Positions 1 through 64,000 of a stretch of 64,000 nucleotides of DNA are shown here, one piece after another. Within the stretch, counting starts at the first letter, position 1. Every line of letters begins with the position of its first letter. Source of the DNA: Actinomycetota bacterium (GTDB lineage: Bacteria > Actinomycetota > AC-67); NCBI GenBank assembly GCA_041658565.1, contig JBAZZY010000001.1:279405-343404 (forward strand), given 5' to 3'. The position numbers and the translations under genes were made by a program. The notes under the pieces are model-generated. The model had not been told where the DNA came from, ran no database searches, and saw nothing but the letters and a program-made list of their open reading frames with translations.

Positions 1-549
1 GAGGACGCCGGCGCGCGCGCGAGCATCCAAGCCCACATCGATCTGGTGAAGTCCGAACTCAGCGTGAAGGAAGTGCGCATCGCTACGTCGGCAGAGGACT
101 TCGCTCTCGTCGAGGTGATCCCGAACTTCAAGATCCTCGGCCCCAAGTACGGAAGCGACGCAGGACGCATCCAGCAGATGCTTCGCGCCGGCGACTTCCG
201 CCGTGAGGACGTTCGAGTGATCGTCGGCGAGTGGACGCTGGATATGGGCGAGTTCGAGGTGCGTACGCGCGCGCGCGACGGCTTCGCCGTCACCGAGCGC
301 GACGGCTTCGCCGTCGCGCTCGACACCGAGATCACGCCGGAACTGGCGCTCGAAGGGCGCGCGCGGGACTTGATCCGAAGCATCCAAGACCTCCGAAAGG
401 AAACCGGACTGGAACTCACCGATCGCATCACCGTCACGGTCCCGGCGTCGGATGCCGACGTGCTCAACGCACACGGCGAATGGATCCGCTCCGAGACCCT
501 GGCGGTTTCAGTGTCCGAGAGCGACGCACTCACGATCGAGCGCGCATGA
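1..549 (+). CDS. ileS: isoleucyl-tRNA synthetase, 3' end (gene starts before window)
   Basis: Frame is open from nt 1. C-terminal motif ..IPNFKILGPKYG.. resembles the type-2 IleS C-terminal domain. ileS next to divIVA is conserved synteny in actinobacteria. Stop TGA at 547-549 overlaps the next start (ATGA). Confidence 0.5.
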   Translation, partial: EDAGARASIQAHIDLVKSELSVKEVRIATSAEDFALVEVIPNFKILGPKYGSDAGRIQQMLRAGDFRREDVRVIVGEWTLDMGEFEVRTRARDGFAVTERDGFAVALDTEITPELALEGRARDLIRSIQDLRKETGLELTDRITVTVPASDADVLNAHGEWIRSETLAVSVSESDALTIERA

Positions 550-1550
550 AGAACGTCGGAATCGTTGGCCTGCCCGGCGCGGGAAGCTCCACCATCTTCA
601 CCGCCCTCACGTCACTGCCCGGCGCGGCTCCCGGCCGCTCGAACCAGGCCGTGGTCCCCGTACCCGACCCACGCGTCGACCGCTTGGTCGAACTGCACAA
701 CTCACGCAAGGCCGTCTACACCTCGCTGCGCTTCGTCGAGACGAGCGGGATGGTGCGAAAGGGCTCACGCGGCGCGGGGGGCGCGCTGTCTGCAGAGCTG
801 CTCGGACATCTGCGCGCGGCCGACGCTCTGCTACTGGTCGTGCGCGGATTCGGCCCCGATGCCGATCCGGCCGCCGACCTCGCCGACCTCGGCCTCGAGT
901 TGATCTACGCCGACTTGGAGTCGGTGTCGGCCAAGGTTCAACGCGACGCGAAGGCTGCTCGCGACGCCGACGCCAAACGCGCCGTCGTCGCGCTCGAGCG
1001 CGCGCGCGGCCTCCTCGAAGCCGGAACGCCGCTGCGCGACGCGGACTGGGACGAGGCCGAACTGGCGGCGTTCCAGGGGATGTCCCTTCTCACGATGAAG
1101 CCCGTCGTAGCAGTCGCCAACGTGGACGACCCAACGGTGGACGTTCCCGCAGGCATGATCGCCGTCGCCGGTGCTCTGGAATCGGAAGTCGCAGGCATGG
1201 ACGACGCAGAAGCGCGCGAACTCCTTGAGGGCTTCGGACTCACCGAGCGCGGTCTCCCGCGCATCATCCGCGCCGTCTTCGAAGATCTTCGCCTGCTGAC
1301 CTTCCTGACTGCGGGGGAAACCGAGTCGCGCGCATGGGAAGTGCCGCGAGACGCAACCGCGCCCGAAGCCGCCGGCGCGATCCACTCCGACATCCAGCGC
1401 GGATTTATCCGTGCCGAGGTGATCACCTACGACGCATTGGTTGAAGCGGGGTCGTGGCAAGCGGCGCGCGCCAAGGGCCTGGTGCGCCAGGAAGGCAAGC
1501 ACTACGTCATGCGCGAAGGAGACGTCGTCGAGTTCCGCTTCGCCGTCTAG
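546..1550 (+). CDS. ychF: ribosome-binding ATPase YchF (Obg-family GTPase, TGS domain)
   Basis: N-terminal P-loop GIVGLPGAGSSTIFTALT and C-terminal TGS-like motif ..GFIRAEVITYDAL..GKHYVMREGDVVEFRF. ATG at 546 overlaps the ileS stop. Confidence 0.8.
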   Translation: MKNVGIVGLPGAGSSTIFTALTSLPGAAPGRSNQAVVPVPDPRVDRLVELHNSRKAVYTSLRFVETSGMVRKGSRGAGGALSAELLGHLRAADALLLVVRGFGPDADPAADLADLGLELIYADLESVSAKVQRDAKAARDADAKRAVVALERARGLLEAGTPLRDADWDEAELAAFQGMSLLTMKPVVAVANVDDPTVDVPAGMIAVAGALESEVAGMDDAEARELLEGFGLTERGLPRIIRAVFEDLRLLTFLTAGETESRAWEVPRDATAPEAAGAIHSDIQRGFIRAEVITYDALVEAGSWQAARAKGLVRQEGKHYVMREGDVVEFRFAV

Positions 1551-1654
1551 CTTCGTGGCCCCATGACTCCGCGGTCCAAGAACGGAAACTCGAAACCCTC
1601 AGCGAGAAGTTCCGGACCCAGCCGTAAGCCCGCTGGGAGTCTTCCGCTCGCGAC

Positions 1655-2374
1655 TTAGCCGAGGTCGTCGGGAGGCGGCGTCTTCTTCGCCGCGGGCTTG
1701 CGCGTCGGAGCCTTCGGCTTAGCCGGTGCCTTGGTCGCCTTCGGCGCCGCGGTCTTCGGGGTCTTCTCCGCTGCGGGCGCAACCGTCTTCGCGGCAGCCT
1801 TGGGCGCCGTCTTCGCAGCAGCCTTGGGCTTCGAAGCGGGCTTGGCCGCCACGGCCCGAGGCTTCGCAATCGGCTTGGCCGCCACGGCCTTCGACGACCC
1901 TGTCGCACGGGTCGCGGGCGTGCGCGTCGCCTTCGGCTTTGCGGCGGGAATCTTCAGCGCTCCGCCTGCTGCGGACCTCGCACCGGACGACGTACCGATC
2001 TCCAAGGGTCGGCCGGCCGACGCCGGGGTGACCAGCCGCTCCAACGAGGTGGCTCCCGTCGGTCGGCCTCCGATCTCCAGCGGCGCGAGCGGCGCGGAGG
2101 GGGCATCAGAGCCTCTGACCGGCGACGCCGAACCTCGGAACAACGAGGCTTCACGCATCTGCGGCTCCTCGGGCACCCCGTCGGTCCCCACCGGAATTCC
2201 GGCCACGCTCGGGACAACTTTCTTCCGACCCTGCAACAGGCCGACCGTAAGCGCGATGCCCGCGAGAACGCTTGAAACAATAGAAACCGTGATCATCTGC
2301 AACCCGTTACCGAAGATGCCGATGACAAGCGTGACTACGGCCACGAGCAGCAGGATTGCGCTGGCGACAATCAC
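1655..2374 (-). CDS. membrane protein: two N-terminal TM helices plus a long disordered Ala/Lys/Pro-rich basic repeat tail (histone H1/HupB-tail-like)
   Basis: GTG start at 2374 with GGAAGGAG RBS. N-terminus MIVASAILLLVAVVTLVIGIFGNGLQMITVSIVSSVLAGIALTVGLL is hydrophobic. C-terminus has AKPKA/AAKP/KTAPK repeats (pI clearly basic). Underlying DNA carries direct repeats at about 1690-1910. Lies directly downstream of divIVA, same strand. Confidence 0.6.
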   Translation of the reverse strand: MIVASAILLLVAVVTLVIGIFGNGLQMITVSIVSSVLAGIALTVGLLQGRKKVVPSVAGIPVGTDGVPEEPQMREASLFRGSASPVRGSDAPSAPLAPLEIGGRPTGATSLERLVTPASAGRPLEIGTSSGARSAAGGALKIPAAKPKATRTPATRATGSSKAVAAKPIAKPRAVAAKPASKPKAAAKTAPKAAAKTVAPAAEKTPKTAAPKATKAPAKPKAPTRKPAAKKTPPPDDLG

Positions 2375-2458
2375 GAAAGATGCACTCCTTCCCCCACAAA
2401 CGGGCGACGGGGGCGGAGTTTACTCGCTCCCCTAGCGGGCTGCATAACCACGCACTCG

Positions 2459-2887
2459 TTACTCGCCGGCCCAGAACGGCTCACGGGATCCCGGCCGCTC
2501 CGGTCCGGACGCGGGAGGAGAGGGATCCGAAGGCGGCGGAGGAACGTCGCGCCGCATGCGCTCGACCGTGGCGCTCACAGGGGGCGGCTCCGCATCCAGC
2601 AGACGGATCTGCTCTTCGAAATAGCGGCGTAACCGCCGACGAATCTCCGCCTCGTTTCGCTCCGGGTCCTCGGCAAGTTCCTCCGCAACCGGCCCGCGAC
2701 CCTCCCGCAAACGAGCCGCCTCCTGCTGCACGGCAGCAAGACGCACCTTCATTTTCTGGTTCTCTTCTGTCAACCGCGAGAACTCCTCGACGATCTCGTC
2801 GAGGAACAGGTCCACGTCCGCACGGTTGTAGCCACGCAGCGCTTCGCGAAATTCCTTGTGAACGATGTCTTGATGGGTAAGCGGCAC
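2459..2887 (-). CDS. divIVA: cell-division protein DivIVA (short form, 142 aa)
   Basis: N-terminal DivIVA domain MPLTHQDIVHKEFREALRGYNRADVDLFLDEIVEEF followed by coiled coil and a Pro-rich C-terminus. Position after sepF-yggT is canonical. Confidence 0.8.
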   Translation of the reverse strand: MPLTHQDIVHKEFREALRGYNRADVDLFLDEIVEEFSRLTEENQKMKVRLAAVQQEAARLREGRGPVAEELAEDPERNEAEIRRRLRRYFEEQIRLLDAEPPPVSATVERMRRDVPPPPSDPSPPASGPERPGSREPFWAGE

Positions 2888-2905
2888 CAGATTCCTCCGC
2901 CGGCA

Positions 2906-3157
2906 CTAGCAGATCGCGGTCTGCACCAACTGCAGCACGAAGAACACTACCAAGATTGAAAGATCCAGCGCGACCGCACCGATTCGCACCGGGGGGATTA
3001 GCGGGCGCGCGACACGAATCACAGGCTCGGTCACCGCATAGATCAACTCCACCACCGGACGAAGACCGTCGGGTAAATGCGGGAACCACGACAGCAGCAC
3101 GCGAGCCAGCAACACGTAGCCGTACAGGGCGAGCAAGAGGCAGATCAAGCCTCGCAC
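2906..3157 (-). CDS. yggT: YggT/YlmG family membrane protein
   Basis: 83-aa protein with two hydrophobic segments. Canonical position between sepF and divIVA. Confidence 0.7.
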   Translation of the reverse strand: MRGLICLLLALYGYVLLARVLLSWFPHLPDGLRPVVELIYAVTEPVIRVARPLIPPVRIGAVALDLSILVVFFVLQLVQTAIC

Positions 3158-3192
3158 TGAAGAAACCGCAAGGATCTCGATGACGACTCCTG

Positions 3193-3678
3193 CTAGAACT
3201 CGCCCATGCCGAACAAGCCGTGTTCGGCCAGCCGGCGCTTCTCGTCCGCCGAGACCTCCATGTTGAACGGAGTAAGAAGGTAGACCTGCTCTCCCACCTT
3301 CTGCATGCGGCCGTTCAACCCGTAGACCAGTCCTGAGGCGAACTGCAGGATCTTCGGAGCGTGCTTCTGTTCCGTCATGCGCAAGTTGATGATCACCGGT
3401 ACACCACCCTTGTAGTGATCGGCGAAATCCTGCGCGTCGTCAAAAATTCGAGGCTCGACCACGTGCACCTGGCGCGGCGCACTAGTGGGAATCGAGCGCA
3501 CAACTCCGCGACCGGCCGGATGCCGGTCGGTATCGACGCGCTCGTCGCGCCGTATGGTGCGCACCATCTGCGCCCCCTCGCGGCGAGGAGGCTCTTCCTC
3601 GACGTACTGCTCGTCGAAGTCGCCCTCGTCGTCCATGAGGCCCAGAGATACCAACGTCTTCTTCCAGAGTTCCCGCAT
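3193..3678 (-). CDS. sepF: cell-division protein SepF
   Basis: C-terminal SepF domain ..IINLRMTEQKHAPKILQFASGLVYGLNGRMQKVGEQVYLLTPFNMEV. Start chosen at internal ATG (MRELWKK) with GGGAGG RBS; the track ORF extends upstream to 3729. Confidence 0.85.
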   Translation of the reverse strand: MRELWKKTLVSLGLMDDEGDFDEQYVEEEPPRREGAQMVRTIRRDERVDTDRHPAGRGVVRSIPTSAPRQVHVVEPRIFDDAQDFADHYKGGVPVIINLRMTEQKHAPKILQFASGLVYGLNGRMQKVGEQVYLLTPFNMEVSADEKRRLAEHGLFGMGEF

Positions 3679-3862
3679 CGTTGTCGCCTCCCGCTCGCCG
3701 CGGACGAGCACCATAAGGGTATGGCACATCGGCCGCCGACGCCGTGAGGACCGGATGTCCCCGGTCGGCGCGAGCCCGGACTCCCGGGCTCCACCCCTCC
3801 ATGATGCCGTGCTTCTGCGAATCGTGCCTCCCGGGCAACCGGTACCGTCGAACTCCGGCCGC

Positions 3863-4585
3863 TCAACCCCACTCTGGTTCGCGTCGCTCGGGAACCACGC
3901 GCGCTCCGAAGATCGCCGATCCGACGCGCACGACGGTGGCCCCTTCCTCGACCGCGATCTCGAAGTCCCCGCTCATGCCCATGGACAGCTCCTGCACTCC
4001 ATCGACCTCGCGTGCGATCAAATCCCGCAATTCGCGCAGCCCCGCGAACGCGCGCCGAGCCATCGCCGGGTCACCGGCCGGAGCCATGGTCATGAGTCCC
4101 CTCAGCCGCAGCGAACTCAGGCTCGCGACATCCACAGCCACCCGAAGGGCTTCACTCGGCAATACACCATGCTTGCTCGACTCGCCCGAGACGTTAATCT
4201 CGACCAGGACGTCCTGGCGAACGCCGGCCGCCTCTGCCCGGGCCGCGAGCGCCCGGGCAAGCCGCACCGAATCGATGCCGTGCACCAGAACTGTGCGCCC
4301 GACGATCGCCCCGACCTTGTTCCGCTGCAAAGTCCCAATGAAGTGCCAGCGGGCTTCGATCCCCACCAGCGCGCGCTGCTTGTCGAGCATCTCCTGAACC
4401 CGGTTCTCCCCGACATCGCGAACGCCGAGAGCAACCGCTGCCGCGATGCGCTCACTAGGCACCGTCTTGGTTACGGCGACGAGCGTGACTTCATCAAGAG
4501 ACCGCCCCGAGCGCAAGCACGCCGCGTCGATACGGGACCGAACCCCGCGCAGCCCCTCGGCCAACACCACGTCTTGAGTCATCAC
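3863..4585 (-). CDS. yggS: YggS/YlmE family pyridoxal-phosphate homeostasis protein
   Basis: Alanine-racemase-fold N-terminus ..VTLVAVTKTVPSERIAAAVALGVRDVGENRVQE. ATGA overlap with the pgeF stop. Confidence 0.85.
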   Translation of the reverse strand: MMTQDVVLAEGLRGVRSRIDAACLRSGRSLDEVTLVAVTKTVPSERIAAAVALGVRDVGENRVQEMLDKQRALVGIEARWHFIGTLQRNKVGAIVGRTVLVHGIDSVRLARALAARAEAAGVRQDVLVEINVSGESSKHGVLPSEALRVAVDVASLSSLRLRGLMTMAPAGDPAMARRAFAGLRELRDLIAREVDGVQELSMGMSGDFEIAVEEGATVVRVGSAIFGARVVPERREPEWG

Positions 4586-5367
4586 TCACTCCCGATCATC
4601 GCAAGCACGCCCTGACGTCCGGTGGCGGCGGCCCGATGGCTGAAGAACCGGTGAGGCTCGCACCTGGTGCACAGCGCAGACGTGAGCACCGCACCAACGC
4701 CGGCGGCAGCCAGCGCCGCGCGCGCGCCGCGCCACAGATCGAGCCTCACCCCGTTCGTCGAACCTCGTACGACCTCAGAGCCGAGGGACGCACGGGCTTC
4801 CTCGGCGACCTCGGGCCCCACCTCATAGCAGCAAGGTCCGATCGACGGACCGACAAACGCACGGAGGTTCTCCGGCCCCCCCATCGCTGCGACCGTCCGG
4901 CCGACCACTCCGGCGACCAGCCCGCGCCATCCGGCATGAACGACACCGACGGCCGGGCGTGTCGGATCCACAATCAAGACGGGCAAGCAGTCCGCGGTTA
5001 GGATCACGAGCGCCGGGCCCGGTTCGTCGGTCCACAACGCATCCACGTCGGCGAGCGCCGTCCCGGGATCGAAGGCGCCGCTTCCGCACTCGTCGCTGCC
5101 CACGCGCGCCACCCGCGTGCCGTGGATCTGACGCCCGCTCGTCCATGCTTCCGGCGAGGCCCCGACGGCGCCGAGCGCGCGCGCGCGATTGCGGACGACG
5201 ACCCCGGGATCCGCACCCCCGACCAGCGACAGGTCCAGCGGGCCGGCGACGCCGCCGGCGCGGGCGGTGAAGGCAACACGAATGCCCGCGCCGGAGAGCG
5301 CGGGCACCGTGAGATATGCGCCGGGCGAAGCATCGCCTCGCGCGGGAAAGGCGCGCCAGGCGAACAC
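4582..5367 (-). CDS. pgeF: peptidoglycan editing factor PgeF / YfiH (laccase-domain, DUF152)
   Basis: 261-aa protein immediately downstream of ftsZ (5-nt gap), a conserved actinobacterial position. Similarity to the YfiH family by composition and context. Confidence 0.7.
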   Translation of the reverse strand: MFAWRAFPARGDASPGAYLTVPALSGAGIRVAFTARAGGVAGPLDLSLVGGADPGVVVRNRARALGAVGASPEAWTSGRQIHGTRVARVGSDECGSGAFDPGTALADVDALWTDEPGPALVILTADCLPVLIVDPTRPAVGVVHAGWRGLVAGVVGRTVAAMGGPENLRAFVGPSIGPCCYEVGPEVAEEARASLGSEVVRGSTNGVRLDLWRGARAALAAAGVGAVLTSALCTRCEPHRFFSHRAAATGRQGVLAMIGSE

Positions 5368-5372
5368 CGGCT

Positions 5373-6461
5373 TTAGCGACGAAGGAACGACGGGATGTCT
5401 TCGAGATCCTCGTTGGCGTCGAACACGACGGTCCTGCGAGGTGTGACCTCCACCGAAGCGAGATCGATCTCGTCGTCATCCTCGAGCGTCAGCGTGCCGA
5501 CTTCCCGGCTTGCCCACCGCTCGAATCCGGCCGCAATGACCGTGACTCGAACTTCGTCGCCGAGCGAGTCGTCGATCGCCGTACCGAAGATCACGTTCGC
5601 CTCCGGGTGAGCGTGGTCGGAGATGATCCGCGCCGACTCGTTCACCTCGTAGAGCGTCAGATCGCTTCCGCCGGTGATGTTCAGCAACACGCCGCGCGCA
5701 CCGTCGATCGACGTTTCGAGCAGCGGACTGGAAACCGCCGCACGCGCCGCCTCGATGGCACGATCCTCGCCCCGGGCGTAACCAACACCCAGCAACGCGG
5801 AGCCGGCCTCCGTCAAGATCGCCTTCACGTCGGCGAAGTCCAAGTTGATCAGACCCGGCGTCGTGATGAGGTCGGTGATTCCCTGCACGCCCTGCAGCAG
5901 AACCATGTCCGCCATCTTGAACGCGTCGAGGATCGTCGTGTTCTCGTCGGCGACGTCCAACAGACGGTCGTTCGGGATGATGATGAGCGTGTCGACCTTT
6001 TCCTTCAGGTCCTGGATGCCCCGCTCGGCCTGCTCCGCGCGCACCTTGCGCTCGAAGGAGAACGGCCGAGTCACGACACCGATCGTGAGAGCCCCGATGC
6101 TCTTGGCGATCTCGGCGACCACGGGTGCGCCCCCGGTCCCGGTGCCGCCGCCTTCACCGGCGGTCACGAACACCATGTCGGCGCCCTTGAGTACTTCTTC
6201 GATCGTCTCTCGAGCTTCCTCAACCGCCGCTCGCCCCGTCTCCGGGTTGGCGCCGGCTCCGAGACCGCGGGTGATGTTCCGACCAATGTCGAGCTTCAGG
6301 TCGGCGTCCGACATTAAGAGAGCCTGGGCGTCCGTGTTGATGGCGACGAACTCCACGCCCTTGAGACCCTCTTCGATCATGCGGTTGACGGCGTTGACAC
6401 CACCGCCGCCGATGCCCACGACCTTAATCACCGCGAGGTAGTTCTGCGGCGCAGCTGCCAT
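5373..6461 (-). CDS. ftsZ: cell-division GTPase FtsZ
   Basis: Tubulin signature [17 protein letters not shown] and an NxDxxL-type T7 loop region. RBS GAAGGAGGGG upstream of ATG 6461. Confidence 0.95.
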
Positions 6462-6843
6462 CGTTGCAACCCCTCCTTCTCGGCCACTTGGGCCGAACCG
6501 TTCCCTGCCGTCGAGTCCTGCAACTCCCCGAGAAACCTCGGGAAGTCGGCCTTCCGCGATGCGGTTGGCGCGTTGCTCGCACGGGTCGAGTGATACTTGA
6601 GACTTCGGCCGTGCGTGCTGGGGAAAACGCGCTACGCAGACAGATCACGGTATTTGGGCTGCTTGCGAGGCTTGCTAACTCTCAACTTGAGGTTGAGTAT
6701 TATGTAAACCTCATGTGACGGTCCAGACGGTACAACAGCCCTCGACCTCAAGTCAAGAAGAAGAATGACGCGATTCAGCCCCTTTTTTCGGGGGTCGGGT
6801 TGCGTGGAAGCCCGGTGGGCGGCCGGATTCGTCGGGGCCGGGG
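6462..6843 (-). promoter_or_regulatory. ftsQ-ftsZ intergenic region (382 nt): ftsQ terminator-like hairpin plus AT-rich putative ftsZ promoter(s) and inverted repeat CTCAAC-N5-GTTGAG
   Basis: Locally AT-rich stretch (about 6690-6720) with a CATAAT -10-like hexamer. CCCC-GAAAAAA-GGGG hairpin at about 6778-6800 downstream of the ftsQ stop. Long 5'UTR before ftsZ. Confidence 0.35.
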
Positions 6844-7614
6844 CTACTTGAAGCGAGCAGTGGGGCGCGCCGGGGCGCGCACATCGACCTGTTCGAGCAC
6901 AGCTCCGCGCTCCGCTGCACGCGCGACCACCAGATCGATCGCGTTTAGCTTGTCCCCCACCCGGTCGACTCCCCCGAAGACCACTCGGATGCCGTGCATG
7001 CGGAAGACCACCATCCCGTCCTCGCGATCCTCGAACGCCCGGATGCGAGAACGAACCGACCGTGGAAGAACAGCCCACGCGCGCATCGCGCTCCGGACTG
7101 CCGGGTCCGACCCCGGCGATGCGCCGTCCGGGTCCCGGCGAAGCGTGAGTACCGGGATGCGCCCATGAGGACCGGCAGCCTCCAGGGGTTGTCCGGTTTG
7201 GTCGAGCACCCAGCGACCCGAGCGCGCGCGAACCTCAAGCACGGGCGCGCGCTCCAGCACCTCGATGCGGATCTTGAGCGAGCCGTCCCGCTTCACCCGC
7301 GCAAGGGCAAGCGCCGGTAGAGCACGTACGCGCAACGCTACCGCGTCTAGGTCGATCTTCATCACGTTGTCGCCCGGCTGGAGCCCGCTTGCCTCCACGA
7401 TCCGGGCTCGCGCCACAGTACGGTTTCCGACGACTTCGATCTCGCTCAGTCCGAACACGCTGGTCCGCGTCAACGCCCACGCACCCCAACCGGCGCCGAT
7501 CGTCATCACCACTGCCAGCACCACGCGCCTGCGCTGCCGGCGACGATCGGCGCGGACCGCGCGCCTGCGCTCCAACATCCGCCGCGACCGAACCACTCGT
7601 CCCCCAGCGATCAT
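6844..7614 (-). CDS. ftsQ: cell-division protein FtsQ/DivIB (POTRA domain)
   Basis: Arg-rich cytoplasmic N-terminus, single TM (VVLAVVMTIGAGWGAWAL), then POTRA-like ..LSEIEVVGNRTV... ATGA overlap with the murB stop. Confidence 0.8.
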   Translation of the reverse strand: MIAGGRVVRSRRMLERRRAVRADRRRQRRRVVLAVVMTIGAGWGAWALTRTSVFGLSEIEVVGNRTVARARIVEASGLQPGDNVMKIDLDAVALRVRALPALALARVKRDGSLKIRIEVLERAPVLEVRARSGRWVLDQTGQPLEAAGPHGRIPVLTLRRDPDGASPGSDPAVRSAMRAWAVLPRSVRSRIRAFEDREDGMVVFRMHGIRVVFGGVDRVGDKLNAIDLVVARAAERGAVLEQVDVRAPARPTARFK

Positions 7615-8546
7615 TCGTATACCTCCCGGAACTCTCCGATCAGTTTCAGTTCCGGCTCCAACTCGATGCCGGTCGCGGCATGTACGGCTCGTTGGATTCG
7701 CAGGATCAGGGTGTAAACCTCGTCCGCTGTCGCCCCGTCCTCCGCGACGATGAAGTTGGAGTGGACCTCAGAGACGCGCGCGCGCCCAACATGAGTGCCC
7801 TTGCCGACGAACTCCTCAATGAGACGCGCGGCGTAGTGACCGGAAGGGTTCTTGAACACGCTTCCGCCGTTTGGAAGATTGGTCGGCTGCGTCTGCTTGC
7901 GCCGGTCCTTGGCCTCGTTCATCCGCGCCACGATCTCGGCTGAATCGCCGCCCGCCAGACGCAGCAGAGCCGAAGTGACAATCGAGCGGGGCGGGAACGC
8001 CGACGACCGGTAGGCGAAGCCCGCGTCCTGTGCGTCCAGGCGAACCTGGCGCTGCTCGTCCAGCAAGAACACGTCCACAAATTCGACCAGCCCGGCCATC
8101 TCGTGACCGTGAGCGCCCGCGTTCATCTTCACGGCACCTCCGAGGCTCGCCGGAATCGCAACCGCGAATTCGAGGCCGGCCAGGTCGTTCTGCATCGCCA
8201 GTGACGCCAGCGCGGGCAACGGCATCGCCGCCCCCGCGTGAATTCGCGTCCCGTCCACACGACTCCATCGGAAGCCGCCGCCGAGCCGCACCACGATCCC
8301 ATCGAATCCGCGATCCGACATGAGCACGTTCGACCCTCGTCCAAGCACGAGCACGGCAACGCTGGTCTCGCTTGCGGCGACCGCCAGCGCTCTCAGGTCG
8401 TCCGGATTCTCGGGCTCAAACAACACGCCGGCGGGTCCGCCAATGCGGTACGAGGTCAGCGAGGCAACCGGCCCGCCGGGCGTTACACGTCCATGCCCGC
8501 GAGTCCGCAGGATCTCAGCGGCAACGTCGATGGCATCTCTGCTCAC
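7611..8546 (-). CDS. murB: UDP-N-acetylenolpyruvoylglucosamine reductase
   Basis: FAD-binding ..RIGGPAGVLFEP.. and C-terminal MurB motifs (..GGSVFKNP..). ATGA overlap with the murC stop. murB inside the dcw cluster. Confidence 0.9.
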   Translation of the reverse strand: MSRDAIDVAAEILRTRGHGRVTPGGPVASLTSYRIGGPAGVLFEPENPDDLRALAVAASETSVAVLVLGRGSNVLMSDRGFDGIVVRLGGGFRWSRVDGTRIHAGAAMPLPALASLAMQNDLAGLEFAVAIPASLGGAVKMNAGAHGHEMAGLVEFVDVFLLDEQRQVRLDAQDAGFAYRSSAFPPRSIVTSALLRLAGGDSAEIVARMNEAKDRRKQTQPTNLPNGGSVFKNPSGHYAARLIEEFVGKGTHVGRARVSEVHSNFIVAEDGATADEVYTLILRIQRAVHAATGIELEPELKLIGEFREVYE

Positions 8547-9955
8547 CGTGACCGCTCCCCGATCCGGCGCAAAATCTCGCTCCCCAGCATCGTCACATCG
8601 CCCGCTCCGATCGTCAGCACGACATCTCCGTCGTGCGCACGGTCCGCGATGTACCCAGCGATGTCCCCGCGCTTGGGAAGATATGCGACGCGCCGGCGCG
8701 GAGATGCGGCCAGCACACCATCTACCACGATCTTCCCACTGATCCCCGGACGAGGATCTTCACGCGCGCCGTAGACATCCGTCACAACCACGAGGTCCGC
8801 AGCCGACAGAGCCTCGCCGAGCGCGCGCCCGAACATCTCGGTCCTGGAGTACAGGTGCGGCTGGAACACCGCGAGAATGCGACGCCCCCCACCCGCGTGT
8901 TCCCTAGCCGCGGCCAACGTCGCGCGAACCTCCGTCGGATGGTGCGCGTAGTCGTCTACAACGGTAACCCCTCCCGCTGCACCGCGTGTCTGAAAGCGTC
9001 GCGCGACTCCCTGGTACGCCGCGAGGGCCTCCGCCGCAACGCCGAACTCGACACCGGCCTCCGATGCCGCAGCAAGCGCACCCAAGGCATTCAACGCATT
9101 GTGCTCGCCCGGGACGCCCAACTCGACGCGCCCAAGAGCGTGCCCGCCGCGCCGGACGTCGATCCACCGGCGCTCGCCTTCACACGTGCGATCGGCGGTC
9201 CACTCCACGTCGGGATCGGTGCCGACTGCGTAAGTGACAAGCCGGCGCCCGGCACGGGGCGCAACCGCGGCAACTCCGGGATCCTGCGCACAAGCCACCA
9301 CCACACCCGAAGGAGCAACGTTGCCCATAAATGCGAGGAACGTCTCGCGGACCTCCGCCTCGTCGCGGTAGTAGTCGAGATGCTCGGCCTCGATGTTGGT
9401 GATCACCGCAACCTCGGGGCCGAGCCACAGCAACGATCCGTCGCTCTCGTCGGCCTCTGCTACCAGCCACTCGCCGGCGCCGTGATGCGCGTTGGTCCCG
9501 CCTTCGTTCAGTTCACCCCCGACCAAGAAACTCGGATCAAAGCCGGCGCGCTGCAGAATCAAGGCGATCATTGAAGTCGTCGTCGTCTTCCCATGCGTCC
9601 CGGCCACCGCGATTCCCCGCCGCTCGCGCATGAGCAATGCAAGCACCTGCGCCCGGTGCAGCACCGGAACTCCGCGCGCCTGCGCAGCGCGCAACTCGGG
9701 GTTCGAGTCGCGAATGGCCGACGACACGACAACGCTCGCGGCCTCTCCCACGTTGGCGGCATCGTGCCCGACCACAATCCTGGCACCAAGCGCGCGCAAC
9801 GCCGCAAGCCCGGGAGACTCCTTCATGTCGGATCCCGATACCGGAACCCCGCGCATCAGCAGCACCTTGGCGATCGCGCTCATCCCGGCACCACCCACGC
9901 CAATCAAGTGCGCCGGCCCGAGGTCGTCTACAACGGAAACACGTTGCTCGGTCAC
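8543..9955 (-). CDS. murC: UDP-N-acetylmuramate--L-alanine ligase
   Basis: ..HLIGVGGAGMSAIAKVLL.. and ..GTHGKTTTTSMIALIL.. Mur ligase motifs. Start set at GTG 9955, which overlaps the murG stop (GTGA); the track extends to 9997. Confidence 0.9.
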   Translation of the reverse strand: MTEQRVSVVDDLGPAHLIGVGGAGMSAIAKVLLMRGVPVSGSDMKESPGLAALRALGARIVVGHDAANVGEAASVVVSSAIRDSNPELRAAQARGVPVLHRAQVLALLMRERRGIAVAGTHGKTTTTSMIALILQRAGFDPSFLVGGELNEGGTNAHHGAGEWLVAEADESDGSLLWLGPEVAVITNIEAEHLDYYRDEAEVRETFLAFMGNVAPSGVVVACAQDPGVAAVAPRAGRRLVTYAVGTDPDVEWTADRTCEGERRWIDVRRGGHALGRVELGVPGEHNALNALGALAAASEAGVEFGVAAEALAAYQGVARRFQTRGAAGGVTVVDDYAHHPTEVRATLAAAREHAGGGRRILAVFQPHLYSRTEMFGRALGEALSAADLVVVTDVYGAREDPRPGISGKIVVDGVLAASPRRRVAYLPKRGDIAGYIADRAHDGDVVLTIGAGDVTMLGSEILRRIGERSR

Positions 9956-11073
9956 GAAAACCTCCGCGATGTCTTCTTTGCAAGCTCCAGTGCCCACAAG
10001 GCCATGTCGTTCGCCGCATCGGGCCGCGCAACCGCCGCAGCCGCCCCGCGCATCGCAGCGGCGCGGACGGCATCAAACAGGATCGAATCGAGCACCTCCG
10101 CAAGTGACGACGCATCCAAAGAAGCGTTCTCGATCATCACCGCCGCGCCTGCGTCGGTAAGCGCGCGCGCGTTCGCGTGCTGCTCGCGCCGGCGCGCGAC
10201 GGCAAGCGGAATCAGAATGGCCGGCACCCCGGTCGCCGCCAATTCGGCCACGGTCGACGCGCCTGCGCGCGCCACGACAACGTCGGCCGCCGCGTACGCG
10301 AGTTCCATCCGCTCGACGAACCCGACACATCTGATCAGCAGCCGCCCCGAAGCCAGCGACGCTCGCACGGCTGCAAAGTGCTCCCGTCCGGTCGCCAGCA
10401 GTATCTGCACTTCCCCACGGTCGCGCCACGCCTTGGCCAGCCCAACGGCTGCGGCGTTCAGGCGAGCGGCGCCGAGGCTTCCGCCGAACACCACGATCGT
10501 GCGCCGCGACGGATCGAGTCCCAGTTCTCGTATCGCCTCTTCACGCAGCGCCTCCCGGTCCAAGCGCGCAATCGACTCCCGTATCGGCACTCCGATCAAC
10601 CGCGGGCGACGGCCGCGAAAAGAACCCACTGTCGACGGATGCGATACCGCAATCCACGGGGTGAACCAAGCGGCAACTTCGTTCGCCAACCCCGGAACGC
10701 CGTTGGCTTCGTGGACGATGGCGGGAACCCCCAACAGCCGGGCGGCGACTATCGCCGGCAAACTCGGGTACCCGCCCATTCCGACGACGACTCCCGCGCG
10801 CGCTCGGCGCAGAACACGCAAGGCTTGCACCGTGGCCGGCACCATCGATGCGGGCCCGGTCACCGCTTTCCGACCTCGCCCGAAGGGCCGCACCGAAGTT
10901 CGGTACCCGCGATAGCCGGCGGCGGCGAGCAAATCACGCTCGACATCGCGCGCGGTGCCGATGAAGCAGACCGACGCATCGGGGCGCAGGCAGCGCACCG
11001 CATCTGCGATGGCCAGTGCGGGAATGAGATGACCGCCGGTTCCTCCAGCGGCGACGACAATTGATTCGGTCAT
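9952..11073 (-). CDS. murG: UDP-GlcNAc:lipid I N-acetylglucosaminyltransferase MurG
   Basis: N-terminus MTESIVVAAGGTGGHLIPALAIAD (GT28 G-loop). ATG at 11073 overlaps the ftsW stop (ATGA). The track ORF is over-extended to 11301. Confidence 0.9.
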   Translation of the reverse strand: MTESIVVAAGGTGGHLIPALAIADAVRCLRPDASVCFIGTARDVERDLLAAAGYRGYRTSVRPFGRGRKAVTGPASMVPATVQALRVLRRARAGVVVGMGGYPSLPAIVAARLLGVPAIVHEANGVPGLANEVAAWFTPWIAVSHPSTVGSFRGRRPRLIGVPIRESIARLDREALREEAIRELGLDPSRRTIVVFGGSLGAARLNAAAVGLAKAWRDRGEVQILLATGREHFAAVRASLASGRLLIRCVGFVERMELAYAAADVVVARAGASTVAELAATGVPAILIPLAVARRREQHANARALTDAGAAVMIENASLDASSLAEVLDSILFDAVRAAAMRGAAAAVARPDAANDMALWALELAKKTSRRFS

Positions 11074-12311
11074 CGGGAAGCTCGAGCGCCTCCTTGCCGG
11101 CGCGACACGCGGCCGGCGGCTTCCTCGATCACCTTCGGCGGCCATTGCTCCTGGCGCGCGATGTTCACGAGGATCCCCAGTGCCACCATCGTGAACATCA
11201 ACGACGACCCCCCGAAGGAGACCAGAGGCAACGGCACACCGGTGATCGGGAGCAGCCCGGTGACTGCGCCCATGTTCACGATGCCCTGGCCCAAGATCCA
11301 CGCGGTGATACCTCCCGCGACGATGCGGCCGAACGTATCAGGCGCGCGCCGGGCGGTTCGCACGCCTGCATAGCCGAGCAGGACGAACAGCCCCACCACC
11401 GCCAATGTTCCAATCAGTCCGACTTCCTCTCCGATGATGGCCAAAATGAAGTCGGTGTGCGCGTTCGGCACGTACATCCACTTCTGCCGGCTGGCACCCA
11501 GCCCGACTCCGAACAATCCCCCAGACCCGAGCGCAATCCGCGCCTGCACCGCCTGGTACCCGGTGTCGAGCCGGTCCGCGAACGGATTCAAGAAACCAAA
11601 CAGCCGCTCTCGCCGATACCCCTCCGACAGCGAAAGTGCCGCCGCCACCCCCATGCCGACCGACCCCATCATCCCCAAGGTCCCAAGCGGGGTCCCCGCC
11701 AAGAACAACACGACGAACACAATGCTGCCCAGAATGACGGTGGTCCCAAGATCCGGCTGCAACATCACCAGGCCCCCAACCAACCCGGCCATCACGCCCA
11801 GCGGGACCATCGCATCCTTAACCGTGCGAAGTCGCGATCCCTTTCGCACGCACAGGTCGGCCGCGACCAGCACTAGGGCAAGCTTGGCAAGCTCGGACGG
11901 CTGAAAGCGCGCCGGCCCAACGGCGAGCCATCGAGTGGATCCGCCCGCGCTCATTCCCATCGACGGATGCAGCACGACTACCGCCAGCCCCGCCACCGAG
12001 GCTATGTACAAGCCGTACCCCAAGCGGCGGAAGTGCCGGTAATCGATACGAGAAACAACCAGCATGGCCACAACCCCCGCCACCGCCCACTCGAGCTGGT
12101 GTGCGAAGATCACGAAGGACGAGCCGTACCGCTGAAACGCAGTCACCCATGAAGTGCTCAGGATCATCAGCAGGCCGCCGCCCAGCAGGAGTCCGGTGAC
12201 CGTGATCACCAGAGTCGCGCTCGTCGTCATCGGCCACGGGGAGCGCCGTGCCGTCGCGTGTGCGCGCGCAAGCCATCCGGCCGGCTTGCGAACCAACCGC
12301 ACAACAGTCAC
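11070..12311 (-). CDS. ftsW: SEDS-family peptidoglycan glycosyltransferase FtsW
   Basis: Polytopic membrane protein with FtsW/RodA-like topology. ATGA overlap with the murD stop. Lies between murD and murG. Confidence 0.85.
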   Translation of the reverse strand: MTVVRLVRKPAGWLARAHATARRSPWPMTTSATLVITVTGLLLGGGLLMILSTSWVTAFQRYGSSFVIFAHQLEWAVAGVVAMLVVSRIDYRHFRRLGYGLYIASVAGLAVVVLHPSMGMSAGGSTRWLAVGPARFQPSELAKLALVLVAADLCVRKGSRLRTVKDAMVPLGVMAGLVGGLVMLQPDLGTTVILGSIVFVVLFLAGTPLGTLGMMGSVGMGVAAALSLSEGYRRERLFGFLNPFADRLDTGYQAVQARIALGSGGLFGVGLGASRQKWMYVPNAHTDFILAIIGEEVGLIGTLAVVGLFVLLGYAGVRTARRAPDTFGRIVAGGITAWILGQGIVNMGAVTGLLPITGVPLPLVSFGGSSLMFTMVALGILVNIARQEQWPPKVIEEAAGRVSRRQGGARASR

Positions 12312-13639
12312 ACCCGCTCACCTCCGAGCGCCGCCACTGCGGCGCGAAACGCCTCACCTCGAGCCTCGTAGTCGACGAACATGTCGAACGACGCGCACGC
12401 CGGAGATAACAGTACGGTGTCACCGGCGCGAGCCGTGGCATGCGCGCACTCGACCGCCTCTCGCATGCTCGCAGCGCGCTCGGTCGGAACGCCTGCCGAA
12501 GCGAAAGCCGCTTCCACTTCCGCGGCCGATTCCCCGATCGCCACCACCGCACGAACTCGCGGTGCCGCGAGCGCAAGCTCGCCAAGATCCAGGGCCTTAT
12601 TTCGTCCTCCCGCGATCAGGATCACGCGGTCCAACTCGGCAAGCGCCGCAAGCGTCGCGTGCGGATCGGTCGCCTTGGAATCGTTGATGTAGGTGACTCC
12701 GTCGAGCACCGCCACCGTTTCCGTGCGGTGCGGCTTCGGCCGGTAGGCAGCCAGCCCTTCCCCCACACGCTCGGGGTCCATTCCTAGAGCGCATGCCGCG
12801 GCCGCGGCCGCCGTAGCATCGGCCCGCCCCGGTCGGCCGCGAACTTGGAGCCGGCTCACCTCGACAACGCGACCTTGCGGAACGACGATCCACCCGTCTT
12901 GGATGCCTGCACCACCGGCCGGCACGGCATCCTCGTCGAACGGGACCCGCCTGGCCGCAGCATGCGACGCGAATTGCGAGAACGCCGAGTGAAAGACGGC
13001 AGTGTCCTCGGGAGTCTGAATCTCGAAGATCCTGGCCTTGTCCGCCGCATACACCTCGAAAGATCCATGCCAGTCCAAGTGATCCGCGGCAACGTTGAGC
13101 AACACCGCAACCGGCGCGCGGAACTCGACGATGGAATGCAGTTGAAAACTGGAAACCTCCGCCACGATCGCCGGACCATCTGCCGAAACCAGAGGATGTC
13201 CGATGTTGCCTGCGGCCGTCGCCGAGACACCACATGCAAGCAGCGCGGCCACGGTCATCTCGGTCGTCGTCGTCTTACCGTTGGTTCCCGTGATCGCCAC
13301 CAGCGGACGAACGCCCAGCCGGTACGCGAGTTCCACCTCACTCCAGACCGGAATCGCGTTCGATGCCGCCGCAGTCATCCATGCCGAAGACGGAGCGATG
13401 CCGGGGCTCGCGACCACTAGTTCCGCACCATCAAGATCTTCGGGATTCGTTCTGCCTAAGACGCTGCGCGCGTCGAGGCCACGGGCGCGCGCCCGTACGA
13501 TCTCGGAATCCGACGCGTCGAGCACGGTCACGTCCGCGCCGCGCGCCAGGAGAGCGCGCGCGGCCGCCTCGCCCGAGCGTGCCAGACCCAGCACGACAAC
13601 GCGCGCACCACGCCAGGAGGAGCGTTCGACTTCAGTCAT
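12308..13639 (-). CDS. murD: UDP-N-acetylmuramoylalanine--D-glutamate ligase
   Basis: ..VVVLGLARSGEAAARAL.. Rossmann N-terminus and ..ITGTNGKTTTTEMT.. P-loop. Start ATG 13639 overlaps the mraY stop (TGATG). The track's 717-aa ORF is an upstream over-extension. Confidence 0.9.
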   Translation of the reverse strand: MTEVERSSWRGARVVVLGLARSGEAAARALLARGADVTVLDASDSEIVRARARGLDARSVLGRTNPEDLDGAELVVASPGIAPSSAWMTAAASNAIPVWSEVELAYRLGVRPLVAITGTNGKTTTTEMTVAALLACGVSATAAGNIGHPLVSADGPAIVAEVSSFQLHSIVEFRAPVAVLLNVAADHLDWHGSFEVYAADKARIFEIQTPEDTAVFHSAFSQFASHAAARRVPFDEDAVPAGGAGIQDGWIVVPQGRVVEVSRLQVRGRPGRADATAAAAAACALGMDPERVGEGLAAYRPKPHRTETVAVLDGVTYINDSKATDPHATLAALAELDRVILIAGGRNKALDLGELALAAPRVRAVVAIGESAAEVEAAFASAGVPTERAASMREAVECAHATARAGDTVLLSPACASFDMFVDYEARGEAFRAAVAALGGERV

Positions 13640-14709
13640 CACCGAGCGCCGCCCTTGGCGAGGAAGTCGGCATAGAACAAGCCGAGCCCGAGCGCCGCGG
13701 CAAGCCCGGCGATGATCCAAAACCGCACGATCACCGTGAATTCGGGCCAGCCTCCAAGTTCGAAATGGTGATGCATCGGAGCCATGCGGAATACTCGGCG
13801 TCCGAAGCCTCGGAACGAGATGATCTGCATGATGACCGACGTCGTCTCCAGGACGAACAAGCCGCCCAAGACCACCAGGAGTAGTTGAGTGCTCGTGAGT
13901 AACGCAAGAGCGGCAAACCCGCCGCCGAGCGCGAGCGAGCCGGTGTCGCCCATGAAGATCTTGGCGGGCGCGGCATTCCACCAAAGAAACCCCGCGCATG
14001 CGCCCAACCCCGCAGCCGCGATGACGGCAAGGTCCAACGGATCGGGAACTCTCGTGTAGCAGCCGAGCAAATCCGACGTGACATTGCAGATGTGCCGGAA
14101 CTGCCAGAAGCCGATGAAGATGTAAGCGGCGAATACCAGTGCCCCGGAGCCGGCAGCCAGTCCGTCCAGCCCATCGGTCAGATTCACGCCGTTCGCGGTC
14201 GCCGACATCATCACAAACACCCACAGCACGAAGAACGGCCCGAAGTCCAGCGCGGTCTGTCGCACGAACGACAGCCCCGTCGGGGTGCTTGTATTCGCCA
14301 CCACTGCAACGGTGAAACCCACCGCGACGACTGCTTGCCCGATCACCTTCGCCTTCTTGTTCAGACCGAGGCTTCGCTGCTTGCGGATCTTCGTGTAGTC
14401 GTCGAGGAATCCGACGATCCCCATTCCCACGATCGCCAACAAGACCAGCAGACCGCTCCATCCGAAACGCCCCGAACGACCCGTGGACGCCAGGTGCGCG
14501 ACGAGGTAGCCCACCGCGATCGCAGCGATGATGACGACGCCCCCCATCGTCGGAGTGCCGCGCTTTTGCTCGTGATGCCCACCGCGCTCGACCCAGTCCT
14601 CACGCAGGAGCTGTCCAAAACCACGCGCACGAAACGAACGAATCGCGAACGGCGTTCCGCCGAGGGCGACGAGCAGTCCAACCATCGCGGCCAGCAAGAC
14701 GCTCTTCAC
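13639..14709 (-). CDS. mraY: phospho-N-acetylmuramoyl-pentapeptide transferase
   Basis: Polytopic membrane protein. N-terminus MKSVLLAAMVGLLVALGGTPFAIRSFRARGFGQ matches the MraY pattern. GTG start overlaps the murF stop (GTGA). Confidence 0.9.
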   Translation of the reverse strand: MKSVLLAAMVGLLVALGGTPFAIRSFRARGFGQLLREDWVERGGHHEQKRGTPTMGGVVIIAAIAVGYLVAHLASTGRSGRFGWSGLLVLLAIVGMGIVGFLDDYTKIRKQRSLGLNKKAKVIGQAVVAVGFTVAVVANTSTPTGLSFVRQTALDFGPFFVLWVFVMMSATANGVNLTDGLDGLAAGSGALVFAAYIFIGFWQFRHICNVTSDLLGCYTRVPDPLDLAVIAAAGLGACAGFLWWNAAPAKIFMGDTGSLALGGGFAALALLTSTQLLLVVLGGLFVLETTSVIMQIISFRGFGRRVFRMAPMHHHFELGGWPEFTVIVRFWIIAGLAAALGLGLFYADFLAKGGAR

Positions 14710-16076
14710 TCGGCATCCCCCAAGGCAGCGGCCACTCGCTCAAGCCCCGCAGCACGCGAAGCCTTCACCAAAACGACCGCGTCGGCTTCCAGCGAGTCGC
14801 GCAGCAACCTGATCGCCGCGTCCGCGTCGGGCACGAAGGTCGCCTCCTCGGGCTGCAATCCCTCCAGACGAGCGGCCTCATGAATCGGCCGGGCGTCGGC
14901 GCCGACCGTAACGAGTCTGTGAATGCCGAGCCGGACGACGAGACGCCCGATGAGATCATGTTCGACCGTTGACCTTGCCCCGAGCTCTGCCATGTGCCCG
15001 AGTACAGCCCATGTCGGGCGCCCGCGGCCCATCGACACCAGCGTCTTGAGCGCGGCAACCGTCGAATCCGGGTTGGCGTTGTACGCGTCGTTGATGATCC
15101 GCCTTCCACCTTTGTCGCTGATCTGCATCCTCCATTGCGCCGACTCAATCCCGCCGATTCCCGCTGCGGCGGAGTGCAGCGTTATACCTACCGCGCGCGC
15201 CGCCGCCGCCGCGGCCACCGCATTGATCACCATGTGCTCTCCCGGCACGCGCAAGACGACGTCGGTTTGCTCGGTCCCCGCGACGATCGAAAACGACGCA
15301 CACGCCCGCTCGTCGAGGGTCACGTTCTGCGCGCGCACATCGGCCGCCGGTGACCGCCCGAACGTCACCACCGCCGCGCCGGTCCCGGCCGCCATCTCAA
15401 GGACGTTCGCATCGTCTTGGTTCAGTACCGCCACTCCACCGCCACCGAGTGCGTGCACAAGTTCGGACTTCGCCCTCGCGGTGACCTCGATCGAGCCGAA
15501 CATTCCGATGTGTGCCGACCCTACGTTCGTAACCACTGCCACGTCCGGCCCCACGACCGGTGCGAGCGACGCAATGTGCCCGAGGCCACGGCTGCCGACC
15601 TCGACCACGAGCACCTCGGTGTCCTCATCGGCCGACAGCACCGTGAGCGGCACGCCGATCTCGTTGTTGTACGACGCGCGGCTGGCCACCGTGCGACGCT
15701 CGACGCCGCAGGCTGCCGCGATGAAGTCCTTCGTCGTCGTCTTCCCCGAGGACCCAGTGACCGCGATCACCTTCGCGCGCAAGCGCGCGCGCGCCGCAGC
15801 CGCAAGCGCAGCCAGAGCAGTCAGCGGATCCGGAACGCGAACGAGCGGACCCGTCCCCGAGTATTCCGAACCGACGAGCACTCCCACCGCCCCCGCGCGC
15901 AGCGCATCTTCCGCATACCGGTGCCCGTCCGAGTGCTCCCCGCGCAACGCCACGAACAGCACACCCGCGCATCCCTGCCGCGTGTCGGTCACCACCGACA
16001 GCACACGCGCGCCGCCCTCGCCCTCGAGGGACCCGCCGGTCGCTGCGGCGACGTCGATCAGCGTGAACGCGAGCAC
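14706..16076 (-). CDS. murF: UDP-MurNAc-tripeptide--D-Ala-D-Ala ligase
   Basis: ..KVIAVTGSSGKTTTKDFIAAAC.. Mur ligase P-loop. Start overlaps the murE 3' end by 19 nt. Confidence 0.9.
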   Translation of the reverse strand: MLAFTLIDVAAATGGSLEGEGGARVLSVVTDTRQGCAGVLFVALRGEHSDGHRYAEDALRAGAVGVLVGSEYSGTGPLVRVPDPLTALAALAAAARARLRAKVIAVTGSSGKTTTKDFIAAACGVERRTVASRASYNNEIGVPLTVLSADEDTEVLVVEVGSRGLGHIASLAPVVGPDVAVVTNVGSAHIGMFGSIEVTARAKSELVHALGGGGVAVLNQDDANVLEMAAGTGAAVVTFGRSPAADVRAQNVTLDERACASFSIVAGTEQTDVVLRVPGEHMVINAVAAAAAARAVGITLHSAAAGIGGIESAQWRMQISDKGGRRIINDAYNANPDSTVAALKTLVSMGRGRPTWAVLGHMAELGARSTVEHDLIGRLVVRLGIHRLVTVGADARPIHEAARLEGLQPEEATFVPDADAAIRLLRDSLEADAVVLVKASRAAGLERVAAALGDAE

Positions 16077-17587
16077 AGTTCCTCCAGTATCTCGCGAACA
16101 ACGATGCGATCATCGAACGGCAGAGTCCGGTCGGCGAACTGCTGCCCGGTCTCGTGGCCCTTCCCCGCGACGACGACCACGTCACCTGGGCCGGCAGCAC
16201 GCAATGCCTCGGCGATCGCGTCGCGACGGTCCAGGATCGACACGAAGACCCGCCCGGATTCACGCGCGCCGACTTCGATATCTCGAATGATCGCCGCCGG
16301 ATCCTCCGACCGTGGGTTATCGCTGGTGATCAGCGCCCTGTCGGCCAACTCCGCGCCGATCCGGCCCATCTGCGGTCGTTTTCCGCGATCGCGATCGCCG
16401 CCGCACCCGAACACCAAGATCAACGAAGATCCTTGCGGCGTGAACTCTCGCGCGGCGCGCAGAACGCCCTCGAGCGATTCCGGTGTGTGCGCGTAGTCGA
16501 CGAGCACGGTGAAGTCCTGGCCGGCCTCCACTCGCTCCATGCGTCCGGGAACCCCGGAGAACGACTCGATCCCGCCAACGACAGCATCGAGCGGCCACTC
16601 CATGGCGTGGGCGGTCGCGAGGACCCCGAGTGCGTTGGTCGCGTTGTAACGCCCGGGGATCGGAACGCGCACATGCAGGCGCGCGCCGGCCACGTCTACC
16701 TCGACAAGGGAACCGGCGCGATCCATCGCGATCCGCAAGGCGCGCACGTCGACCCGATCCTCCCAGCCAAAGGTGACCAGCGGTACGGCCGATCGGGCGA
16801 TCAGGCGCCGTGCGTAGGGATCCTCCGCGTTCACCACCGCACGCCGGCTCATCTCGGGGCGGAACAGCATGGCCTTGGCCTCAAAGTACGCATCCATGGT
16901 GCCGTGCGTGTCGAGATGGTCCCGCGACAGGTTGGTGAAGATCGAGCAGGTGAACACGGTGCCCTCCACCCGCAAGGCGAGGAGCCCTTCCGACGAGGCC
17001 TCCATCGCCACACCTCGCACCCCGGCGTCGCGCATCTCGGCGAGCAAGCGCTGCAGGTCGGCTGCCTCCGGAGTCGTGCGCACCCCCGGACGAACCTCAT
17101 CCCCCACATGGGTGGCGACCGTCCCGATCAGCCCCGCCTTCATCCCCATCGCGCCGAACACCGATTCGAGCAAATAGGCAGTGGTGGTCTTGCCGTTGGT
17201 ACCGGTGATGCCGATCAGGGTCAGGTCCAGCGCCGGGTGACCGAAGAAGGCGGCCGCCATGGGCCCCATCGCTGCTCGCACCGACGAGACCAGAATCTGA
17301 GGGACGCTCGCATTCACGTCACGTTCGACCACCAGCGCGACCGCACCGTCACGGACGGCTCGACCTGCGAAGTCGTGTCCGTCGGCACGCGAGCCGGGGA
17401 CGCAAAAGAAGACCGTCCCGGGACGGACCGCGCGCGAGTCGAAGGTGATGTCGCCGAAGATGATGTCGCCGCTGCCGACGACGCGGGAACCCGCGACGGC
17501 GGATACGAGTTTCGAAACATTCATGGGCACGGCCGTGGATCCTTCCGTCCCCACCCGCGCGCGCGGCAGAGGCCGGCGCGCGCGCAC
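16058..17587 (-). CDS. murE: UDP-MurNAc-L-Ala-D-Glu--2,6-diaminopimelate ligase
   Basis: ..IGITGTNGKTTTAYLLES.. and ..DNPRSEDP.. MurE motifs. True start may be the internal ATG at 17523 (MNVSKLV) rather than the track start. Confidence 0.9.
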   Translation of the reverse strand: MRARRPLPRARVGTEGSTAVPMNVSKLVSAVAGSRVVGSGDIIFGDITFDSRAVRPGTVFFCVPGSRADGHDFAGRAVRDGAVALVVERDVNASVPQILVSSVRAAMGPMAAAFFGHPALDLTLIGITGTNGKTTTAYLLESVFGAMGMKAGLIGTVATHVGDEVRPGVRTTPEAADLQRLLAEMRDAGVRGVAMEASSEGLLALRVEGTVFTCSIFTNLSRDHLDTHGTMDAYFEAKAMLFRPEMSRRAVVNAEDPYARRLIARSAVPLVTFGWEDRVDVRALRIAMDRAGSLVEVDVAGARLHVRVPIPGRYNATNALGVLATAHAMEWPLDAVVGGIESFSGVPGRMERVEAGQDFTVLVDYAHTPESLEGVLRAAREFTPQGSSLILVFGCGGDRDRGKRPQMGRIGAELADRALITSDNPRSEDPAAIIRDIEVGARESGRVFVSILDRRDAIAEALRAAGPGDVVVVAGKGHETGQQFADRTLPFDDRIVVREILEELCSRSR

Positions 17588-17591
17588 TCTA

Positions 17592-19388
17592 TCACGGCTT
17601 TCGAGACCATCTCAGCCCGAACTCGGCGCCGTCGTGGATTGCGATCGTCGGCGAAATCCCGAGCTTTCCCAGGGCAAACTGCGTGATCTCCCGGAACACC
17701 GGAGCGGCGGTCAACGCCGCGAACCGCGTGCGCGGATTGTCCATGGCTACCAGGACGACGATACGCGGGTCGTCGGCCGGAGCCAGTCCGGCAAACGTCG
17801 TAACGATGTTCCTCGAATAGCCGCGGCGGTCCTTCAACGGCACGCGCGCGGTTCCCGTCTTGCCTCCGACCAGGTACCCGGGGATGCGCGCGCGCGAGCC
17901 GGTCCCGTGCTCGACCACGCCGACGAGCATGCCGCGCACCTGCGCCGCGGTGTATGGCTGCACCACCCGCACGGCCCGAGCCGCCGGCACCGGGGTAACC
18001 GAGCCGTCGCTCTCGACGACGCCACGGACAAGTCGCGGGCGAACCCGGACACCGTCGTTCGCCAGCGTCGCGTACACCGACGCCACCTGCAGCGGCGTCG
18101 CGGCGATCCCCTGCCCGATCGGGATAGTCGCGATGCTCGTTCCCGACCAATCCCCTACCGGGAGCAACACGCCCGAGGATTCCCCTGGGAAGCCTACCTG
18201 CGCCGAGCTGCCCAACCCGAAGCGGGTGAGGGCGTCGTACAGCCGCTTCGGGCCGAGCTTCAGCGCGACCTTGATCGTTCCAACGTTAGACGACTCAGCG
18301 ATGGCTTGTGCGTAGGTGATTCGCTCGACCGGGTGCGAGTGCGAATCGTGGAACACCTGGTTGGCTACGCGAATCGTCGACGGTACGGTCAGTTGGTCCT
18401 CCGGGGTAACAATTCCAGCCTCGATCGCCGCTGCCGCGGTAACAACCTTGTTCACCGATCCCGGCTCGTAGGCGTCGGTGACGGCTCGGTTGCGTCGTTC
18501 GTCCGGAGTCGAATCGGAGAGCCTCTCCGCTTCGAAGGGAGGGTAGTTAGCCATCGCCAGAACGTCACCGCTGCGCGGGTCCATCACGATGGCCACACCG
18601 TTGCGCGCGCCGTTCTCCCGCACACCGCGGGCCAGCGCGTCCTCAGCGAAGAACTGCAAGTCCCGGTCTATGGTGAGCGCCAAGCCCTTCCCGGGAGTCG
18701 AGGTTCGCACCCTGCTGCGACCCTGAGGGATTGGCCGTCCACGGGGGTCTTGCTCGATGATCTCCTGGCCCGGCGTTCCCCCAAGGGTCCGCTCGTACTT
18801 GAACTCAAGCCCCCCGAGCCCCTCGCCGTCCGTACCGACAAACCCGATTAACTGGCTCGCCACAGACCCGGCTGGATACGCCCTCAACGACTCTGGGTGA
18901 GATCCCACGTAGGGCAGGTCCAGGGCCGTCACTTTGTCGACGACCGCCGGTGAGACCCTTCGCGCCAGGTAAGTGAAGTTCACGTCCACGCCCAAGCGCT
19001 GTACCAGATCCGACTCCGCGATCCCGAGGACCGGCGCCAGCAAGCGGGCAGCCACCACGGGATCGGTTATGGCGCGCGGATGCGCATACACGGCGCGCGT
19101 CTCGACGGAGACCGCCAGCGGTGTCATGTTCCGGTCGTAGATCGCGCCCCGACGCGCCGGAAGATCGATCGTGCGAAGCCGCTGCTCCTCCCCGAGCATC
19201 TGCAGGGGTTGCGCCTGCACAACCTGCAACTGCACCAATCTCCCGGCAACCAAGCTGAGCGCAAGGGTCAACATGACGAGCATCGAGACCAACCGCGTTG
19301 TCGAGCGGCTTCCCGCACGACGCGCCCCGTTCCTGCCCCGCCCGCGTCTTACTGCCGCCAACGGAACCCTCCCCCTACCGGCGGTCAC
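17592..19388 (-). CDS. ftsI: penicillin-binding protein, FtsI-type transpeptidase (class B PBP)
   Basis: Arg-rich N-terminus and TM (LVSMLVMLTLALSLVAGRL). Dimerisation and transpeptidase domains with SxxK (..VFEPGSVNKVV..), SxN and KTGT (..GGKTGTAR..). Start uncertain: GTG 19388 overlaps the ftsL 3' end; ATG 19283 is an alternative. Confidence 0.85.
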   Translation of the reverse strand: MTAGRGRVPLAAVRRGRGRNGARRAGSRSTTRLVSMLVMLTLALSLVAGRLVQLQVVQAQPLQMLGEEQRLRTIDLPARRGAIYDRNMTPLAVSVETRAVYAHPRAITDPVVAARLLAPVLGIAESDLVQRLGVDVNFTYLARRVSPAVVDKVTALDLPYVGSHPESLRAYPAGSVASQLIGFVGTDGEGLGGLEFKYERTLGGTPGQEIIEQDPRGRPIPQGRSRVRTSTPGKGLALTIDRDLQFFAEDALARGVRENGARNGVAIVMDPRSGDVLAMANYPPFEAERLSDSTPDERRNRAVTDAYEPGSVNKVVTAAAAIEAGIVTPEDQLTVPSTIRVANQVFHDSHSHPVERITYAQAIAESSNVGTIKVALKLGPKRLYDALTRFGLGSSAQVGFPGESSGVLLPVGDWSGTSIATIPIGQGIAATPLQVASVYATLANDGVRVRPRLVRGVVESDGSVTPVPAARAVRVVQPYTAAQVRGMLVGVVEHGTGSRARIPGYLVGGKTGTARVPLKDRRGYSRNIVTTFAGLAPADDPRIVVLVAMDNPRTRFAALTAAPVFREITQFALGKLGISPTIAIHDGAEFGLRWSRKP

Positions 19389-19776
19389 CGGCGGGACGCC
19401 CGGTCCGCACACCGTTTCGGTCCAGCACCACCACGTCCGTTGCGGGAACCATCCCAAGCTTGCGCGCGCGCGCCGCGACCGTTCCGGGAGCGCCGAGGCG
19501 GGCCACTTCCAGATCAAGTGACTGCATCCGAGCCTGCTTGACCGCCAGTTGGCCGCTCAGCCGCGATTCAGTGATCGAGGCCTGCCCAAGCAGCACCTGG
19601 GCGCTGATCAGGGCAAACAACGAGAGACCGGTAGCCGCGAGGGTCAGGACGACGAACCACGAAGGGGGGCGCCGGCCCGGCACCGGGCGGCCACGCACCA
19701 CTTCGAGGTGACGTGGCCGCTCCGGCGCCGGGACCGGTCGCCTGGGGCTAAGTGCGGACCGCGAAGTAGGAGTCAT
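19375..19776 (-). CDS. ftsL: FtsL-like septum formation initiator (bitopic, coiled coil)
   Basis: 133 aa with a Pro/Arg-rich N-terminus, one TM (WFVVLTLAATGLSLFALISAQVLL) and a coiled-coil segment. ATG overlaps the rsmH stop (ATGA). Canonical position between rsmH and ftsI. Confidence 0.6.
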   Translation of the reverse strand: MTPTSRSALSPRRPVPAPERPRHLEVVRGRPVPGRRPPSWFVVLTLAATGLSLFALISAQVLLGQASITESRLSGQLAVKQARMQSLDLEVARLGAPGTVAARARKLGMVPATDVVVLDRNGVRTGRPAGDRR

Positions 19777-20720
19777 GCAGCACTCCCTCCCCCGAACGGT
19801 CCTGTCGATTCGGGCCGCGCAGCAAGACGCTCTGCAGCGCGCAGGCGTCCCGCAGACGCGCGCGGATTCCGCGCAACCTCTTCGTCCTCGGGACGGACCG
19901 GCTTCTTGGTAAGAATCCGCAGGCGGGGCGACTCGGCGCCGGCCTCGGCTCGCAGAGCCCGCTTCACGATGCGGTCCTCCAGCGAGTGGTAGGACAGTGC
20001 GACGAGACGCCCGCCTGGTGCAAGCACGTCGACCGCCTGCGGCAGGGAAGTCTCGATTGCCTCAAGTTCTCGATTGACGGCGATGCGCAACGCTTGGAAG
20101 GTGCGGCGCGCCGGATGCGGCCCTCCCCGGCGCGCCGCTTGGGGGATGGCTGCCAGAATCGCTTCGACGAGTTGGTCGGTAGTCTCAAGTGGAGCGCGCT
20201 GCCGGGCCGCGACGATGAACTTGGCGATCCGAGCCGCCCAGCGGTCCTCTCCGTAAGTCCAAATGATTCGGCTGATCTCGCGCTCGGAGTACTCGTTCAC
20301 GATCGAGCGAGCGGAAACTTGCTGCGTCGTGTCCATTCGCATGTCAAGCGGCGCATCGTGCTGGTAGGAAAAGCCACGCTCCGGCCGATCGAGGTGCATG
20401 GAGGACACGCCGAAGTCGTAGACCACCGCGTCGGTCCTTCCCCACCCGTTCTGCGCCACCAGCTCCCCCAAGTCCTCGAAGTTCCCGTGTACCAGTCGAA
20501 CCCGATCCCCGAACTCCGCTAAGCGCTCTCCCGCCAAGCGGAGCGCCTCTGGGTCCCTATCGATTCCGAGCAACCGGCCAGCGGGCCCCATGGCCCGGAG
20601 GAGGGCTTCCGCATGCCCGCCTGCGCCCAACGTGCAGTCGACACAGACGCGTTCGCCTGGTTCGGGCACCGCATAGGCCACCGCCTGCGCTTGAAGGACC
20701 GGGACATGGAATTCACGCAC
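19773..20720 (-). CDS. rsmH: 16S rRNA (cytosine1402-N4)-methyltransferase
   Basis: ..HVPVLQAQAV..CVDCTLGAGGHAEALL.. SAM-binding motif and ..VYDFGVSSMHLD... GTG start at 20720. Confidence 0.9.
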   Translation of the reverse strand: MREFHVPVLQAQAVAYAVPEPGERVCVDCTLGAGGHAEALLRAMGPAGRLLGIDRDPEALRLAGERLAEFGDRVRLVHGNFEDLGELVAQNGWGRTDAVVYDFGVSSMHLDRPERGFSYQHDAPLDMRMDTTQQVSARSIVNEYSEREISRIIWTYGEDRWAARIAKFIVAARQRAPLETTDQLVEAILAAIPQAARRGGPHPARRTFQALRIAVNRELEAIETSLPQAVDVLAPGGRLVALSYHSLEDRIVKRALRAEAGAESPRLRILTKKPVRPEDEEVARNPRASAGRLRAAERLAARPESTGPFGGGSAA

Positions 20721-20732
20721 GCATCACGCCTT

Positions 20733-20900
20733 TCACCTGGACGCGACCAGCCGGACGACGACGGCACCAAGGCCGAGGTAGATCCCAAGGCTCGAAGCAG
20801 TAAGCGCGAGCAGATAGATGCTGTCTTTGAGCTCGCGAACCGGAGCCCAACTGTCCTCTGCGACCCTGGCCACCGCGCCGATCTGCTGTGCTGCCTGCAT
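20733..20900 (-). CDS. putative small membrane protein (55 aa) between mraZ and rsmH
   Basis: ATG at 20900 lies 14 nt after the mraZ stop and is preceded by GGAG motifs. Third-position GC about 75%. C-terminal hydrophobic segment IYLLALTASSLGIYLGLGAVVV. Stop is 12 nt before the rsmH GTG. Confidence 0.3.
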   Translation of the reverse strand: MQAAQQIGAVARVAEDSWAPVRELKDSIYLLALTASSLGIYLGLGAVVVRLVASR

Positions 20901-20914
20901 CGTCTCCGCTCCTG

Positions 20915-21346
20915 TCAGAAGGGCAGGTCCGGGTGCGCGTCCGCGATCTCGGAGAACTCGCGCTCGGCCGGCGCCATGTGCTGCCGCCACCGCTCGGCGT
21001 CCCAGACCTCGAGTCGGGAACCCACGCCCGAGACCGTCACATCCCGATCAAGACCCGCATACGCCCGCAACTGCTCCGGAATCAGGACCCGCCCCTGCCG
21101 GTCCGGAACTTGTTCGATTGCCCCTGAGAAGATGACTCGCGCGGCATCGCGGGCCTGCTGGCTCGAAAGCGGCAGTTCGCTCAACTTCTTGGCCACCGTC
21201 GCCCACTCGCTCGTCGGGAACACCGAAAGACAACCGTTGCGTCCCTTGGTGATGACACAACCGGCCGCAAGCTCGGCGCGAAACCGAGAAGGCAGGATGA
21301 CCCTGCCTTTTGCGTCAAGCGAGTGCTGGTACTCCCCCAGGAACAC
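20915..21346 (-). CDS. mraZ: division/cell wall cluster transcriptional regulator MraZ
   Basis: Tandem SpoVT/AbrB-like MraZ domains (MFLGEYQHSLDAKGRVILPSRFR ... DRQGRVLIPEQLR). GTG start with GAGGGA RBS. Confidence 0.9.
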   Translation of the reverse strand: MFLGEYQHSLDAKGRVILPSRFRAELAAGCVITKGRNGCLSVFPTSEWATVAKKLSELPLSSQQARDAARVIFSGAIEQVPDRQGRVLIPEQLRAYAGLDRDVTVSGVGSRLEVWDAERWRQHMAPAEREFSEIADAHPDLPF

Positions 21347-21376
21347 TTTTCCCTCTACCTTCCACCACTTGGCGCC

Positions 21377-21406
21377 ACTCTACGCCACCGGCGGGAACGA
21401 TGTCAA
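21377..21406 (-). promoter_or_regulatory. Pmra-like sigma-70 promoter (TTGACA-N18-TAGAGT) for the dcw operon
   Basis: On the minus strand, -35 TTGACA lies at 21406-21401 and -10 TAGAGT at 21382-21377, about 30 nt upstream of the mraZ GTG. Confidence 0.45.
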
Positions 21407-21445
21407 CGCACTTGGAAGAGGGATCTTGGTCACTCTAGATCAAGA

Positions 21446-21480
21446 TTGTTGCTTGTTGTTGCATCTGGGGAGAATGGGGC
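21446..21480. promoter_or_regulatory. direct repeats upstream of Pmra: TTGTTGC x2-3 and TGGGG-N4-TGGGG (MraZ-box-like)
   Basis: Sequence gattGTTGCTTGTTGTTGCatcTGGGGagaaTGGGGc lies 40-75 nt upstream of the -35. MraZ operators in other bacteria are TGGGN direct repeats. Confidence 0.3.
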
Positions 21481-21514
21481 AAAAAAGCACAAGGGAGTCC
21501 CGCCGGATGCGGAG

Positions 21515-22057
21515 TCAGGCGCGCGCGCCGTGAAGCGAGAGTTCGCGCGTGATCGAAGTCAGGTACGGCTCCCATTTCGGGTCGATCCGACCCACCGCGA
21601 CGATGATCCACACCGTTTCTCGCGGTGCCCCCGGCTTGCATCGCAAACGCATCCCCACCTCGTGGGGCAAGCGATTCTCTTTTCGGGCATTGCAGGACCG
21701 GCACGACGCCACCACGTTCTCCCAGGTGTGCGGACCCCCGAGGGATCGAGGGAACACGTGGTCGACGTTCTCCGCCGGTTCACCGCAGTACTGACAGCGG
21801 AAGCCGTCTCGCACGAACACAGCGCGACGCGAAAGGGTGGCGCGTGCCCGATAGGGCACCTTGACGAAGTACTTGAGTCGCACGACCGACGGTATGGGGA
21901 CCGTCATATGCTCGGAGTGAAACGCCCCTCCGTCTTCGTGAACAAGCTCAGCCTTGTGCTTGAGGACGAGCACCAACGCCCGCCTCGCGCTAACGACGCA
22001 CAGAGGCTCGTAGGTTGCGTTGAGAACAAGTGCTCTCCCCAACGGGGTCCTCCCCAC
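21515..22057 (-). CDS. HNH endonuclease family protein
   Basis: ..LNATYEPLCVVSARRALVLVL.. N-terminus typical of small actinobacterial HNH proteins. Cys/His motif ..CQYCGEP..H..NVV.SCRSCNARK. Confidence 0.75.
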   Translation of the reverse strand: MGRTPLGRALVLNATYEPLCVVSARRALVLVLKHKAELVHEDGGAFHSEHMTVPIPSVVRLKYFVKVPYRARATLSRRAVFVRDGFRCQYCGEPAENVDHVFPRSLGGPHTWENVVASCRSCNARKENRLPHEVGMRLRCKPGAPRETVWIIVAVGRIDPKWEPYLTSITRELSLHGARA

Positions 22058-22123
22058 GCTTCCGCATGGTTGTCCCGAGTATAAAGGACCGACCGACGCG
22101 GTGGCGCGCGCGCTACGGAAGGA

Positions 22124-22642
22124 CTACGCCCGGCGACGACGGCGACGCGTGGGTTCCATTTCGTCTCGCAAGTCGTTCTCAGCCATGCGCAGCGCACGAA
22201 TGAACTGGTCCCGGTCGCGCTGGAATTCGCTAACGCTGCCGTTGAGATCCCCGGCGAGACGGTCTATCGCGACGAAGAACGTCATCTGACCATGACGCAG
22301 CGCGTCGAGGATCTCCCCGTCGTCCTTGCATATCTTGAAGATGCTGCGACCGTCGGTCACCAGCTTCACTTCGGACAACTGCGCGTCGAAGTGAGCATGG
22401 TCGCGCAGGAATTCGAAAGCACGGCGAACACGCTGCAGCGACATACCGCCGTCGAGCAGCGACTTCACAACCTTCAGCGCGACCAGGTCGCGGAAGGAAT
22501 ACGCACGTCGAACTCCGGAGCGGCCACCCGTCGAACGAACCGACGGGCTGACGAGCCCGATCTTGTCCCAGTAGCGCAGTTGGTTCCCGGTGATGCCTGT
22601 GAAACGAGCGGTCTGGAAAGAGCTAAAACCATCCTCTGACAT
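22124..22642 (-). CDS. MerR-family transcriptional regulator
   Basis: N-terminal HTH ..FQTARFTGITGNQLRYWDKIGLVSP.. . GAGGA RBS 5 nt before the ATG. Confidence 0.75.
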   Translation of the reverse strand: MSEDGFSSFQTARFTGITGNQLRYWDKIGLVSPSVRSTGGRSGVRRAYSFRDLVALKVVKSLLDGGMSLQRVRRAFEFLRDHAHFDAQLSEVKLVTDGRSIFKICKDDGEILDALRHGQMTFFVAIDRLAGDLNGSVSEFQRDRDQFIRALRMAENDLRDEMEPTRRRRRRA

Positions 22643-22769
22643 AGGTCCTCACGCGTTGGAAGAAGGGTCCGTCCGCCAAGAGGGGAAGGGTCATGTTCTA
22701 CGGCACACAGGTACATCAGTGCAAGACGCGGATGACGGATTTCTCAAGAAAGTATCGCGATTGTGTCGT

Positions 22770-23150
22770 TCAGCGCCCATCGCCGCGCTCGAAGCGCTTG
22801 CGCCAGTGCTCTTCCGCCTTGCCGAACCACTTCAGCGCGTCGGCTCCGCCGCCGCTCAGTCCCCCGATGTCCTTCGACGCACGCGCAAACGCGACGACCG
22901 ACGCAAGCATGACCGCGAAACCCAAGAGACCGAATGCCAGCAGCCAGTCAGCACCGCCGAGACCGGCGAGCAGCCCCACAAGCAACAACAAGAGGCCGAC
23001 GCCGAACCCGTAGGCCGCACGCTTGACGCGCCGCACGGCTACGCCCCGCGGCGTTGCGACCGCGGTAGTTCGTGCGAACTTTGGGTCCTCTGCGACGAGC
23101 CTGCGCTCGATCTCGTCGAGAATCCTTTGTTCGTGATCCGAAAGCGGCAT
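22770..23150 (-). CDS. DUF3040-family membrane protein
   Basis: Motif MPLSDHEQRILDEIERRL followed by a TM region. Start set at the internal ATG with GGAGAG RBS. A DUF3040 gene near the dcw cluster is conserved in actinobacteria. Confidence 0.65.
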   Translation of the reverse strand: MPLSDHEQRILDEIERRLVAEDPKFARTTAVATPRGVAVRRVKRAAYGFGVGLLLLLVGLLAGLGGADWLLAFGLLGFAVMLASVVAFARASKDIGGLSGGGADALKWFGKAEEHWRKRFERGDGR

Positions 23151-23222
23151 CGTCAACGACTCTCCCACCTGCCTCAAGCCTTAATTATAGGTTGGCGTGC
23201 GATGGCCGAACAAGAGACGGAA

Positions 23223-24002
23223 TTAGCGCCCATGGAAATCGGGCGCGCGCTTCTGCACGCGAGCCATGACGGCCTCCGCGAAGTCGGCGGAGAACAGGAT
23301 GGAACGCTGGGCCTGCACCTCACGGTCCAACCCCGTCGACACCGAGACGTCGAACGACTGGTTGGCGAGTCGTTTGATCGCGGCGATGGCCAACGGCGGA
23401 CCCGCCGCGAGGTCGGCGGCCCAATCAATGGCGACGGACAAGTGCTCGCCGGCGAGAGATGCTCGCTCCGCCAGTCCGATGGCCGCAGCCTCGGCCGCCC
23501 CCACGCGTCGCGCGGTCATGGCGAGGTCCTTCGCCCTACCCAGACCGATTAGACGAGGCAAACGAACCGTTCCCCCGAGGTCGGGAATCAAGCCCCATCG
23601 GACCTCCATCACGCTGAACTCCGCATCCGCCCCCGCGACCCGGAAGTCGCACGCAATGGCCAGTTGAAGCCCTGCGCCGAACGCCGGCCCGCCCACGGCA
23701 GCGATGACGGGCTTCGGAATCTCCTCGAAGACCGAGAAGGATCGCTGCAACGCGGCGATGTCGATTGTCCCTGGGTCGGAATTTCCCCCCTGGGTGAATA
23801 TCGTCGTGTCGATTCCACTTGAGAAAGCAGGCCCATTGCCGGTCACAACGACGGCGCGCACGTCCTCGTCGGCGCCCGCCCTTCGTCCGGCGTCCAGGAG
23901 TCCTTCGAACACTTCGGCGTCCATGGCGTTGCGCACCTCGGGACGGTCGATCGTCACGACCGCAACGCGACCGTTTATCTCATATCGAACTTTCCGACTC
24001 AC
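23223..24002 (-). CDS. enoyl-CoA hydratase/isomerase (crotonase-fold) protein
   Basis: ..VAVVTIDRPEVRNAMD.. and ..VVVTGNGPAFSSGID.. crotonase motifs. Its ATG overlaps the dinB stop (ATGA). Confidence 0.8.
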   Translation of the reverse strand: MSRKVRYEINGRVAVVTIDRPEVRNAMDAEVFEGLLDAGRRAGADEDVRAVVVTGNGPAFSSGIDTTIFTQGGNSDPGTIDIAALQRSFSVFEEIPKPVIAAVGGPAFGAGLQLAIACDFRVAGADAEFSVMEVRWGLIPDLGGTVRLPRLIGLGRAKDLAMTARRVGAAEAAAIGLAERASLAGEHLSVAIDWAADLAAGPPLAIAAIKRLANQSFDVSVSTGLDREVQAQRSILFSADFAEAVMARVQKRAPDFHGR

Positions 24003-25219
24003 GTTCTCTCCCCTCCTTGCTCTCCCGGCCCTTGAGGGAACCGACGCGGCCGCGGCTCGGATACGGCTGCGCGTTCAACCGCGTCACGACCGTAGCGACC
24101 ACGAAGTCGATCCATCGCCGCGTCTGCTTCTCGCCACCGGTCCGGACGTTCACCTAATCGGAGCTGCTCGGGTCCGTGACCGGTCACCAGGCCGGTCGCG
24201 GCAACTCCGAGCAGTCGGATTCGGGCACGGTGCAGGCGCATCTCCTCGTACAGCTCACGCGCAGCCTCGTACAACCTCGCCGCCACGTCGGTTGGGGCCG
24301 GAAGCGTACGCGAGCGAGTCACAGTTCGGAAATCCGAGAAGCGAACTTTGATGGTCACCGTTCGCGCCGAGACTCCCGTGGCGCGCAGACGACCGGAGAC
24401 CTTGTCGGCCAGCCGGAGCAGCTCTCTTCGCACGTCCTCGGGTGCGTCCAGATCGCGGCCGAAGGTCTGTTCCGCGGAGACCTGTTTGGACGGTTCATGC
24501 GGCACGACCGGCCGATCGTCCTCGCCACTCGCCATTCGCAACAGGTGCGCCGCGGGAGAATGGCCGAACGCACGCTCGAGCACACCGTCGGGCAGTGCCA
24601 ACAGGTCCGAGACGAAGCGCACACCCAACCGGTCGAGCGCAGCGGCAGTCTGCTCTCCGACACCCCACAACTCGGTGACGGGCAAGGGGTCGAGGAACTC
24701 ACGCACTCGGTCGCAAGGAACGTGGACGATTCCGTCGGGCTTAGCGCGACGGCTTGCAATCTTTGCCAGCAGTTTGTTGGACGCGACCCCGACGGAGCAG
24801 GCTAGGCGACGCTCCTTTCGGACGCGCGCGCGCACGCGCGCTGCGACCTGAACGGGCTCACCGAACAATCTCTGGGATCCTGCGACGTCGAGGAAAGCCT
24901 CGTCCATGGACGCCGACTCGACCAGTGGCGTGAAGGACAGAAAGATCTCATGAATCGCCTTGGACTCCCGGCGATAGAGCGCGAAGTCGGGCGGGACGAT
25001 CACTAAGTCCGGGCACAGACGCCGCGCGCGCATCGCCGGCATCGCCGAACGCACTCCGAAGGCGCGCGCCTCGTACGAGGCGCTGGTGATCACACTGCGA
25101 GGTCCCCCACCACCGACAGCAACCGGCTTGCCCGTGAGCGAGGGGTCTTCCCGAACGGCGGCAGACGCGTAGAAGGCATCCATGTCCACGTGCAAGATCC
25201 GTTCGCTCGGGCGCTCCAT
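23999..25219 (-). CDS. dinB: DNA polymerase IV (Y-family), catalytic residues intact
   Basis: ..ILHVDMDAFYASAAVREDP.. , ..SMDEAFLDV.. , ..LLAKIASRRAKPDG.. match DinB with the catalytic Asp/Asp/Glu retained. Start at ATG 25219, 8 nt after the dnaE2 stop; the track ORF is over-extended to 25396. Confidence 0.8.
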   Translation of the reverse strand: MERPSERILHVDMDAFYASAAVREDPSLTGKPVAVGGGGPRSVITSASYEARAFGVRSAMPAMRARRLCPDLVIVPPDFALYRRESKAIHEIFLSFTPLVESASMDEAFLDVAGSQRLFGEPVQVAARVRARVRKERRLACSVGVASNKLLAKIASRRAKPDGIVHVPCDRVREFLDPLPVTELWGVGEQTAAALDRLGVRFVSDLLALPDGVLERAFGHSPAAHLLRMASGEDDRPVVPHEPSKQVSAEQTFGRDLDAPEDVRRELLRLADKVSGRLRATGVSARTVTIKVRFSDFRTVTRSRTLPAPTDVAARLYEAARELYEEMRLHRARIRLLGVAATGLVTGHGPEQLRLGERPDRWREADAAMDRLRGRYGRDAVERAAVSEPRPRRFPQGPGEQGGERT

Positions 25220-25226
25220 ATCCCCA

Positions 25227-28200
25227 TCATGCTCCCGCGGAGCCTCCGCTGGCATGCCAGAGCTTGCGCGGCGCCGTCGCCGCAGGGGAATCGGCAGGGG
25301 TGCGCGCCGGCATCGGAATCGCGCGCGGGGCAGGCGCGCGCGGCACCGGTTCGGGCCTGCGGCCACGCGCGCGCGCGCTTCTGCGCCGCTCGGCATCGGC
25401 CGCCTCGATCTCGGCTACGCCTTCGGTCCACAGCGCTGCAGCGTCGAGCGATCCGTCACGATGCTCGCGCGCGAGCGCGGCTAAATCCCAGGCGCGCTCG
25501 CAGGTGATCGAGACCCCGCGCGCGCCGGTGCGGCGAACCCGTCCGCGCACCACCAACAGCCACGAGTGAAAGATCGTCCACGCGCACTGCTCCTGGACGC
25601 TTTCGAACACCGCCGTGTCGGTCAGTCCGGTGCCGTCGTCCAGGGTGAGAAAGATGATGCGCTGCCCTGAACGGACCGCCGGGGTCTGGGAAGCCACCTT
25701 GACGCCGGCGATCATCACGCGCTCGTCCTGGCGGCAGTCGAGAAGGTCGCGCGCGGCAGTCACCCCGAGGCTCGCGAGCGTCGGACGGTAGAACGAGATC
25801 ACGTGACGGCTTGAGTCCATGCCGGTCACTTCGAGTTCTGCGCGCACCTTTTCGACGTCGGTGTACGGACGCAACCCCCACGAGGTCACCGGCTCCCGCA
25901 AGACAAACTCCTGCTGCGTCGGTTCGGGTCTCGGCCTACTCCCCTCCCACAGCCCCGCCACGTGCAGCAACAGGTCACGGCGTCCACCGAAGGCGTCGAG
26001 CGCGCCGGCGTGGATTAGCGCCTCCACCACGGGTCGCGACACCGATGTCCGCCGGCAAAAGTCGACCACGCCGGTGAACTCTCGCTCGCTGCGCGCTTGC
26101 AGGATCGACGCGATCTCGGCATCGTTGATTCCTTCGACGTGCATCAGACCTATCCGCACTCCCCACGCACTGCCTGCGCGCTCTACCGTGTATTCGCGTG
26201 CGGACGCACCAACGTCCAGAGGCTGGACCTCGACACCGTGGCGGCGCGCGTCGTCCAGGATCACCCTGCGGGGATACATCCCTGGTTCGTGCGTCAGCAC
26301 TCCGACGGTAAACGCCGCCGGATGATGCGCCTTCAACCACGCCGATTGATAGGTCGGCACCGCGAAAGCTGCCGCGTGCGCCTTGCAGAACCCGAATGCG
26401 GCGAACGAAGACACCTGGTGCCACACAGGCTCGATCTCGCCTTCGCGCCATCCGTTGGCGCGCGCGCGCTCGAAGAACCACTCGCGAAGCGCGGGCAGGC
26501 GGTCCTCGCGCGCCAGTTCGCGCCGGACTTGGTCGGCCTTTCCGAGATCCTCTCCGGTCGCCGCTGCGATCGCGCGCATCACCTGCTCGTGGTACACCAC
26601 GACGCCGAAGGTCTCCGCCAAGCACGCGCGCAAGGAGGGATGCGCGTACACCGGACGCGCCCATCCGTGACGGCGCGCGAGATACGGGCCGATCATGTCG
26701 CTTTGCACCGGGCCGGGACGAAACAGCGAGATCTCGACGATCAAGTCTCTCCAACGTTCCGGCTGCAGTTTTCCGAGCAACTCACGCTGGCCCGGCGACT
26801 CGATCTGAAAACAGCCGACCGTGCGCGAAGAACGAATGAGATCGAACGCTTCGGGATCCTCGCGAGGTATCGCATCGAGGTCGACGTCCTCGTCGCTCGT
26901 TCGTTTCACCTCCGCGACCGCCATGGTCATCGAGGACAACATTCGGATGCCGATCACGTCGAGTTTGAGCAACCCGAGCGCTTCGACATCGTCCTTGTCG
27001 AACTGAGACATCCGAAACCCGTTCGCGGAACGCTCCATTGGAGTGCGCGTCAGCAAATCGTCGGGCGCGATAAGGATTCCCGAGGGATGCAGCGCCAAAT
27101 GCCTAGGAAATCCCGCGAGTCGTTCGACCACGTTGAACAACAACTCCATCTGTCCCGCGCGCAGCGACGATCGCTTCAGTTCGGGAAGGCGTTCGAGCGC
27201 AGCATGGATGCCCGAGGCGGAGATGTGCGGGAAGGACTTCGCGATGAGACCGACCTCGCTCTCGGGCAGGCCAAGCGCTTTGCCGACTTCGCGGATCCCG
27301 CCGCGCGCGCGGTAAGTGTCCACCATCGCAACGCACGCGACTCTTTCGGGCCGGAACGTGCGCAGGATGTCGCGGTAGACCTCCTCGCGGCGCGCGCTCT
27401 CTACGTCAAGGTCGATGTCGGGAAGTTCGTTCGAGCGATAGGGATTCATGAATCGCTCGAACACCAAGTTGTGCTCGATCGGATCCACCTCGCTGATCCC
27501 GGTGAGGTAGCAAATCAGGCTGCCTGCGGCCGACCCGCGACATGCGCTGCGAATCCCCATCTGCTTGATGCGGCGCACGATGTCGGCGACGGTGAGGAAG
27601 TACCCGGCGAAGCCCAGGCGCGCGCACATCCGCAACTCGGCATCCAGCGTCGCGCGCAACCGCGGCGACTCGCGCATTCCGCGGCGCGCGATGCCCTCGA
27701 AACAGTTCCTTGCGAGCAGTTCATTCAGCGAACGCTGCGGCAAGCCGCGCGGCATCGGATACGACGGCACCTGCACGCGACCGAGTTCCAGCGTGAAGTC
27801 GCACTCCTCGGCCACGCGCGCGGCTTCGGCGAGCAAGCCGGGCCGGTCGCCGAACAACGCCGCCATCTCTCGCGGGCTCTTCAACGTCGCTTCGTAGTTG
27901 GAGTTGTCGCGATGATGCTCAGAGAGAGGAACGAGTTTGCGCATCGCGTCGAGCACGTCGCCGAGGAACGCGTCGGCCGGAGTGAGAGCGCGCGCGCCCG
28001 TCGTCGCAACCGCGCGCAATCGCAGATCCTCGGCGAAAGCCGCCGCGCGCGCGGCAATCACATCGTCTCCCGGCTCGAGCCGGTTGCGGACTTCCACCAG
28101 CAACCGCCGGAACCCAAAGATCTCGAGCCAGTCGCGCACGCAGTCGCGCGCACCGTCGACGGAACGGCGCGCGATCAGACGCCCGGCGTCACTCTCGGGC

Positions 28201-28598
28201 CCGAGCATGCAGAAGAGCCCGTCGGAGTGCGCGCGCAGATCCTCTACCGTCGCGCACGGATCTGCGCGCTCACCACGATGGTGCGCGGCGGTAAGGATGC
28301 GGCAGAGGTTCTCGTACCCTTTGCGATCGCGTGCGAGCATCGTGACGACGAAGCGATCCTCGCGCGCAACCGCTTCGTCGTGCGCGGTCGTCAGACGCGC
28401 GCCGTAGATCGGTTTGATGTCGTACGCCGCACACGCTTGCGTGAAGCGCACAGCGCCGGCGAGTGAATCGCGATCGGTCAACGCGACCGCATTCATGCCG
28501 AGGTCGCGCGTACGCGCAGCGAGTTCGTCCAAACGAATCGCACCTTCGCGCAGCGAGTACACGGAGCGGACGGAAAGATGAGCAAACGGAGACGTCAC
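25227..28598 (-). CDS. dnaE2: error-prone DNA polymerase III alpha subunit DnaE2
   Basis: 1123 aa. PHP domain N-terminus ..FAHLSVRSVYSLREGAIRLDELAARTRDLGMNAVALTDRDSLAGAVRF resembles DnaE2 rather than DnaE1. GTG start 6 nt after the upstream small ORF. LexA box upstream of the operon. Confidence 0.85.
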   Translation of the reverse strand: MTSPFAHLSVRSVYSLREGAIRLDELAARTRDLGMNAVALTDRDSLAGAVRFTQACAAYDIKPIYGARLTTAHDEAVAREDRFVVTMLARDRKGYENLCRILTAAHHRGERADPCATVEDLRAHSDGLFCMLGPESDAGRLIARRSVDGARDCVRDWLEIFGFRRLLVEVRNRLEPGDDVIAARAAAFAEDLRLRAVATTGARALTPADAFLGDVLDAMRKLVPLSEHHRDNSNYEATLKSPREMAALFGDRPGLLAEAARVAEECDFTLELGRVQVPSYPMPRGLPQRSLNELLARNCFEGIARRGMRESPRLRATLDAELRMCARLGFAGYFLTVADIVRRIKQMGIRSACRGSAAGSLICYLTGISEVDPIEHNLVFERFMNPYRSNELPDIDLDVESARREEVYRDILRTFRPERVACVAMVDTYRARGGIREVGKALGLPESEVGLIAKSFPHISASGIHAALERLPELKRSSLRAGQMELLFNVVERLAGFPRHLALHPSGILIAPDDLLTRTPMERSANGFRMSQFDKDDVEALGLLKLDVIGIRMLSSMTMAVAEVKRTSDEDVDLDAIPREDPEAFDLIRSSRTVGCFQIESPGQRELLGKLQPERWRDLIVEISLFRPGPVQSDMIGPYLARRHGWARPVYAHPSLRACLAETFGVVVYHEQVMRAIAAATGEDLGKADQVRRELAREDRLPALREWFFERARANGWREGEIEPVWHQVSSFAAFGFCKAHAAAFAVPTYQSAWLKAHHPAAFTVGVLTHEPGMYPRRVILDDARRHGVEVQPLDVGASAREYTVERAGSAWGVRIGLMHVEGINDAEIASILQARSEREFTGVVDFCRRTSVSRPVVEALIHAGALDAFGGRRDLLLHVAGLWEGSRPRPEPTQQEFVLREPVTSWGLRPYTDVEKVRAELEVTGMDSSRHVISFYRPTLASLGVTAARDLLDCRQDERVMIAGVKVASQTPAVRSGQRIIFLTLDDGTGLTDTAVFESVQEQCAWTIFHSWLLVVRGRVRRTGARGVSITCERAWDLAALAREHRDGSLDAAALWTEGVAEIEAADAERRRSARARGRRPEPVPRAPAPRAIPMPARTPADSPAATAPRKLWHASGGSAGA

Positions 28599-28604
28599 GA
28601 CAGA

Positions 28605-28892
28605 TCAGTCCCAAACGCGAAGCATCGACCAGATCCCGGTGCGCATGTCGCGCGCCAGTTCGTACATGCCGTCGGAACCGCCGGAGCGCACCGCCGTCAC
28701 CCGCACGACCTCGCGCGCGCGCCCGCCGGCCCAGGGCTTGTCGGTCGCGTCCGGAACCTCCCACCAACCGCCGGCCTCGCGCCATTTGTGCGACACCGCG
28801 CGCACCCGGTAATGGGCGCCACGCCATCGAAATGCCGTCGGTGACCCTTCGGATGACTCGACCTCGATGGGATCTGCGTAACGCTTGGACAT
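28605..28892 (-). CDS. hypothetical protein (95 aa), first gene of the LexA-box operon
   Basis: ATG at 28892 lies 45 nt downstream of the SOS box. Trp/Arg-rich (..FRWRGAHYRVRAVSHKWREAGGWWEV..). No recognisable RecA/ImuA fold. Stop is 6 nt from the dnaE2 start. Confidence 0.55.
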   Translation of the reverse strand: MSKRYADPIEVESSEGSPTAFRWRGAHYRVRAVSHKWREAGGWWEVPDATDKPWAGGRAREVVRVTAVRSGGSDGMYELARDMRTGIWSMLRVWD

Positions 28893-28936
28893 CGATATGC
28901 CCGGCCACCCAGCGGCGTGCCGGCCCCCTTGTAGAC

Positions 28937-28952
28937 TCGAACATATGTTCGA
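28937..28952. promoter_or_regulatory. LexA (SOS) box, actinobacterial Cheo-type TCGAAC-N4-GTTCGA
   Basis: Perfect palindrome TCGAACATATGTTCGA. The internal TATGTT is -10-like. It sits in the intergenic region upstream of the small ORF-dnaE2-dinB operon. Confidence 0.7.
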
Positions 28953-29076
28953 GTCCTGAACGATACGCCGCCGGTCGCGCGCGCGTCAAGCAGTTACAAG
29001 GAACCGTCCCATCTTCCTGGAAAACCCCCCGATTTCAGCATGGACCCACCCGAGGCGATTCGATCTACTGGGCCAC

Positions 29077-30270
29077 ATGGATACCGCACGAAAGGCGGAG
29101 ACCCTCACCGAGGAACCGCTGATTGAGGCGATCGCCGACATCACCTCGGCCCTGGACCTCTCAGAAGTGCTCGCGCGCACCTTCGCCGGCGTGCGCAGCA
29201 TCGCGCGCCCGTCCGGCATCGGGATCCAACTCGTCCAAGACGGAATGCTGGTGAGCACCGCATCCGATCCGCCATCGACCGAAGATGCCCCCATCGTCCA
29301 CATTCCGATCGGCGAGGGAATGACGGGGATCGTCGCTGCAGACAACGAACCGCTCTACATCCCCGACATCTCCCGTGATCCTCGCGTACACGCGAACGGC
29401 GCCAGGAGCGCGCGCACATACCTCGTCCTTCCCCTATCCAGGGCCGGCGAGGTGATCGGCGTGATGCAACTTGACTCGCACCGCGAGGACGCCTTTTCAC
29501 CCCAGGAGCGCGCGCATCTGCTTTCGCTGGCTCCCGTCGTCGCCGCCGCGATCGGAACCGCGCAAGCCATCGAACGCCAACGAGTAGACCTCGAGCGTCA
29601 AGCCGAGCAATTGACCCGCGACTTCTTGTCGGTCGTGCGCCACGAGTTGCGCACGCCCTTGACCTCGATCACCGGCTTCGGATTCACACTCGCCCAGCAG
29701 GCCGACCGCCTGGACTCCGCAACCGTCGCCGAGATCGGACGGCGCATCCGCAGAGCCGGCGGGCGTCTGGAGCGCATGATCACCGACATGATCGACGTGA
29801 CCCAAATCGACCACGGAACCATGACGGTCGCAATCGAGCCCGTCGCCGTCGATCTGATCCTTCGCGAAGCCGCCGACGAACAAGGAGACGAGGAGCATCC
29901 GGTATCCGTCACCGTCGAATCCGATCTGCCGCGCGCCATGGCCGATGCCCTTCATCTACACCAGATCGTTGCGAATCTGCTCGGCAACGCTCGCAAGTTC
30001 TCACCCACCGGAAGCCCCATCAGTCTGCGCGCTTTCCTCGACGAGGACGCTATCGTCATCCAGGTAACCGACCGCGGCGTGGGCATCCCGCAAGATTTGC
30101 AGGAACGCATATTCGAGCGGTTCTTCCGCATCGGGAGTCAATCACGCGGTTTGGGGGTAGGGCTCTACCTCGCCCGGCAACAGTGCGCCGGTATGGGCGC
30201 CACCATCGGGGTTCACAGCCGTCCGGGGAACGGGGCAACATTTACGTTGCGACTGCGCCGCGAGCACTGA
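29077..30270 (+). CDS. GAF-domain sensor histidine kinase (HisKA + HATPase_c), orphan
   Basis: N-terminal GAF domain, H-box ..VVRHELRTPLTSITGF.., N-box ..LHQIVANLLGNARKF.., and G-boxes ..DRGVGIP.. and ..GLGVGLYL... No adjacent response regulator. Confidence 0.8.
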   Translation: MDTARKAETLTEEPLIEAIADITSALDLSEVLARTFAGVRSIARPSGIGIQLVQDGMLVSTASDPPSTEDAPIVHIPIGEGMTGIVAADNEPLYIPDISRDPRVHANGARSARTYLVLPLSRAGEVIGVMQLDSHREDAFSPQERAHLLSLAPVVAAAIGTAQAIERQRVDLERQAEQLTRDFLSVVRHELRTPLTSITGFGFTLAQQADRLDSATVAEIGRRIRRAGGRLERMITDMIDVTQIDHGTMTVAIEPVAVDLILREAADEQGDEEHPVSVTVESDLPRAMADALHLHQIVANLLGNARKFSPTGSPISLRAFLDEDAIVIQVTDRGVGIPQDLQERIFERFFRIGSQSRGLGVGLYLARQQCAGMGATIGVHSRPGNGATFTLRLRREH

Positions 30271-30322
30271 CCCCCGGCCGAACGCTCCCGGGCCCCATGC
30301 ACGGATTCGGGTGAAGCAACGC

Positions 30323-30835
30323 TCAGTCGCTAACCGCGCCCTCGGCGGCCAACAGACACCGCTTCGCGCGCGCGCCCCCCATCCCGTACTCCCCCAGCGA
30401 ACCGTCGGACCGCACGACGCGATGGCACGGGACAAGCAGCGGAACAGGATTGCGCGCAAGCGCCGTTCCTACGGCGCGCGCCGCACGTGGCCGACCGATC
30501 GCTTCGGCAATCTCCGCATAGCTGCACACTGAACCACGCGGAATCGCAGATGTAGCTTTCAGGACTGCGCGCGCGAAGGGGCGCATGACCGACCAGTCGA
30601 CAACGGAGCCATCCCCGTTTTGCATCGCCACGCGCACGCGCCGGATGAACGCCGCTCCCGGGTCATCGCGCTTGGGCCGCGCGCCGAGTGCGCGAGTCGC
30701 TGCGCGCAAGAACACCGCCTCCGACCCCGTTTCGACGATGACGACGCCATCGTCGCCGTAGGCGAACCACCCCGGCCCGAGGAGCGTCTCGATCGCCGCG
30801 TACCGAAAGGCCTTCGAATCCACCTTGGCAGCCAC
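30323..30835 (-). CDS. ogt: methylated-DNA--protein-cysteine methyltransferase
   Basis: Active-site ..VPCHRVVRSDGSLGEYGMG.. (PCHR motif). Start 9 nt after the thiE stop, so likely co-transcribed with the thi operon. Confidence 0.85.
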   Translation of the reverse strand: MAAKVDSKAFRYAAIETLLGPGWFAYGDDGVVIVETGSEAVFLRAATRALGARPKRDDPGAAFIRRVRVAMQNGDGSVVDWSVMRPFARAVLKATSAIPRGSVCSYAEIAEAIGRPRAARAVGTALARNPVPLLVPCHRVVRSDGSLGEYGMGGARAKRCLLAAEGAVSD

Positions 30836-30844
30836 CCCCGAATG

Positions 30845-31483
30845 CTAGCGCGCGCCCAGGACCGCGCGCAGGCCGCGAACGGCCGCGGCAGGGTCAACCG
30901 CTTCGGTGATCGCGCGCACGACAACAACCCCGCGCGCGCCCGCCGCCAGAACCTCTGGAAGCGACTCCGCATCCATGCCTCCGGTGACGAAGAACGGATA
31001 TGTCGACTCGGCCGCGGCAACGCGCACAAGCTCGAGCCCGACACCCGGCCGCCCGGGCTTCGTCGGCGTCGCCCGCACCGGTCCGACACCGATGTAGTCG
31101 ACCGGCTCGACGCTCGCGACACGCACTTCGGACGCGGTGTGAGTCGAGCGTCCGACGAGAAGTTCGGGCCCCACCAGCGACCGCGCGTGCTCCGGCGGCA
31201 AATCGTCCTGACCGACGTGAACGCCGTCTGCGCCGGCGACGACGGCCAGATCCGCGCGATCGTTGACGATAAACAGCGCACCATGCCGGTCGCACGCTGC
31301 GCGAAACACCTCCGCCGCGCGCAACTGCGCCGCCGCATCGGCGTGCTTGTCACGCAATTGCACGATGTCCACTCCCGCGCCGAGAACTTCGTCGAGGAAC
31401 ACTGCGAGGTCCTCGCGGATCCCGACGCACAGGTACAGCCGGGCATCCCGCAAGCGCGCACGGCGCGCGTCGGCGGTCATGCT
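30845..31483 (-). CDS. thiE: thiamine-phosphate synthase
   Basis: ..LYLCVG.. , ..IVQLRDK.. , ..FIVNDRADLA.. , ..DYIGVGPV..T.TKPG.. ThiE motifs. Start taken at the internal ATG; the track ORF is over-extended. Confidence 0.8.
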   Translation of the reverse strand, partial: SMTADARRARLRDARLYLCVGIREDLAVFLDEVLGAGVDIVQLRDKHADAAAQLRAAEVFRAACDRHGALFIVNDRADLAVVAGADGVHVGQDDLPPEHARSLVGPELLVGRSTHTASEVRVASVEPVDYIGVGPVRATPTKPGRPGVGLELVRVAAAESTYPFFVTGGMDAESLPEVLAAGARGVVVVRAITEAVDPAAAVRGLRAVLGAR

Positions 31484-31686
31484 CCTCCCGCGACGGCGCG
31501 CACGATTTCGAGCCGATCCCCGTCGACCAGGTACACGCTCGCGTAGCGCGCGCGCTCCAACGGCTCGCCGTTGACTTCGACCACGACCCACTCCGACTTC
31601 CATCCGAAGGCGGCCAGCAGGTCGGCGACGGTCTCACCCGATTCCACTTCGCGCGGCTTTCCGTTCGCGACGATCCTCACCGGCAT
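31477..31686 (-). CDS. thiS: sulfur-carrier protein ThiS
   Basis: Core MPVRIVANGKPREVESGETVADLLAAF.... C-terminal GG. Position between thiH and thiE. Track ORF over-extended. Confidence 0.6.
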   Translation of the reverse strand: MPVRIVANGKPREVESGETVADLLAAFGWKSEWVVVEVNGEPLERARYASVYLVDGDRLEIVRAVAGGA

Positions 31687-31687
31687 C

Positions 31688-32824
31688 TCACACCACGGCG
31701 AGTGGGGCGCGCATCGAGGCGTCCCAGTCCTTCCATACAACTTCGTATCCCATCGCGCGCAAGGTGGCCGCGACCTCGGCGGCCGAACGAGTGTCGTCGA
31801 CTTCGAACTGTGAACCCGAAGCGTCCGGCGTTGAGTACCCGCCGGGGTCGGTATGCGACCCCGCGCTGGTGTGCGTAATCCCCAGCGGCACCAGATGATC
31901 GCGGAACTCCCCGCCCTCGCGCGTGCTCATCACCAAACCCGCATCCGGCAGCAACAGGCGGAATGCACACAAAGTCTGCGCGAACTCCCGGTCGGTGATC
32001 GGCTCCTTCGGCGAATACTCACTGGAACTGGGACGGATTCGCGGCATGCTGACGGTGAGTTCGGTGCGCCATGCCACCTTGAGCATGTGCAGCGCGTGCG
32101 CGGCGACCGCGACCGCATCCTCGCGCCACGGTTCGTGCAAGCCGAGCAGCGCCCCGATCCCCACGCGGCGCGCGCCCGCGCGCGCCGCGCGCTCGGGAGC
32201 CTCCAACCGCCAGTCGTACTTGCGTTTCTTCCCAAGGACGTGGAACGCGCGGTAGGTCTCGCGGTCGTAGGTCTCCTGGTAGATCACGACACCGTTGCAT
32301 CCGGCGTCCATCAAGCGCGCGTATTGCTCCTCGGACCACACCTGTACCTCAACCGAGATCTGCGGCATGATCTCACGGACGGCAGTGATGTGCTCAACCA
32401 AGAAGTCCACGCCCGTGAACTTCTGGTTCTCTCCCGTGAGCAGCAGAATGTGACGAAACCCCTGGGCGTGAAGGAACTGCGCCTCGGCCGTCGCCTCGGC
32501 GATGCTGAGCGTGCGTCGGGGAACATCCAACGTTCGCGCGAATCCGCAGTACGTGCACGTGGACAAGCACTCGTTCGACAAATACAGCGGCGCATACATG
32601 TGTACGGTCTTTCCGAAGCGCCGCTCGGTCAGGTCATGCGAAGCCCGCGCAATCTCCTCCAGGCGCGCGCCGGCCACCGGCCCTATGAGAGCCGCGAAGT
32701 CCCACAGATCTCGATCGCCGGCCCGCTTTGCGAGCGCACGATCGACGTCCGCATCTCTCGCCGTCATCGCGAACGAAGCCAACTCGGTGATCGGCGTCGC
32801 TTCCAGGACCTCGAGGAAGCTCAC
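31688..32824 (-). CDS. thiH: 2-iminoacetate synthase (tyrosine lyase), radical SAM
   Basis: Radical-SAM CxxxCxxC ..[10 protein letters not shown]... ThiH/biotin-synthase-like length. Lies in the thi operon. Confidence 0.8.
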
Positions 32825-33624
32825 TGCCGCACGCGGTCGAGGAATCCGGTCAGCGGGCTCGATGCCTCCGCCCCCGCGCGCGTCGGTGCAAGACCCGCAA
32901 GATACGCTTCTCGACCGGCGATGACGGCACCGCGGAACGCCTGAGCCATCCCGACGGGATCGCGCGCAACGGCGATCGCCGTGTTCACCAGGACCGCGTC
33001 CACGCCCATCTCCATCGCCTCGGCGGCGTGCGACGGTGCGCCGAGTCCGGCGTCAACGACGACCGGAACACCGGACTGCTCCACGATTATCCGCACGGCG
33101 TCGCGCGACCGCAGCCCCTGGTTCGAACCGATCCACGAGCCGAGCGGCATGACCGTCGCGCAGCCGGCCTCCTCACATCGCTTTGCCAAAACCGGATCCG
33201 CATTGATGTACGGCAGCACCGTGAATCCATCGGCGACCAAACGCTCGGCCGCGCGCAAGGTTTCGATCGGGTCGGGCAGCAGGTAGCGCGGATCGGGAGT
33301 GACCTCCAACTTCACCCACGCCGGCAGCCCCATTGCGCGCGCCAGCTTCGCCAAGCGGACAGCCTCGTCCGCATCGATGGCCCCCGAAGTGTTGGGGAGA
33401 ATCAGGTATCGGTCCTGATCTACGAACTCCAGGATGTCGGGACCGCCGGTTGCGTCCAAGTCCACGCGCCGCAGCGCCACGGTCACCATCTCGGTGCCGG
33501 TTGCGTCCAAGGCGTCCCGCATGATCTCGCCGCCGGAGAACTTCCCCGTTCCGGTAATCAGACGCGACCCGAACTCACGGCCGGCAATCGTCAGCCGATC
33601 CTTCGAGCAGGCACCGTTGCGCAT
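32821..33624 (-). CDS. thiG: thiazole synthase
   Basis: ..LITGTGKF.. and ..LPNTSGA.. ThiG motifs. ATG 33624 is preceded by GGAGGGAG, which is part of the riboswitch 3' end. Confidence 0.85.
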
Positions 33625-33627
33625 TCG

Positions 33628-33715
33628 TTCTCCCTCCGCCGGCATTGTCCGGATCAGGTTCTGTGGGTCGCCGCGGTTCTCAGCGGCCTCTCAGCCCGGT
33701 TCGCCCGAGCTCCCC
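33628..33715 (-). ncRNA. TPP (THI-box) riboswitch controlling thiG-thiH-thiS-thiE(-ogt)
   Basis: Minus strand reads GGGGAGCUCGGGCGAACCGGGCUGAGAGGCCGCUGAGAACCGCGGCGACCCACAGAACCUGAUCCGGACAAUGCCGGCGGAGGGAG. It contains conserved CUGAGA, ACCC and GAACCUGAUCCGGAUAAUGCCGGCG.AGGGA elements. TACAAT -10 at 33732-33727 puts the TSS near the aptamer 5' end. Confidence 0.8.
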
Positions 33716-33788
33716 GTTCGCGGCCTATTGTATTCCGCGGCCGCGCGCGCGGCGCGGCCGTCCTCTCCGGCTCCCGCGACGGCAGATC

Positions 33789-34670
33789 TCAGAGCCGCGC
33801 GAGCCACCGCAAATCGGTCTCGCGCATTCTGCGGGGCGTGACTCCGAAAGCGCGCGCGGCAGAATCGAGGTCGCAGGTGTTGTCGAGTACAACCATGTCC
33901 AGCTGCTGGTTGGTCACCAGCGGCTCACGTCGGAGACCCTGCATGAACGCAAACGGACGAGCTGCAAATAGAGGAATGCTCACCAGCCTGCGCCGTCTGC
34001 CCAGAGCCTCCATCACTACTTCCACGATCGCGCGGAAGTCCATGACATCCGGCCCCCCGAGGTCAACCGACTCGCCCATGCACGCCCCGTCCAGCGCGCG
34101 CACGACGCACGCCGCAAGGTCCTCGACGGCCAACGGCTGAAACCGCGTCCGGCCGCCCTTGGGGAGCGGGTATACCGGCATCCACCGCAAGGTCCACACA
34201 ATCGGCCTGAAGAATCCCGCCTCCGGGCCGAACAGCGCACTCGGACGAAGAACCGTCCAGTCCATGCTGCTGCCTCGGACGGCCTCCTCTCCCTGCCACT
34301 TCGAGCGCAGATAGGGGAAACGGTCGTCGGGCGCCGCCCCCAACGCCGACAAGTGCACGAACCGGCGGACTCCGGCTTCGGCGCACGCGCTAACAAGGTT
34401 CTGGGTTCCAAGCACGTTGACGTTTTCGAACGTCTGCTCTGCGCGCGGCACGATCACGGCGACCAAGTGCACGCACGCGTCCATTCCCTCAGCCACCACA
34501 CGCACCTGCGCCCGGTCGGCAACGCTGCCCCGGACGACATCCACTTCACCTGGGAGCGTCCCATCGCGCACGCCGCGCGCCAGCGCCCGCACCGAGTGCC
34601 CGGCATCCAGCAAGGCCGGGATGATCCCGCGACCAACAAAGCCGGTCGCGCCCGTCACCAGGACCTTCAT
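33789..34670 (-). CDS. NAD(P)-dependent epimerase/dehydratase, NmrA/NDUFA9-like SDR
   Basis: N-terminal Rossmann MKVLVTGATGFVGRGIIPALLDAGHSV. Confidence 0.7.
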   Translation of the reverse strand: MKVLVTGATGFVGRGIIPALLDAGHSVRALARGVRDGTLPGEVDVVRGSVADRAQVRVVAEGMDACVHLVAVIVPRAEQTFENVNVLGTQNLVSACAEAGVRRFVHLSALGAAPDDRFPYLRSKWQGEEAVRGSSMDWTVLRPSALFGPEAGFFRPIVWTLRWMPVYPLPKGGRTRFQPLAVEDLAACVVRALDGACMGESVDLGGPDVMDFRAIVEVVMEALGRRRRLVSIPLFAARPFAFMQGLRREPLVTNQQLDMVVLDNTCDLDSAARAFGVTPRRMRETDLRWLARL

Positions 34671-34700
34671 AGCTGAAGTCTATGCGACGCCTTCCCTCGG

Positions 34701-36581
34701 GTGCGCCCCCGTGCGCGTCAACCCTCAAAGCGAGACGTACACTTCCTCTTCGTGGACACAACCTCCGACCGCACGGCAAAGACGGTCGTCGGCGGCCGCT
34801 ACGAGATCAACGGCCTCATCGCATCCGGCGGCATGGGCTCGGTATATCGCGCCCGCGACACGGTGCTCGATCGCGTCGTCGCGCTCAAAGTGCTATCCGC
34901 CGGAGGTGCGGATCCGGACTTCGTAGCGCGCTTCCGAACAGAAGCGACGAACGCCGCCCGCCTGTCGCACCCAAACATCGTGCAGGTTTACGACTTCGGC
35001 TACGAGGACTCGGCCCCGTACATGGCGATGGAATACGTCGATGGACAGACGCTTCGCGGAGTGCTCGCCGAGCGGCGTATCCTGCGCCCAGACCAAGTTG
35101 TTCGCATCGGAGAACAGGTCGCGGCCGCGCTCGAAACCGCCCGTCGCGCCGGAATCGTCCATCGGGACATCAAGCCCGAGAACATCCTCGTGACGACCGA
35201 CGGACACGTGAAGGTTGCGGATTTCGGCCTCTCCAGAGCCTTGGCGGAATCACGCGCCACGCAGGCCGGCATGCTGATCGGCACAGCGCACTATCTCGCC
35301 CCGGAACAAGTCGCCGGGCACGAGTCCGACCACCGGGCGGACATCTACGCGCTGGGCGTTGTGCTGTTCGAAGCGCTCACGGGCCGCACACCCTTCACGG
35401 GAGACTCCCCGGTAGTAGTGGCCTACAAGCGTGTAACCGAGGACGTTCCGAGCGCCATGACGATCAACCCGAGCGTTCCGCCCGAACTGGACGCGGTCGT
35501 CGCGCGGGCAACCGCGCGCGACCCCGCCGAGCGCACGGCAACTGCGGGAATCCTGGCCGCCGAGTTGCATCACGCGGTCCCAACGGTCGGAGGAGACCTC
35601 GGGATCGCAGTCCACCACACCACGGCGATCCCGATCACCGGGCAGGAGACCATCGTCCTTCGCGCTCCGACCACACGCGCGGCGCGCCGGCGGCGCCGGC
35701 GCCTGCCGTTGCGCCTGCTGGCGGCCCTTGCCGTCCTGGTAACGCTCGGCGGCGTACTGACGGTGGCGGGTCCACTTGCATCTGTCACGGTTCCCTCGGT
35801 CACAGGCTCGAATCAACAACAAGCGGCCGCGACCCTGCGCAAGGCCGGACTGCGCAGCGAAGTAACCCTTAGGAACCACGACGCGGTGGAGTCGGGACTG
35901 ATTCTGTCGCAAACGCCCGCACCGGGCGCGCGCGCGCGCCGCGGCGAAACGGTTTCCCTGGTCGTGTCCATCGGACCCAAACTGATCGCCGTTCCCGCCA
36001 TCGTCGGAATGAGCTTCGACAAAGCCGTCACAGCCCTGAGGGATCGCGGCTTTTCTGTATTTCATCGCACCGACATAAACCACGACACCGCCCCGAAGTT
36101 GCAGGTCGTCGGACAGGACCCCGAAGCAGGACAAGAGGTGCGGCGAGAAGCCCCCATCACCCTCTCGGTTTCCCAGGGGCCGCGCATGGTGCGCGTGCCG
36201 AACGTCACCGGGGACCCCGAGGCGAGCGCCCGCGGCGACCTCGACGCCGCCGGCCTGGAAGTGAAGGTGCGACGGGAAGCCGACATGTCGGTTCCCAAAG
36301 GCCGCGTAGTGTCGCAGAATCCCGCGGCCGGTCGCAGTGTTCGAGCGGGAACGACGATAACCATCGTTGTAAGCAGCGGCCCTCCGCTTGTGGCGGTGCC
36401 GAATCTCGAGTGCATGACGCGCAAGCAAGCCGAAGAAGCGCTCGCTACAGCGGGGCTCCGCGCTAAGTTCGGCGGGCGCGGCAAACGCGTCGTCGATCAA
36501 TCACCCGGACCTTCGCAGAAGGCCACGAAGGGCTCCACCGTGACCGTATTGCTGGGCATCGGGTCGTTCTGTACGTCGTAA
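34701..36581 (+). CDS. Ser/Thr protein kinase with C-terminal PASTA repeats (PknB-like)
   Basis: Kinase G-loop ..GLIASGGMGSVYRARD.., catalytic ..HRDIKPENILV.. and DFG, a TM segment (LLAALAVLVTLGGVL), then 3-4 PASTA units (..VPSVTGSNQQQAAATLRKAGL.. , ..VPAIVGMSFDKAVTAL.. , ..VPNVTGDPEASARGDL.. , ..VPNLECMTRKQAEEAL..). GTG start at 34701; the in-frame GTG at 34752 is an alternative. Confidence 0.85.
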   Translation: MRPRARQPSKRDVHFLFVDTTSDRTAKTVVGGRYEINGLIASGGMGSVYRARDTVLDRVVALKVLSAGGADPDFVARFRTEATNAARLSHPNIVQVYDFGYEDSAPYMAMEYVDGQTLRGVLAERRILRPDQVVRIGEQVAAALETARRAGIVHRDIKPENILVTTDGHVKVADFGLSRALAESRATQAGMLIGTAHYLAPEQVAGHESDHRADIYALGVVLFEALTGRTPFTGDSPVVVAYKRVTEDVPSAMTINPSVPPELDAVVARATARDPAERTATAGILAAELHHAVPTVGGDLGIAVHHTTAIPITGQETIVLRAPTTRAARRRRRRLPLRLLAALAVLVTLGGVLTVAGPLASVTVPSVTGSNQQQAAATLRKAGLRSEVTLRNHDAVESGLILSQTPAPGARARRGETVSLVVSIGPKLIAVPAIVGMSFDKAVTALRDRGFSVFHRTDINHDTAPKLQVVGQDPEAGQEVRREAPITLSVSQGPRMVRVPNVTGDPEASARGDLDAAGLEVKVRREADMSVPKGRVVSQNPAAGRSVRAGTTITIVVSSGPPLVAVPNLECMTRKQAEEALATAGLRAKFGGRGKRVVDQSPGPSQKATKGSTVTVLLGIGSFCTS

Positions 36582-36587
36582 AGGCCC

Positions 36588-37466
36588 TTGACTCTCACGA
36601 AGGTACTCGGGCGCCATCGCTGGGAGTTCGCGCTCATCGGCATCAGCGCCGTCTGGGGCTCCACGTTCGTGCTCGTCAAGGACGCCGTCGAGCGGATCCC
36701 GCCGTTTCAGTACCTGGCCTTGCGATTCGCCTGCGCTACCGCGGCGCTGGCGATCTTCGGTGCTTTTCGCGGCCTGCGTCGGACCGAGGCGACTGCCGGT
36801 GTCGCAATCGGGATCGCGCTGTTTGGAGGCTACGCGCTTCAGACGGTCGGACTGCAGTACACGTCGGCATCCAACGCCGGCTTCATCACCGGACTGTTTG
36901 TCGTCATCACGCCACTACTCGGCGCAGTGATTCTGCGACGCTTGCCCTCGAAGGCATCCGCGGCAGGCGTCATTCTTGCGACCGCAGGCTTGGTGCTGCT
37001 TGCAATGCCGTCGGGGATGCGTCTCGGCGGCGGCGACGCGCTCGAAGTGCTGTGCGCGATCTCCTTCGCCGTCCACATCCTTCTCCTGGCACGCTTGGCC
37101 CCCGGACGGTCTGCGCTTCGAATTGCCGGAGTGCAGATCGCAACGACGGCCGCTGCATCCGCGATATGGAGCATCGGCGCGGAGCGCGCGCCCCTTCCCG
37201 GCGCCGACGGTACCGTCTGGTTCGCGATCGCTGCCACAGGCTTGCTCGCAAGCGCGCTCGGATTCGTGGTGCAAACGCGCGCCCAGCAGATCATCCCCCC
37301 GACACGCACGGCGGTGATTCTGACCGCGGAGCCGGTCTTTGCGGGAATCTTCGGATTCCTGATCGCCGGCGATCGCCTCGGAGTGCGCGGGTACGCGGGC
37401 GCCGCGCTCATCGTGCTCGGGATACTGGTCGCGGAGACTCTGGCTCCGCCTACAGAAGAAATCTAG
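36588..37466 (+). CDS. EamA/DMT-family transporter
   Basis: 10-TM profile with duplicated EamA halves (..IGISAVWGSTFVLVK.. , ..LTAEPVFAGIFGFL..). Confidence 0.8.
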   Translation: MTLTKVLGRHRWEFALIGISAVWGSTFVLVKDAVERIPPFQYLALRFACATAALAIFGAFRGLRRTEATAGVAIGIALFGGYALQTVGLQYTSASNAGFITGLFVVITPLLGAVILRRLPSKASAAGVILATAGLVLLAMPSGMRLGGGDALEVLCAISFAVHILLLARLAPGRSALRIAGVQIATTAAASAIWSIGAERAPLPGADGTVWFAIAATGLLASALGFVVQTRAQQIIPPTRTAVILTAEPVFAGIFGFLIAGDRLGVRGYAGAALIVLGILVAETLAPPTEEI

Positions 37467-37547
37467 GGAGTGGCGGCGAATCGACGCGCCGCGCGCTTGG
37501 TTCGCATGCCTGCGAACATCTGATACAGAACCAGTGCGATTCGCATG

Positions 37548-37820
37548 TCAATTGCTCCAGGTCGTGAGCGGACCGGCTTCCCAAGCAAACCCAACCTCGT
37601 AGAGCGCGGCGGCCACGAGCGGTCGCAAGTTGGCCAGCGGTGCTCCGTCTCCGGGGAGCGGGTACTCGCCGGAGTCCTGCACGGTCGTGTACCGCAGCCC
37701 CAGCGTGTCGATGCCGGCATAGGTGCCGGGCGTCGGTGCGTATGCTTTCCCGGTGTAACCGACGCGGCCCCAAAAGGCCTTCTCCCCTAACAGCCGCTCA
37801 CCGAATCTCATCTCACGCAC
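37548..37820 (-). CDS. hypothetical protein (90 aa)
   Basis: ORF with about 80% GC3, consistent with coding. No recognisable domain. Aromatic/Gly-rich. Confidence 0.3.
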   Translation of the reverse strand: MREMRFGERLLGEKAFWGRVGYTGKAYAPTPGTYAGIDTLGLRYTTVQDSGEYPLPGDGAPLANLRPLVAAALYEVGFAWEAGPLTTWSN

Positions 37821-37947
37821 CTCCGTCGCCCCTTACAACGAGTCTCTCGACCTCGGCGACGCGCGTTATGACCTCAGTCAAGGGTCATTTCCGCAGGTAG
37901 TCACACATGACTAGTCATTCGCGCACGCCGGGATGAGGCGGACGAAT

Positions 37948-37976
37948 GTTGACAGCACCTAAACCCGGCCCTACCA
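37948..37976 (+). promoter_or_regulatory. promoter TTGACA-N17-TACCAT driving the aromatic leader and DAHP synthase
   Basis: -35 TTGACA at 37948-37953 and -10 TACCAT at 37971-37976. Predicted TSS about 37983, 5 nt before the leader ATG (near-leaderless). Confidence 0.4.
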
Positions 37977-37987
37977 TCCTCCACGCG

Positions 37988-38047
37988 ATGCGCCGCTATT
38001 TTTGGTTCTATGGCACCTCCGGAACCCCGGGGGCCGGAGCCTGTTGA
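37988..38047 (+). CDS. attenuation leader peptide MRRYFWFYGTSGTPGAGAC (19 aa) with five consecutive aromatic codons
   Basis: Reads ATG CGC CGC TAT TTT TGG TTC TAT GGC ... TGT TGA. Tyr-Phe-Trp-Phe-Tyr at codons 4-8. Sits between the promoter and a terminator hairpin upstream of DAHP synthase. Too short for the ORF track. Confidence 0.5.
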   Translation: MRRYFWFYGTSGTPGAGAC

Positions 38048-38066
38048 GGCGAAGGCCGTAGAACCA

Positions 38067-38100
38067 GCCCCGGGTAGGAAACCCGGGGCGTTTTGCTTGT
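38067..38100 (+). terminator. intrinsic terminator / attenuator hairpin (8-bp GC stem, 7-nt loop, GUUUUGCUUGU tail)
   Basis: GCCCCGGG-uaggaaa-CCCGGGGC followed by a U-tract, 28 nt before the aroG-type gene start. Upstream CCCCGGGGG (38025-38033) can pair alternatively with the 5' arm as an antiterminator. Hairpin 1 spans 38016-38040. Confidence 0.6.
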
Positions 38101-38128
38101 AAGGGCCGGTCGAAATAAGGAGCACCAA

Positions 38129-39178
38129 ATGGTCGTAGTGATGAGTCCGAATGCGAGCGACGAAGATATCGCTCGGGTCGTGGAGATGATCGAGGACGCG
38201 AGCGGAGAAGCATTCGTGTCCCGCGGAAAGCACCGCACGATCATCGGTCTCGTCGGCGACAGCGAGCGCTTCATGGCACTCCCGATCCCTGGGATGCCCG
38301 GCGTAGAAAGCGTCGTCCGCATCGGCAAGCCTTACAAGCTCGTCGCTCGGGAATCGCGTCCCGAGCCCAGCGAGGTGGTAGTCGGGCCGATCACGATCGG
38401 TCGGAACTCATTCGCCGTCATCGCGGGACCGTGCGCGATCGAAACCGAAGACCAAGCCATGTCGGCCGCGCGCGCCGCGAAAGCTGCCGGGGCGCACATT
38501 CTCCGCGGCGACGCGTACAAGCACCGGACTTCGCCCTATGCATTCCAGGGCCTAGCGAAACGCGGGCTCGAGATCCTCGCGCACATGCGCGCGGAGACCG
38601 GAATGCCGGTAGTCACCGAAGTGCTGAACACCGCGGACGTGGAACTTGTCGCGAGCTACGCCGACATCATGCGCGTCGGCGCCCGCAATATGCAGAACTT
38701 CGAGCTACTGAAGGAAGTCGGCAAGATGCACAAGCCCGTGATGCTCAAGCGCGGTCTGGCGTCCACGATCGAAGAGTGGCTGATGGCTGCCGAGTACATC
38801 GCGAACGAGGGCAACGAGGAAATCATCTTGTGCGAACGTGGTATCCGCACCTACGAGCCGATGACGCGCAACACGCTCGACCTGTCTGCGGTTCCGCTCG
38901 TGCACGCGCTCTCGCACCTGCCCGTGATCGTCGACCCTTCGCATTCAACGGGGAAGCGCTCTCTGGTCGCCCCCATGGCGCGCGCCGCGGTGGCCTGCGG
39001 CGCCGACGGGATCATGGTCGACGTGCACCCCAAGCCTGAAACCGCACTCTGCGACGGCCCTCAAGCTCTGACGACCGAAGAGATCGCAGAACTTGTCGCC
39101 GATTTGGTGGGAATCGCCCGCGCCGTCGGGCGGCCGATGGCCAACCCACGCCAGACGCTGACCGCCGCCGGCGAGTAG
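38129..39178 (+). CDS. 3-deoxy-7-phosphoheptulonate (DAHP) synthase, type I-beta with N-terminal regulatory domain
   Basis: AAGGAG RBS 7 nt upstream. KDO8PS/DAHPS-I-beta core ..AGPCAIE.. , ..[17 protein letters not shown].. , ..[12 protein letters not shown].. , ..KRG.. , ..IVDPSHSTG... About 70-aa ferredoxin-like N-terminal extension. Confidence 0.9.
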
Positions 39179-40210
39179 CTAGACCAGATCCCTCCAGGCA
39201 TCGAGCGCGCGCTCGATGCCTGCGGTGTCCACGTCTTTGTGCGTGACGCAACGAATCCGGCGCGCGCCCATCGCCCCGACCAGGATGCCGCGCGCGCGCA
39301 GTTCGTCCGCGACGATCTCCGCGTCGCGCGCGCCGGTATCGACGTAAACGATGTTGGTCTCCACCAACATCGGATCCACCGCACCGGGCCGGATTTCCGC
39401 GAGACCCTCGGCGAGGCGGCGCGCGTTCGCGTGATCGTCGGCGAGGCGATCCACCATCGTGTCCACAGCGACGCGCGCGGCTGCACACAGCACTCCGACC
39501 TGACGCATGCCCCCGCCGAGCATCTTGCGCGTGCGGCGTGCGCGATCCACGACATCGGCCGCACCGAGCACCATCGATCCGACCGGCGCTCCGAGCCCCT
39601 TGGAGAAGCAAAAGGACAACGTATCAACCTCGGCCGCATACACATGGACCGGGACGCCGGAAGCAACGCTCGCGTTGAAGATGCGCGCACCGTCAAGGTG
39701 CACAGACACGCCGCTTTCCCGCGCCAGGCGGGCTGTCGCGCGAAACGCCTCGATAGGCACCACCGCGCCTCCCGAAGCCTGATGCGTGTTCTCCAGACAC
39801 AGCAGCGCAGTGTGCGTGAAGAACCGGCTCGGGGCCCGAATCGCCCCGCGCAACCGCTCCTCGTCGAACACTCCTCGATTCGAAGTCAATGATCGCAGCA
39901 TGACTTGCGAGATCATGGCCGGGGCGCCGACTTCAGCGTCGAGAACGTGCGCCGCCTCGTCGACGATCACTTCATCGCCGGGGCTCGTCAACGCCTTGAC
40001 GCACACCTCGTTGCCCATCGATCCGGATGGAACGAACAGCCCTGCTTCCTTGCCGAACATGCGCGCACAGTGCTCTTGAAGGGCGTTCGCCGTCGGGTCC
40101 TCTCCCCACACGTCGTCGCCGACCTCAGCCTCAGCCATCGCGCGGCGCATCTGGGGAGTGGGCGTCGTGAACGTGTCGCTGCGAAGCTCAACGATGCGGT
40201 CGTTCGTCAT
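39179..40210 (-). CDS. ltaE: low-specificity L-threonine aldolase
   Basis: ..[18 protein letters not shown].. N-terminus and PLP-fold motifs typical of threonine aldolase. Convergent with and adjacent to the DAHP synthase stop. Confidence 0.85.
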
Positions 40211-40252
40211 GGCCGCGAGCCTACCATCGGCGCGAAACCGTGCTCACCCGGG

Positions 40253-40801
40253 TCAGTCGACACGCGAACGTCGTAAGCCCGCGAACCCGGCCGACGCAGC
40301 CGCCAGCAGAGCCACCGCGATCGAGATCGGGCCGGCGCGAGACTCTCCCGCCGGCAGTTCTGTCGCCACAAGTTCGGCTCGCCCAGACCCGTCGAATACC
40401 GCCACCGGACGGAACTTGCCTGCGCGCGCAAGAACGTCGGCGTCGTTGCTGGTCCCGAAGCACAGGCTCGTTGCCAGAGCAGTCCGCTGCAAGCGGGCGA
40501 ACACCGTGTAGCTGTTGCCCGGCAAGAACTCGACTGCGCACCCGCTCCCCTCTACTTCGGCGACCCGAATCGCCTCCGCGACGCGCCCCTTGTACACGCT
40601 CCGCACCGCAAACGTCGCGAGCGAGCGCGTGCCGGAGTCCTCAACCGCCGTCACCGATCCCACAAACACGCTGTCGGCCTCGGCGAACTGCTCGTCGACG
40701 GTGGCTTTGACGCACGTACACGCCCACGACGAAGGCGCGCGCGCAACCGGGGCAATCCATGAGATCGCCACCATGGTAAGAAGAACAAGGGCTCGTCGCA
40801 T
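40253..40801 (-). CDS. secreted TIMP/NTR-like (netrin-like) domain protein with C-terminal hydrophobic anchor
   Basis: Signal peptide [27 protein letters not shown], then mature N-terminal [21 protein letters not shown], paralleling the TIMP C-x-C..AFCNADVVIRAK pattern. C-terminal [22 protein letters not shown]. Confidence 0.5.
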
Positions 40802-41988
40802 CAGCCCCCAAGGTTCTCCATCAATCGGCGAACCTCCTCCCGCCCGTACCCGAGCTCTCGCAGCACCTCATCGTCATGCTGGCCGAGCATCGGCGGCGGA
40901 CGACGGGTGGAGGCGGGCGTTCGGTCCAAGTCGATCGGTGAACGCACCAGCCGGACCAGACCAGCGGTCGGGTGATCGATTTCCTCCACCATCTCCAGAG
41001 CCAGGACCTGCGGATCGGCGAACACCTCCGCAATGGAGTTGATAGGACCGCAGGGAACCTCGGCGGCCGTCAGCGCGCGCATCCAGTCCTCGCGGGAGCG
41101 CGCCGCGAACACATCGTCCAGCAGCGCGGTCAACGCCGACCGGTTGACGACCCTTTCAGCGTTGCTTGCAAAACGGGGATCTGCCGCAAGATCCTCACGT
41201 TCAATCGCCCGACAGAATCGCAACCAGATGGCCTCGTTCGCAACCGCCAGCACCAGTGGAGCGTCGACGGCGTCAAAAACCTGGTACGGAACGATGTTCG
41301 GATGTGCGTTTCCCAGGCGGACCGGCTCGAGCCCGCCGACGAGGTAGTTCGATGCTTGGTTCGCCAACCACGCCACCTGCGAGCCCAGCAGCGAAACATG
41401 AACCCGCTGCCCCTCTCCCGTCTGATCCCGATGACGAAGTGCCGCAAGGATGCCGACGGCGCAGTACAGGCCGGCGGTGACGTCGCTGATGGCCACGCCT
41501 ACCTTTTGTGGATCCCGATCGGGTTCTCCGGTGATGCTCATGACTCCGCCGCGTCCTTGCACGACGAAGTCGTACCCGGGGTCGTCGCGCGCAGGCCCCG
41601 AAAGGCCGTACCCCGTGATGGACGCGTACACGACCCCCGGATTGAGGCTACGGCACGCCTGCTCGCCCAAGCCGAGACGGTCCATCGTCCCGGGGCGGAA
41701 GTTCTCGATCACGACGTCGGCGCGCGCGACAAGCCGCTCCGCAACACCTCGATGATCGGCGCGACCCAGATCAAGAGCGATGGAACGCTTGTTGCGATTT
41801 GTACCCAGAAAATACGCACTCTCGCCACCGGCGAAGGGCGGCCCCCACCCACGCGTCTCGTCCCCGGCCCCAGGCCGCTCGATCTTGACGACGTCGGCGC
41901 CAAGATCGCCGAGCGTCATCGTGCACCACGGCCCCGACAGAACGCGCGAGAAGTCGGCGACCCGAACGCCTTCAAGTGGGCCCGCCAT
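40801..41988 (-). CDS. CoA-transferase family III (CaiB/BaiF/Frc-like)
   Basis: ..LEGVRVADFSRVLSGPWCTMTLGDLGADVVKIERPGAGDETRGWGPPF.. . Start ATG 41988 overlaps the stop of the upstream TPP enzyme (TGATG); the track ORF is over-extended. Confidence 0.85.
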   Translation of the reverse strand: MAGPLEGVRVADFSRVLSGPWCTMTLGDLGADVVKIERPGAGDETRGWGPPFAGGESAYFLGTNRNKRSIALDLGRADHRGVAERLVARADVVIENFRPGTMDRLGLGEQACRSLNPGVVYASITGYGLSGPARDDPGYDFVVQGRGGVMSITGEPDRDPQKVGVAISDVTAGLYCAVGILAALRHRDQTGEGQRVHVSLLGSQVAWLANQASNYLVGGLEPVRLGNAHPNIVPYQVFDAVDAPLVLAVANEAIWLRFCRAIEREDLAADPRFASNAERVVNRSALTALLDDVFAARSREDWMRALTAAEVPCGPINSIAEVFADPQVLALEMVEEIDHPTAGLVRLVRSPIDLDRTPASTRRPPPMLGQHDDEVLRELGYGREEVRRLMENLGG

Positions 41989-43796
41989 CAGGGGCGCGCC
42001 TCCTTCCGACCGCGCAGCGGCCAGCGAGGCGATGTCGTAGCCGGTGGAGGAAACGACGTGCGCAACTCGACGAGCGCCGGTCCGTCCTGCGACAGCGCCC
42101 ATCGGAGGGCGCCGGCGAGATCTCGCCGGCCGCACCGCTTAGCGGGAACGCCGAACGATTCGGCCATCGCAACCAAATCCGGAGTCCGCAGGTCGGTTGC
42201 GAACGTGTCGCCGAAGCGCTCCTTCTCGTCAAAGCGAAGCATCCCGTACCCCTCGTCGTTTACTACCAGTACGGCAATCGGGAGCCCCTCCTGGACGGCG
42301 GTGGCGAGTTCCCCAACCCCAAATAGCAGTCCGGCGTCACCGCACACAACCAGCGTACGTCGGCCCTTCACGGCCGCGCCGACTGCAGCGGGCAAAGCGA
42401 ATCCGAGCGTTCCCCAGCCGACCGGATAGGCCAGACAGCGCGGTCCGGCAACCGGCGCGTACCCCGCGTACCAGTATCCGGCTACACACATGTCGGCGAG
42501 AACGAATGCGTCGGCAGGGAGCGTGGCCGAGACCGTCATGACGAACCGGTACGCCGGGCTCGTCACCGGATCTGCGCGCAAGGCGGAGTTCGCCTCTTCC
42601 CGCGCGCGCTCTGCTCGGCGCGCACCGTTGCGCCTGCGACGAGTGGGCGGAAGCGCTTCGAGTAACACCTCGAGAGCCGGACGCGCGCCGGCATCCACGA
42701 CGACATCGGCTGCGTAGTTGCGGCGTGCGTCCTCGGCGACGGCGTTGACGGACACGCGCGGTCGCGGAAGCCGCAACCTCCACCCTTGAGTGTCCATCGA
42801 GTCCAGATCGCTCCCGACGATCAACATCGCATCCGACGAACCGATGAGCTTGGTGACTGCGGGTTCATGCGGCGGAAACACGACGGACAGCGGATGTCCG
42901 GGAGCGAGCACGCCTTTGCCCGAATACGTCGTCACGACCGGCGCATCGAGAGCCTCCGCCACCCGACGCAGCGCATCCTGCGCGTCGCCCGTGTTCGCTC
43001 CGCCCCCGGCCCACACGACCGGGTTGCGCGCCGCGCCGAGAACAGCCGCCGCGCGCGCAATTTGATCGGCATCGGGAGGAGAAATCCGGCCGATGACCGG
43101 CGGCCGCGCATCCCAACGGACGCTCGCCTCAAGGAAATCGTGCGGGATCTCGAGAAACACCGGACCTCCGCGTCCGGAACCGGCCTCGATCGCCGCGCGC
43201 GCCACCATGCTCGGGATCGCCTCGGCGCGCGCCACCGTTGCGGCCCAAACCGACACTGCCTCCATCAGCGCACGCTGGTTCGGGCTCTCGTGCAAAGATC
43301 CTCGTCCGCCACGTCCCGCAAGCAAGCGACTCTCGATCTGAGTCGCCAAGTGCAGCAGGCGCGAGCGCGAAGCAAGAGCCTCTCCCATCGCGGCCGCCGT
43401 GTTCGCCGCGCCAGGTCCCGTCGTCGTGACCGCCACACCTAGACGCCCGGTCGCCCGGTAGTAGCCATCGGCCGCGTAGACGGCGGTCTGCTCGTGCCGC
43501 ACGATGAGCGTGCGAATCGCCGATCTGCGCAGCGCTTCGAAGATGGCCAGGTTATGCACGCCCGGGATGCCGAAGACCACATCAACGCCGAGGACCTCCA
43601 GTTGGCGGACGAGGGCCTCCGCTCCGGTCGAGGAGTGGGACTCGGTCGAGCGGCCCGCGCCGGAACGGGCGCCCGGGTCTCGCGCGCCGGGTCGGTTGCT
43701 CCGCCCTCGGGCCACTCCGATGGCAGGATACCCCAGCGCCCAAGTTCGCCAAACCCCGCGACCCCACGCGCTCGGCATGCCTCCGAAGCGGGGCAA
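41988..43796 (-). CDS. thiamine-pyrophosphate-dependent enzyme (acetolactate synthase / oxalyl-CoA decarboxylase / 2-hydroxyacyl-CoA lyase superfamily)
   Basis: N-terminal TPP-enzyme Pyr domain ..TGAEALVRQLEVLGVDVVFGIPGVHNLAIFEAL..RHEQTAVYAADGYYRATG... C-terminal TPP-binding GDG..N motif region. Start unresolved: no ATG/GTG/TTG within 25 codons upstream of the conserved N-terminus; the track start gives a 56-aa extension. Confidence 0.75.
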   Translation of the reverse strand: MPRFGGMPSAWGRGVWRTWALGYPAIGVARGRSNRPGARDPGARSGAGRSTESHSSTGAEALVRQLEVLGVDVVFGIPGVHNLAIFEALRRSAIRTLIVRHEQTAVYAADGYYRATGRLGVAVTTTGPGAANTAAAMGEALASRSRLLHLATQIESRLLAGRGGRGSLHESPNQRALMEAVSVWAATVARAEAIPSMVARAAIEAGSGRGGPVFLEIPHDFLEASVRWDARPPVIGRISPPDADQIARAAAVLGAARNPVVWAGGGANTGDAQDALRRVAEALDAPVVTTYSGKGVLAPGHPLSVVFPPHEPAVTKLIGSSDAMLIVGSDLDSMDTQGWRLRLPRPRVSVNAVAEDARRNYAADVVVDAGARPALEVLLEALPPTRRRRNGARRAERAREEANSALRADPVTSPAYRFVMTVSATLPADAFVLADMCVAGYWYAGYAPVAGPRCLAYPVGWGTLGFALPAAVGAAVKGRRTLVVCGDAGLLFGVGELATAVQEGLPIAVLVVNDEGYGMLRFDEKERFGDTFATDLRTPDLVAMAESFGVPAKRCGRRDLAGALRWALSQDGPALVELRTSFPPPATTSPRWPLRGRKEARP

Positions 43797-43900
43797 ACCG
43801 CCCTTAATCCCCTTAGTGGGCCAGGGTGTTTTCTGCGGAGACGCGAATCACGCCGGGCGGCTCACTCGTTCTGCATGGTAACGACACGAGGGAGTGGACC

Positions 43901-44812
43901 ATGAAGAGAATCTCGATCCGCACGCTGGCGATTTCGCTGGCAATGGCGGCCGGCCTCCTTGCAGCCTCCCCGGCATTCAGCGCCTCCACCCCGGGGTCGG
44001 TTGCGATTCAGTCACCTGCCTCCGGCGACGCCACAAGCCAAACCGTAACGGTTCGGTGGGCATGGCGCAGCGGGAAGTCGGTAACGTCAACCTCTCGCGT
44101 CGACGTTCAAGCAACGATTAACGGGGTCTTCTGGAACACGATCGCGCCAAACGTTCCCATCCGAAACGGCAGCGTGGATTGGGATACTCGCGGCTGGCCG
44201 GATTTCCCCTATGGCCTGCGGATAGCCGTTCGGAACACCACAGTGAAGAGCCCGGTCGTGAGCCCGATCATCGTGGATAACACCGCCCCCTCGGTAGCCA
44301 TCACCCGTCCGAGAGAAGGCGACGTCATCGTCGACGACGAGACCGTTGCGTCGTTCGCGGTCGTAGCCGGCTCGGCAACGCTCGAAGCTCAAGCTCAGGA
44401 CAGCTTGTCCGGTGTTGAGGTCGTCGAGTGGATGCTTGACGAGAACTCCATCGGCCAGGGGTCGTCTCTGCCCTATGACTTCAGCGTCACGCCGGGGCAG
44501 CACACGCTGACTGCCCTCGCAACCGACCGAGCAGGAAACTCAGCTTCGACCTCGATCTCGATTCTTGTGTTGCCCGGACTTGGAGCACTTGATCCGATCA
44601 CGGGACTGCTCCCGAGCGATCAGCCGTCCCCGAACCCCGGCGAGTTCCCGGCGCCTTTGCCGAGTGACGTTCCGTCACCGGGCGAGGACCCGGTGCCTTT
44701 GCCGAGCGACGTTCCGTCACCGGACGAGGACCCAGCGCCTTTGCCGAGCGACGTTCCGTCACCGGACGAGGACCCAGCGCCTTTGCCGAGCGACATTCCG
44801 CTACCGCTCTAA
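43901..44812 (+). CDS. secreted Ig-like (Big-type) domain protein with acidic Pro-rich C-terminal tandem repeats
   Basis: GGGAG RBS. Signal peptide MKRISIRTLAISLAMAAGLLAASPAFSAS. Beta-rich middle (..VDNTAPSVAITRP.. resembles Big/Ig-like domains). C-terminal (A/V)PLPSDVPSP(D/G)EDP x3.5. Track ORF over-extended upstream. Confidence 0.6.
   Translation: MKRISIRTLAISLAMAAGLLAASPAFSASTPGSVAIQSPASGDATSQTVTVRWAWRSGKSVTSTSRVDVQATINGVFWNTIAPNVPIRNGSVDWDTRGWPDFPYGLRIAVRNTTVKSPVVSPIIVDNTAPSVAITRPREGDVIVDDETVASFAVVAGSATLEAQAQDSLSGVEVVEWMLDENSIGQGSSLPYDFSVTPGQHTLTALATDRAGNSASTSISILVLPGLGALDPITGLLPSDQPSPNPGEFPAPLPSDVPSPGEDPVPLPSDVPSPDEDPAPLPSDVPSPDEDPAPLPSDIPLPL
44651..44809 (+). repeat. 42-nt coding tandem repeat x3.5 (gcctttgccgagcgacgttccgtcaccggacgaggacccagc)
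   Basis: Near-identical consecutive 42-nt units visible directly in the sequence. They encode the PLPSDVPSPDEDPA repeats. Confidence 0.7.
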
Positions 44813-44827
44813 TCCGAAGCCTGCTCC

Positions 44828-44858
44828 AAAGAACGCGCCCCAAGTGGGCGCGTTCTTT
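44828..44858 (+). terminator. intrinsic terminator (13-bp stem AAAGAACGCGCCC-caagt-GGGCGCGTTCTTT, then GTTCCGCGTTTATTG)
   Basis: Perfect inverted repeat immediately after the secreted-protein stop. A-tract/T-tract flanks suggest a bidirectional terminator. Confidence 0.6.
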
Positions 44859-44906
44859 GTTCCGCGTTTATTGCGTGCGGCCCGACCCTCGGGCAGGCTA
44901 GTCCCC

Positions 44907-46376
44907 ATGTCGTTCATCCTGGCAATCGACGCCGGCACCACCGGCGTGACGGCACTGCTGATACGACCCGACGCCGGCGTGGCCGCGCGCGGGTATCGGG
45001 AGTTCCCTCAGCACTTCCCTCGCCCCGGCTGGGTCGAGCACGACCCCGAGGAGATCTGGCAAGCCGCACTCACCGCGGTGGCATCCGCAATCGAAGCCGC
45101 CAGAGCACGCCCGCAGGACGTCACCGCAATCGGGATCACCAATCAACGCGAAACGACCGTGCTGTGGGAGCGAGCAACCTTGCGCCCGGTAGCCAACGCA
45201 ATCGTATGGCAAGACCGGCGCACCGCCGGACGTTGCGACGAGTTGCGCGAGGACGAGACCGCATTGCGCGCAAAGACCGGGCTCGTCCTAGACCCCTACT
45301 TCAGCGCCACAAAGCTCGAGTGGTTGCTGACGAACATTCCCGGCGCGCGCACGCGCGCCGAGGCAGGGGAACTCGCTTTCGGCACGATCGACTCCTGGCT
45401 TGTCGCACGATTGACCGGCGGCGCCGAGCATGTGACCGACCCGACGAACGCCGGCCGGACGCTCCTGTACGACATCTATCGCCGCGAGTGGGACGACGCG
45501 CTGCTGTCGATGTTCGATGTCCCGCGCGCGCTCCTGCCCGAGATTCGCCCATCCAGCGGGCACTTCGGACAGGCCGATCTGCTCGGCGCGCGCGTGCCGA
45601 TCGCCGGAATCGCCGGCGACCAACAGGCGGCGCTGTTCGGACAGGGATGCTTCGAGCCCGGGATGACCAAGAACACCTACGGCACGGGGTCCTTTGTACT
45701 GATGAACGCGGGGACGAAAGCACCGTCACCGGCACCCGGATTGCTCGTCACCCCCGCTTGCGGCACCGACGGAGGGATCGCCTACGCGATGGAAGGCTCA
45801 ATCTTCGTCACCGGCGCAGCCATCCAATGGCTGCGCGACGGATTGGGCATCCTAGAGCACGCAGCCGAAACGGGAGCCCTTGCGGAAAGCGTTGCCGACA
45901 CCGCAGGGGTGTACTTCGTTCCCGCCCTCACGGGGCTAGGCTCCCCCCACTGGGACCCCTACGCGCGTGGCGCCATCCTCGGGATCACCCGGGGAACCGG
46001 CCGCGCGCACATCGTGCGCGCGGCCGTCGAAGCCATGGCTTACCAAACCCGCGACGTCACCGAGGCGATGGCCGGCGGAGCCGGCGTCCGACTTGCGGAG
46101 CTGCGCGTGGACGGCGGAGCGAGCGTGATGGACTTCCTGTGCCAGTTCCAGTCCGACCAACTCGGCGTGCCGGTGCGCAGACCCGCGATACAAGAGACGA
46201 CGGCTCTTGGGGCAGCCTTTCTTGCGGGGCTGTCCGAAGGCGTTTGGTCGTCGACAACCGAAATCTCCGACGCGTGGCGCCTGGACAAGGAGTTCTTGCC
46301 GCGCGAACCCGACGACAGGCTGTATGCGGGGTGGCTCCGTGCAGTCTCGCGCGCGCGAGACTGGGCGCGGGACTAA
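44907..46376 (+). CDS. glpK: glycerol kinase
   Basis: ..MSFILAIDAGTTGVTALL.. (FGGY N-terminus), ..GWVEHDPEEIW.. , ..GITNQRETTVLW.. , ..GTGSFVLMNAG... Start at internal ATG 44907; the track ORF is over-extended to 44565. Confidence 0.9.
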   Translation: MSFILAIDAGTTGVTALLIRPDAGVAARGYREFPQHFPRPGWVEHDPEEIWQAALTAVASAIEAARARPQDVTAIGITNQRETTVLWERATLRPVANAIVWQDRRTAGRCDELREDETALRAKTGLVLDPYFSATKLEWLLTNIPGARTRAEAGELAFGTIDSWLVARLTGGAEHVTDPTNAGRTLLYDIYRREWDDALLSMFDVPRALLPEIRPSSGHFGQADLLGARVPIAGIAGDQQAALFGQGCFEPGMTKNTYGTGSFVLMNAGTKAPSPAPGLLVTPACGTDGGIAYAMEGSIFVTGAAIQWLRDGLGILEHAAETGALAESVADTAGVYFVPALTGLGSPHWDPYARGAILGITRGTGRAHIVRAAVEAMAYQTRDVTEAMAGGAGVRLAELRVDGGASVMDFLCQFQSDQLGVPVRRPAIQETTALGAAFLAGLSEGVWSSTTEISDAWRLDKEFLPREPDDRLYAGWLRAVSRARDWARD

Positions 46377-47068
46377 CTCGCGCGCCGCTCGGGTTCGCCG
46401 GATCCGAGAGAAGACGCCGGGCGCGCGCCGCCCTTCTTGAACTTCGACGCGTACTCGTCGACGTACTCCTGCCCGGCCAGCAGCATCAACTCGTACATCA
46501 ACTCGTCGGTCACCGACCGCAGCACAAAGCGATCGTCTTCCTTGCCGTCGTAGCGCGAGAAGTCCAGCGGCTTGCCGTAACGCACGCCGACACGCCGGCG
46601 CTTGGGAATGTACTTGCCCGTCGGCAATGCGTCGTTGGTCCCGAACACAGCAACCGGGATGATCGGACAGTGCGCGCGCAGCGCCATCCGCGCGGGGCCC
46701 GTCTTCCCCCGGTACAGCCGGCCGTCCGGCGATCGCGTGCCTTCCGGATAAACGCCAACCACCATTCCCTTCTTGAGCTGTTCGACCCCGGCCTGCAGGG
46801 ATGCCTCGCCCGCGCTCCCACCCTCTCGCCGCACCGGAATAACACCGACTCCGGCATAAAACCAACGCGTATACCACTTGTCGAAGTAATCGCTCTTGCC
46901 GAGGAACACTACTTTGCGCGGGATCATGACGGGCACCAAGAAGCTGTCAATAAACGACAGGTGGTTAGGGCACAGAACGACCGGCCCGTCCTTTGGGATG
47001 TTCTCGACTCCCTCAGCCCACGGGCGAAAGAGCAGCCGAAAGATCGGCCCGATGATTACGTACTTCAT
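46373..47068 (-). CDS. 1-acyl-sn-glycerol-3-phosphate acyltransferase family (PlsC)
   Basis: HxxxxD motif ..CPNHLSFIDS.. and ..VYPEGTRS.. block. Start at MKYVIIGPIF (47068); the track ORF is over-extended to 47938. Stop TAG overlaps the glpK TAA by 2 nt (convergent). Confidence 0.8.
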   Translation of the reverse strand: MKYVIIGPIFRLLFRPWAEGVENIPKDGPVVLCPNHLSFIDSFLVPVMIPRKVVFLGKSDYFDKWYTRWFYAGVGVIPVRREGGSAGEASLQAGVEQLKKGMVVGVYPEGTRSPDGRLYRGKTGPARMALRAHCPIIPVAVFGTNDALPTGKYIPKRRRVGVRYGKPLDFSRYDGKEDDRFVLRSVTDELMYELMLLAGQEYVDEYASKFKKGGARPASSLGSGEPERRAS

Positions 47069-47305
47069 CAAGTAGTACAACAACTCACCCAGACTCCCAG
47101 TGCCCCGTGGTCCTTGGTGGACCGCTCCCCGCAGGCGTTCCGCAGCAAGCCTACCTTGCCCTCCGATCCCCGCCAAGGGGTTTGGAAGCCTGCGTCCGAT
47201 CCATTCATGGAGAAACCTCCCGTCGCACGACCCTTGCGTGTTAGCGTACGAACGAGGAACGACCAGCGGGTTTCCGAAACATGAAGCTCGGGTTAAGGAG
47301 GCAGC

Positions 47306-48061
47306 ATGAGCACCATCGAGATCATGCGCGGGGCCGAACCTTGGGGCTCGGACGGGGATCGCACGGGTGCGCTCTTCCTGCACGGCTTCACGGGAACCCC
47401 ACAGAGCGTTCGCGCCTGGGCCGAAGGCGTCGCCCGGGACGGCCACACCGTTCTGGTCCCTCGCCTGCCCGGACACGGCACGACCGTGGCCGACATGCAG
47501 ACCACCAGCGCCGAGGACTGGGTCGGCGAAGCCGAGATGAGCCTTCGCGGCCTTCGCGAACGGTGCGACCGGATCTTCGTTTGCGGACTGTCGATGGGTG
47601 GAACTCTGACGTTGGACATCGCCGCACGCCTCTCGGAATGGATCACCGGCATCATCGTGGTCAACCCCGCCGTCTACACGACCGATCCCCGCCGAGTTCT
47701 GGCACCGCTGCTGGGCCGGCTGCCGCTCACGCTCAAGGGGGTAGCCGGCGACATCGCCGACCCCGAGCAGTCCGAACTTGCCTACGACCGCGTTCCAACC
47801 AAGGCCGCATCCTCGATGCTCGGATACCAAGATCGGGTCAAGGCCCGCCTGGGCAGCGTCCGCGCTCCGGCCCTCGTTTTCACTTCGCGCCAGGACCACG
47901 TCGTGAACCCAGGCAACGGCCCCTTCGTCATCGAACACATTGCATCCAGCGACAAAGAACTCGTGTGGCTCGAGCGCTCATATCACGTCGCGACCCTGGA
48001 CTTCGATCGCGACTTGATCCTGGAGCGCACCATCCAGTTCATAAAGGAACGCACCGACTAA
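47306..48061 (+). CDS. alpha/beta-hydrolase (carboxylesterase / lysophospholipase-like)
   Basis: AAGGAGG RBS. ..ALFLHGFTGTPQSV.. and nucleophile elbow ..VCGLSMGGTLTL.. (GxSxG). Confidence 0.8.
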   Translation: MSTIEIMRGAEPWGSDGDRTGALFLHGFTGTPQSVRAWAEGVARDGHTVLVPRLPGHGTTVADMQTTSAEDWVGEAEMSLRGLRERCDRIFVCGLSMGGTLTLDIAARLSEWITGIIVVNPAVYTTDPRRVLAPLLGRLPLTLKGVAGDIADPEQSELAYDRVPTKAASSMLGYQDRVKARLGSVRAPALVFTSRQDHVVNPGNGPFVIEHIASSDKELVWLERSYHVATLDFDRDLILERTIQFIKERTD

Positions 48062-48063
48062 CC

Positions 48064-48387
48064 GTGAGCCACGTGGAACCGCCTGCCCGCAGCGCATACC
48101 TCGGCAGCTTCGATGAACTCGAAGCCCGAGTCGTGATCGAGATACTGAGCGCCCGGGGCGTGCGAGCGTTTCTCAAACACGATCCCGCCCGGGGGGAATC
48201 CGCTCCCTACCCGTCCATGAGCGACAGCGGGGTAGTTCTGGTCGACTCCGCCCACTTGCAAGAGGCTCGCCGGATCGTGACGGAGGAGTTGCCTGCGCAC
48301 CTGGAAGGAATCCGTCAGGCGATGGATCTTCTGGAAAGCGGATCATCCCCGGACGACGCGACCTCGGGCGACGGCCTTCCCGAATGA
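48064..48387 (+). CDS. DUF2007-like small protein (putative signal-transducing, 107 aa), GTG start
   Basis: In-frame with track ORF 47281..48387 but genuinely begins at GTG 48064, 3 nt after the hydrolase stop. ..LGSFDELEARVVIEILSARGVRAFLKHDP......SGVVLVDSAHLQEARRIV.. resembles DUF2007. Confidence 0.4.
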   Translation: MSHVEPPARSAYLGSFDELEARVVIEILSARGVRAFLKHDPARGESAPYPSMSDSGVVLVDSAHLQEARRIVTEELPAHLEGIRQAMDLLESGSSPDDATSGDGLPE

Positions 48388-48412
48388 TCTGAGCCGAACG
48401 ACGCGGCGCGGC

Positions 48413-49339
48413 TCACGCAACGATCTCGGTGCCGGCCCGTCCCGCGAGTGCGTCCTCAACCTGGGACAACGACGCGATGATCGCTCGTCCACCCGCGGTG
48501 ACGACCTGAACGGCCGCCGACACCTTCGGACCCATCGAACCTGGGGGGAACTCCCCCGACGCCAGCCCCGCGCGCGCATCCACGATCGTCAGCCTGTCGA
48601 TCGGCCGGGCGTCCGGCGTGCCGAATCCGCGCACAACGCGCTCGACGTCGGTGAGGACAAGCAGCAAATCGGCCCTCGCCGCGCGCACCAGCACTGCGGC
48701 CGACAGGTCCTTGTCGACCACGGCGGATATGCCTCGATAAGCGTTGCCCTCGCGTACCACCGGAATGCCGCCTCCACCAGCGGCGATCGGGATCACGTCG
48801 CGCTCCAACAACGCGCGCAACGCGTCCTCCTCGACGATCGCGTACGGCTCAGGAGACGCCACCAATCGCCGCCAACCGCCTCCTGAGACCGCTCCGACCG
48901 CGTGACCGCGCGCGCGCAGGTCCCGGGCAGCGCTGTCTGTGAGGTGGGGGCCAACAGGCTTGGAAGGATGGTCCATCGCCGGATCGGCGACATCCACGAC
49001 CGACTGCGTCACGACCGTCACGACGCAGCGCGGAACCCATGCCCGGCGAAGCGCCGCGACAAGTTCCTGCTGGATGAGGTATCCGAGCTGTCCTTGCGTC
49101 TCGGCCACCAGCACATCGAGAGGGAGCGGCGGAAACTGCCCCGGCAAGACCTCGTTTTGCACGAGCAGTCGCCCGACTTGCGGACCGTTGCCGTGGGTGA
49201 GAACCAGTTGGTGCCCCGCGACCACTAGGCGCGCTAGATCTTCGCACGCCTCACGAATCACCGCTCGTTGTTCCGAGATCGTTCCGCGCTCGCCTCGGTG
49301 CAGGATCGCGTTTCCACCCAGCGCCACGACAATGCGCAT
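48413..49339 (-). CDS. arcC: carbamate kinase
   Basis: MRIVVALGGNAIL....VLTHGNGPQVG.. carbamate-kinase N-terminus and overall amino-acid-kinase fold. Confidence 0.85.
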   Translation of the reverse strand: MRIVVALGGNAILHRGERGTISEQRAVIREACEDLARLVVAGHQLVLTHGNGPQVGRLLVQNEVLPGQFPPLPLDVLVAETQGQLGYLIQQELVAALRRAWVPRCVVTVVTQSVVDVADPAMDHPSKPVGPHLTDSAARDLRARGHAVGAVSGGGWRRLVASPEPYAIVEEDALRALLERDVIPIAAGGGGIPVVREGNAYRGISAVVDKDLSAAVLVRAARADLLLVLTDVERVVRGFGTPDARPIDRLTIVDARAGLASGEFPPGSMGPKVSAAVQVVTAGGRAIIASLSQVEDALAGRAGTEIVA

Positions 49340-49341
49340 GA

Positions 49342-50670
49342 CTACGACGTGATCGGTCCCAGCGCGTCGGAAAGCGTGGGTGCGCCGACCTCTTCCAGTT
49401 CGTAGGTCACTCGCACCGCGGGCTTCTTCAAGGACAAGATCCGACGGAGATCGACCGGAGTAGCGATGACGACCACATCCACTGGAGTGCGGTCGATGGT
49501 CTCCGCGAGGTCGGCTACCTGTCGGTCCGAATACCCCATCGCCGGCAGCAGCGGGCCGATCCCCGGATACCGATCAAACGTCTCAGCAATCGTGCCGACG
49601 GCCCACTGACGCGGGTCCACGATCTCCGCCGCCCCGGCCGCGCGCGCGGCCACAACGCCGGCTCCGAACAACATCCCGCCATGGGTGACCGTCGGTCCGT
49701 CCTCGATGACCAGAACGCGACGACCGGCCAGTTCCACATCACCCGACACCGTGATCGGAGAACGCGCGCGTATCACCGTCGCCGCCGGATTGAGGTTGCG
49801 CACAGATGCCTCAACCTCCGCCACTTGCTCGGGTGTCGCAGAGTCGATCTTGTTGATCAAGATCGCGTGCGCCATGCGGACGTTCGCCTCACCCGGGTGG
49901 TACCGGCTCTCGTGACCGGCCCGCAGCGGGTCGACAACGGTGATGTGCACGTCGGGACGGAAGAACGGTAGGTCGTTGTTCCCGCCATCCCACAGCACAA
50001 CGTCGGCTTCTTCCTCGGCCCGTCGCAAGACGTCCTCGTAGTCGACGCCCGAGTACACGACGCTGCCGCGCGCGATGTGCGGTTCGTACTCCTCACGCTC
50101 CTCGATCGTGACGTGGGCCGCATCCAGATCCGCGAGTGAGGCAAAACGCTGCACGCGACTCGCCTCCAGGTTCCCGTACGGCATGGGGTGCCGCACCACG
50201 ACGACACGCATCCCCGCGTCCTTCAGAATCTCGGCGACCCTTCGCGTGGTTTGCGATTTCCCGGCGCCTGTGCGGGCGGCGCACACGGCGGCAACCGGTT
50301 TGATCGAATGCAGCATCGTCAGATGAGGTCCGAGCAACCGGAAATCCGCACCGGCGGCGATCGCGATCGACGCCGAGTGCATCACCGTCTCGTGAGACAC
50401 GTCGGAGTAGGAGAACACGACCTCGTCCACGCGCTCGCCCCACACCAGATCCGCGAGATCCTCTTCCGAAACGATGCGAATCCCCTTCGGGTACAAAGGC
50501 CCCGCCAGAGCATGCGGATACGCCCGGTCCTCGATGTAGGGGATCTGGGTTGCAGTGAAGGCCACGACCTCGGTGTTCGGGTCGTTGCGAAACACCGTGT
50601 TGAAGTTGTGGAAGTCGCGGCCCGCGGCCCCCATGATCACGACGCGACGCCGTCCGTCAACCTGAGTCAT
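49342..50670 (-). CDS. P-loop NTPase of the cyclic 2,3-diphosphoglycerate-synthetase-like family (function uncertain)
   Basis: 442 aa. N-terminal Rossmann-like ..RVVIMGAAGRDFHNFNTVFRNDP.. and Walker A ..AARTGAGKSQTTRRV... Start 2 nt after the arcC stop, so likely co-transcribed. Confidence 0.45.
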   Translation of the reverse strand: MTQVDGRRRVVIMGAAGRDFHNFNTVFRNDPNTEVVAFTATQIPYIEDRAYPHALAGPLYPKGIRIVSEEDLADLVWGERVDEVVFSYSDVSHETVMHSASIAIAAGADFRLLGPHLTMLHSIKPVAAVCAARTGAGKSQTTRRVAEILKDAGMRVVVVRHPMPYGNLEASRVQRFASLADLDAAHVTIEEREEYEPHIARGSVVYSGVDYEDVLRRAEEEADVVLWDGGNNDLPFFRPDVHITVVDPLRAGHESRYHPGEANVRMAHAILINKIDSATPEQVAEVEASVRNLNPAATVIRARSPITVSGDVELAGRRVLVIEDGPTVTHGGMLFGAGVVAARAAGAAEIVDPRQWAVGTIAETFDRYPGIGPLLPAMGYSDRQVADLAETIDRTPVDVVVIATPVDLRRILSLKKPAVRVTYELEEVGAPTLSDALGPITS

Positions 50671-50732
50671 AGCGCCATGCTACCCGCACGCGTCCCGAAC
50701 AGAAGGGTCTCTCGGCCGAATCGGCCCCCGAG

Positions 50733-50963
50733 CTACAGCAAGTCCTTGCCTTGCGGAACCACCAGGTACCCCGCGTCCTCGATCGCACTCTCGAGCGCGG
50801 CTCGCTCGACGGGGCCGCTCGCGCCCACTACCACCAAACCCGTCGAGTGGTCGGCCTTCACGTCCGCAACCCCTGGTATCCGCCCCAGTGCGTTTCGAAC
50901 GCTCTGCTCGCAACCCCCGCAAGTCATTCCACCGACGGTCAGCTCGATCATGTCCATTGTCAT
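50733..50963 (-). CDS. copZ: copper chaperone CopZ (HMA domain)
   Basis: GMTCGGC metal-binding motif. ATGA overlap with the copA stop. Confidence 0.8.
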
Positions 50964-53134
50964 CCTCCAGTCACCGGACTCACCCGTTTCAGCCGCAAAG
51001 CGTTGGCCACCACACTCACGCTCGAGAAGGCCATCGCCAGCCCCGCGAGCATCGGGTTGACCTTCCCCGCCGCGGCCAGTGGGATGAGCAGAACGTTGTA
51101 GCCGAACGCCCAGAACAGATTCTGAACGATAGTGCGAAACGTGCGGCGCGACAGCCGGATCGCCGTCGGAACGCCCAGCAGATCGTCCCCCACCAGGGTG
51201 ATGTCGCTGGCCTCAATCGCCACGTCCGTCCCGCTCCCGATGGCGATCCCAAGGTCGGCGGTCGCCAGGGCCGGTGCGTCGTTGATTCCGTCGCCGACCA
51301 TAGCCACGCGACGACCCGAGGCTTGGATCTCGCGAACGACCTCCGCCTTGCGTCCGGGAAGGACGCCCGCCACAACCTCACTGATTCCGGCCTGGCGCGC
51401 GATTGCCTCCGCCGTCGCGCGGTTGTCACCGGTCAGCAAGACCGTCGACAACCCCAGCCGTTCGATCGCGCGCACGGCCCCAGGGCTCGTCGGCTTGATC
51501 GTGTCGGCAACGGCGATAAGTCCTCGAACCCGTCGGTCCCACCCCACTGCGAACACGCTCTTTCCCTGCGATTCCATCGACGCGCGCCGCTCATCCAACT
51601 CCGTACACGACATCAAGCCCGCTTCACCCAAGAACTCCGGACGTCCGACGAGCACATCGCGACCCTCCACCACGCCGCGCGCGCCCCGACCTCCCGAAGC
51701 CGCGAACCCTTCCGCTCCCGAAATCGAGAGACCCTCCAAGTTCGCCTGCGCCACCACAGCCTTCGCGATGGGATGCTCACTCAGCGCCTCAACCGAGGCA
51801 GCGAGCCGCAGCAACTCAGACGTGCTTGCCGCTCCGTGGTTCCACGTATCGACGACGACATCGGTCACCGACATCCGGCCAAGCGTGACCGTTCCCGTCT
51901 TGTCGAGCAGCACGACGTCCACGGAACGTGAACGTTCGAGAACTTCCCCGCCGCGAATCAGCACGCCGAGCTGTGCGCCGCGCCCGGTTCCAACCATGAT
52001 CGCTACCGGAGTCGCCAAACCCATCGCGCACGGACATGCCACGATCAGCACCGCGACGGTCGGAACAAGGGCCTCCCCGACGGGCTTCCCCGCAAACATC
52101 CACGCGGCGAAGGTCCCCGCCGCAATCAGCAGCACGATTGGAACGAACACGCCGGCGACGCGATCGACTAAGCGCTGAATCGGTGCCTTCGAGTCCTGGG
52201 CCTCCTCCACCAATCGAACGATCTGCGAGAGCGCGGTGTCAGCGCCGATCCGCGTGGCGTCGACCATGAGAGCGCCCTCCCGGTTGATCGTTCCACCAAT
52301 CACCTCGTCGCCGAGAACCTTCTCGCGAGGAACGCTCTCGCCCGTCACCATGGACTCATCCACGGCCGACGCACCCGAGACCACTACTCCGTCTGTGGGA
52401 ATCTTCTCTCCCGGGCGAATAACAAGTCGGTCACCGACCTGTATCCGGGCGGCCGGAATGACTATCTCGGCGCCGTCGCGCAAGACCCGCGCCTCCTTGG
52501 CTCCCAACTCCAAAAGGGCCCGGATCGCCGCCGACGCGCGCCCGCGCGCGCCGGCCTCCAAGTACTTGCCGAGCAAGATGAAAGCGATGACCGCGGCGGC
52601 GATCTCGAAGTAGACATCGTCCCTGCCCGACAGGAACGACCACACGCTGTAGGTGTACGCCGATAGCGTGCCGACCGACACCAGAGTATCCATGTTGGAC
52701 TCGCCCATTCGAGCTTTCTTCACAGCACTCGAGAGGAACGGCCATCCCGCCCAGAACTGCACCGGCGTCACCAGGGCCCACACAATCGCGATCGCCCAAC
52801 GATGGTGAACGCCGCTCATCCCGATTGCGACTGCCGGAATCGCAAGGCCCGCCGCAACCAGCAACCGCCGGGCGTACATGCGCTCCGGCGACACGATCTC
52901 TCGAGCAGTCCCGCGCGGAGTCGCACCGTAACCTGCTCGTTCGACGGCCTCGATCAAGGCCTCTACCCGCACGGCGTCGGACAGCACCACGCGCGCGTGC
53001 TCGGTCGCGAAATTAACACTGGCCGATGTAACGCCGGCCTGTCGCCCAAGAACTCTTTCAATCCTGGAAGCGCAAGCCGCGCAAGTCATCCCCTGGATAT
53101 CAAGCTCGATCGGAAGGTTCTCGCCCGTTGTCAC
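50960..53134 (-). CDS. copA: copper-translocating P1B-type ATPase
   Basis: N-terminal HMA (..[19 protein letters not shown]..), CPC motif ..[12 protein letters not shown].., ..DKTGTVT.. phosphorylation site, ..[10 protein letters not shown]... Start set at GTG 53134 to avoid overlap with glk; the track extends to 53233. Confidence 0.9.
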
Positions 53135-53165
53135 GTGACCCAGTATACCCCCAGGGGGTATCCGG

Positions 53166-54131
53166 TCAATCCGGCGCGCGCCTGCCGGAGGCCACCTGAC
53201 GCGCGAGGGCCGCGGCCCCGATAACGCCGGCATCGTCGCCGAGCATCGCGGGAACGACCGGCGGATGACTACGAAACTCGTCCCCCATCACGGCCCCGCG
53301 CATTCGGGCGCGCGCCGGTGCGAGCAGCAGTTCCCCGACCCCTGTTGCGACGCCTCCGCCGACGACGACGACGTCGGGATCGAGCAAGTTGACCAGGCTC
53401 GCGATACCCACTCCGAGCCACCCCCCGGCTTCGGCAACCACGGAAACCGCAAAAGGGTCTCCTTCGACGGCCGCATCCCCCACCATCTCGCCCGTAATCG
53501 CCGCGAGATCACCTGAGGCGCGCGCCAGCACACCGGCGGCCGCCGGGTCATCACCGCGCTCGCGGGCGATGCGGCCGATCGCGGTTCCGCTTGCCATCGC
53601 CTCCAAACACCCGCGCGCGCCGCAACCGCACACCGGTCCCCCGGCGTTGACCACCATGTGTCCGACCTCCGCGGCGGCTCCATGCGCGCCCCGGTACAAC
53701 TCGCCCCCCAGGACGAAACCCCCGCCGACGCCGGTGCCCACCGTCAGCAGAATCTGGTCTCGGGCGCCCGCTCCCGCGCCGTGAAACGCCTCGCCCCACG
53801 CGGCCACGTTTGCGTCGTTGTCGACCACAACCGGGACGCCGAGTCGACCCGCCAGCATCGAGCGGAGCGGGACATCACGCCACGAAATGTTGGGAGCGAA
53901 TAGCACCACTCCGCGGCGGAAATCGACGATTCCGGCAGCACCTACGCCGACGGCCGCGATGCCTGGAGCCGCCGCGTGCAATTCCGCCGCCACTTTGACG
54001 ATTCCCGCCACTACCGCTTCGGGCCGGCCGGCCTCGGTGAGAACCTTGCGGCGTGCCAGAACCGCCCCGGAATCGTCAACGACGCCCGCAGCAATCTTGG
54101 TGCCGCCGACATCGATACCGAGCGTAAGCAT
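53166..54131 (-). CDS. glk: ROK-family glucokinase
   Basis: ..[22 protein letters not shown].. , ROK zinc motif ..[10 protein letters not shown]... ATG 54131 is 2 nt after the stop of the small upstream ORF. Confidence 0.8.
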
Positions 54132-54133
54132 CG

Positions 54134-54382
54134 TCAGAGGATCGGGATGCGCTGCAACCGCTCGGCCTGCTCCCACCGTTCCGCATGCTGGTCAACGACC
54201 GCCTTGAACGCCTGAAACAACTCGAAGCCGGCCTTCATCAGATGCTCCATGACTTCCGGTTTGGTCTGACGCAGGGTGGAGAACACGACACCGAACGGGC
54301 ACAGCACGCAGTCCGGGGATGAACATCCATGCTGAGCGTGCGGGCGCTCGGTTGCGCCGTCTTCGGATGTGACAAAAGACAT
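54134..54382 (-). CDS. small hypothetical protein (82 aa) with H-G-C-x5-C-x2-C motif
   Basis: ATG directly abuts the ArsA-like gene stop (TAGATG). ..HGCSSPDCVLCP.. potential metal/redox site. Sandwiched and translationally coupled between the ArsA-like ATPase and glk. Confidence 0.45.
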   Translation of the reverse strand: MSFVTSEDGATERPHAQHGCSSPDCVLCPFGVVFSTLRQTKPEVMEHLMKAGFELFQAFKAVVDQHAERWEQAERLQRIPIL

Positions 54383-55579
54383 CTATGAAGCTCCTTCGGT
54401 GGCGTTCGCCGGTGCACGATGGGCGAAGCGCACCACCAACCGGTCACCTTCGAACACCGCCCCGGCGATGTCTAAGCGCGTCAGTGCGCTCGGAAGCATG
54501 AATGTTCTCTTGTATGGCCCGACCTTGACGTACAGGTCATCGCCTTTACGCATGAGGTCGAGATCGCTCCTGCCGGCGAACGGAAGCCGCAGCGACAGGA
54601 CGTACCCGCCGTCTTGCTTGTCGATGCGAACCGGGTCGTCGGCGTGGAATACGCCGGCCGGATCCTGGTCCCCGTACAGATCGCCCCCGAGTCGGTCGAG
54701 CAACTCGACCCCGATCATCTCGCGGTCGTAGAGGGGGACCCGCAGTACCGGGATCGGAGCGAACGACTCCCCGATCGTCTTCAGGTGCTCGCCCTGGACC
54801 TTCTTCCATTCGGCGAAGTAAGGATCCACCACGGTCTCGGGAATCAGCCGGTTACACACGACGGCATCCACGCGGTAGCCGAACAAACTGAGGTAGGTGT
54901 AGGTCCGGCGAGCCTCAGCGATCACCATTCGCTCGGCGTTGACCACCAAACGCACTGTCGTCAGCTCTTTGTCAACCAGAAGCTTGTGCACGCTCTCCAG
55001 CGAGGAGTGCAATCGGGAAATCGCGCTGAAGATCTTGTCGTCAGCGATCGGCATCGAGGTTACGCGCGTTACCAGCGGACGCACAACCTTCATCACGCGT
55101 CGCTCGACCGGGAAGATCCGCTCGATATACCAGTTCATCGCGTCCGGCAGGCTGAGCAACCGGAGCGTCTCTGCCGTCGGAGCACAGTCAACGACGAGCA
55201 GGTCGTAGCGGTGCGACTCCGCGGCGCGCTTTACGTCTGTCAGACTGAAGATCTCGTCGAGGCCGGGGATGACCGAAAGCTCTTCGGCGGCAACCGCGTC
55301 CACGCCCCCCCAGTCCATCAGGGACAGCACGTACTCCTGGATCTCGCGCCAGCCCTCTTCGAGCCGCTTCTGCGCATCGATCTGTTGACCCCACAGATTG
55401 TGCTCGAGGTTGGTCGGCTCACTGCCCAAGTCGCGGTCGAAGGCGTCGGCAAGGGAATGCGCCGGATCCGTCGACATGACCAACGTTCGCAGGCCGGAAC
55501 GAGCCGCTCGAAGGGCGGTCGCCGCAGCGACCGTCGTCTTTCCGACGCCGCCCTTGCCTGTGAACAGCAGAATGCGCAT
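54383..55579 (-). CDS. ArsA/GET3-family anion-transporting-type ATPase
   Basis: Deviant Walker A MRILLFTGKGGVGKTTVAAATA and ArsA signature ..MSTDPAHSLADAF... Single ATPase domain. Confidence 0.8.
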   Translation of the reverse strand: MRILLFTGKGGVGKTTVAAATALRAARSGLRTLVMSTDPAHSLADAFDRDLGSEPTNLEHNLWGQQIDAQKRLEEGWREIQEYVLSLMDWGGVDAVAAEELSVIPGLDEIFSLTDVKRAAESHRYDLLVVDCAPTAETLRLLSLPDAMNWYIERIFPVERRVMKVVRPLVTRVTSMPIADDKIFSAISRLHSSLESVHKLLVDKELTTVRLVVNAERMVIAEARRTYTYLSLFGYRVDAVVCNRLIPETVVDPYFAEWKKVQGEHLKTIGESFAPIPVLRVPLYDREMIGVELLDRLGGDLYGDQDPAGVFHADDPVRIDKQDGGYVLSLRLPFAGRSDLDLMRKGDDLYVKVGPYKRTFMLPSALTRLDIAGAVFEGDRLVVRFAHRAPANATEGAS

Positions 55580-55650
55580 GGGCCGCCACTCTACCGGCGC
55601 CCCGATCCCGCCAACAACAGTCCCGCGGCCTTCCCCCGTTCGCCCGACGC

Positions 55651-56115
55651 CTAAGACGAGCGTTCTACGCGCTTCTTGAGCCCCTTCAGCGCGGTATCGA
55701 TGATTCGCTTCTCCCCCTGTCGCTTCAGGAATCCAGGAATCGGGATCCCAAGTTCTGCGCTCGTCCGGTAGGTAACCTTCGTTGCGGCCCCCTCGGCTTC
55801 CAAGAGGTACTCACCCTCGATATTGCGGACACCTGTCCCGCCGGCAAAGCTCCACTCGATCCCCGAGTTCCCATCCCGGTAGTTGTAAGACAGCGAATAA
55901 CGCGCGTTGATCGGGCCGGCGCTCAACTCGAAGTACACCAGGGTGGCGCGACCCCCGTCGTCTCGCTCGCGAACCTCAGTCGCCTGGAAATCCGCCCAGT
56001 CCGGGTATGCCTCGAAGTCGGTAATGACCTTCATGATGGCCGACGGATCGGCCTGGATCACGATGCTGCCCTCGGTGCGGTCGGCCACGGCTTTCTCCCC
56101 TCTCGTGGATTTCAT
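55651..56115 (-). CDS. SRPBCC (START/Bet v1-like, polyketide-cyclase fold) protein
   Basis: 154 aa. ..IVIQADPSAIMKVITDFEAYPDWA.. typical SRPBCC N-terminus. Confidence 0.65.
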   Translation of the reverse strand: MKSTRGEKAVADRTEGSIVIQADPSAIMKVITDFEAYPDWADFQATEVRERDDGGRATLVYFELSAGPINARYSLSYNYRDGNSGIEWSFAGGTGVRNIEGEYLLEAEGAATKVTYRTSAELGIPIPGFLKRQGEKRIIDTALKGLKKRVERSS

Positions 56116-56147
56116 TCTCGCACGGACCCCCGGTATCCTTGGACCGT

Positions 56148-56888
56148 ATGGCGATCAAAGCGATTCTTTTCGACTTCGGCCACACCCTCATGGATTTCGG
56201 CCGCACGGAAGAGGCGCTCCGCGGGGCGTATTCCGTTATCCGCGACCGTCTCGCCGCTTGGGTGGAGGACCGATCGCCGCCCGAGATCGATGAGCTGGTC
56301 GAACGCATCGCCGACGAGATCGACCGGATGGTCGAGCGCTCCTACCAGCAACGCAAACTCGAGGAACTGGACATCATCGAGTTGTTCGACGACGCATTCT
56401 CGGCGCTGGGCTATCGCCTGCCCGAGGAGCTACTGCGCGAAGTGGCGGAGTTGGATCACGAAGCGCTCGTGAAGTCGGTGCGAATCGAGCCTGAGACCGT
56501 CGAAGTCATCCAACAACTGCGGAAGAAGGGCCTTCGCATCGGTCTGGTGTCGAACGTGTCGCAGTTGCCTGAGTTGCTGTACCGCGACCTCGAGAACTTC
56601 GGACTTCGGCCTCTGTTCGACGGGATCGGGTTCTCCAGCGAACTCGGCGTGCGCAAGCCGCGACCGAAGATCTTTCACTACGTGCTCGACGCGATCGGAG
56701 TCCAACCGGACGAAGCCGTGTTCGTCGGGGACCGCCTGGTGGACGACATAGCCGGCGCGCACGCGGTCGGAATGCGGGCCGTCCTCACTCGTCAGTATCG
56801 CAGCGAGGAACCGGACGACGACATCCAGCCCGACGCAGTGATCGAGCGGATATCCGAACTACCCGCGCTGATCGAGTCCTGGGTCTAG
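56148..56888 (+). CDS. HAD-superfamily hydrolase
   Basis: Motif I ..AILFDFGHTL.. (second Asp replaced by Gly), motif III/IV ..VFVGDRLVDDIAGA... The track starts at TTG 56139; ATG 56148 preferred. Confidence 0.7.
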   Translation: MAIKAILFDFGHTLMDFGRTEEALRGAYSVIRDRLAAWVEDRSPPEIDELVERIADEIDRMVERSYQQRKLEELDIIELFDDAFSALGYRLPEELLREVAELDHEALVKSVRIEPETVEVIQQLRKKGLRIGLVSNVSQLPELLYRDLENFGLRPLFDGIGFSSELGVRKPRPKIFHYVLDAIGVQPDEAVFVGDRLVDDIAGAHAVGMRAVLTRQYRSEEPDDDIQPDAVIERISELPALIESWV

Positions 56889-56893
56889 AACCG

Positions 56894-57346
56894 TCACGAC
56901 GAGAGCGCTCCGGCTCCCGCGCGCGCCCGAAGTTCGAGAAAGTCCTTCAGCCCATTGATCCCCAGCCGGATCGCCCACCGATGACGCCGCACGCGTGAAG
57001 ACGGACGGCGGAACCGTCCGCGATCGCCCGGCTCGACGTCGAGGTAGTAGTGCACGATCGTCCCGTTCTTGAAGGACTCCATCCACCACTCCCCCCGTCC
57101 CCGAAGTTCGCCCCGTTCGAGCGTCCACGTAAGCCCTTCGCGAGGACGGATGTTGGAGATCGCTGCGGCGAACTTCACTCGAGCGAAGCGACGCCCTGCC
57201 GGAGCGTCCAGACTCAGGCGGCCGCCGTTGGTCTGCACGCGCGCGCGCGGCCACCAAGGATCCCCTGCGCCGAGTTGCAGCAGCGCGCGCTGCACGTCTT
57301 CCAACGGCGCGGTGATGAATACTTCGTCGGTACTGCTCATTCGCAC
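56894..57346 (-). CDS. SRPBCC-like / polyketide cyclase-dehydrase family protein
   Basis: 150-aa ORF convergent with the HAD gene. Weak START-like pattern. Coding-like composition. Confidence 0.45.
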   Translation of the reverse strand: MRMSSTDEVFITAPLEDVQRALLQLGAGDPWWPRARVQTNGGRLSLDAPAGRRFARVKFAAAISNIRPREGLTWTLERGELRGRGEWWMESFKNGTIVHYYLDVEPGDRGRFRRPSSRVRRHRWAIRLGINGLKDFLELRARAGAGALSS

Positions 57347-57423
57347 GGCGCGAGTATAGATGAGGCATCAGCCCGAAGTACCCTCTGCCTGGTGACGCCC
57401 CGTGGCGGTAGGATCGACCCGAC

Positions 57424-57942
57424 ATGGTCGGCGCCGGCGAACGAGACCGTGACCGCACAGGCCGGGCGCAAAGTGCTCGGCCGAGAGATCGCCTCGGCCG
57501 TCCGCTCCCTCGCGGCTCCCCGAACGAGCACGACGCTCGACCTCTGCCCGACGATCCCTTGGAACTTCTGCGGATCGGCGTGGAGCACTTCGATGCGCAG
57601 CAGTTCTTCGACGCACACGAAGCTTGGGAGACCGCCTGGCACCCGTCTCCCGCCACCGAACGGGAATTCTGGCAGGGAATCACGCAGATCGCCGTCGGAT
57701 TCACGCACTTCCAGCGGAACAATCTCGTCGGCGCAGTGACGCTTCTGCGGCGTGGAGCGGCAAGACTCCAGGGCTATCCACCCGAGTTCCTGAGATTCCC
57801 GGTCGCACGACTCGCAGCCGACGCACACAACGCGGCCGACACTATCGAGCGCGATGGGCCCCACGCGCAGATCACCTTTCCCACGATTGCCGCCGATCGC
57901 CAAGAAGCCGCCTCAGCGGGCAGCGATGAGCGCGAGCGTTAA
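57424..57942 (+). CDS. DUF309 domain protein
   Basis: ..LLRIGVEHFDAQQFFDAHEAWETAWH...WQGITQIAVGFTHFQRNNLVGAVTLL.. matches the DUF309 helical pattern. Confidence 0.5.
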   Translation: MVGAGERDRDRTGRAQSARPRDRLGRPLPRGSPNEHDARPLPDDPLELLRIGVEHFDAQQFFDAHEAWETAWHPSPATEREFWQGITQIAVGFTHFQRNNLVGAVTLLRRGAARLQGYPPEFLRFPVARLAADAHNAADTIERDGPHAQITFPTIAADRQEAASAGSDERER

Positions 57943-58824
57943 GACGACACCGACCAGAAAGCTGGTTCCCAACGTGGCTCCCAGCAGGTTCAAAGATCGC
58001 TGAAGCGTCGGGTCCCGGAACGCGCGAGACCACGAGCCGCCCAACGGGAGCGCGGTCACCAGCGCGAGGAGTCCGTACATCGGGAAGATCCCGAAGGCAA
58101 CCTCGAGCGTCAGCGCAACATAAACCGCGACAATCGCACCGGCAGAAATCAGCAACGCCTTCTCCGGTCCAAGCACTGCCACCGGGGTCATCTTCCTAAC
58201 AGCCTTGTCGGCACGCCAATGCAGGAAGTTGTGATGGAACACGACCAGTGTCGTCAGCATGCCGGGAACGATGCCCGCCCATACGGCCACCGCGTCAATG
58301 CGCCCCGTCTGGACGTAGTACGAACCCACCACGGGCAGCACCCCAAACCCTACGAAGATGCCCAGTTCCCCGAGCCCCTTACCTCGATAGCCGTACCGCA
58401 AGGGAGGCGCGAAGTACTGCCAGGCCAGAACAGCTCCCGTCGAACCGATCGCCAGCACGGCTACGCCGCGCGCGACGGCGATCACGGCGCCGGTGGCCAA
58501 CGCCGCGGCGGCGAGCAACGCGGCAAGTCCCAGCATCCCACGCGCGCTCACTTGCCCGCTCTCAATCAGGCCGGAACCGGTCGCAATCGCGGTGCGGTCG
58601 ATGCGCGCCAGCTTGTCCACGCCCGACCGTGCGTCGAAGTAGTCGTTGACGACGTTGGCTGCCAGGTGAAACGCAGCAGCCCCGGCAAGGGTCACGCCGA
58701 ACCACCCCCACGCGTACGCGGCGCCTCGCTGCCACGCCAGGGCCGCCCCCACGACCACCGGGGACAGCATCACCGGCAGAGTCTTCGCGCGAGTCGCGCG
58801 ACCGAGCACCGCGAGATCAACCAA
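57913..58824 (-). CDS. UbiA-family prenyltransferase (MenA-like)
   Basis: ..NVVNDYFDARSGVD.. Asp-rich motif, polytopic membrane protein. Start uncertain (GTG about 58824; the track extends to 58989). Confidence 0.7.
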   Translation of the reverse strand: MVDLAVLGRATRAKTLPVMLSPVVVGAALAWQRGAAYAWGWFGVTLAGAAAFHLAANVVNDYFDARSGVDKLARIDRTAIATGSGLIESGQVSARGMLGLAALLAAAALATGAVIAVARGVAVLAIGSTGAVLAWQYFAPPLRYGYRGKGLGELGIFVGFGVLPVVGSYYVQTGRIDAVAVWAGIVPGMLTTLVVFHHNFLHWRADKAVRKMTPVAVLGPEKALLISAGAIVAVYVALTLEVAFGIFPMYGLLALVTALPLGGSWSRAFRDPTLQRSLNLLGATLGTSFLVGVVLTLALIAAR

Positions 58825-59284
58825 AGGTGAACTCGGTGACCGGCGGAGTTGCCGTAAGGTCGGTGACGCGCAGCCGATCGACGCGGATGCGCACCGGAGT
58901 CGAGTCGAACCGTTCGAGGAACTCCCCCGCGGCACCCGTCTTCCGGCGGAGGCAATCCAGGATCTCCACGGCGTCCTCAGCGTCCGCAATCCTCACGGTG
59001 CCGGCACCTTGAATCCAGCGATCCGGCACGTCGCCGGCGACGATGAAGGATGCGCGCGGGGACCGACGGGTCATCTCGAGCTTGCGCGCGTCCAACACGA
59101 GGGCGCAACAGATATCAAGCGCGCCTGCGGTCGGCTCGTCCTCGACGAAGAACGCCTTCCCGACCCACGGCTCACCGTCACGATTCATCGCGATGGACAT
59201 CGTCGTGTGCGAGTCGAAGATCCCCTTCGCAGCCTCGACGCGCTCCGACGCCTCAACTTCACTTGGGGTTAGATCGTCTGCCAT
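58817..59284 (-). CDS. pyridoxamine 5'-phosphate oxidase-like FMN/F420-binding split-barrel protein
   Basis: 155 aa. PNPOx-like fold pattern, common in actinobacteria. Confidence 0.55.
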   Translation of the reverse strand: MADDLTPSEVEASERVEAAKGIFDSHTTMSIAMNRDGEPWVGKAFFVEDEPTAGALDICCALVLDARKLEMTRRSPRASFIVAGDVPDRWIQGAGTVRIADAEDAVEILDCLRRKTGAAGEFLERFDSTPVRIRVDRLRVTDLTATPPVTEFTFG

Positions 59285-59350
59285 GCCAGCAGGCTAACGG
59301 CAGGTCGCGGCCGCGGCAACGCCTGATGTCCAAAGCTAGGATGCGCGGCA

Positions 59351-60595
59351 GTGAAACGCGCCGAACCTAATCACGCGCGCCGTGGTGAGTTCACGGCCCT
59401 TTTGCGCCGTAATCCGGCCTTCGCCCGCGCGTACGGCGCTCAATTGGTTTCGTTCGGCGGCGACTGGTTCGCAACCGTGGCTCTGCAAGGCCTTGTTCTG
59501 GAGTTGACTCATCAGCCCTCGATCGCGGCACTGCTGCTCACGACGCAGATGCTGCCGACGGCGCTGGCCAGCCCGTTTGCCGGCGTAGTCGCCGACCACT
59601 TCGATCGCCGGGCGGTGATGATCATCGCCGACGTCGCGCGCGCGCTGCTCGCGCTGGGACTGCTGTTCGTTAACTCGACGAACACTTTGTGGATTGCCTT
59701 CGTCTGCATGGGATCGATGTCCCTGCTGGCCGCATTCTTCGATCCGGCCTCGTCCGCGGCACTCCCCAATCTCGTTCGCGAAGAAGACCTCCCCGCGGCC
59801 AACGTGCTCATGGGATCCGCGTGGGGAACGATGCTCGCCGTGGGCGCCGCGATCGGCGGCGCAGTCACCGCAACGCTCGGGCGCGACGCGGCGTTCATCG
59901 GCGATGCGCTGTCCTTTCTGATTTCAGCCTCACTTCTCGCCTCGATCACCGTGCGCTTCCAGTCGCGGGCATCCAGACCCGAGGGCCGGCCGCAATTCCT
60001 GAGCGGCTTCGCCGAAATGCTGCAATTCGCGCGCCGAGAGCGGCACGTCGGATCGTTGCTGATCGTCAAGGCCGGCTTCGGACTGGCCGGCGGCGTTCTG
60101 GCGCTGATCGCAGTTATGGCGACGGAAGTATTTAGTTCGGGCGACCGAGGAATCGGACTGCTGATGAGCGCGCGAGGAGCCGGCGCACTGATCGGCCCGT
60201 TCTTGTTCCGTCGGTTGTTCGGCACGCACGGTCGGAACTTGTTCCGCAGCATCGCTATCGCGTTCAGCGTCTTCGGTGGCGGATATGTCTTGTTCGGCCT
60301 CGCTCCGACGCTGTGGGTCGCTGCCGCCGGAGCCTTCGTTGCGCACCTGGGCGGCGGCGCCCAGTGGACTCTGTCCACGCTCGGATTGCAGAGATACTCG
60401 CCGGACGCAATCCGCGGCCGGGTGTTCGCGGCCGATTACAGCCTGATTTCGCTCACCATCGGCGCGTCGATGGTTGGCGCGGGTTTCCTCGCGGGACGCT
60501 ACGGAACGCGTCCCGTGGTGCTCGGGCTGGCTTCTCTGGGCGTAGTGTGGACGGCAGCGTGGACCGCGCTCACGCGCGGGACTTGGCCTGAGTAA
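59351..60595 (+). CDS. MFS transporter
   Basis: 12-TM profile. ..FGGDWFATVALQGLVL.. and ..ADHFDRRAVM.. MFS motifs. Confidence 0.8.
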   Translation: MKRAEPNHARRGEFTALLRRNPAFARAYGAQLVSFGGDWFATVALQGLVLELTHQPSIAALLLTTQMLPTALASPFAGVVADHFDRRAVMIIADVARALLALGLLFVNSTNTLWIAFVCMGSMSLLAAFFDPASSAALPNLVREEDLPAANVLMGSAWGTMLAVGAAIGGAVTATLGRDAAFIGDALSFLISASLLASITVRFQSRASRPEGRPQFLSGFAEMLQFARRERHVGSLLIVKAGFGLAGGVLALIAVMATEVFSSGDRGIGLLMSARGAGALIGPFLFRRLFGTHGRNLFRSIAIAFSVFGGGYVLFGLAPTLWVAAAGAFVAHLGGGAQWTLSTLGLQRYSPDAIRGRVFAADYSLISLTIGASMVGAGFLAGRYGTRPVVLGLASLGVVWTAAWTALTRGTWPE

Positions 60596-60615
60596 CTCAC
60601 CCGGAGTCCGACTGA

Positions 60616-62676
60616 ATGGCGACAACACCCAACCAGCTCATCGATGAGACGAGCCCGTACTTGCTGCAGCACGCACTCAACCCCGTGGACTGGCATCCCT
60701 GGGGAGACGAGGCGTTGGCGCTCGCCGCCGCGCAGGACAAACCATTGCTCGTGTCGATTGGGTACGCCGCTTGTCACTGGTGTCACGTGATGGAGCGCGA
60801 GTCCTTCCAGGACGCCGAAATCGCGCGCGTGATGAACGAGTGGTTCGTGTGCGTCAAGGTGGATCGAGAGGAACGGCCCGACATCGATGCCGTGTACATG
60901 GCCGCGGTCCAAGCCCTCACAGGACGCGGCGGGTGGCCGATGACCGTGTTCTGCACGCCGCAGGCTAGACCGTTTTTCGCCGGAACGTACTTCCCTCCCG
61001 ACGATCGCCACGGCATTCCATCTTTCCGTCGCGTCATGGAGGCCATCCGGGATTCCTGGGTCAACCGTCGACAGGATCTGGAGTCCCGCAGCGAGGAGTT
61101 AACCGCGCACCTGGCGCAGGCGCTGCCGGCGCGCGACGACGAACCCGATCCCCAGATCACCCAAGATGCCGCGCGAACGATGCTGGAGTCCCACGATTCC
61201 GAGTGGGGCGGATTCGGAACCGGGATGAAGTTTCCGCAGGCCTCGGCGCTGGAGTTCCTGCTGCGCATGCGCGATCGGATTCCGGGCGCGCGCGAAGCGC
61301 TTAGGCTGACGCTCGACCGGATGGCCCGTGGGGGAATATTCGACCAGCTCGGCGGCGGATTCCATCGCTATTCGGTCGATCGCGTCTGGCTCGTGCCGCA
61401 CTTCGAGAAAATGCTGTACGACAACGCCCTGCTGCTGCGTCTCTACGCGCGCGCCTGGCAGGCCTTCGAATCGGAGGAGTTTCGCCGGACCGCGGCATCC
61501 ACCGGCACATTCCTGCTTCGGGAGATGCGGCAGTCCGAGGGCGGCTTCTCCTCAAGTCTGGACGCCGATTCCGAGGGAGTGGAAGGCCGGTACTACGTTT
61601 GGCCGTACGAGGAACTGATTGCATCGGCAGGCGACGATATGCCGCTTGCGATCGCGGCGTTTGCTGCGGCCGGGAACGGAAATTGGGAGAAGACCAACGT
61701 CTTGTGGCGACCCCATACCGACGAAGAAATCGCTGCGCAGACGTCTACCACCGTTGAGGAGGTACGCGCAGCGATTGCCCGTGCCTCACATCGGCTATTC
61801 GAGGCACGAAGAGACCGGGCGCGACCCGCCACCGACGACAAAGTGCTCGCGGGATGGAACGGCCTGGCGATCGCAGGGCTTGCCGAAGCCGGACGCACCT
61901 TGGCGCGCGCCGACTTCATCCAGGCCGCAGCGGGGGCGGCGGACTTTGTCCTGACGCGGATGCGGACCCCGGACGGCCGGCTATGCCGATCCTGGAGAGG
62001 CGGACGCACCAGCGGTCCCGCCTATCTGGAGGACTACGCCATGATGGCCGACGGCTGCCTGACGCTCTACGAGACGACCTTCGACCCCCGATGGTGGGAT
62101 GAAGCCCTCGGGCTCGCGCGCGACCTCTTAGCGTTGTTCGCAGACCACGAGGGGGCTGGGTTCTACGACACCGGATCCGACGTGCCGACGCTGTTGGTGC
62201 GGCCCAAGGATCTCGTCGACGGAGCCGTGGCCTGCGGAAACTCGGCGGCCGCCGGCGTGCTGCTTCGAATCACCGCGCTCTCGGGCGACAGAACCTTTGA
62301 GGAGGCGGCCGCGCCTTATCTGCGTGCGGTCGCGGAGCACGCACGGCGATCACCGCTTGGATTCGGCAGCGCCTTGTGCGCCCTGGACCGGTACGCGCGT
62401 GGATCGATCGAGATCGCCATCGTCGGCGACCTCGCCGCATCCGGGACTCGCGAACTGATCAAGACCGCATGGAGCGCCTGCGGCCCCGACGACGCGCTCG
62501 CTGCTGGACCCCAAGGATCTACCGAGCCGGCGCTCCTGCGGGGCCGGACAGAGCACGACGGACGAGCCGCCGCGTACGTCTGCCGCGACTTCGCATGCAA
62601 CGCCCCTGCGACCGAATCGGCCGCGCTGCGAAAGGAACTCGTGGGGCAAACCGGCAGGTCCGAGGGTCGAAGGTAA
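60616..62676 (+). CDS. thioredoxin-domain protein YyaL (DUF255, N-acylglucosamine-2-epimerase-like C-terminal domain)
   Basis: ..[39 protein letters not shown].. thioredoxin-like CxxC plus (alpha/alpha)6-barrel C-terminus. Confidence 0.85.
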
Positions 62677-62791
62677 CCCTTCAGGTCGCCTTCTGAGCCT
62701 CCGGCCTTTAGTATCGTTGCCGCGCAGGGAATAGCCGGGCCCCAAAAACGTTAAGGAATCTAGCGGGGCAGAAAGGTGTGACACGCAACTA

Positions 62792-63841
62792 GTGGCACAA
62801 AGCGACGACGGACCGCCGTCCGACCGGGATGAGGATCTCGATCTCGACGACGCAGAATTGCTGGCGGAAGCCGCCGAGCAACTCGCGCAGGCTGAAGACG
62901 AAACCCCTCTGAGGCCGGAAGAAGCCGAGCGACTCGGCGATCTCGACGCGCTCGGAACCTACCTGCGCGAGATCGGCCGCTACCCCCTGCTGACTGCGGC
63001 GCAGGAGGTCGAACTCGCCAAACGCATCGAGGCTGGGATGAAATCCGATAAGCGCCTCGAAAAAGGCGAGAGCCTCACGCCGACCAAGCGCCGCCAGCTT
63101 GAGATGCTGGCGCGAGACGGAGCCTCCGCAAAGCACGACATGGTCCAGGCCAACCTGCGACTGGTCGTTTCGATCGCGCGCCGCTATCGCGCAACAGGCA
63201 TCCCCCTGCTCGACCTTGTGCAAGAGGGCAACATCGGCCTGATGCGCGCGGTGGACAAGTTTGAGTGGCGAAAGGGCTTCAAGTTCTCGACGTACGCCAC
63301 CTGGTGGATCCGCCAGGCGATCCAGCGCGGCATCGCCGACCGCGGCCGAGCCATCCGTCTTCCCGTGCACGTGCATGAGTTGCTGGTTCGGGTTCGGCGC
63401 GCGCGAAGCGAACTCGAAGCCCAACTCGGCCGTGAAGCCACGGACGAAGAGGTCGCCAAGGCCGCGCGCCTTCCCCTGGCGCGCGTGCGTGAACTACGCG
63501 GCCTTGCTGCGAACTTGCTGTCTCTGGAGACCCCGGTCGGCGAGGCCGGCGAGGCGACCCTTGGGGAATTCGTCCCCGACGAGGCCGCGAACACACAGTT
63601 CGACGACGTCCTATCGGGAATCGGTCGCGAGGAACTCGACCGCGTCATGTCGACGCTGACCGAGCGCGAACAGATGATCTTGCGACTTCGCTTCGGCCTC
63701 ACCGGTGAAGAACCACTGACCCTGGAAGAAGTCGGCCGTCGGTTCGGTCTGACCCGTGAGCGCATCCGCCAACTGGAAGCCAAAGCGCTGGCCAAGTTGC
63801 GCCACCCGTCACGTTCGGCGGCGCTGCGAACCGAAACCTGA
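62792..63841 (+). CDS. RNA polymerase sigma-70 factor (group 1/2, primary-like)
   Basis: Regions 1.2-4.2 present: ..LGTYLREIGRYPLLTAAQEVELAKRIEAG.., ..LVVSIARRY..GIPLLDLVQEGNIGLMRAVDKF.., ..FSTYATWWIRQAIQR.., ..TLEEVGRRFGLTRERIRQLEAKALAKLRH... GTG start. Acidic N-terminus. Confidence 0.9.
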   Translation: MAQSDDGPPSDRDEDLDLDDAELLAEAAEQLAQAEDETPLRPEEAERLGDLDALGTYLREIGRYPLLTAAQEVELAKRIEAGMKSDKRLEKGESLTPTKRRQLEMLARDGASAKHDMVQANLRLVVSIARRYRATGIPLLDLVQEGNIGLMRAVDKFEWRKGFKFSTYATWWIRQAIQRGIADRGRAIRLPVHVHELLVRVRRARSELEAQLGREATDEEVAKAARLPLARVRELRGLAANLLSLETPVGEAGEATLGEFVPDEAANTQFDDVLSGIGREELDRVMSTLTEREQMILRLRFGLTGEEPLTLEEVGRRFGLTRERIRQLEAKALAKLRHPSRSAALRTET

Positions 63842-63854
63842 TTCCGAACCGCCC

Positions 63855-64000
63855 TTACGCCCGAGCGACTTCTGGAACCAGCACTACAGTCGGCTCGCCG
63901 GGATACTCCACCGTAGGCACCCACCCCCGCCGCTCGATCGCCCGCTCCAGCGCCCGAACGACGTCCGGATCGAACTGAGTTCCCTCGCAGCGACGCAGTT
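63855..64000 (-). CDS. HD-domain protein, 3' end (gene continues beyond window)
   Basis: Minus-strand frame ends ..LRRCEGTQFDPDVVRALERAIERRGWV..EVARA*. The GTQFDPDVV motif is typical of the C-terminus of HD/HD-GYP phosphohydrolases. Confidence 0.35.
   Translation of the reverse strand, partial: LRRCEGTQFDPDVVRALERAIERRGWVPTVEYPGEPTVVLVPEVARA

Follow-up and report, generated by a model that had tools for sequence, protein, structure and literature searches.

Upstream of a gene for a type I-beta DAHP synthase lie a short leader ORF and a set of candidate RNA hairpins (Table 1). The locus was analysed within a window of 64,000 nucleotides, which is a stretch of a metagenome contig; the source organisms are uncultured. 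The gene product matches Pfam DAHP_synth_1, the ferredoxin-like domain DAHP_snth_FXD and NCBIfam PRK08673, and can be matched over its full length to Thermotoga maritima 1RZM (E = 4e-111). The upstream neighbour gene is divergent, and no plus-strand gene ends just 5' of the leader. This neighbour encodes a 90-aa protein, which was considered as a chorismate mutase-like partner and rejected, as it has no Pfam or NCBIfam match even at E = 5. All 64 of its homologue clusters consist of unnamed or hypothetical proteins only, and AlphaFold models it with low confidence (pLDDT 54).

Table 1. Features of the DAHP synthase leader region (positions in the window)
Feature	Positions	Strand	Basis and remarks
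-35 box TTGACA	37949..37954	+	direct reading; invariant in 13/13 aligned sequences
-10 box TACCAT (TANNNT type)	37972..37977	+	17-nt spacer from -35 box; 10 nt 5' of leader ATG
Leader ORF MRRYFWFYGTSGTPGAGAC	37988..38047	+	19 codons and TGA (38045-47); reads ATG CGC CGC TAT TTT TGG TTC TAT ... TGT TGA
Regulatory codons Tyr-Phe-Trp-Phe-Tyr (TAT TTT TGG TTC TAT), codons 4-8	37997..38011	+	aromatic-run scan and relatives
P1 5' strand UGGUUCUAUGGC, inside aromatic codons	38003..38014	+	MFE pairing with 38055-66
P2 5' arm CCUCCGG (segment 1)	38016..38022	+	fold and alignment pair counts
Segment 2	38026..38033	+	38027-33 CCGGGGG is the P2 3' arm; 38026-32 CCCGGGG is the antiterminator 5' strand
P3 small hairpin GCCU/GUUG/AGGC, bears leader stop codon	38039..38050	+	fold predictions
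P1 3' strand GCCGUAGAACCA, abuts terminator	38055..38066	+	fold, duplex energies
Terminator hairpin GCCCCGGGU/AGGAA/ACCCGGGGC	38067..38089	+	5' arm 38067-75 is segment 3; 3' arm 38081-89 is segment 4
U-rich tail GUUUUGCUUGU	38090..38100	+	direct reading; T-rich in all relatives, sequence differs
Shine-Dalgarno box AAGGAG of the DAHP synthase gene	38117..38122	+	direct reading
Type I-beta DAHP synthase with N-terminal ferredoxin-like regulatory domain, 349 aa	38129..39178	+	ATG 38129-31; gene call in public assemblies

The promoter TTGACA-N17-TACCAT, proposed in the first-pass annotation, can be read directly from the sequence and is the single sigma-70-like match within positions 36500-40500. 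Among the aligned relatives the -10 box is TACCAT in 11 of 13 sequences and TACCTT and TACGCT in the remaining two, and its distance to the leader start codon is 9-11 nt. Judging by the position of this box, transcription would start about 5 nt from the leader ATG. The 5' UTR is probably 2-5 nt long, and the mRNA is thus near-leaderless rather than strictly leaderless. The leader ORF has no Shine-Dalgarno sequence. Two in-frame upstream starts, ATG at 37946 and TTG in the -35 box, were rejected. The spacer between the -10 box and the ATG varies by +/-1 nt among relatives, and thus the upstream in-frame TTG and ATG codons present in some sequences are not conserved as coding.

Direct reading confirmed the 19-codon ORF with Tyr-Phe-Trp-Phe-Tyr at codons 4-8. 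Apart from the five-codon run starting at 37997, no stretch of at least four aromatic codons exists in any of the six frames of the window, and dinucleotide shuffles give a chance expectation of 0.015 runs of five or more per window. Aromatic codons account for 5 of 19 positions of the leader, compared to 5.9% of codons in the genes of the window. The 5' leader of this biosynthetic gene contains, as is typical of attenuators, a short translatable ORF with clustered codons for amino acids that are end products of the pathway.

The search for a conserved aromatic leader upstream of orthologous DAHP synthase genes, which had been suggested as a test, gave a positive answer in all 13 close genome loci, that is, all related loci having upstream DNA (72-86% identity of the DAHP synthases). 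The pattern M-x-R-Y-[FY]-W-[FV]-[FY] occurs in each of them at an equal distance from the gene, together with the same promoter, hairpins and terminator. In metagenomes, 23 of 25 exact pattern matches are such leader ORFs; the next gene encodes DAHP synthase in 20 cases, and the contig ends first in the other three. The covariance model R1, constructed from 14 close sequences, finds a single copy in the window (114 bits).

The start, frame and stop of the leader are retained in 30 distinct sequences. The start codon is conserved (GTG in L087), indels within the ORF are of 3 and 6 nt and preserve the frame, and the stop codon may be TGA, TAA or TAG, always in the same alignment column. Changes of the regulatory codons are synonymous or aromatic-to-aromatic (codon 5 is TTC, TTT or TAC, codon 8 is TTC, TAC or TAT), with the exception of one valine in L002. 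The tryptophan of YFWFY is invariant.

Analogous diverged leaders were observed in 10 loci of Nitriliruptorales. Their peptides differ, e.g. MTHATYFWFQGRFF.. and MTRAPFTWSSAGYRFF.., and the -10 boxes lie 7 nt before the ATG, so that the transcripts seem to be leaderless there. The model R1 has only weak matches in these loci (E 0.05-0.9), all at the same upstream position. This suggests that the leaders of the close clade and of Nitriliruptorales are related.

The leader RNA folds into a structure more stable than that of 200/200 shuffled sequences (z = -2.85). The predicted terminator hairpin (-19.3 kcal/mol) is situated between the leader ORF and the structural gene and is followed by an imperfect U-tract. 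The hairpin is present as initially annotated, but its stem has 9 bp (eight G:C pairs and one U:A), not 8 bp of GC only. It is paired in 99.6% of cells over 30 sequences; the apical pair is C:G, U:A or U:G, and one G:C pair is replaced by A:U in L084. A stricter scan of the 64 kb for hairpins resembling intrinsic terminators yields few distinct sites, of which this hairpin is one. A simple terminator scan of a 4-kb region showed no enrichment over shuffles (3 found, 2.5 expected).

Two corrections concern the helices upstream of the terminator. Firstly, hairpin 1 in its original form, CUCCGG..CCGGAG (38016-38040), could form here, but it lacks conservation and was rejected as the conserved inner hairpin. 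The conserved pairing is that of the two P2 arms. It is retained in 94.8% of cells, and its U:G pair becomes U:A or C:G in relatives. Secondly, the 12-bp long-range helix P1, in which the Trp-Phe-Tyr-Gly codons (UGGUUCUAUGGC) pair with GCCGUAGAACCA, had been overlooked. An equivalent helix is predicted in 14/14 sequences, although the partner sequences differ. Its duplex energy is better than that of most shuffles in most of the 14 sequences and is no better than shuffles in L003. A hairpin at the position of P3 is predicted in 11/14 sequences, again with differing stems. As the MAFFT alignments shift the 3' strand of P1 by two columns in one subgroup, alignment pair counts for P1 (74%) and P3 (58%) understate the pairing, and these helices were judged by folds of individual sequences and duplex energies.

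The palindromic segment 2 had been proposed to pair either within hairpin 1 or with the 5' arm of the terminator (38068-74), and comparison of sequences bears this out, with P2 in place of the original hairpin 1. The antiterminator helix 38026-32/38068-74 is paired in 98.1% of cells over 30 sequences, with at most 69.5% in slid controls. Across the structure, two-sided changes were observed at 8 pairs, compared to 3.6 +/- 1.1 in shuffles, and none of 500 shuffles reached 8. In L084 the compensation is three-way: segment 2 is GUCCGGGG, the 5' arm of the terminator is CCCCGGAC, and the 3' arm is again GUCCGGGG. In L037 the same positions contain CUCCGGGGU, ACCCCGGAG and CUCCGGGGU, respectively. 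The terminator, P2 and antiterminator are almost invariant within the close clade, and thus the covariation comes from a few pairs and these two divergent sequences.

The antiterminator and the terminator are mutually exclusive, and in simulations the former is freed by a ribosome positioned on the regulatory codons. When the stall was placed with codon 4, 6 or 8 in the A-site, before synthesis of the terminator 3' arm, the predicted folds of 14/14 sequences had 5-8 of the 8 nt of its 5' arm paired. This agrees with the earlier proposal that a stall on the aromatic codons favours the antiterminator. The predicted energies of the 2:3 duplex range from -17 to -23 kcal/mol across sequences, comparable to those of the terminator hairpins (also -17 to -23). 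However, even under the ribosome mask the terminator state is favoured (-42.7 vs -29.0 kcal/mol), and hence the model, like that of the classical trp attenuator, requires the outcome to be set by co-transcriptional kinetics. A ribosome stalled at codons 6-8 would, from its estimated footprint, cover the 5' arm of P2. By the same footprint estimate, a stall at codons 4-5 would leave P2 unmasked, and thus the five codons need not be equally effective. When a ribosome at the stop codon was simulated with the mask starting at stop-12, the antiterminator was still allowed. A 15-nt 5' footprint would cover 38030-33, so that masking of segment 2 by this ribosome would be a matter of footprint geometry, not of the fold.

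It is likely, based on this in silico evidence, that the locus is a ribosome-mediated (leader-peptide) transcription attenuator controlling the monocistronic type I-beta DAHP synthase gene, in agreement, apart from the small helix corrections, with the first-pass annotation. Transcription from the TTGACA/TACCAT promoter would start a few nucleotides 5' of the leader ATG, and the ORF would be translated in the absence of a Shine-Dalgarno box. With ample charged Tyr-, Phe- and Trp-tRNAs, translation would proceed to the UGA codon at 38045, where the ribosome would cover the 3' part of segment 2. Alternatively, after ribosome release or without translation, segment 2 would be sequestered by P1 and P2. 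In either case it would be unavailable, the terminator would form, and the RNA polymerase would stop at the U-rich tail before the gene. If an aromatic aminoacyl-tRNA is scarce, the ribosome would stall on codons 4-8, hiding the 5' strands of P1 and P2. The freed CCCGGGG would then pair with the terminator 5' arm as soon as the latter is made, blocking the terminator and causing read-through. Any or all of the three amino acids may serve as the effective signal.

One alternative is that translation of the leader acts not by intrinsic termination, but via Rho-dependent polarity, mRNA stability or translation of the DAHP synthase. The imperfect U-tract, which is weaker still in Nitriliruptorales (e.g. 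UCGCUACGUUCC), would be consistent with that, and some actinobacterial leader peptides have been reported without a clear Rho-independent terminator (PMC8079986). However, all close relatives retain the hairpin and a T-rich tail, the latter with differing sequences. Further, the ribosome-binding site of the gene lies 28 nt past the hairpin and is essentially unpaired: two of six bases of AAGGAG fall in a marginal 2-bp helix of the MFE structure (38119-20 with 38125-26), and the centroid structure leaves the whole box free. With 81 nt between the leader stop and the start of the gene, translational coupling is not expected. Thus an output other than termination seems unlikely.

Still less likely is a leader RNA switch recognised by an RNA-binding protein (TRAP-like), uncharged tRNA (T-box-like) or a small ligand, the ORF being incidental. 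A binding site would be expected to be near-invariant, as P2, the terminator and the antiterminator indeed are, and since the aromatic codons double as one strand of P1, their conservation could partly reflect the RNA level. On the other hand, codons 4-5 are outside P1 and yet remain aromatic, the variation of the ORF is of the coding type (frame-preserving indels, three stop codons, a GTG start), and the Nitriliruptorales versions are enriched in aromatic codons despite quite different sequences. No Rfam family, including Trp_leader, Phe_leader, Leu/phe leader and T-box, matched anywhere in the window at gathering scores. With permissive filters, the region 37400-38600 produced three chance-level matches to unrelated sRNAs and snoRNAs (E 1.9-6.7, the best one being to an sRNA).

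The peptide itself might be the functional product, either as a micropeptide or as a TnaC-like nascent chain sensing free aromatic amino acids in the ribosome tunnel. Within the close clade, its N-terminal part (M-x-R-Y-F-W-F-[FY]-G) shows strong conservation, but Arg3 and Gly9 are not invariant, the C-terminal half is free to vary where RNA pairing is kept (DDPGDPVAL, GDPRPGADAV), and the Nitriliruptorales peptides have only aromatic richness in common; this possibility is very unlikely. Finally, the arrangement might be a coincidence, in which a short ORF happens to lie beside an ordinary terminator or a stable hairpin and regulates nothing. The comparative data effectively refute this reading: although high-GC DNA often contains GC-rich palindromes like CCCCGGGG and the simple scan showed no local enrichment, aromatic runs of this length are hardly expected by chance, the divergent neighbour leaves no plus-strand gene needing a terminator there, and the unit precedes DAHP synthase in 13/13 close genome loci and in 20/20 metagenome copies whose contigs extend far enough downstream.

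The proposed ribosome-mediated attenuation follows the logic of the enterobacterial attenuators of trpL-trpEDCBA, pheL-pheA and pheM-pheST, which consist of a short ORF with regulatory codons, alternative helices 1:2, 2:3 and 3:4, and an intrinsic terminator. Much as in these systems, about 15 nt separate segment 2 from the last regulatory codon, and here too the terminator is more stable than the antiterminator and the choice would be kinetic. In contrast, there is no sequence or covariance-model similarity to them (Rfam), the mRNA is (nearly) leaderless and has no Shine-Dalgarno box, and two nested protectors, P1 and P2, are predicted in place of one 1:2 helix. The codons are a mixture of Tyr, Phe and Trp rather than those of a single amino acid, and the target is the entry enzyme of the common pathway, not a terminal branch. 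Leaders whose codons represent more than one end product of a common pathway are known from ilvGMEDA (Leu, Val, Ile) and thr (Thr, Ile). The present leader, in which multivalent sensing is presumed, resembles them in this respect, but involves other amino acids and genes and is not homologous.

In actinobacteria, the leader peptides of attenuators are usually leaderless (PMC8079986). Examples are trpL (MFAHSTRNWWWTAHPAAH), leuL and ilvL of Streptomyces and the ilvB leader of C. glutamicum (PMC8079986; PMC4046766). They share with the DAHP synthase leader a short ORF on a leaderless transcript, followed by hairpins and a U-rich stretch, but their targets are trp, leu and ilv genes or aminoacyl-tRNA synthetases. 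For Streptomyces, no leader peptide of a DAHP synthase was reported, and no RNA elements for phenylalanine and tyrosine genes were found in the Actinobacteria available to Seliverstov et al. 2005 (PMC1262725).

The closest known system is aroR-aroF of C. glutamicum. As summarised in PMC11802643 (citing Neshat et al. 2014) and PMC4046766, an aromatic leader peptide (Phe-Tyr-Phe) precedes a DAHP synthase gene there, and ribosome stalling under aromatic limitation raises read-through; according to the account in PMC11802643, Phe limitation alone is effective. Both loci thus have an actinobacterial aromatic leader peptide directly 5' of a DAHP synthase gene. They differ in that the leader described here has five consecutive aromatic codons with an invariant Trp (YFWFY), the gene is monocistronic and not in an operon, the enzyme is of type I-beta with a ferredoxin-like domain, and the host belongs to an uncultured clade of Actinomycetota. 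C. glutamicum AroF is, we believe, of another DAHP synthase subclass, and hence an origin independent of aroR, here compared by its description, is likely.

A literature search retrieved no paper on an aromatic leader before type I-beta DAHP synthase. We lean towards considering these leaders an uncatalogued family of tri-aromatic (Tyr/Phe/Trp) attenuators dedicated to this enzyme, independent of aroR and present in two or more deep branches of Actinomycetota (Nitriliruptoria and an uncultured clade from soil). In such a family, the charging of Tyr-, Phe- and Trp-tRNAs would be integrated by a single leaderless micro-ORF at the first step of the shikimate pathway. The mechanism is classical and changes no concept. 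Leader-peptide attenuation of the enzyme at the entry to the shikimate pathway, earlier documented only for aroR-aroF of Corynebacterium, is extended by this locus to Nitriliruptoria and uncultured Actinomycetota, in which the DAHP synthase is of another class. The compact and strongly conserved family of about 30 distinct sequences could be used in RNA-family catalogues and for metagenome annotation, and the mixed Tyr/Phe/Trp block provides a simple test case for multivalent sensing at a common-pathway step. The candidate attenuator would be a second layer of control on an enzyme that already bears an allosteric ferredoxin-like domain.

The gene downstream of the leader encodes a type I-beta DAHP synthase with an N-terminal ferredoxin-like domain (Pfam DAHP_synth_1 and DAHP_snth_FXD, NCBIfam PRK08673). 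Over its full length the protein matches that of Thermotoga maritima (1RZM/3PG9; E = 4e-111). The gene is monocistronic, with a convergent gene for a beta-eliminating lyase adjoining its stop codon. A candidate attenuator with an aromatic leader peptide had been proposed in its upstream region by the first-pass annotation, and every listed element was present on reading positions 37700-38400. TTGACA-N17-TACCAT was the sole sigma-70-like site in the region 36500-40500.

Features of the DAHP synthase leader region (percentages of cells are across 30 sequences)
Feature	Position	Strand	Remark
-35 box TTGACA	37949-54	+	read from sequence
-10 box TACCAT	37972-77	+	17 nt from -35 box
Leader ORF MRRYFWFYGTSGTPGAGAC	ATG 37988, TGA 38045-47	+	read from sequence
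P1, long-range helix	38003-14 (Trp-Phe-Tyr-Gly codons) with 38055-66 (12 nt immediately 5' of terminator)	+	predicted fold
P2	CCUCCGG 38016-22 with CCGGGGG 38027-33	+	94.8% of cells paired
P3, small hairpin carrying the leader stop codon		+	predicted fold
Terminator hairpin GCCCCGGGU-AGGAA-ACCCGGGGC, then GUUUUGCUUGU	hairpin 38067-89	+	read from sequence
Shine-Dalgarno box AAGGAG of DAHP synthase gene	38117-22	+	read from sequence
DAHP synthase ATG	38129	+	349-aa product; read from sequence

Apart from the five-codon aromatic run at 37997, the six frames of the 64 kb contain no run of at least four Phe, Tyr or Trp codons. Dinucleotide-preserving shuffles yielded 0.31 runs of at least four and 0.015 runs of at least five such codons per window. 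Aromatic codons constitute 5.9% in the genes of the window versus 5/19 in the leader. The 149-nt leader folds with -68.3 kcal/mol (z = -2.85), which is better than all 200 shuffled sequences. A simple scan for terminators demonstrated no local enrichment (3 found versus 2.5 expected), and a stricter scripted search of all 64 kb for hairpins resembling terminators gave only a handful of distinct sites, the hairpin at 38067-89 among them. The upstream neighbour of the leader is a small divergent ORF on the minus strand, and thus no plus-strand gene ends just upstream that would need this hairpin as its terminator. Among the few terminator-like hairpins from the script scan, one at 44831-44855 (GAACGCGCCC CAAGT GGGCGCGTTC) is a GC-rich, perfect 10-bp stem with T-rich tails on both strands, probably a bidirectional terminator.

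A scan with one genome per species produced 80 loci with related DAHP synthases. Unclassified MAGs of Actinomycetota account for 14 of them (72-86% identity) and Nitriliruptorales for about 25 (about 61%); the remainder are mostly from Acidimicrobiia (about 56%). The leader unit is retained in 13/13 close loci with upstream DNA, and the initial observation of the unit is confirmed. In these 13 aligned loci the -35 box does not vary, 11 have TACCAT as the -10 box, and the ATG lies 9-11 nt past the -10 box. The leader peptides follow the pattern M-x-R-Y-[FY]-W-[FV]-[FY]-G/D, and all loci have the inner hairpin and the GCCCCGGG...CCCGGGGC hairpin with a T-rich tail. An exact-pattern scan of metagenome contigs gave 25 matches, of which 23 are leader ORFs and two are chance matches inside other reading frames. 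The DAHP synthase gene follows at the usual distance in all 20 metagenome leaders with sufficient downstream DNA. In the window, a covariance model of the unit detects a single copy (114 bits). A MAG labelled 'Acidobacteria bacterium' (locus L006, JACQXY010000043.1) also has this leader (MRDYFWFYGTSGSPEADAR), and its DAHP synthase shares 78% identity with that of the window; probably this is a taxonomic mislabel or a binning error.

Variation of the leader ORF is of the coding type. The indels are of 3 nt (the L009 group of loci) and 6 nt (locus L003). A single alignment column holds the stop codon, as TGA, TAA or TAG, and one copy starts with GTG. The variants are TTC, TTT and TAC at codon 5, and TTC, TAC and TAT at codon 8. 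The peptide varies freely in its C-terminal half (e.g. DDPGDPVAL, GDPRPGADAV) with the pairing nucleotides kept, and therefore the constraint acts on the RNA in that half and on the codons in the aromatic block. Codon 4 (37997-37999) is the rare TAT in 14/14 genome-derived sequences; the genes of the window have 44 TAT versus 187 TAC codons (19% TAT). Slow decoding of this codon may have been selected for, as reported for rare codons in other leaders, or else A/T-richness close to a leaderless start. Upstream of the leader ORF (37946-37987), its frame also contains an ATG at 37946 and the TTG of the -35 box (37949). The same is true of several relatives, since promoter and ATG are 39 nt apart. 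In relatives whose spacer differs by one nucleotide in either direction the frame is lost, and hence this extension is a by-product of promoter geometry rather than coding.

Analogous units were found in 10 loci of Nitriliruptorales (Egicoccus, Nitriliruptor and others). Their candidate leader peptides are unrelated in sequence (MTHATYFWFQGRFFTGPG.., MTRAPFTWSSAGYRFF.., MHIHASTEYWFGF.., ..AWRFF..), and this breadth favours aromatic codons, not a specific arrest peptide, as the basis of sensing. The TANNNT -10 box is situated exactly 7 nt before the ATG, so these transcripts are truly leaderless. Each of the 10 units contains a GCCCCGGGG hairpin, and in most of them an 8-9-nt segment of the ORF is complementary to its 5' arm. 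Comparison of these candidate units shows that the leader arrangement is not confined to one clade. Among the 80 loci, 15 other loci of Nitriliruptoraceae and those of Acidimicrobiia lack the unit. Upstream regions of two kinds precede orthologous DAHP synthase genes in the Nitriliruptorales loci L015-L039, 10 with a leaderless aromatic leader ORF and a GCCCCGGGG hairpin and 15 without; the latter share a promoter-like box GGTG[CG]TAGCCT and a conserved GTGRCGAGAGAGGACACCTCSATG start region. Gain or loss of the attenuator has occurred within one family.

The fold sketched initially departs somewhat from the conserved one. A CUCCGG..CCGGAG hairpin, proposed as the first stem, is possible in the window sequence and is not conserved. 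A helix equivalent to P1 is predicted in 14/14 folded sequences, its 3' strand differing in sequence (AGAACCA, AGAGCCAG, AGGACC) and sometimes in position. In P2, relatives have U:A or C:G in place of the U:G pair. Pairing of the terminator holds in 99.6% of cells, with C:G, U:A or U:G as the apical pair. The proposed alternative pairing of CCCGGGG (38026-32) with the terminator 5' arm (38068-74) holds. Segment 1 is the 5' arm of P2, segment 2 is 38026-33, and segments 3 and 4 are the terminator arms. The antiterminator, segments 2:3, has standard pairs in 98.1% of cells (30 distinct sequences) versus at most 69.5% with the partner slid by 1-3 columns. Segments 2, 3 and 4 are nearly frozen, because segment 3 pairs with both others. 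The two informative sequences are the loci L084 (GUCCGGGG / CCCCGGAC / GUCCGGGG for segment 2, terminator 5' arm and 3' arm) and L037 of Nitriliruptoraceae (CUCCGGGGU / ACCCCGGAG / CUCCGGGGU), in each of which all three partners have changed jointly.

Stalling was simulated by masking the RNA as a ribosome would with its A site at codon 4, 6 or 8, and by folding only RNA made before the appearance of the terminator 3' arm. In 14/14 sequences, the terminator 5' arm had 5-8 of its 8 nt paired. The energy of the 2:3 duplex (-17 to -23 kcal/mol) is comparable to that of the terminator hairpin (-17 to -23) and exceeds that of P2 (-6 to -16). At equilibrium the terminator state is favoured both under the mask (-42.7 versus -29.0 kcal/mol) and without it (-59.1 versus -40.3), and thus the decision must be kinetic, as it is in the trp attenuator. 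A ribosome stalled at codons 6-8 would mask P2 directly, and one at codons 4-5 would mask P1 only. A ribosome at the UGA would, by footprint geometry, cover 38030-57 and prevent the antiterminator, leading to termination. With no ribosome, P1 and P2 would sequester segment 2, again with termination. The ribosome-binding site of the DAHP synthase gene lies 28 nt past the hairpin and is essentially unpaired (two bases in a marginal 2-bp helix of the MFE fold, none in the centroid), which argues for transcriptional rather than translational control. It is quite likely that the unit works as a ribosome-mediated attenuator; the attenuator interpretation of the first-pass annotation is supported in silico with the helices corrected.

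The leader has every feature of the leader-peptide attenuator class that can be tested in silico. It is uncatalogued; the kind of regulator is well known. It has no match in Rfam 15, and a gathering-threshold scan of all 64 kb identified no family (riboswitch, tRNA-like or leader), including upstream of thiG/thiH. Literature search retrieved no description of an aromatic leader family before type I-beta DAHP synthase genes. In an early survey, no RNA elements were found for Phe/Tyr genes of Actinobacteria (PMC1262725). In actinobacterial attenuators, leader peptides are as a rule leaderless (PMC8079986). The closest precedent is aroR of Corynebacterium glutamicum, described as a leader peptide with Phe-Tyr-Phe that precedes the aroF operon, with read-through increased under limitation of Phe and not of Tyr (PMC11802643, citing Neshat et al. 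2014; PMC4046766). Here, unlike aroR, the codon run is longer and has an invariant Trp, the DAHP synthase gene is monocistronic, and the lineage is different. The C. glutamicum AroF presumably belongs to another DAHP synthase subclass, the enzyme considered here being probably of a different one.

The divergent ORF (37548-37820, minus strand, 87-90 aa) has no match in Pfam and NCBIfam even at E = 5. It is conserved (55-73% identity) beside the leader and DAHP synthase gene in 31 related loci. Its family comprises 64 clusters, all unnamed or annotated only as "hypothetical protein"; few have a named source organism, in all cases uncultured Actinomycetota. The C-terminus is invariant (FA.EAGPL.TWSN), and the AlphaFold model is of low confidence (pLDDT 54). 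Three elements stand out in the divergent intergenic region 37833-37918. One is the perfect 12-bp palindrome ATGACTAGTCAT at 37907-18, whose centre lies about 71 nt before the presumed start of aro transcription. Another is the inverted repeat ATGACC-N9-GGTCAT at 37867-87, and the third is the motif TTACAACGAGTCTCTCG (37833-49) recurring near the start of the small ORF in many relatives. In a second subgroup this motif is replaced by GACGTAGTRC..AGGTCCC...CTCAAATGGGTGGTT. For the small ORF or the aro promoter, these elements might act as operators, promoter or 5' UTR element. Further upstream (5000-37500), a cell-division and cell-wall cluster (PBP 17592-19517, mraW 19773-20720) is followed by DnaE (25227-28598), thiH/thiG (31688-33645), a PASTA Ser/Thr kinase (34701-36581) and an EamA transporter (36588-37466), and then by the DAHP synthase gene. 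This gene order resembles the dcw ... pknL ... aroG neighbourhood of mycobacteria; the DAHP synthase of the window, however, is of type I-beta.
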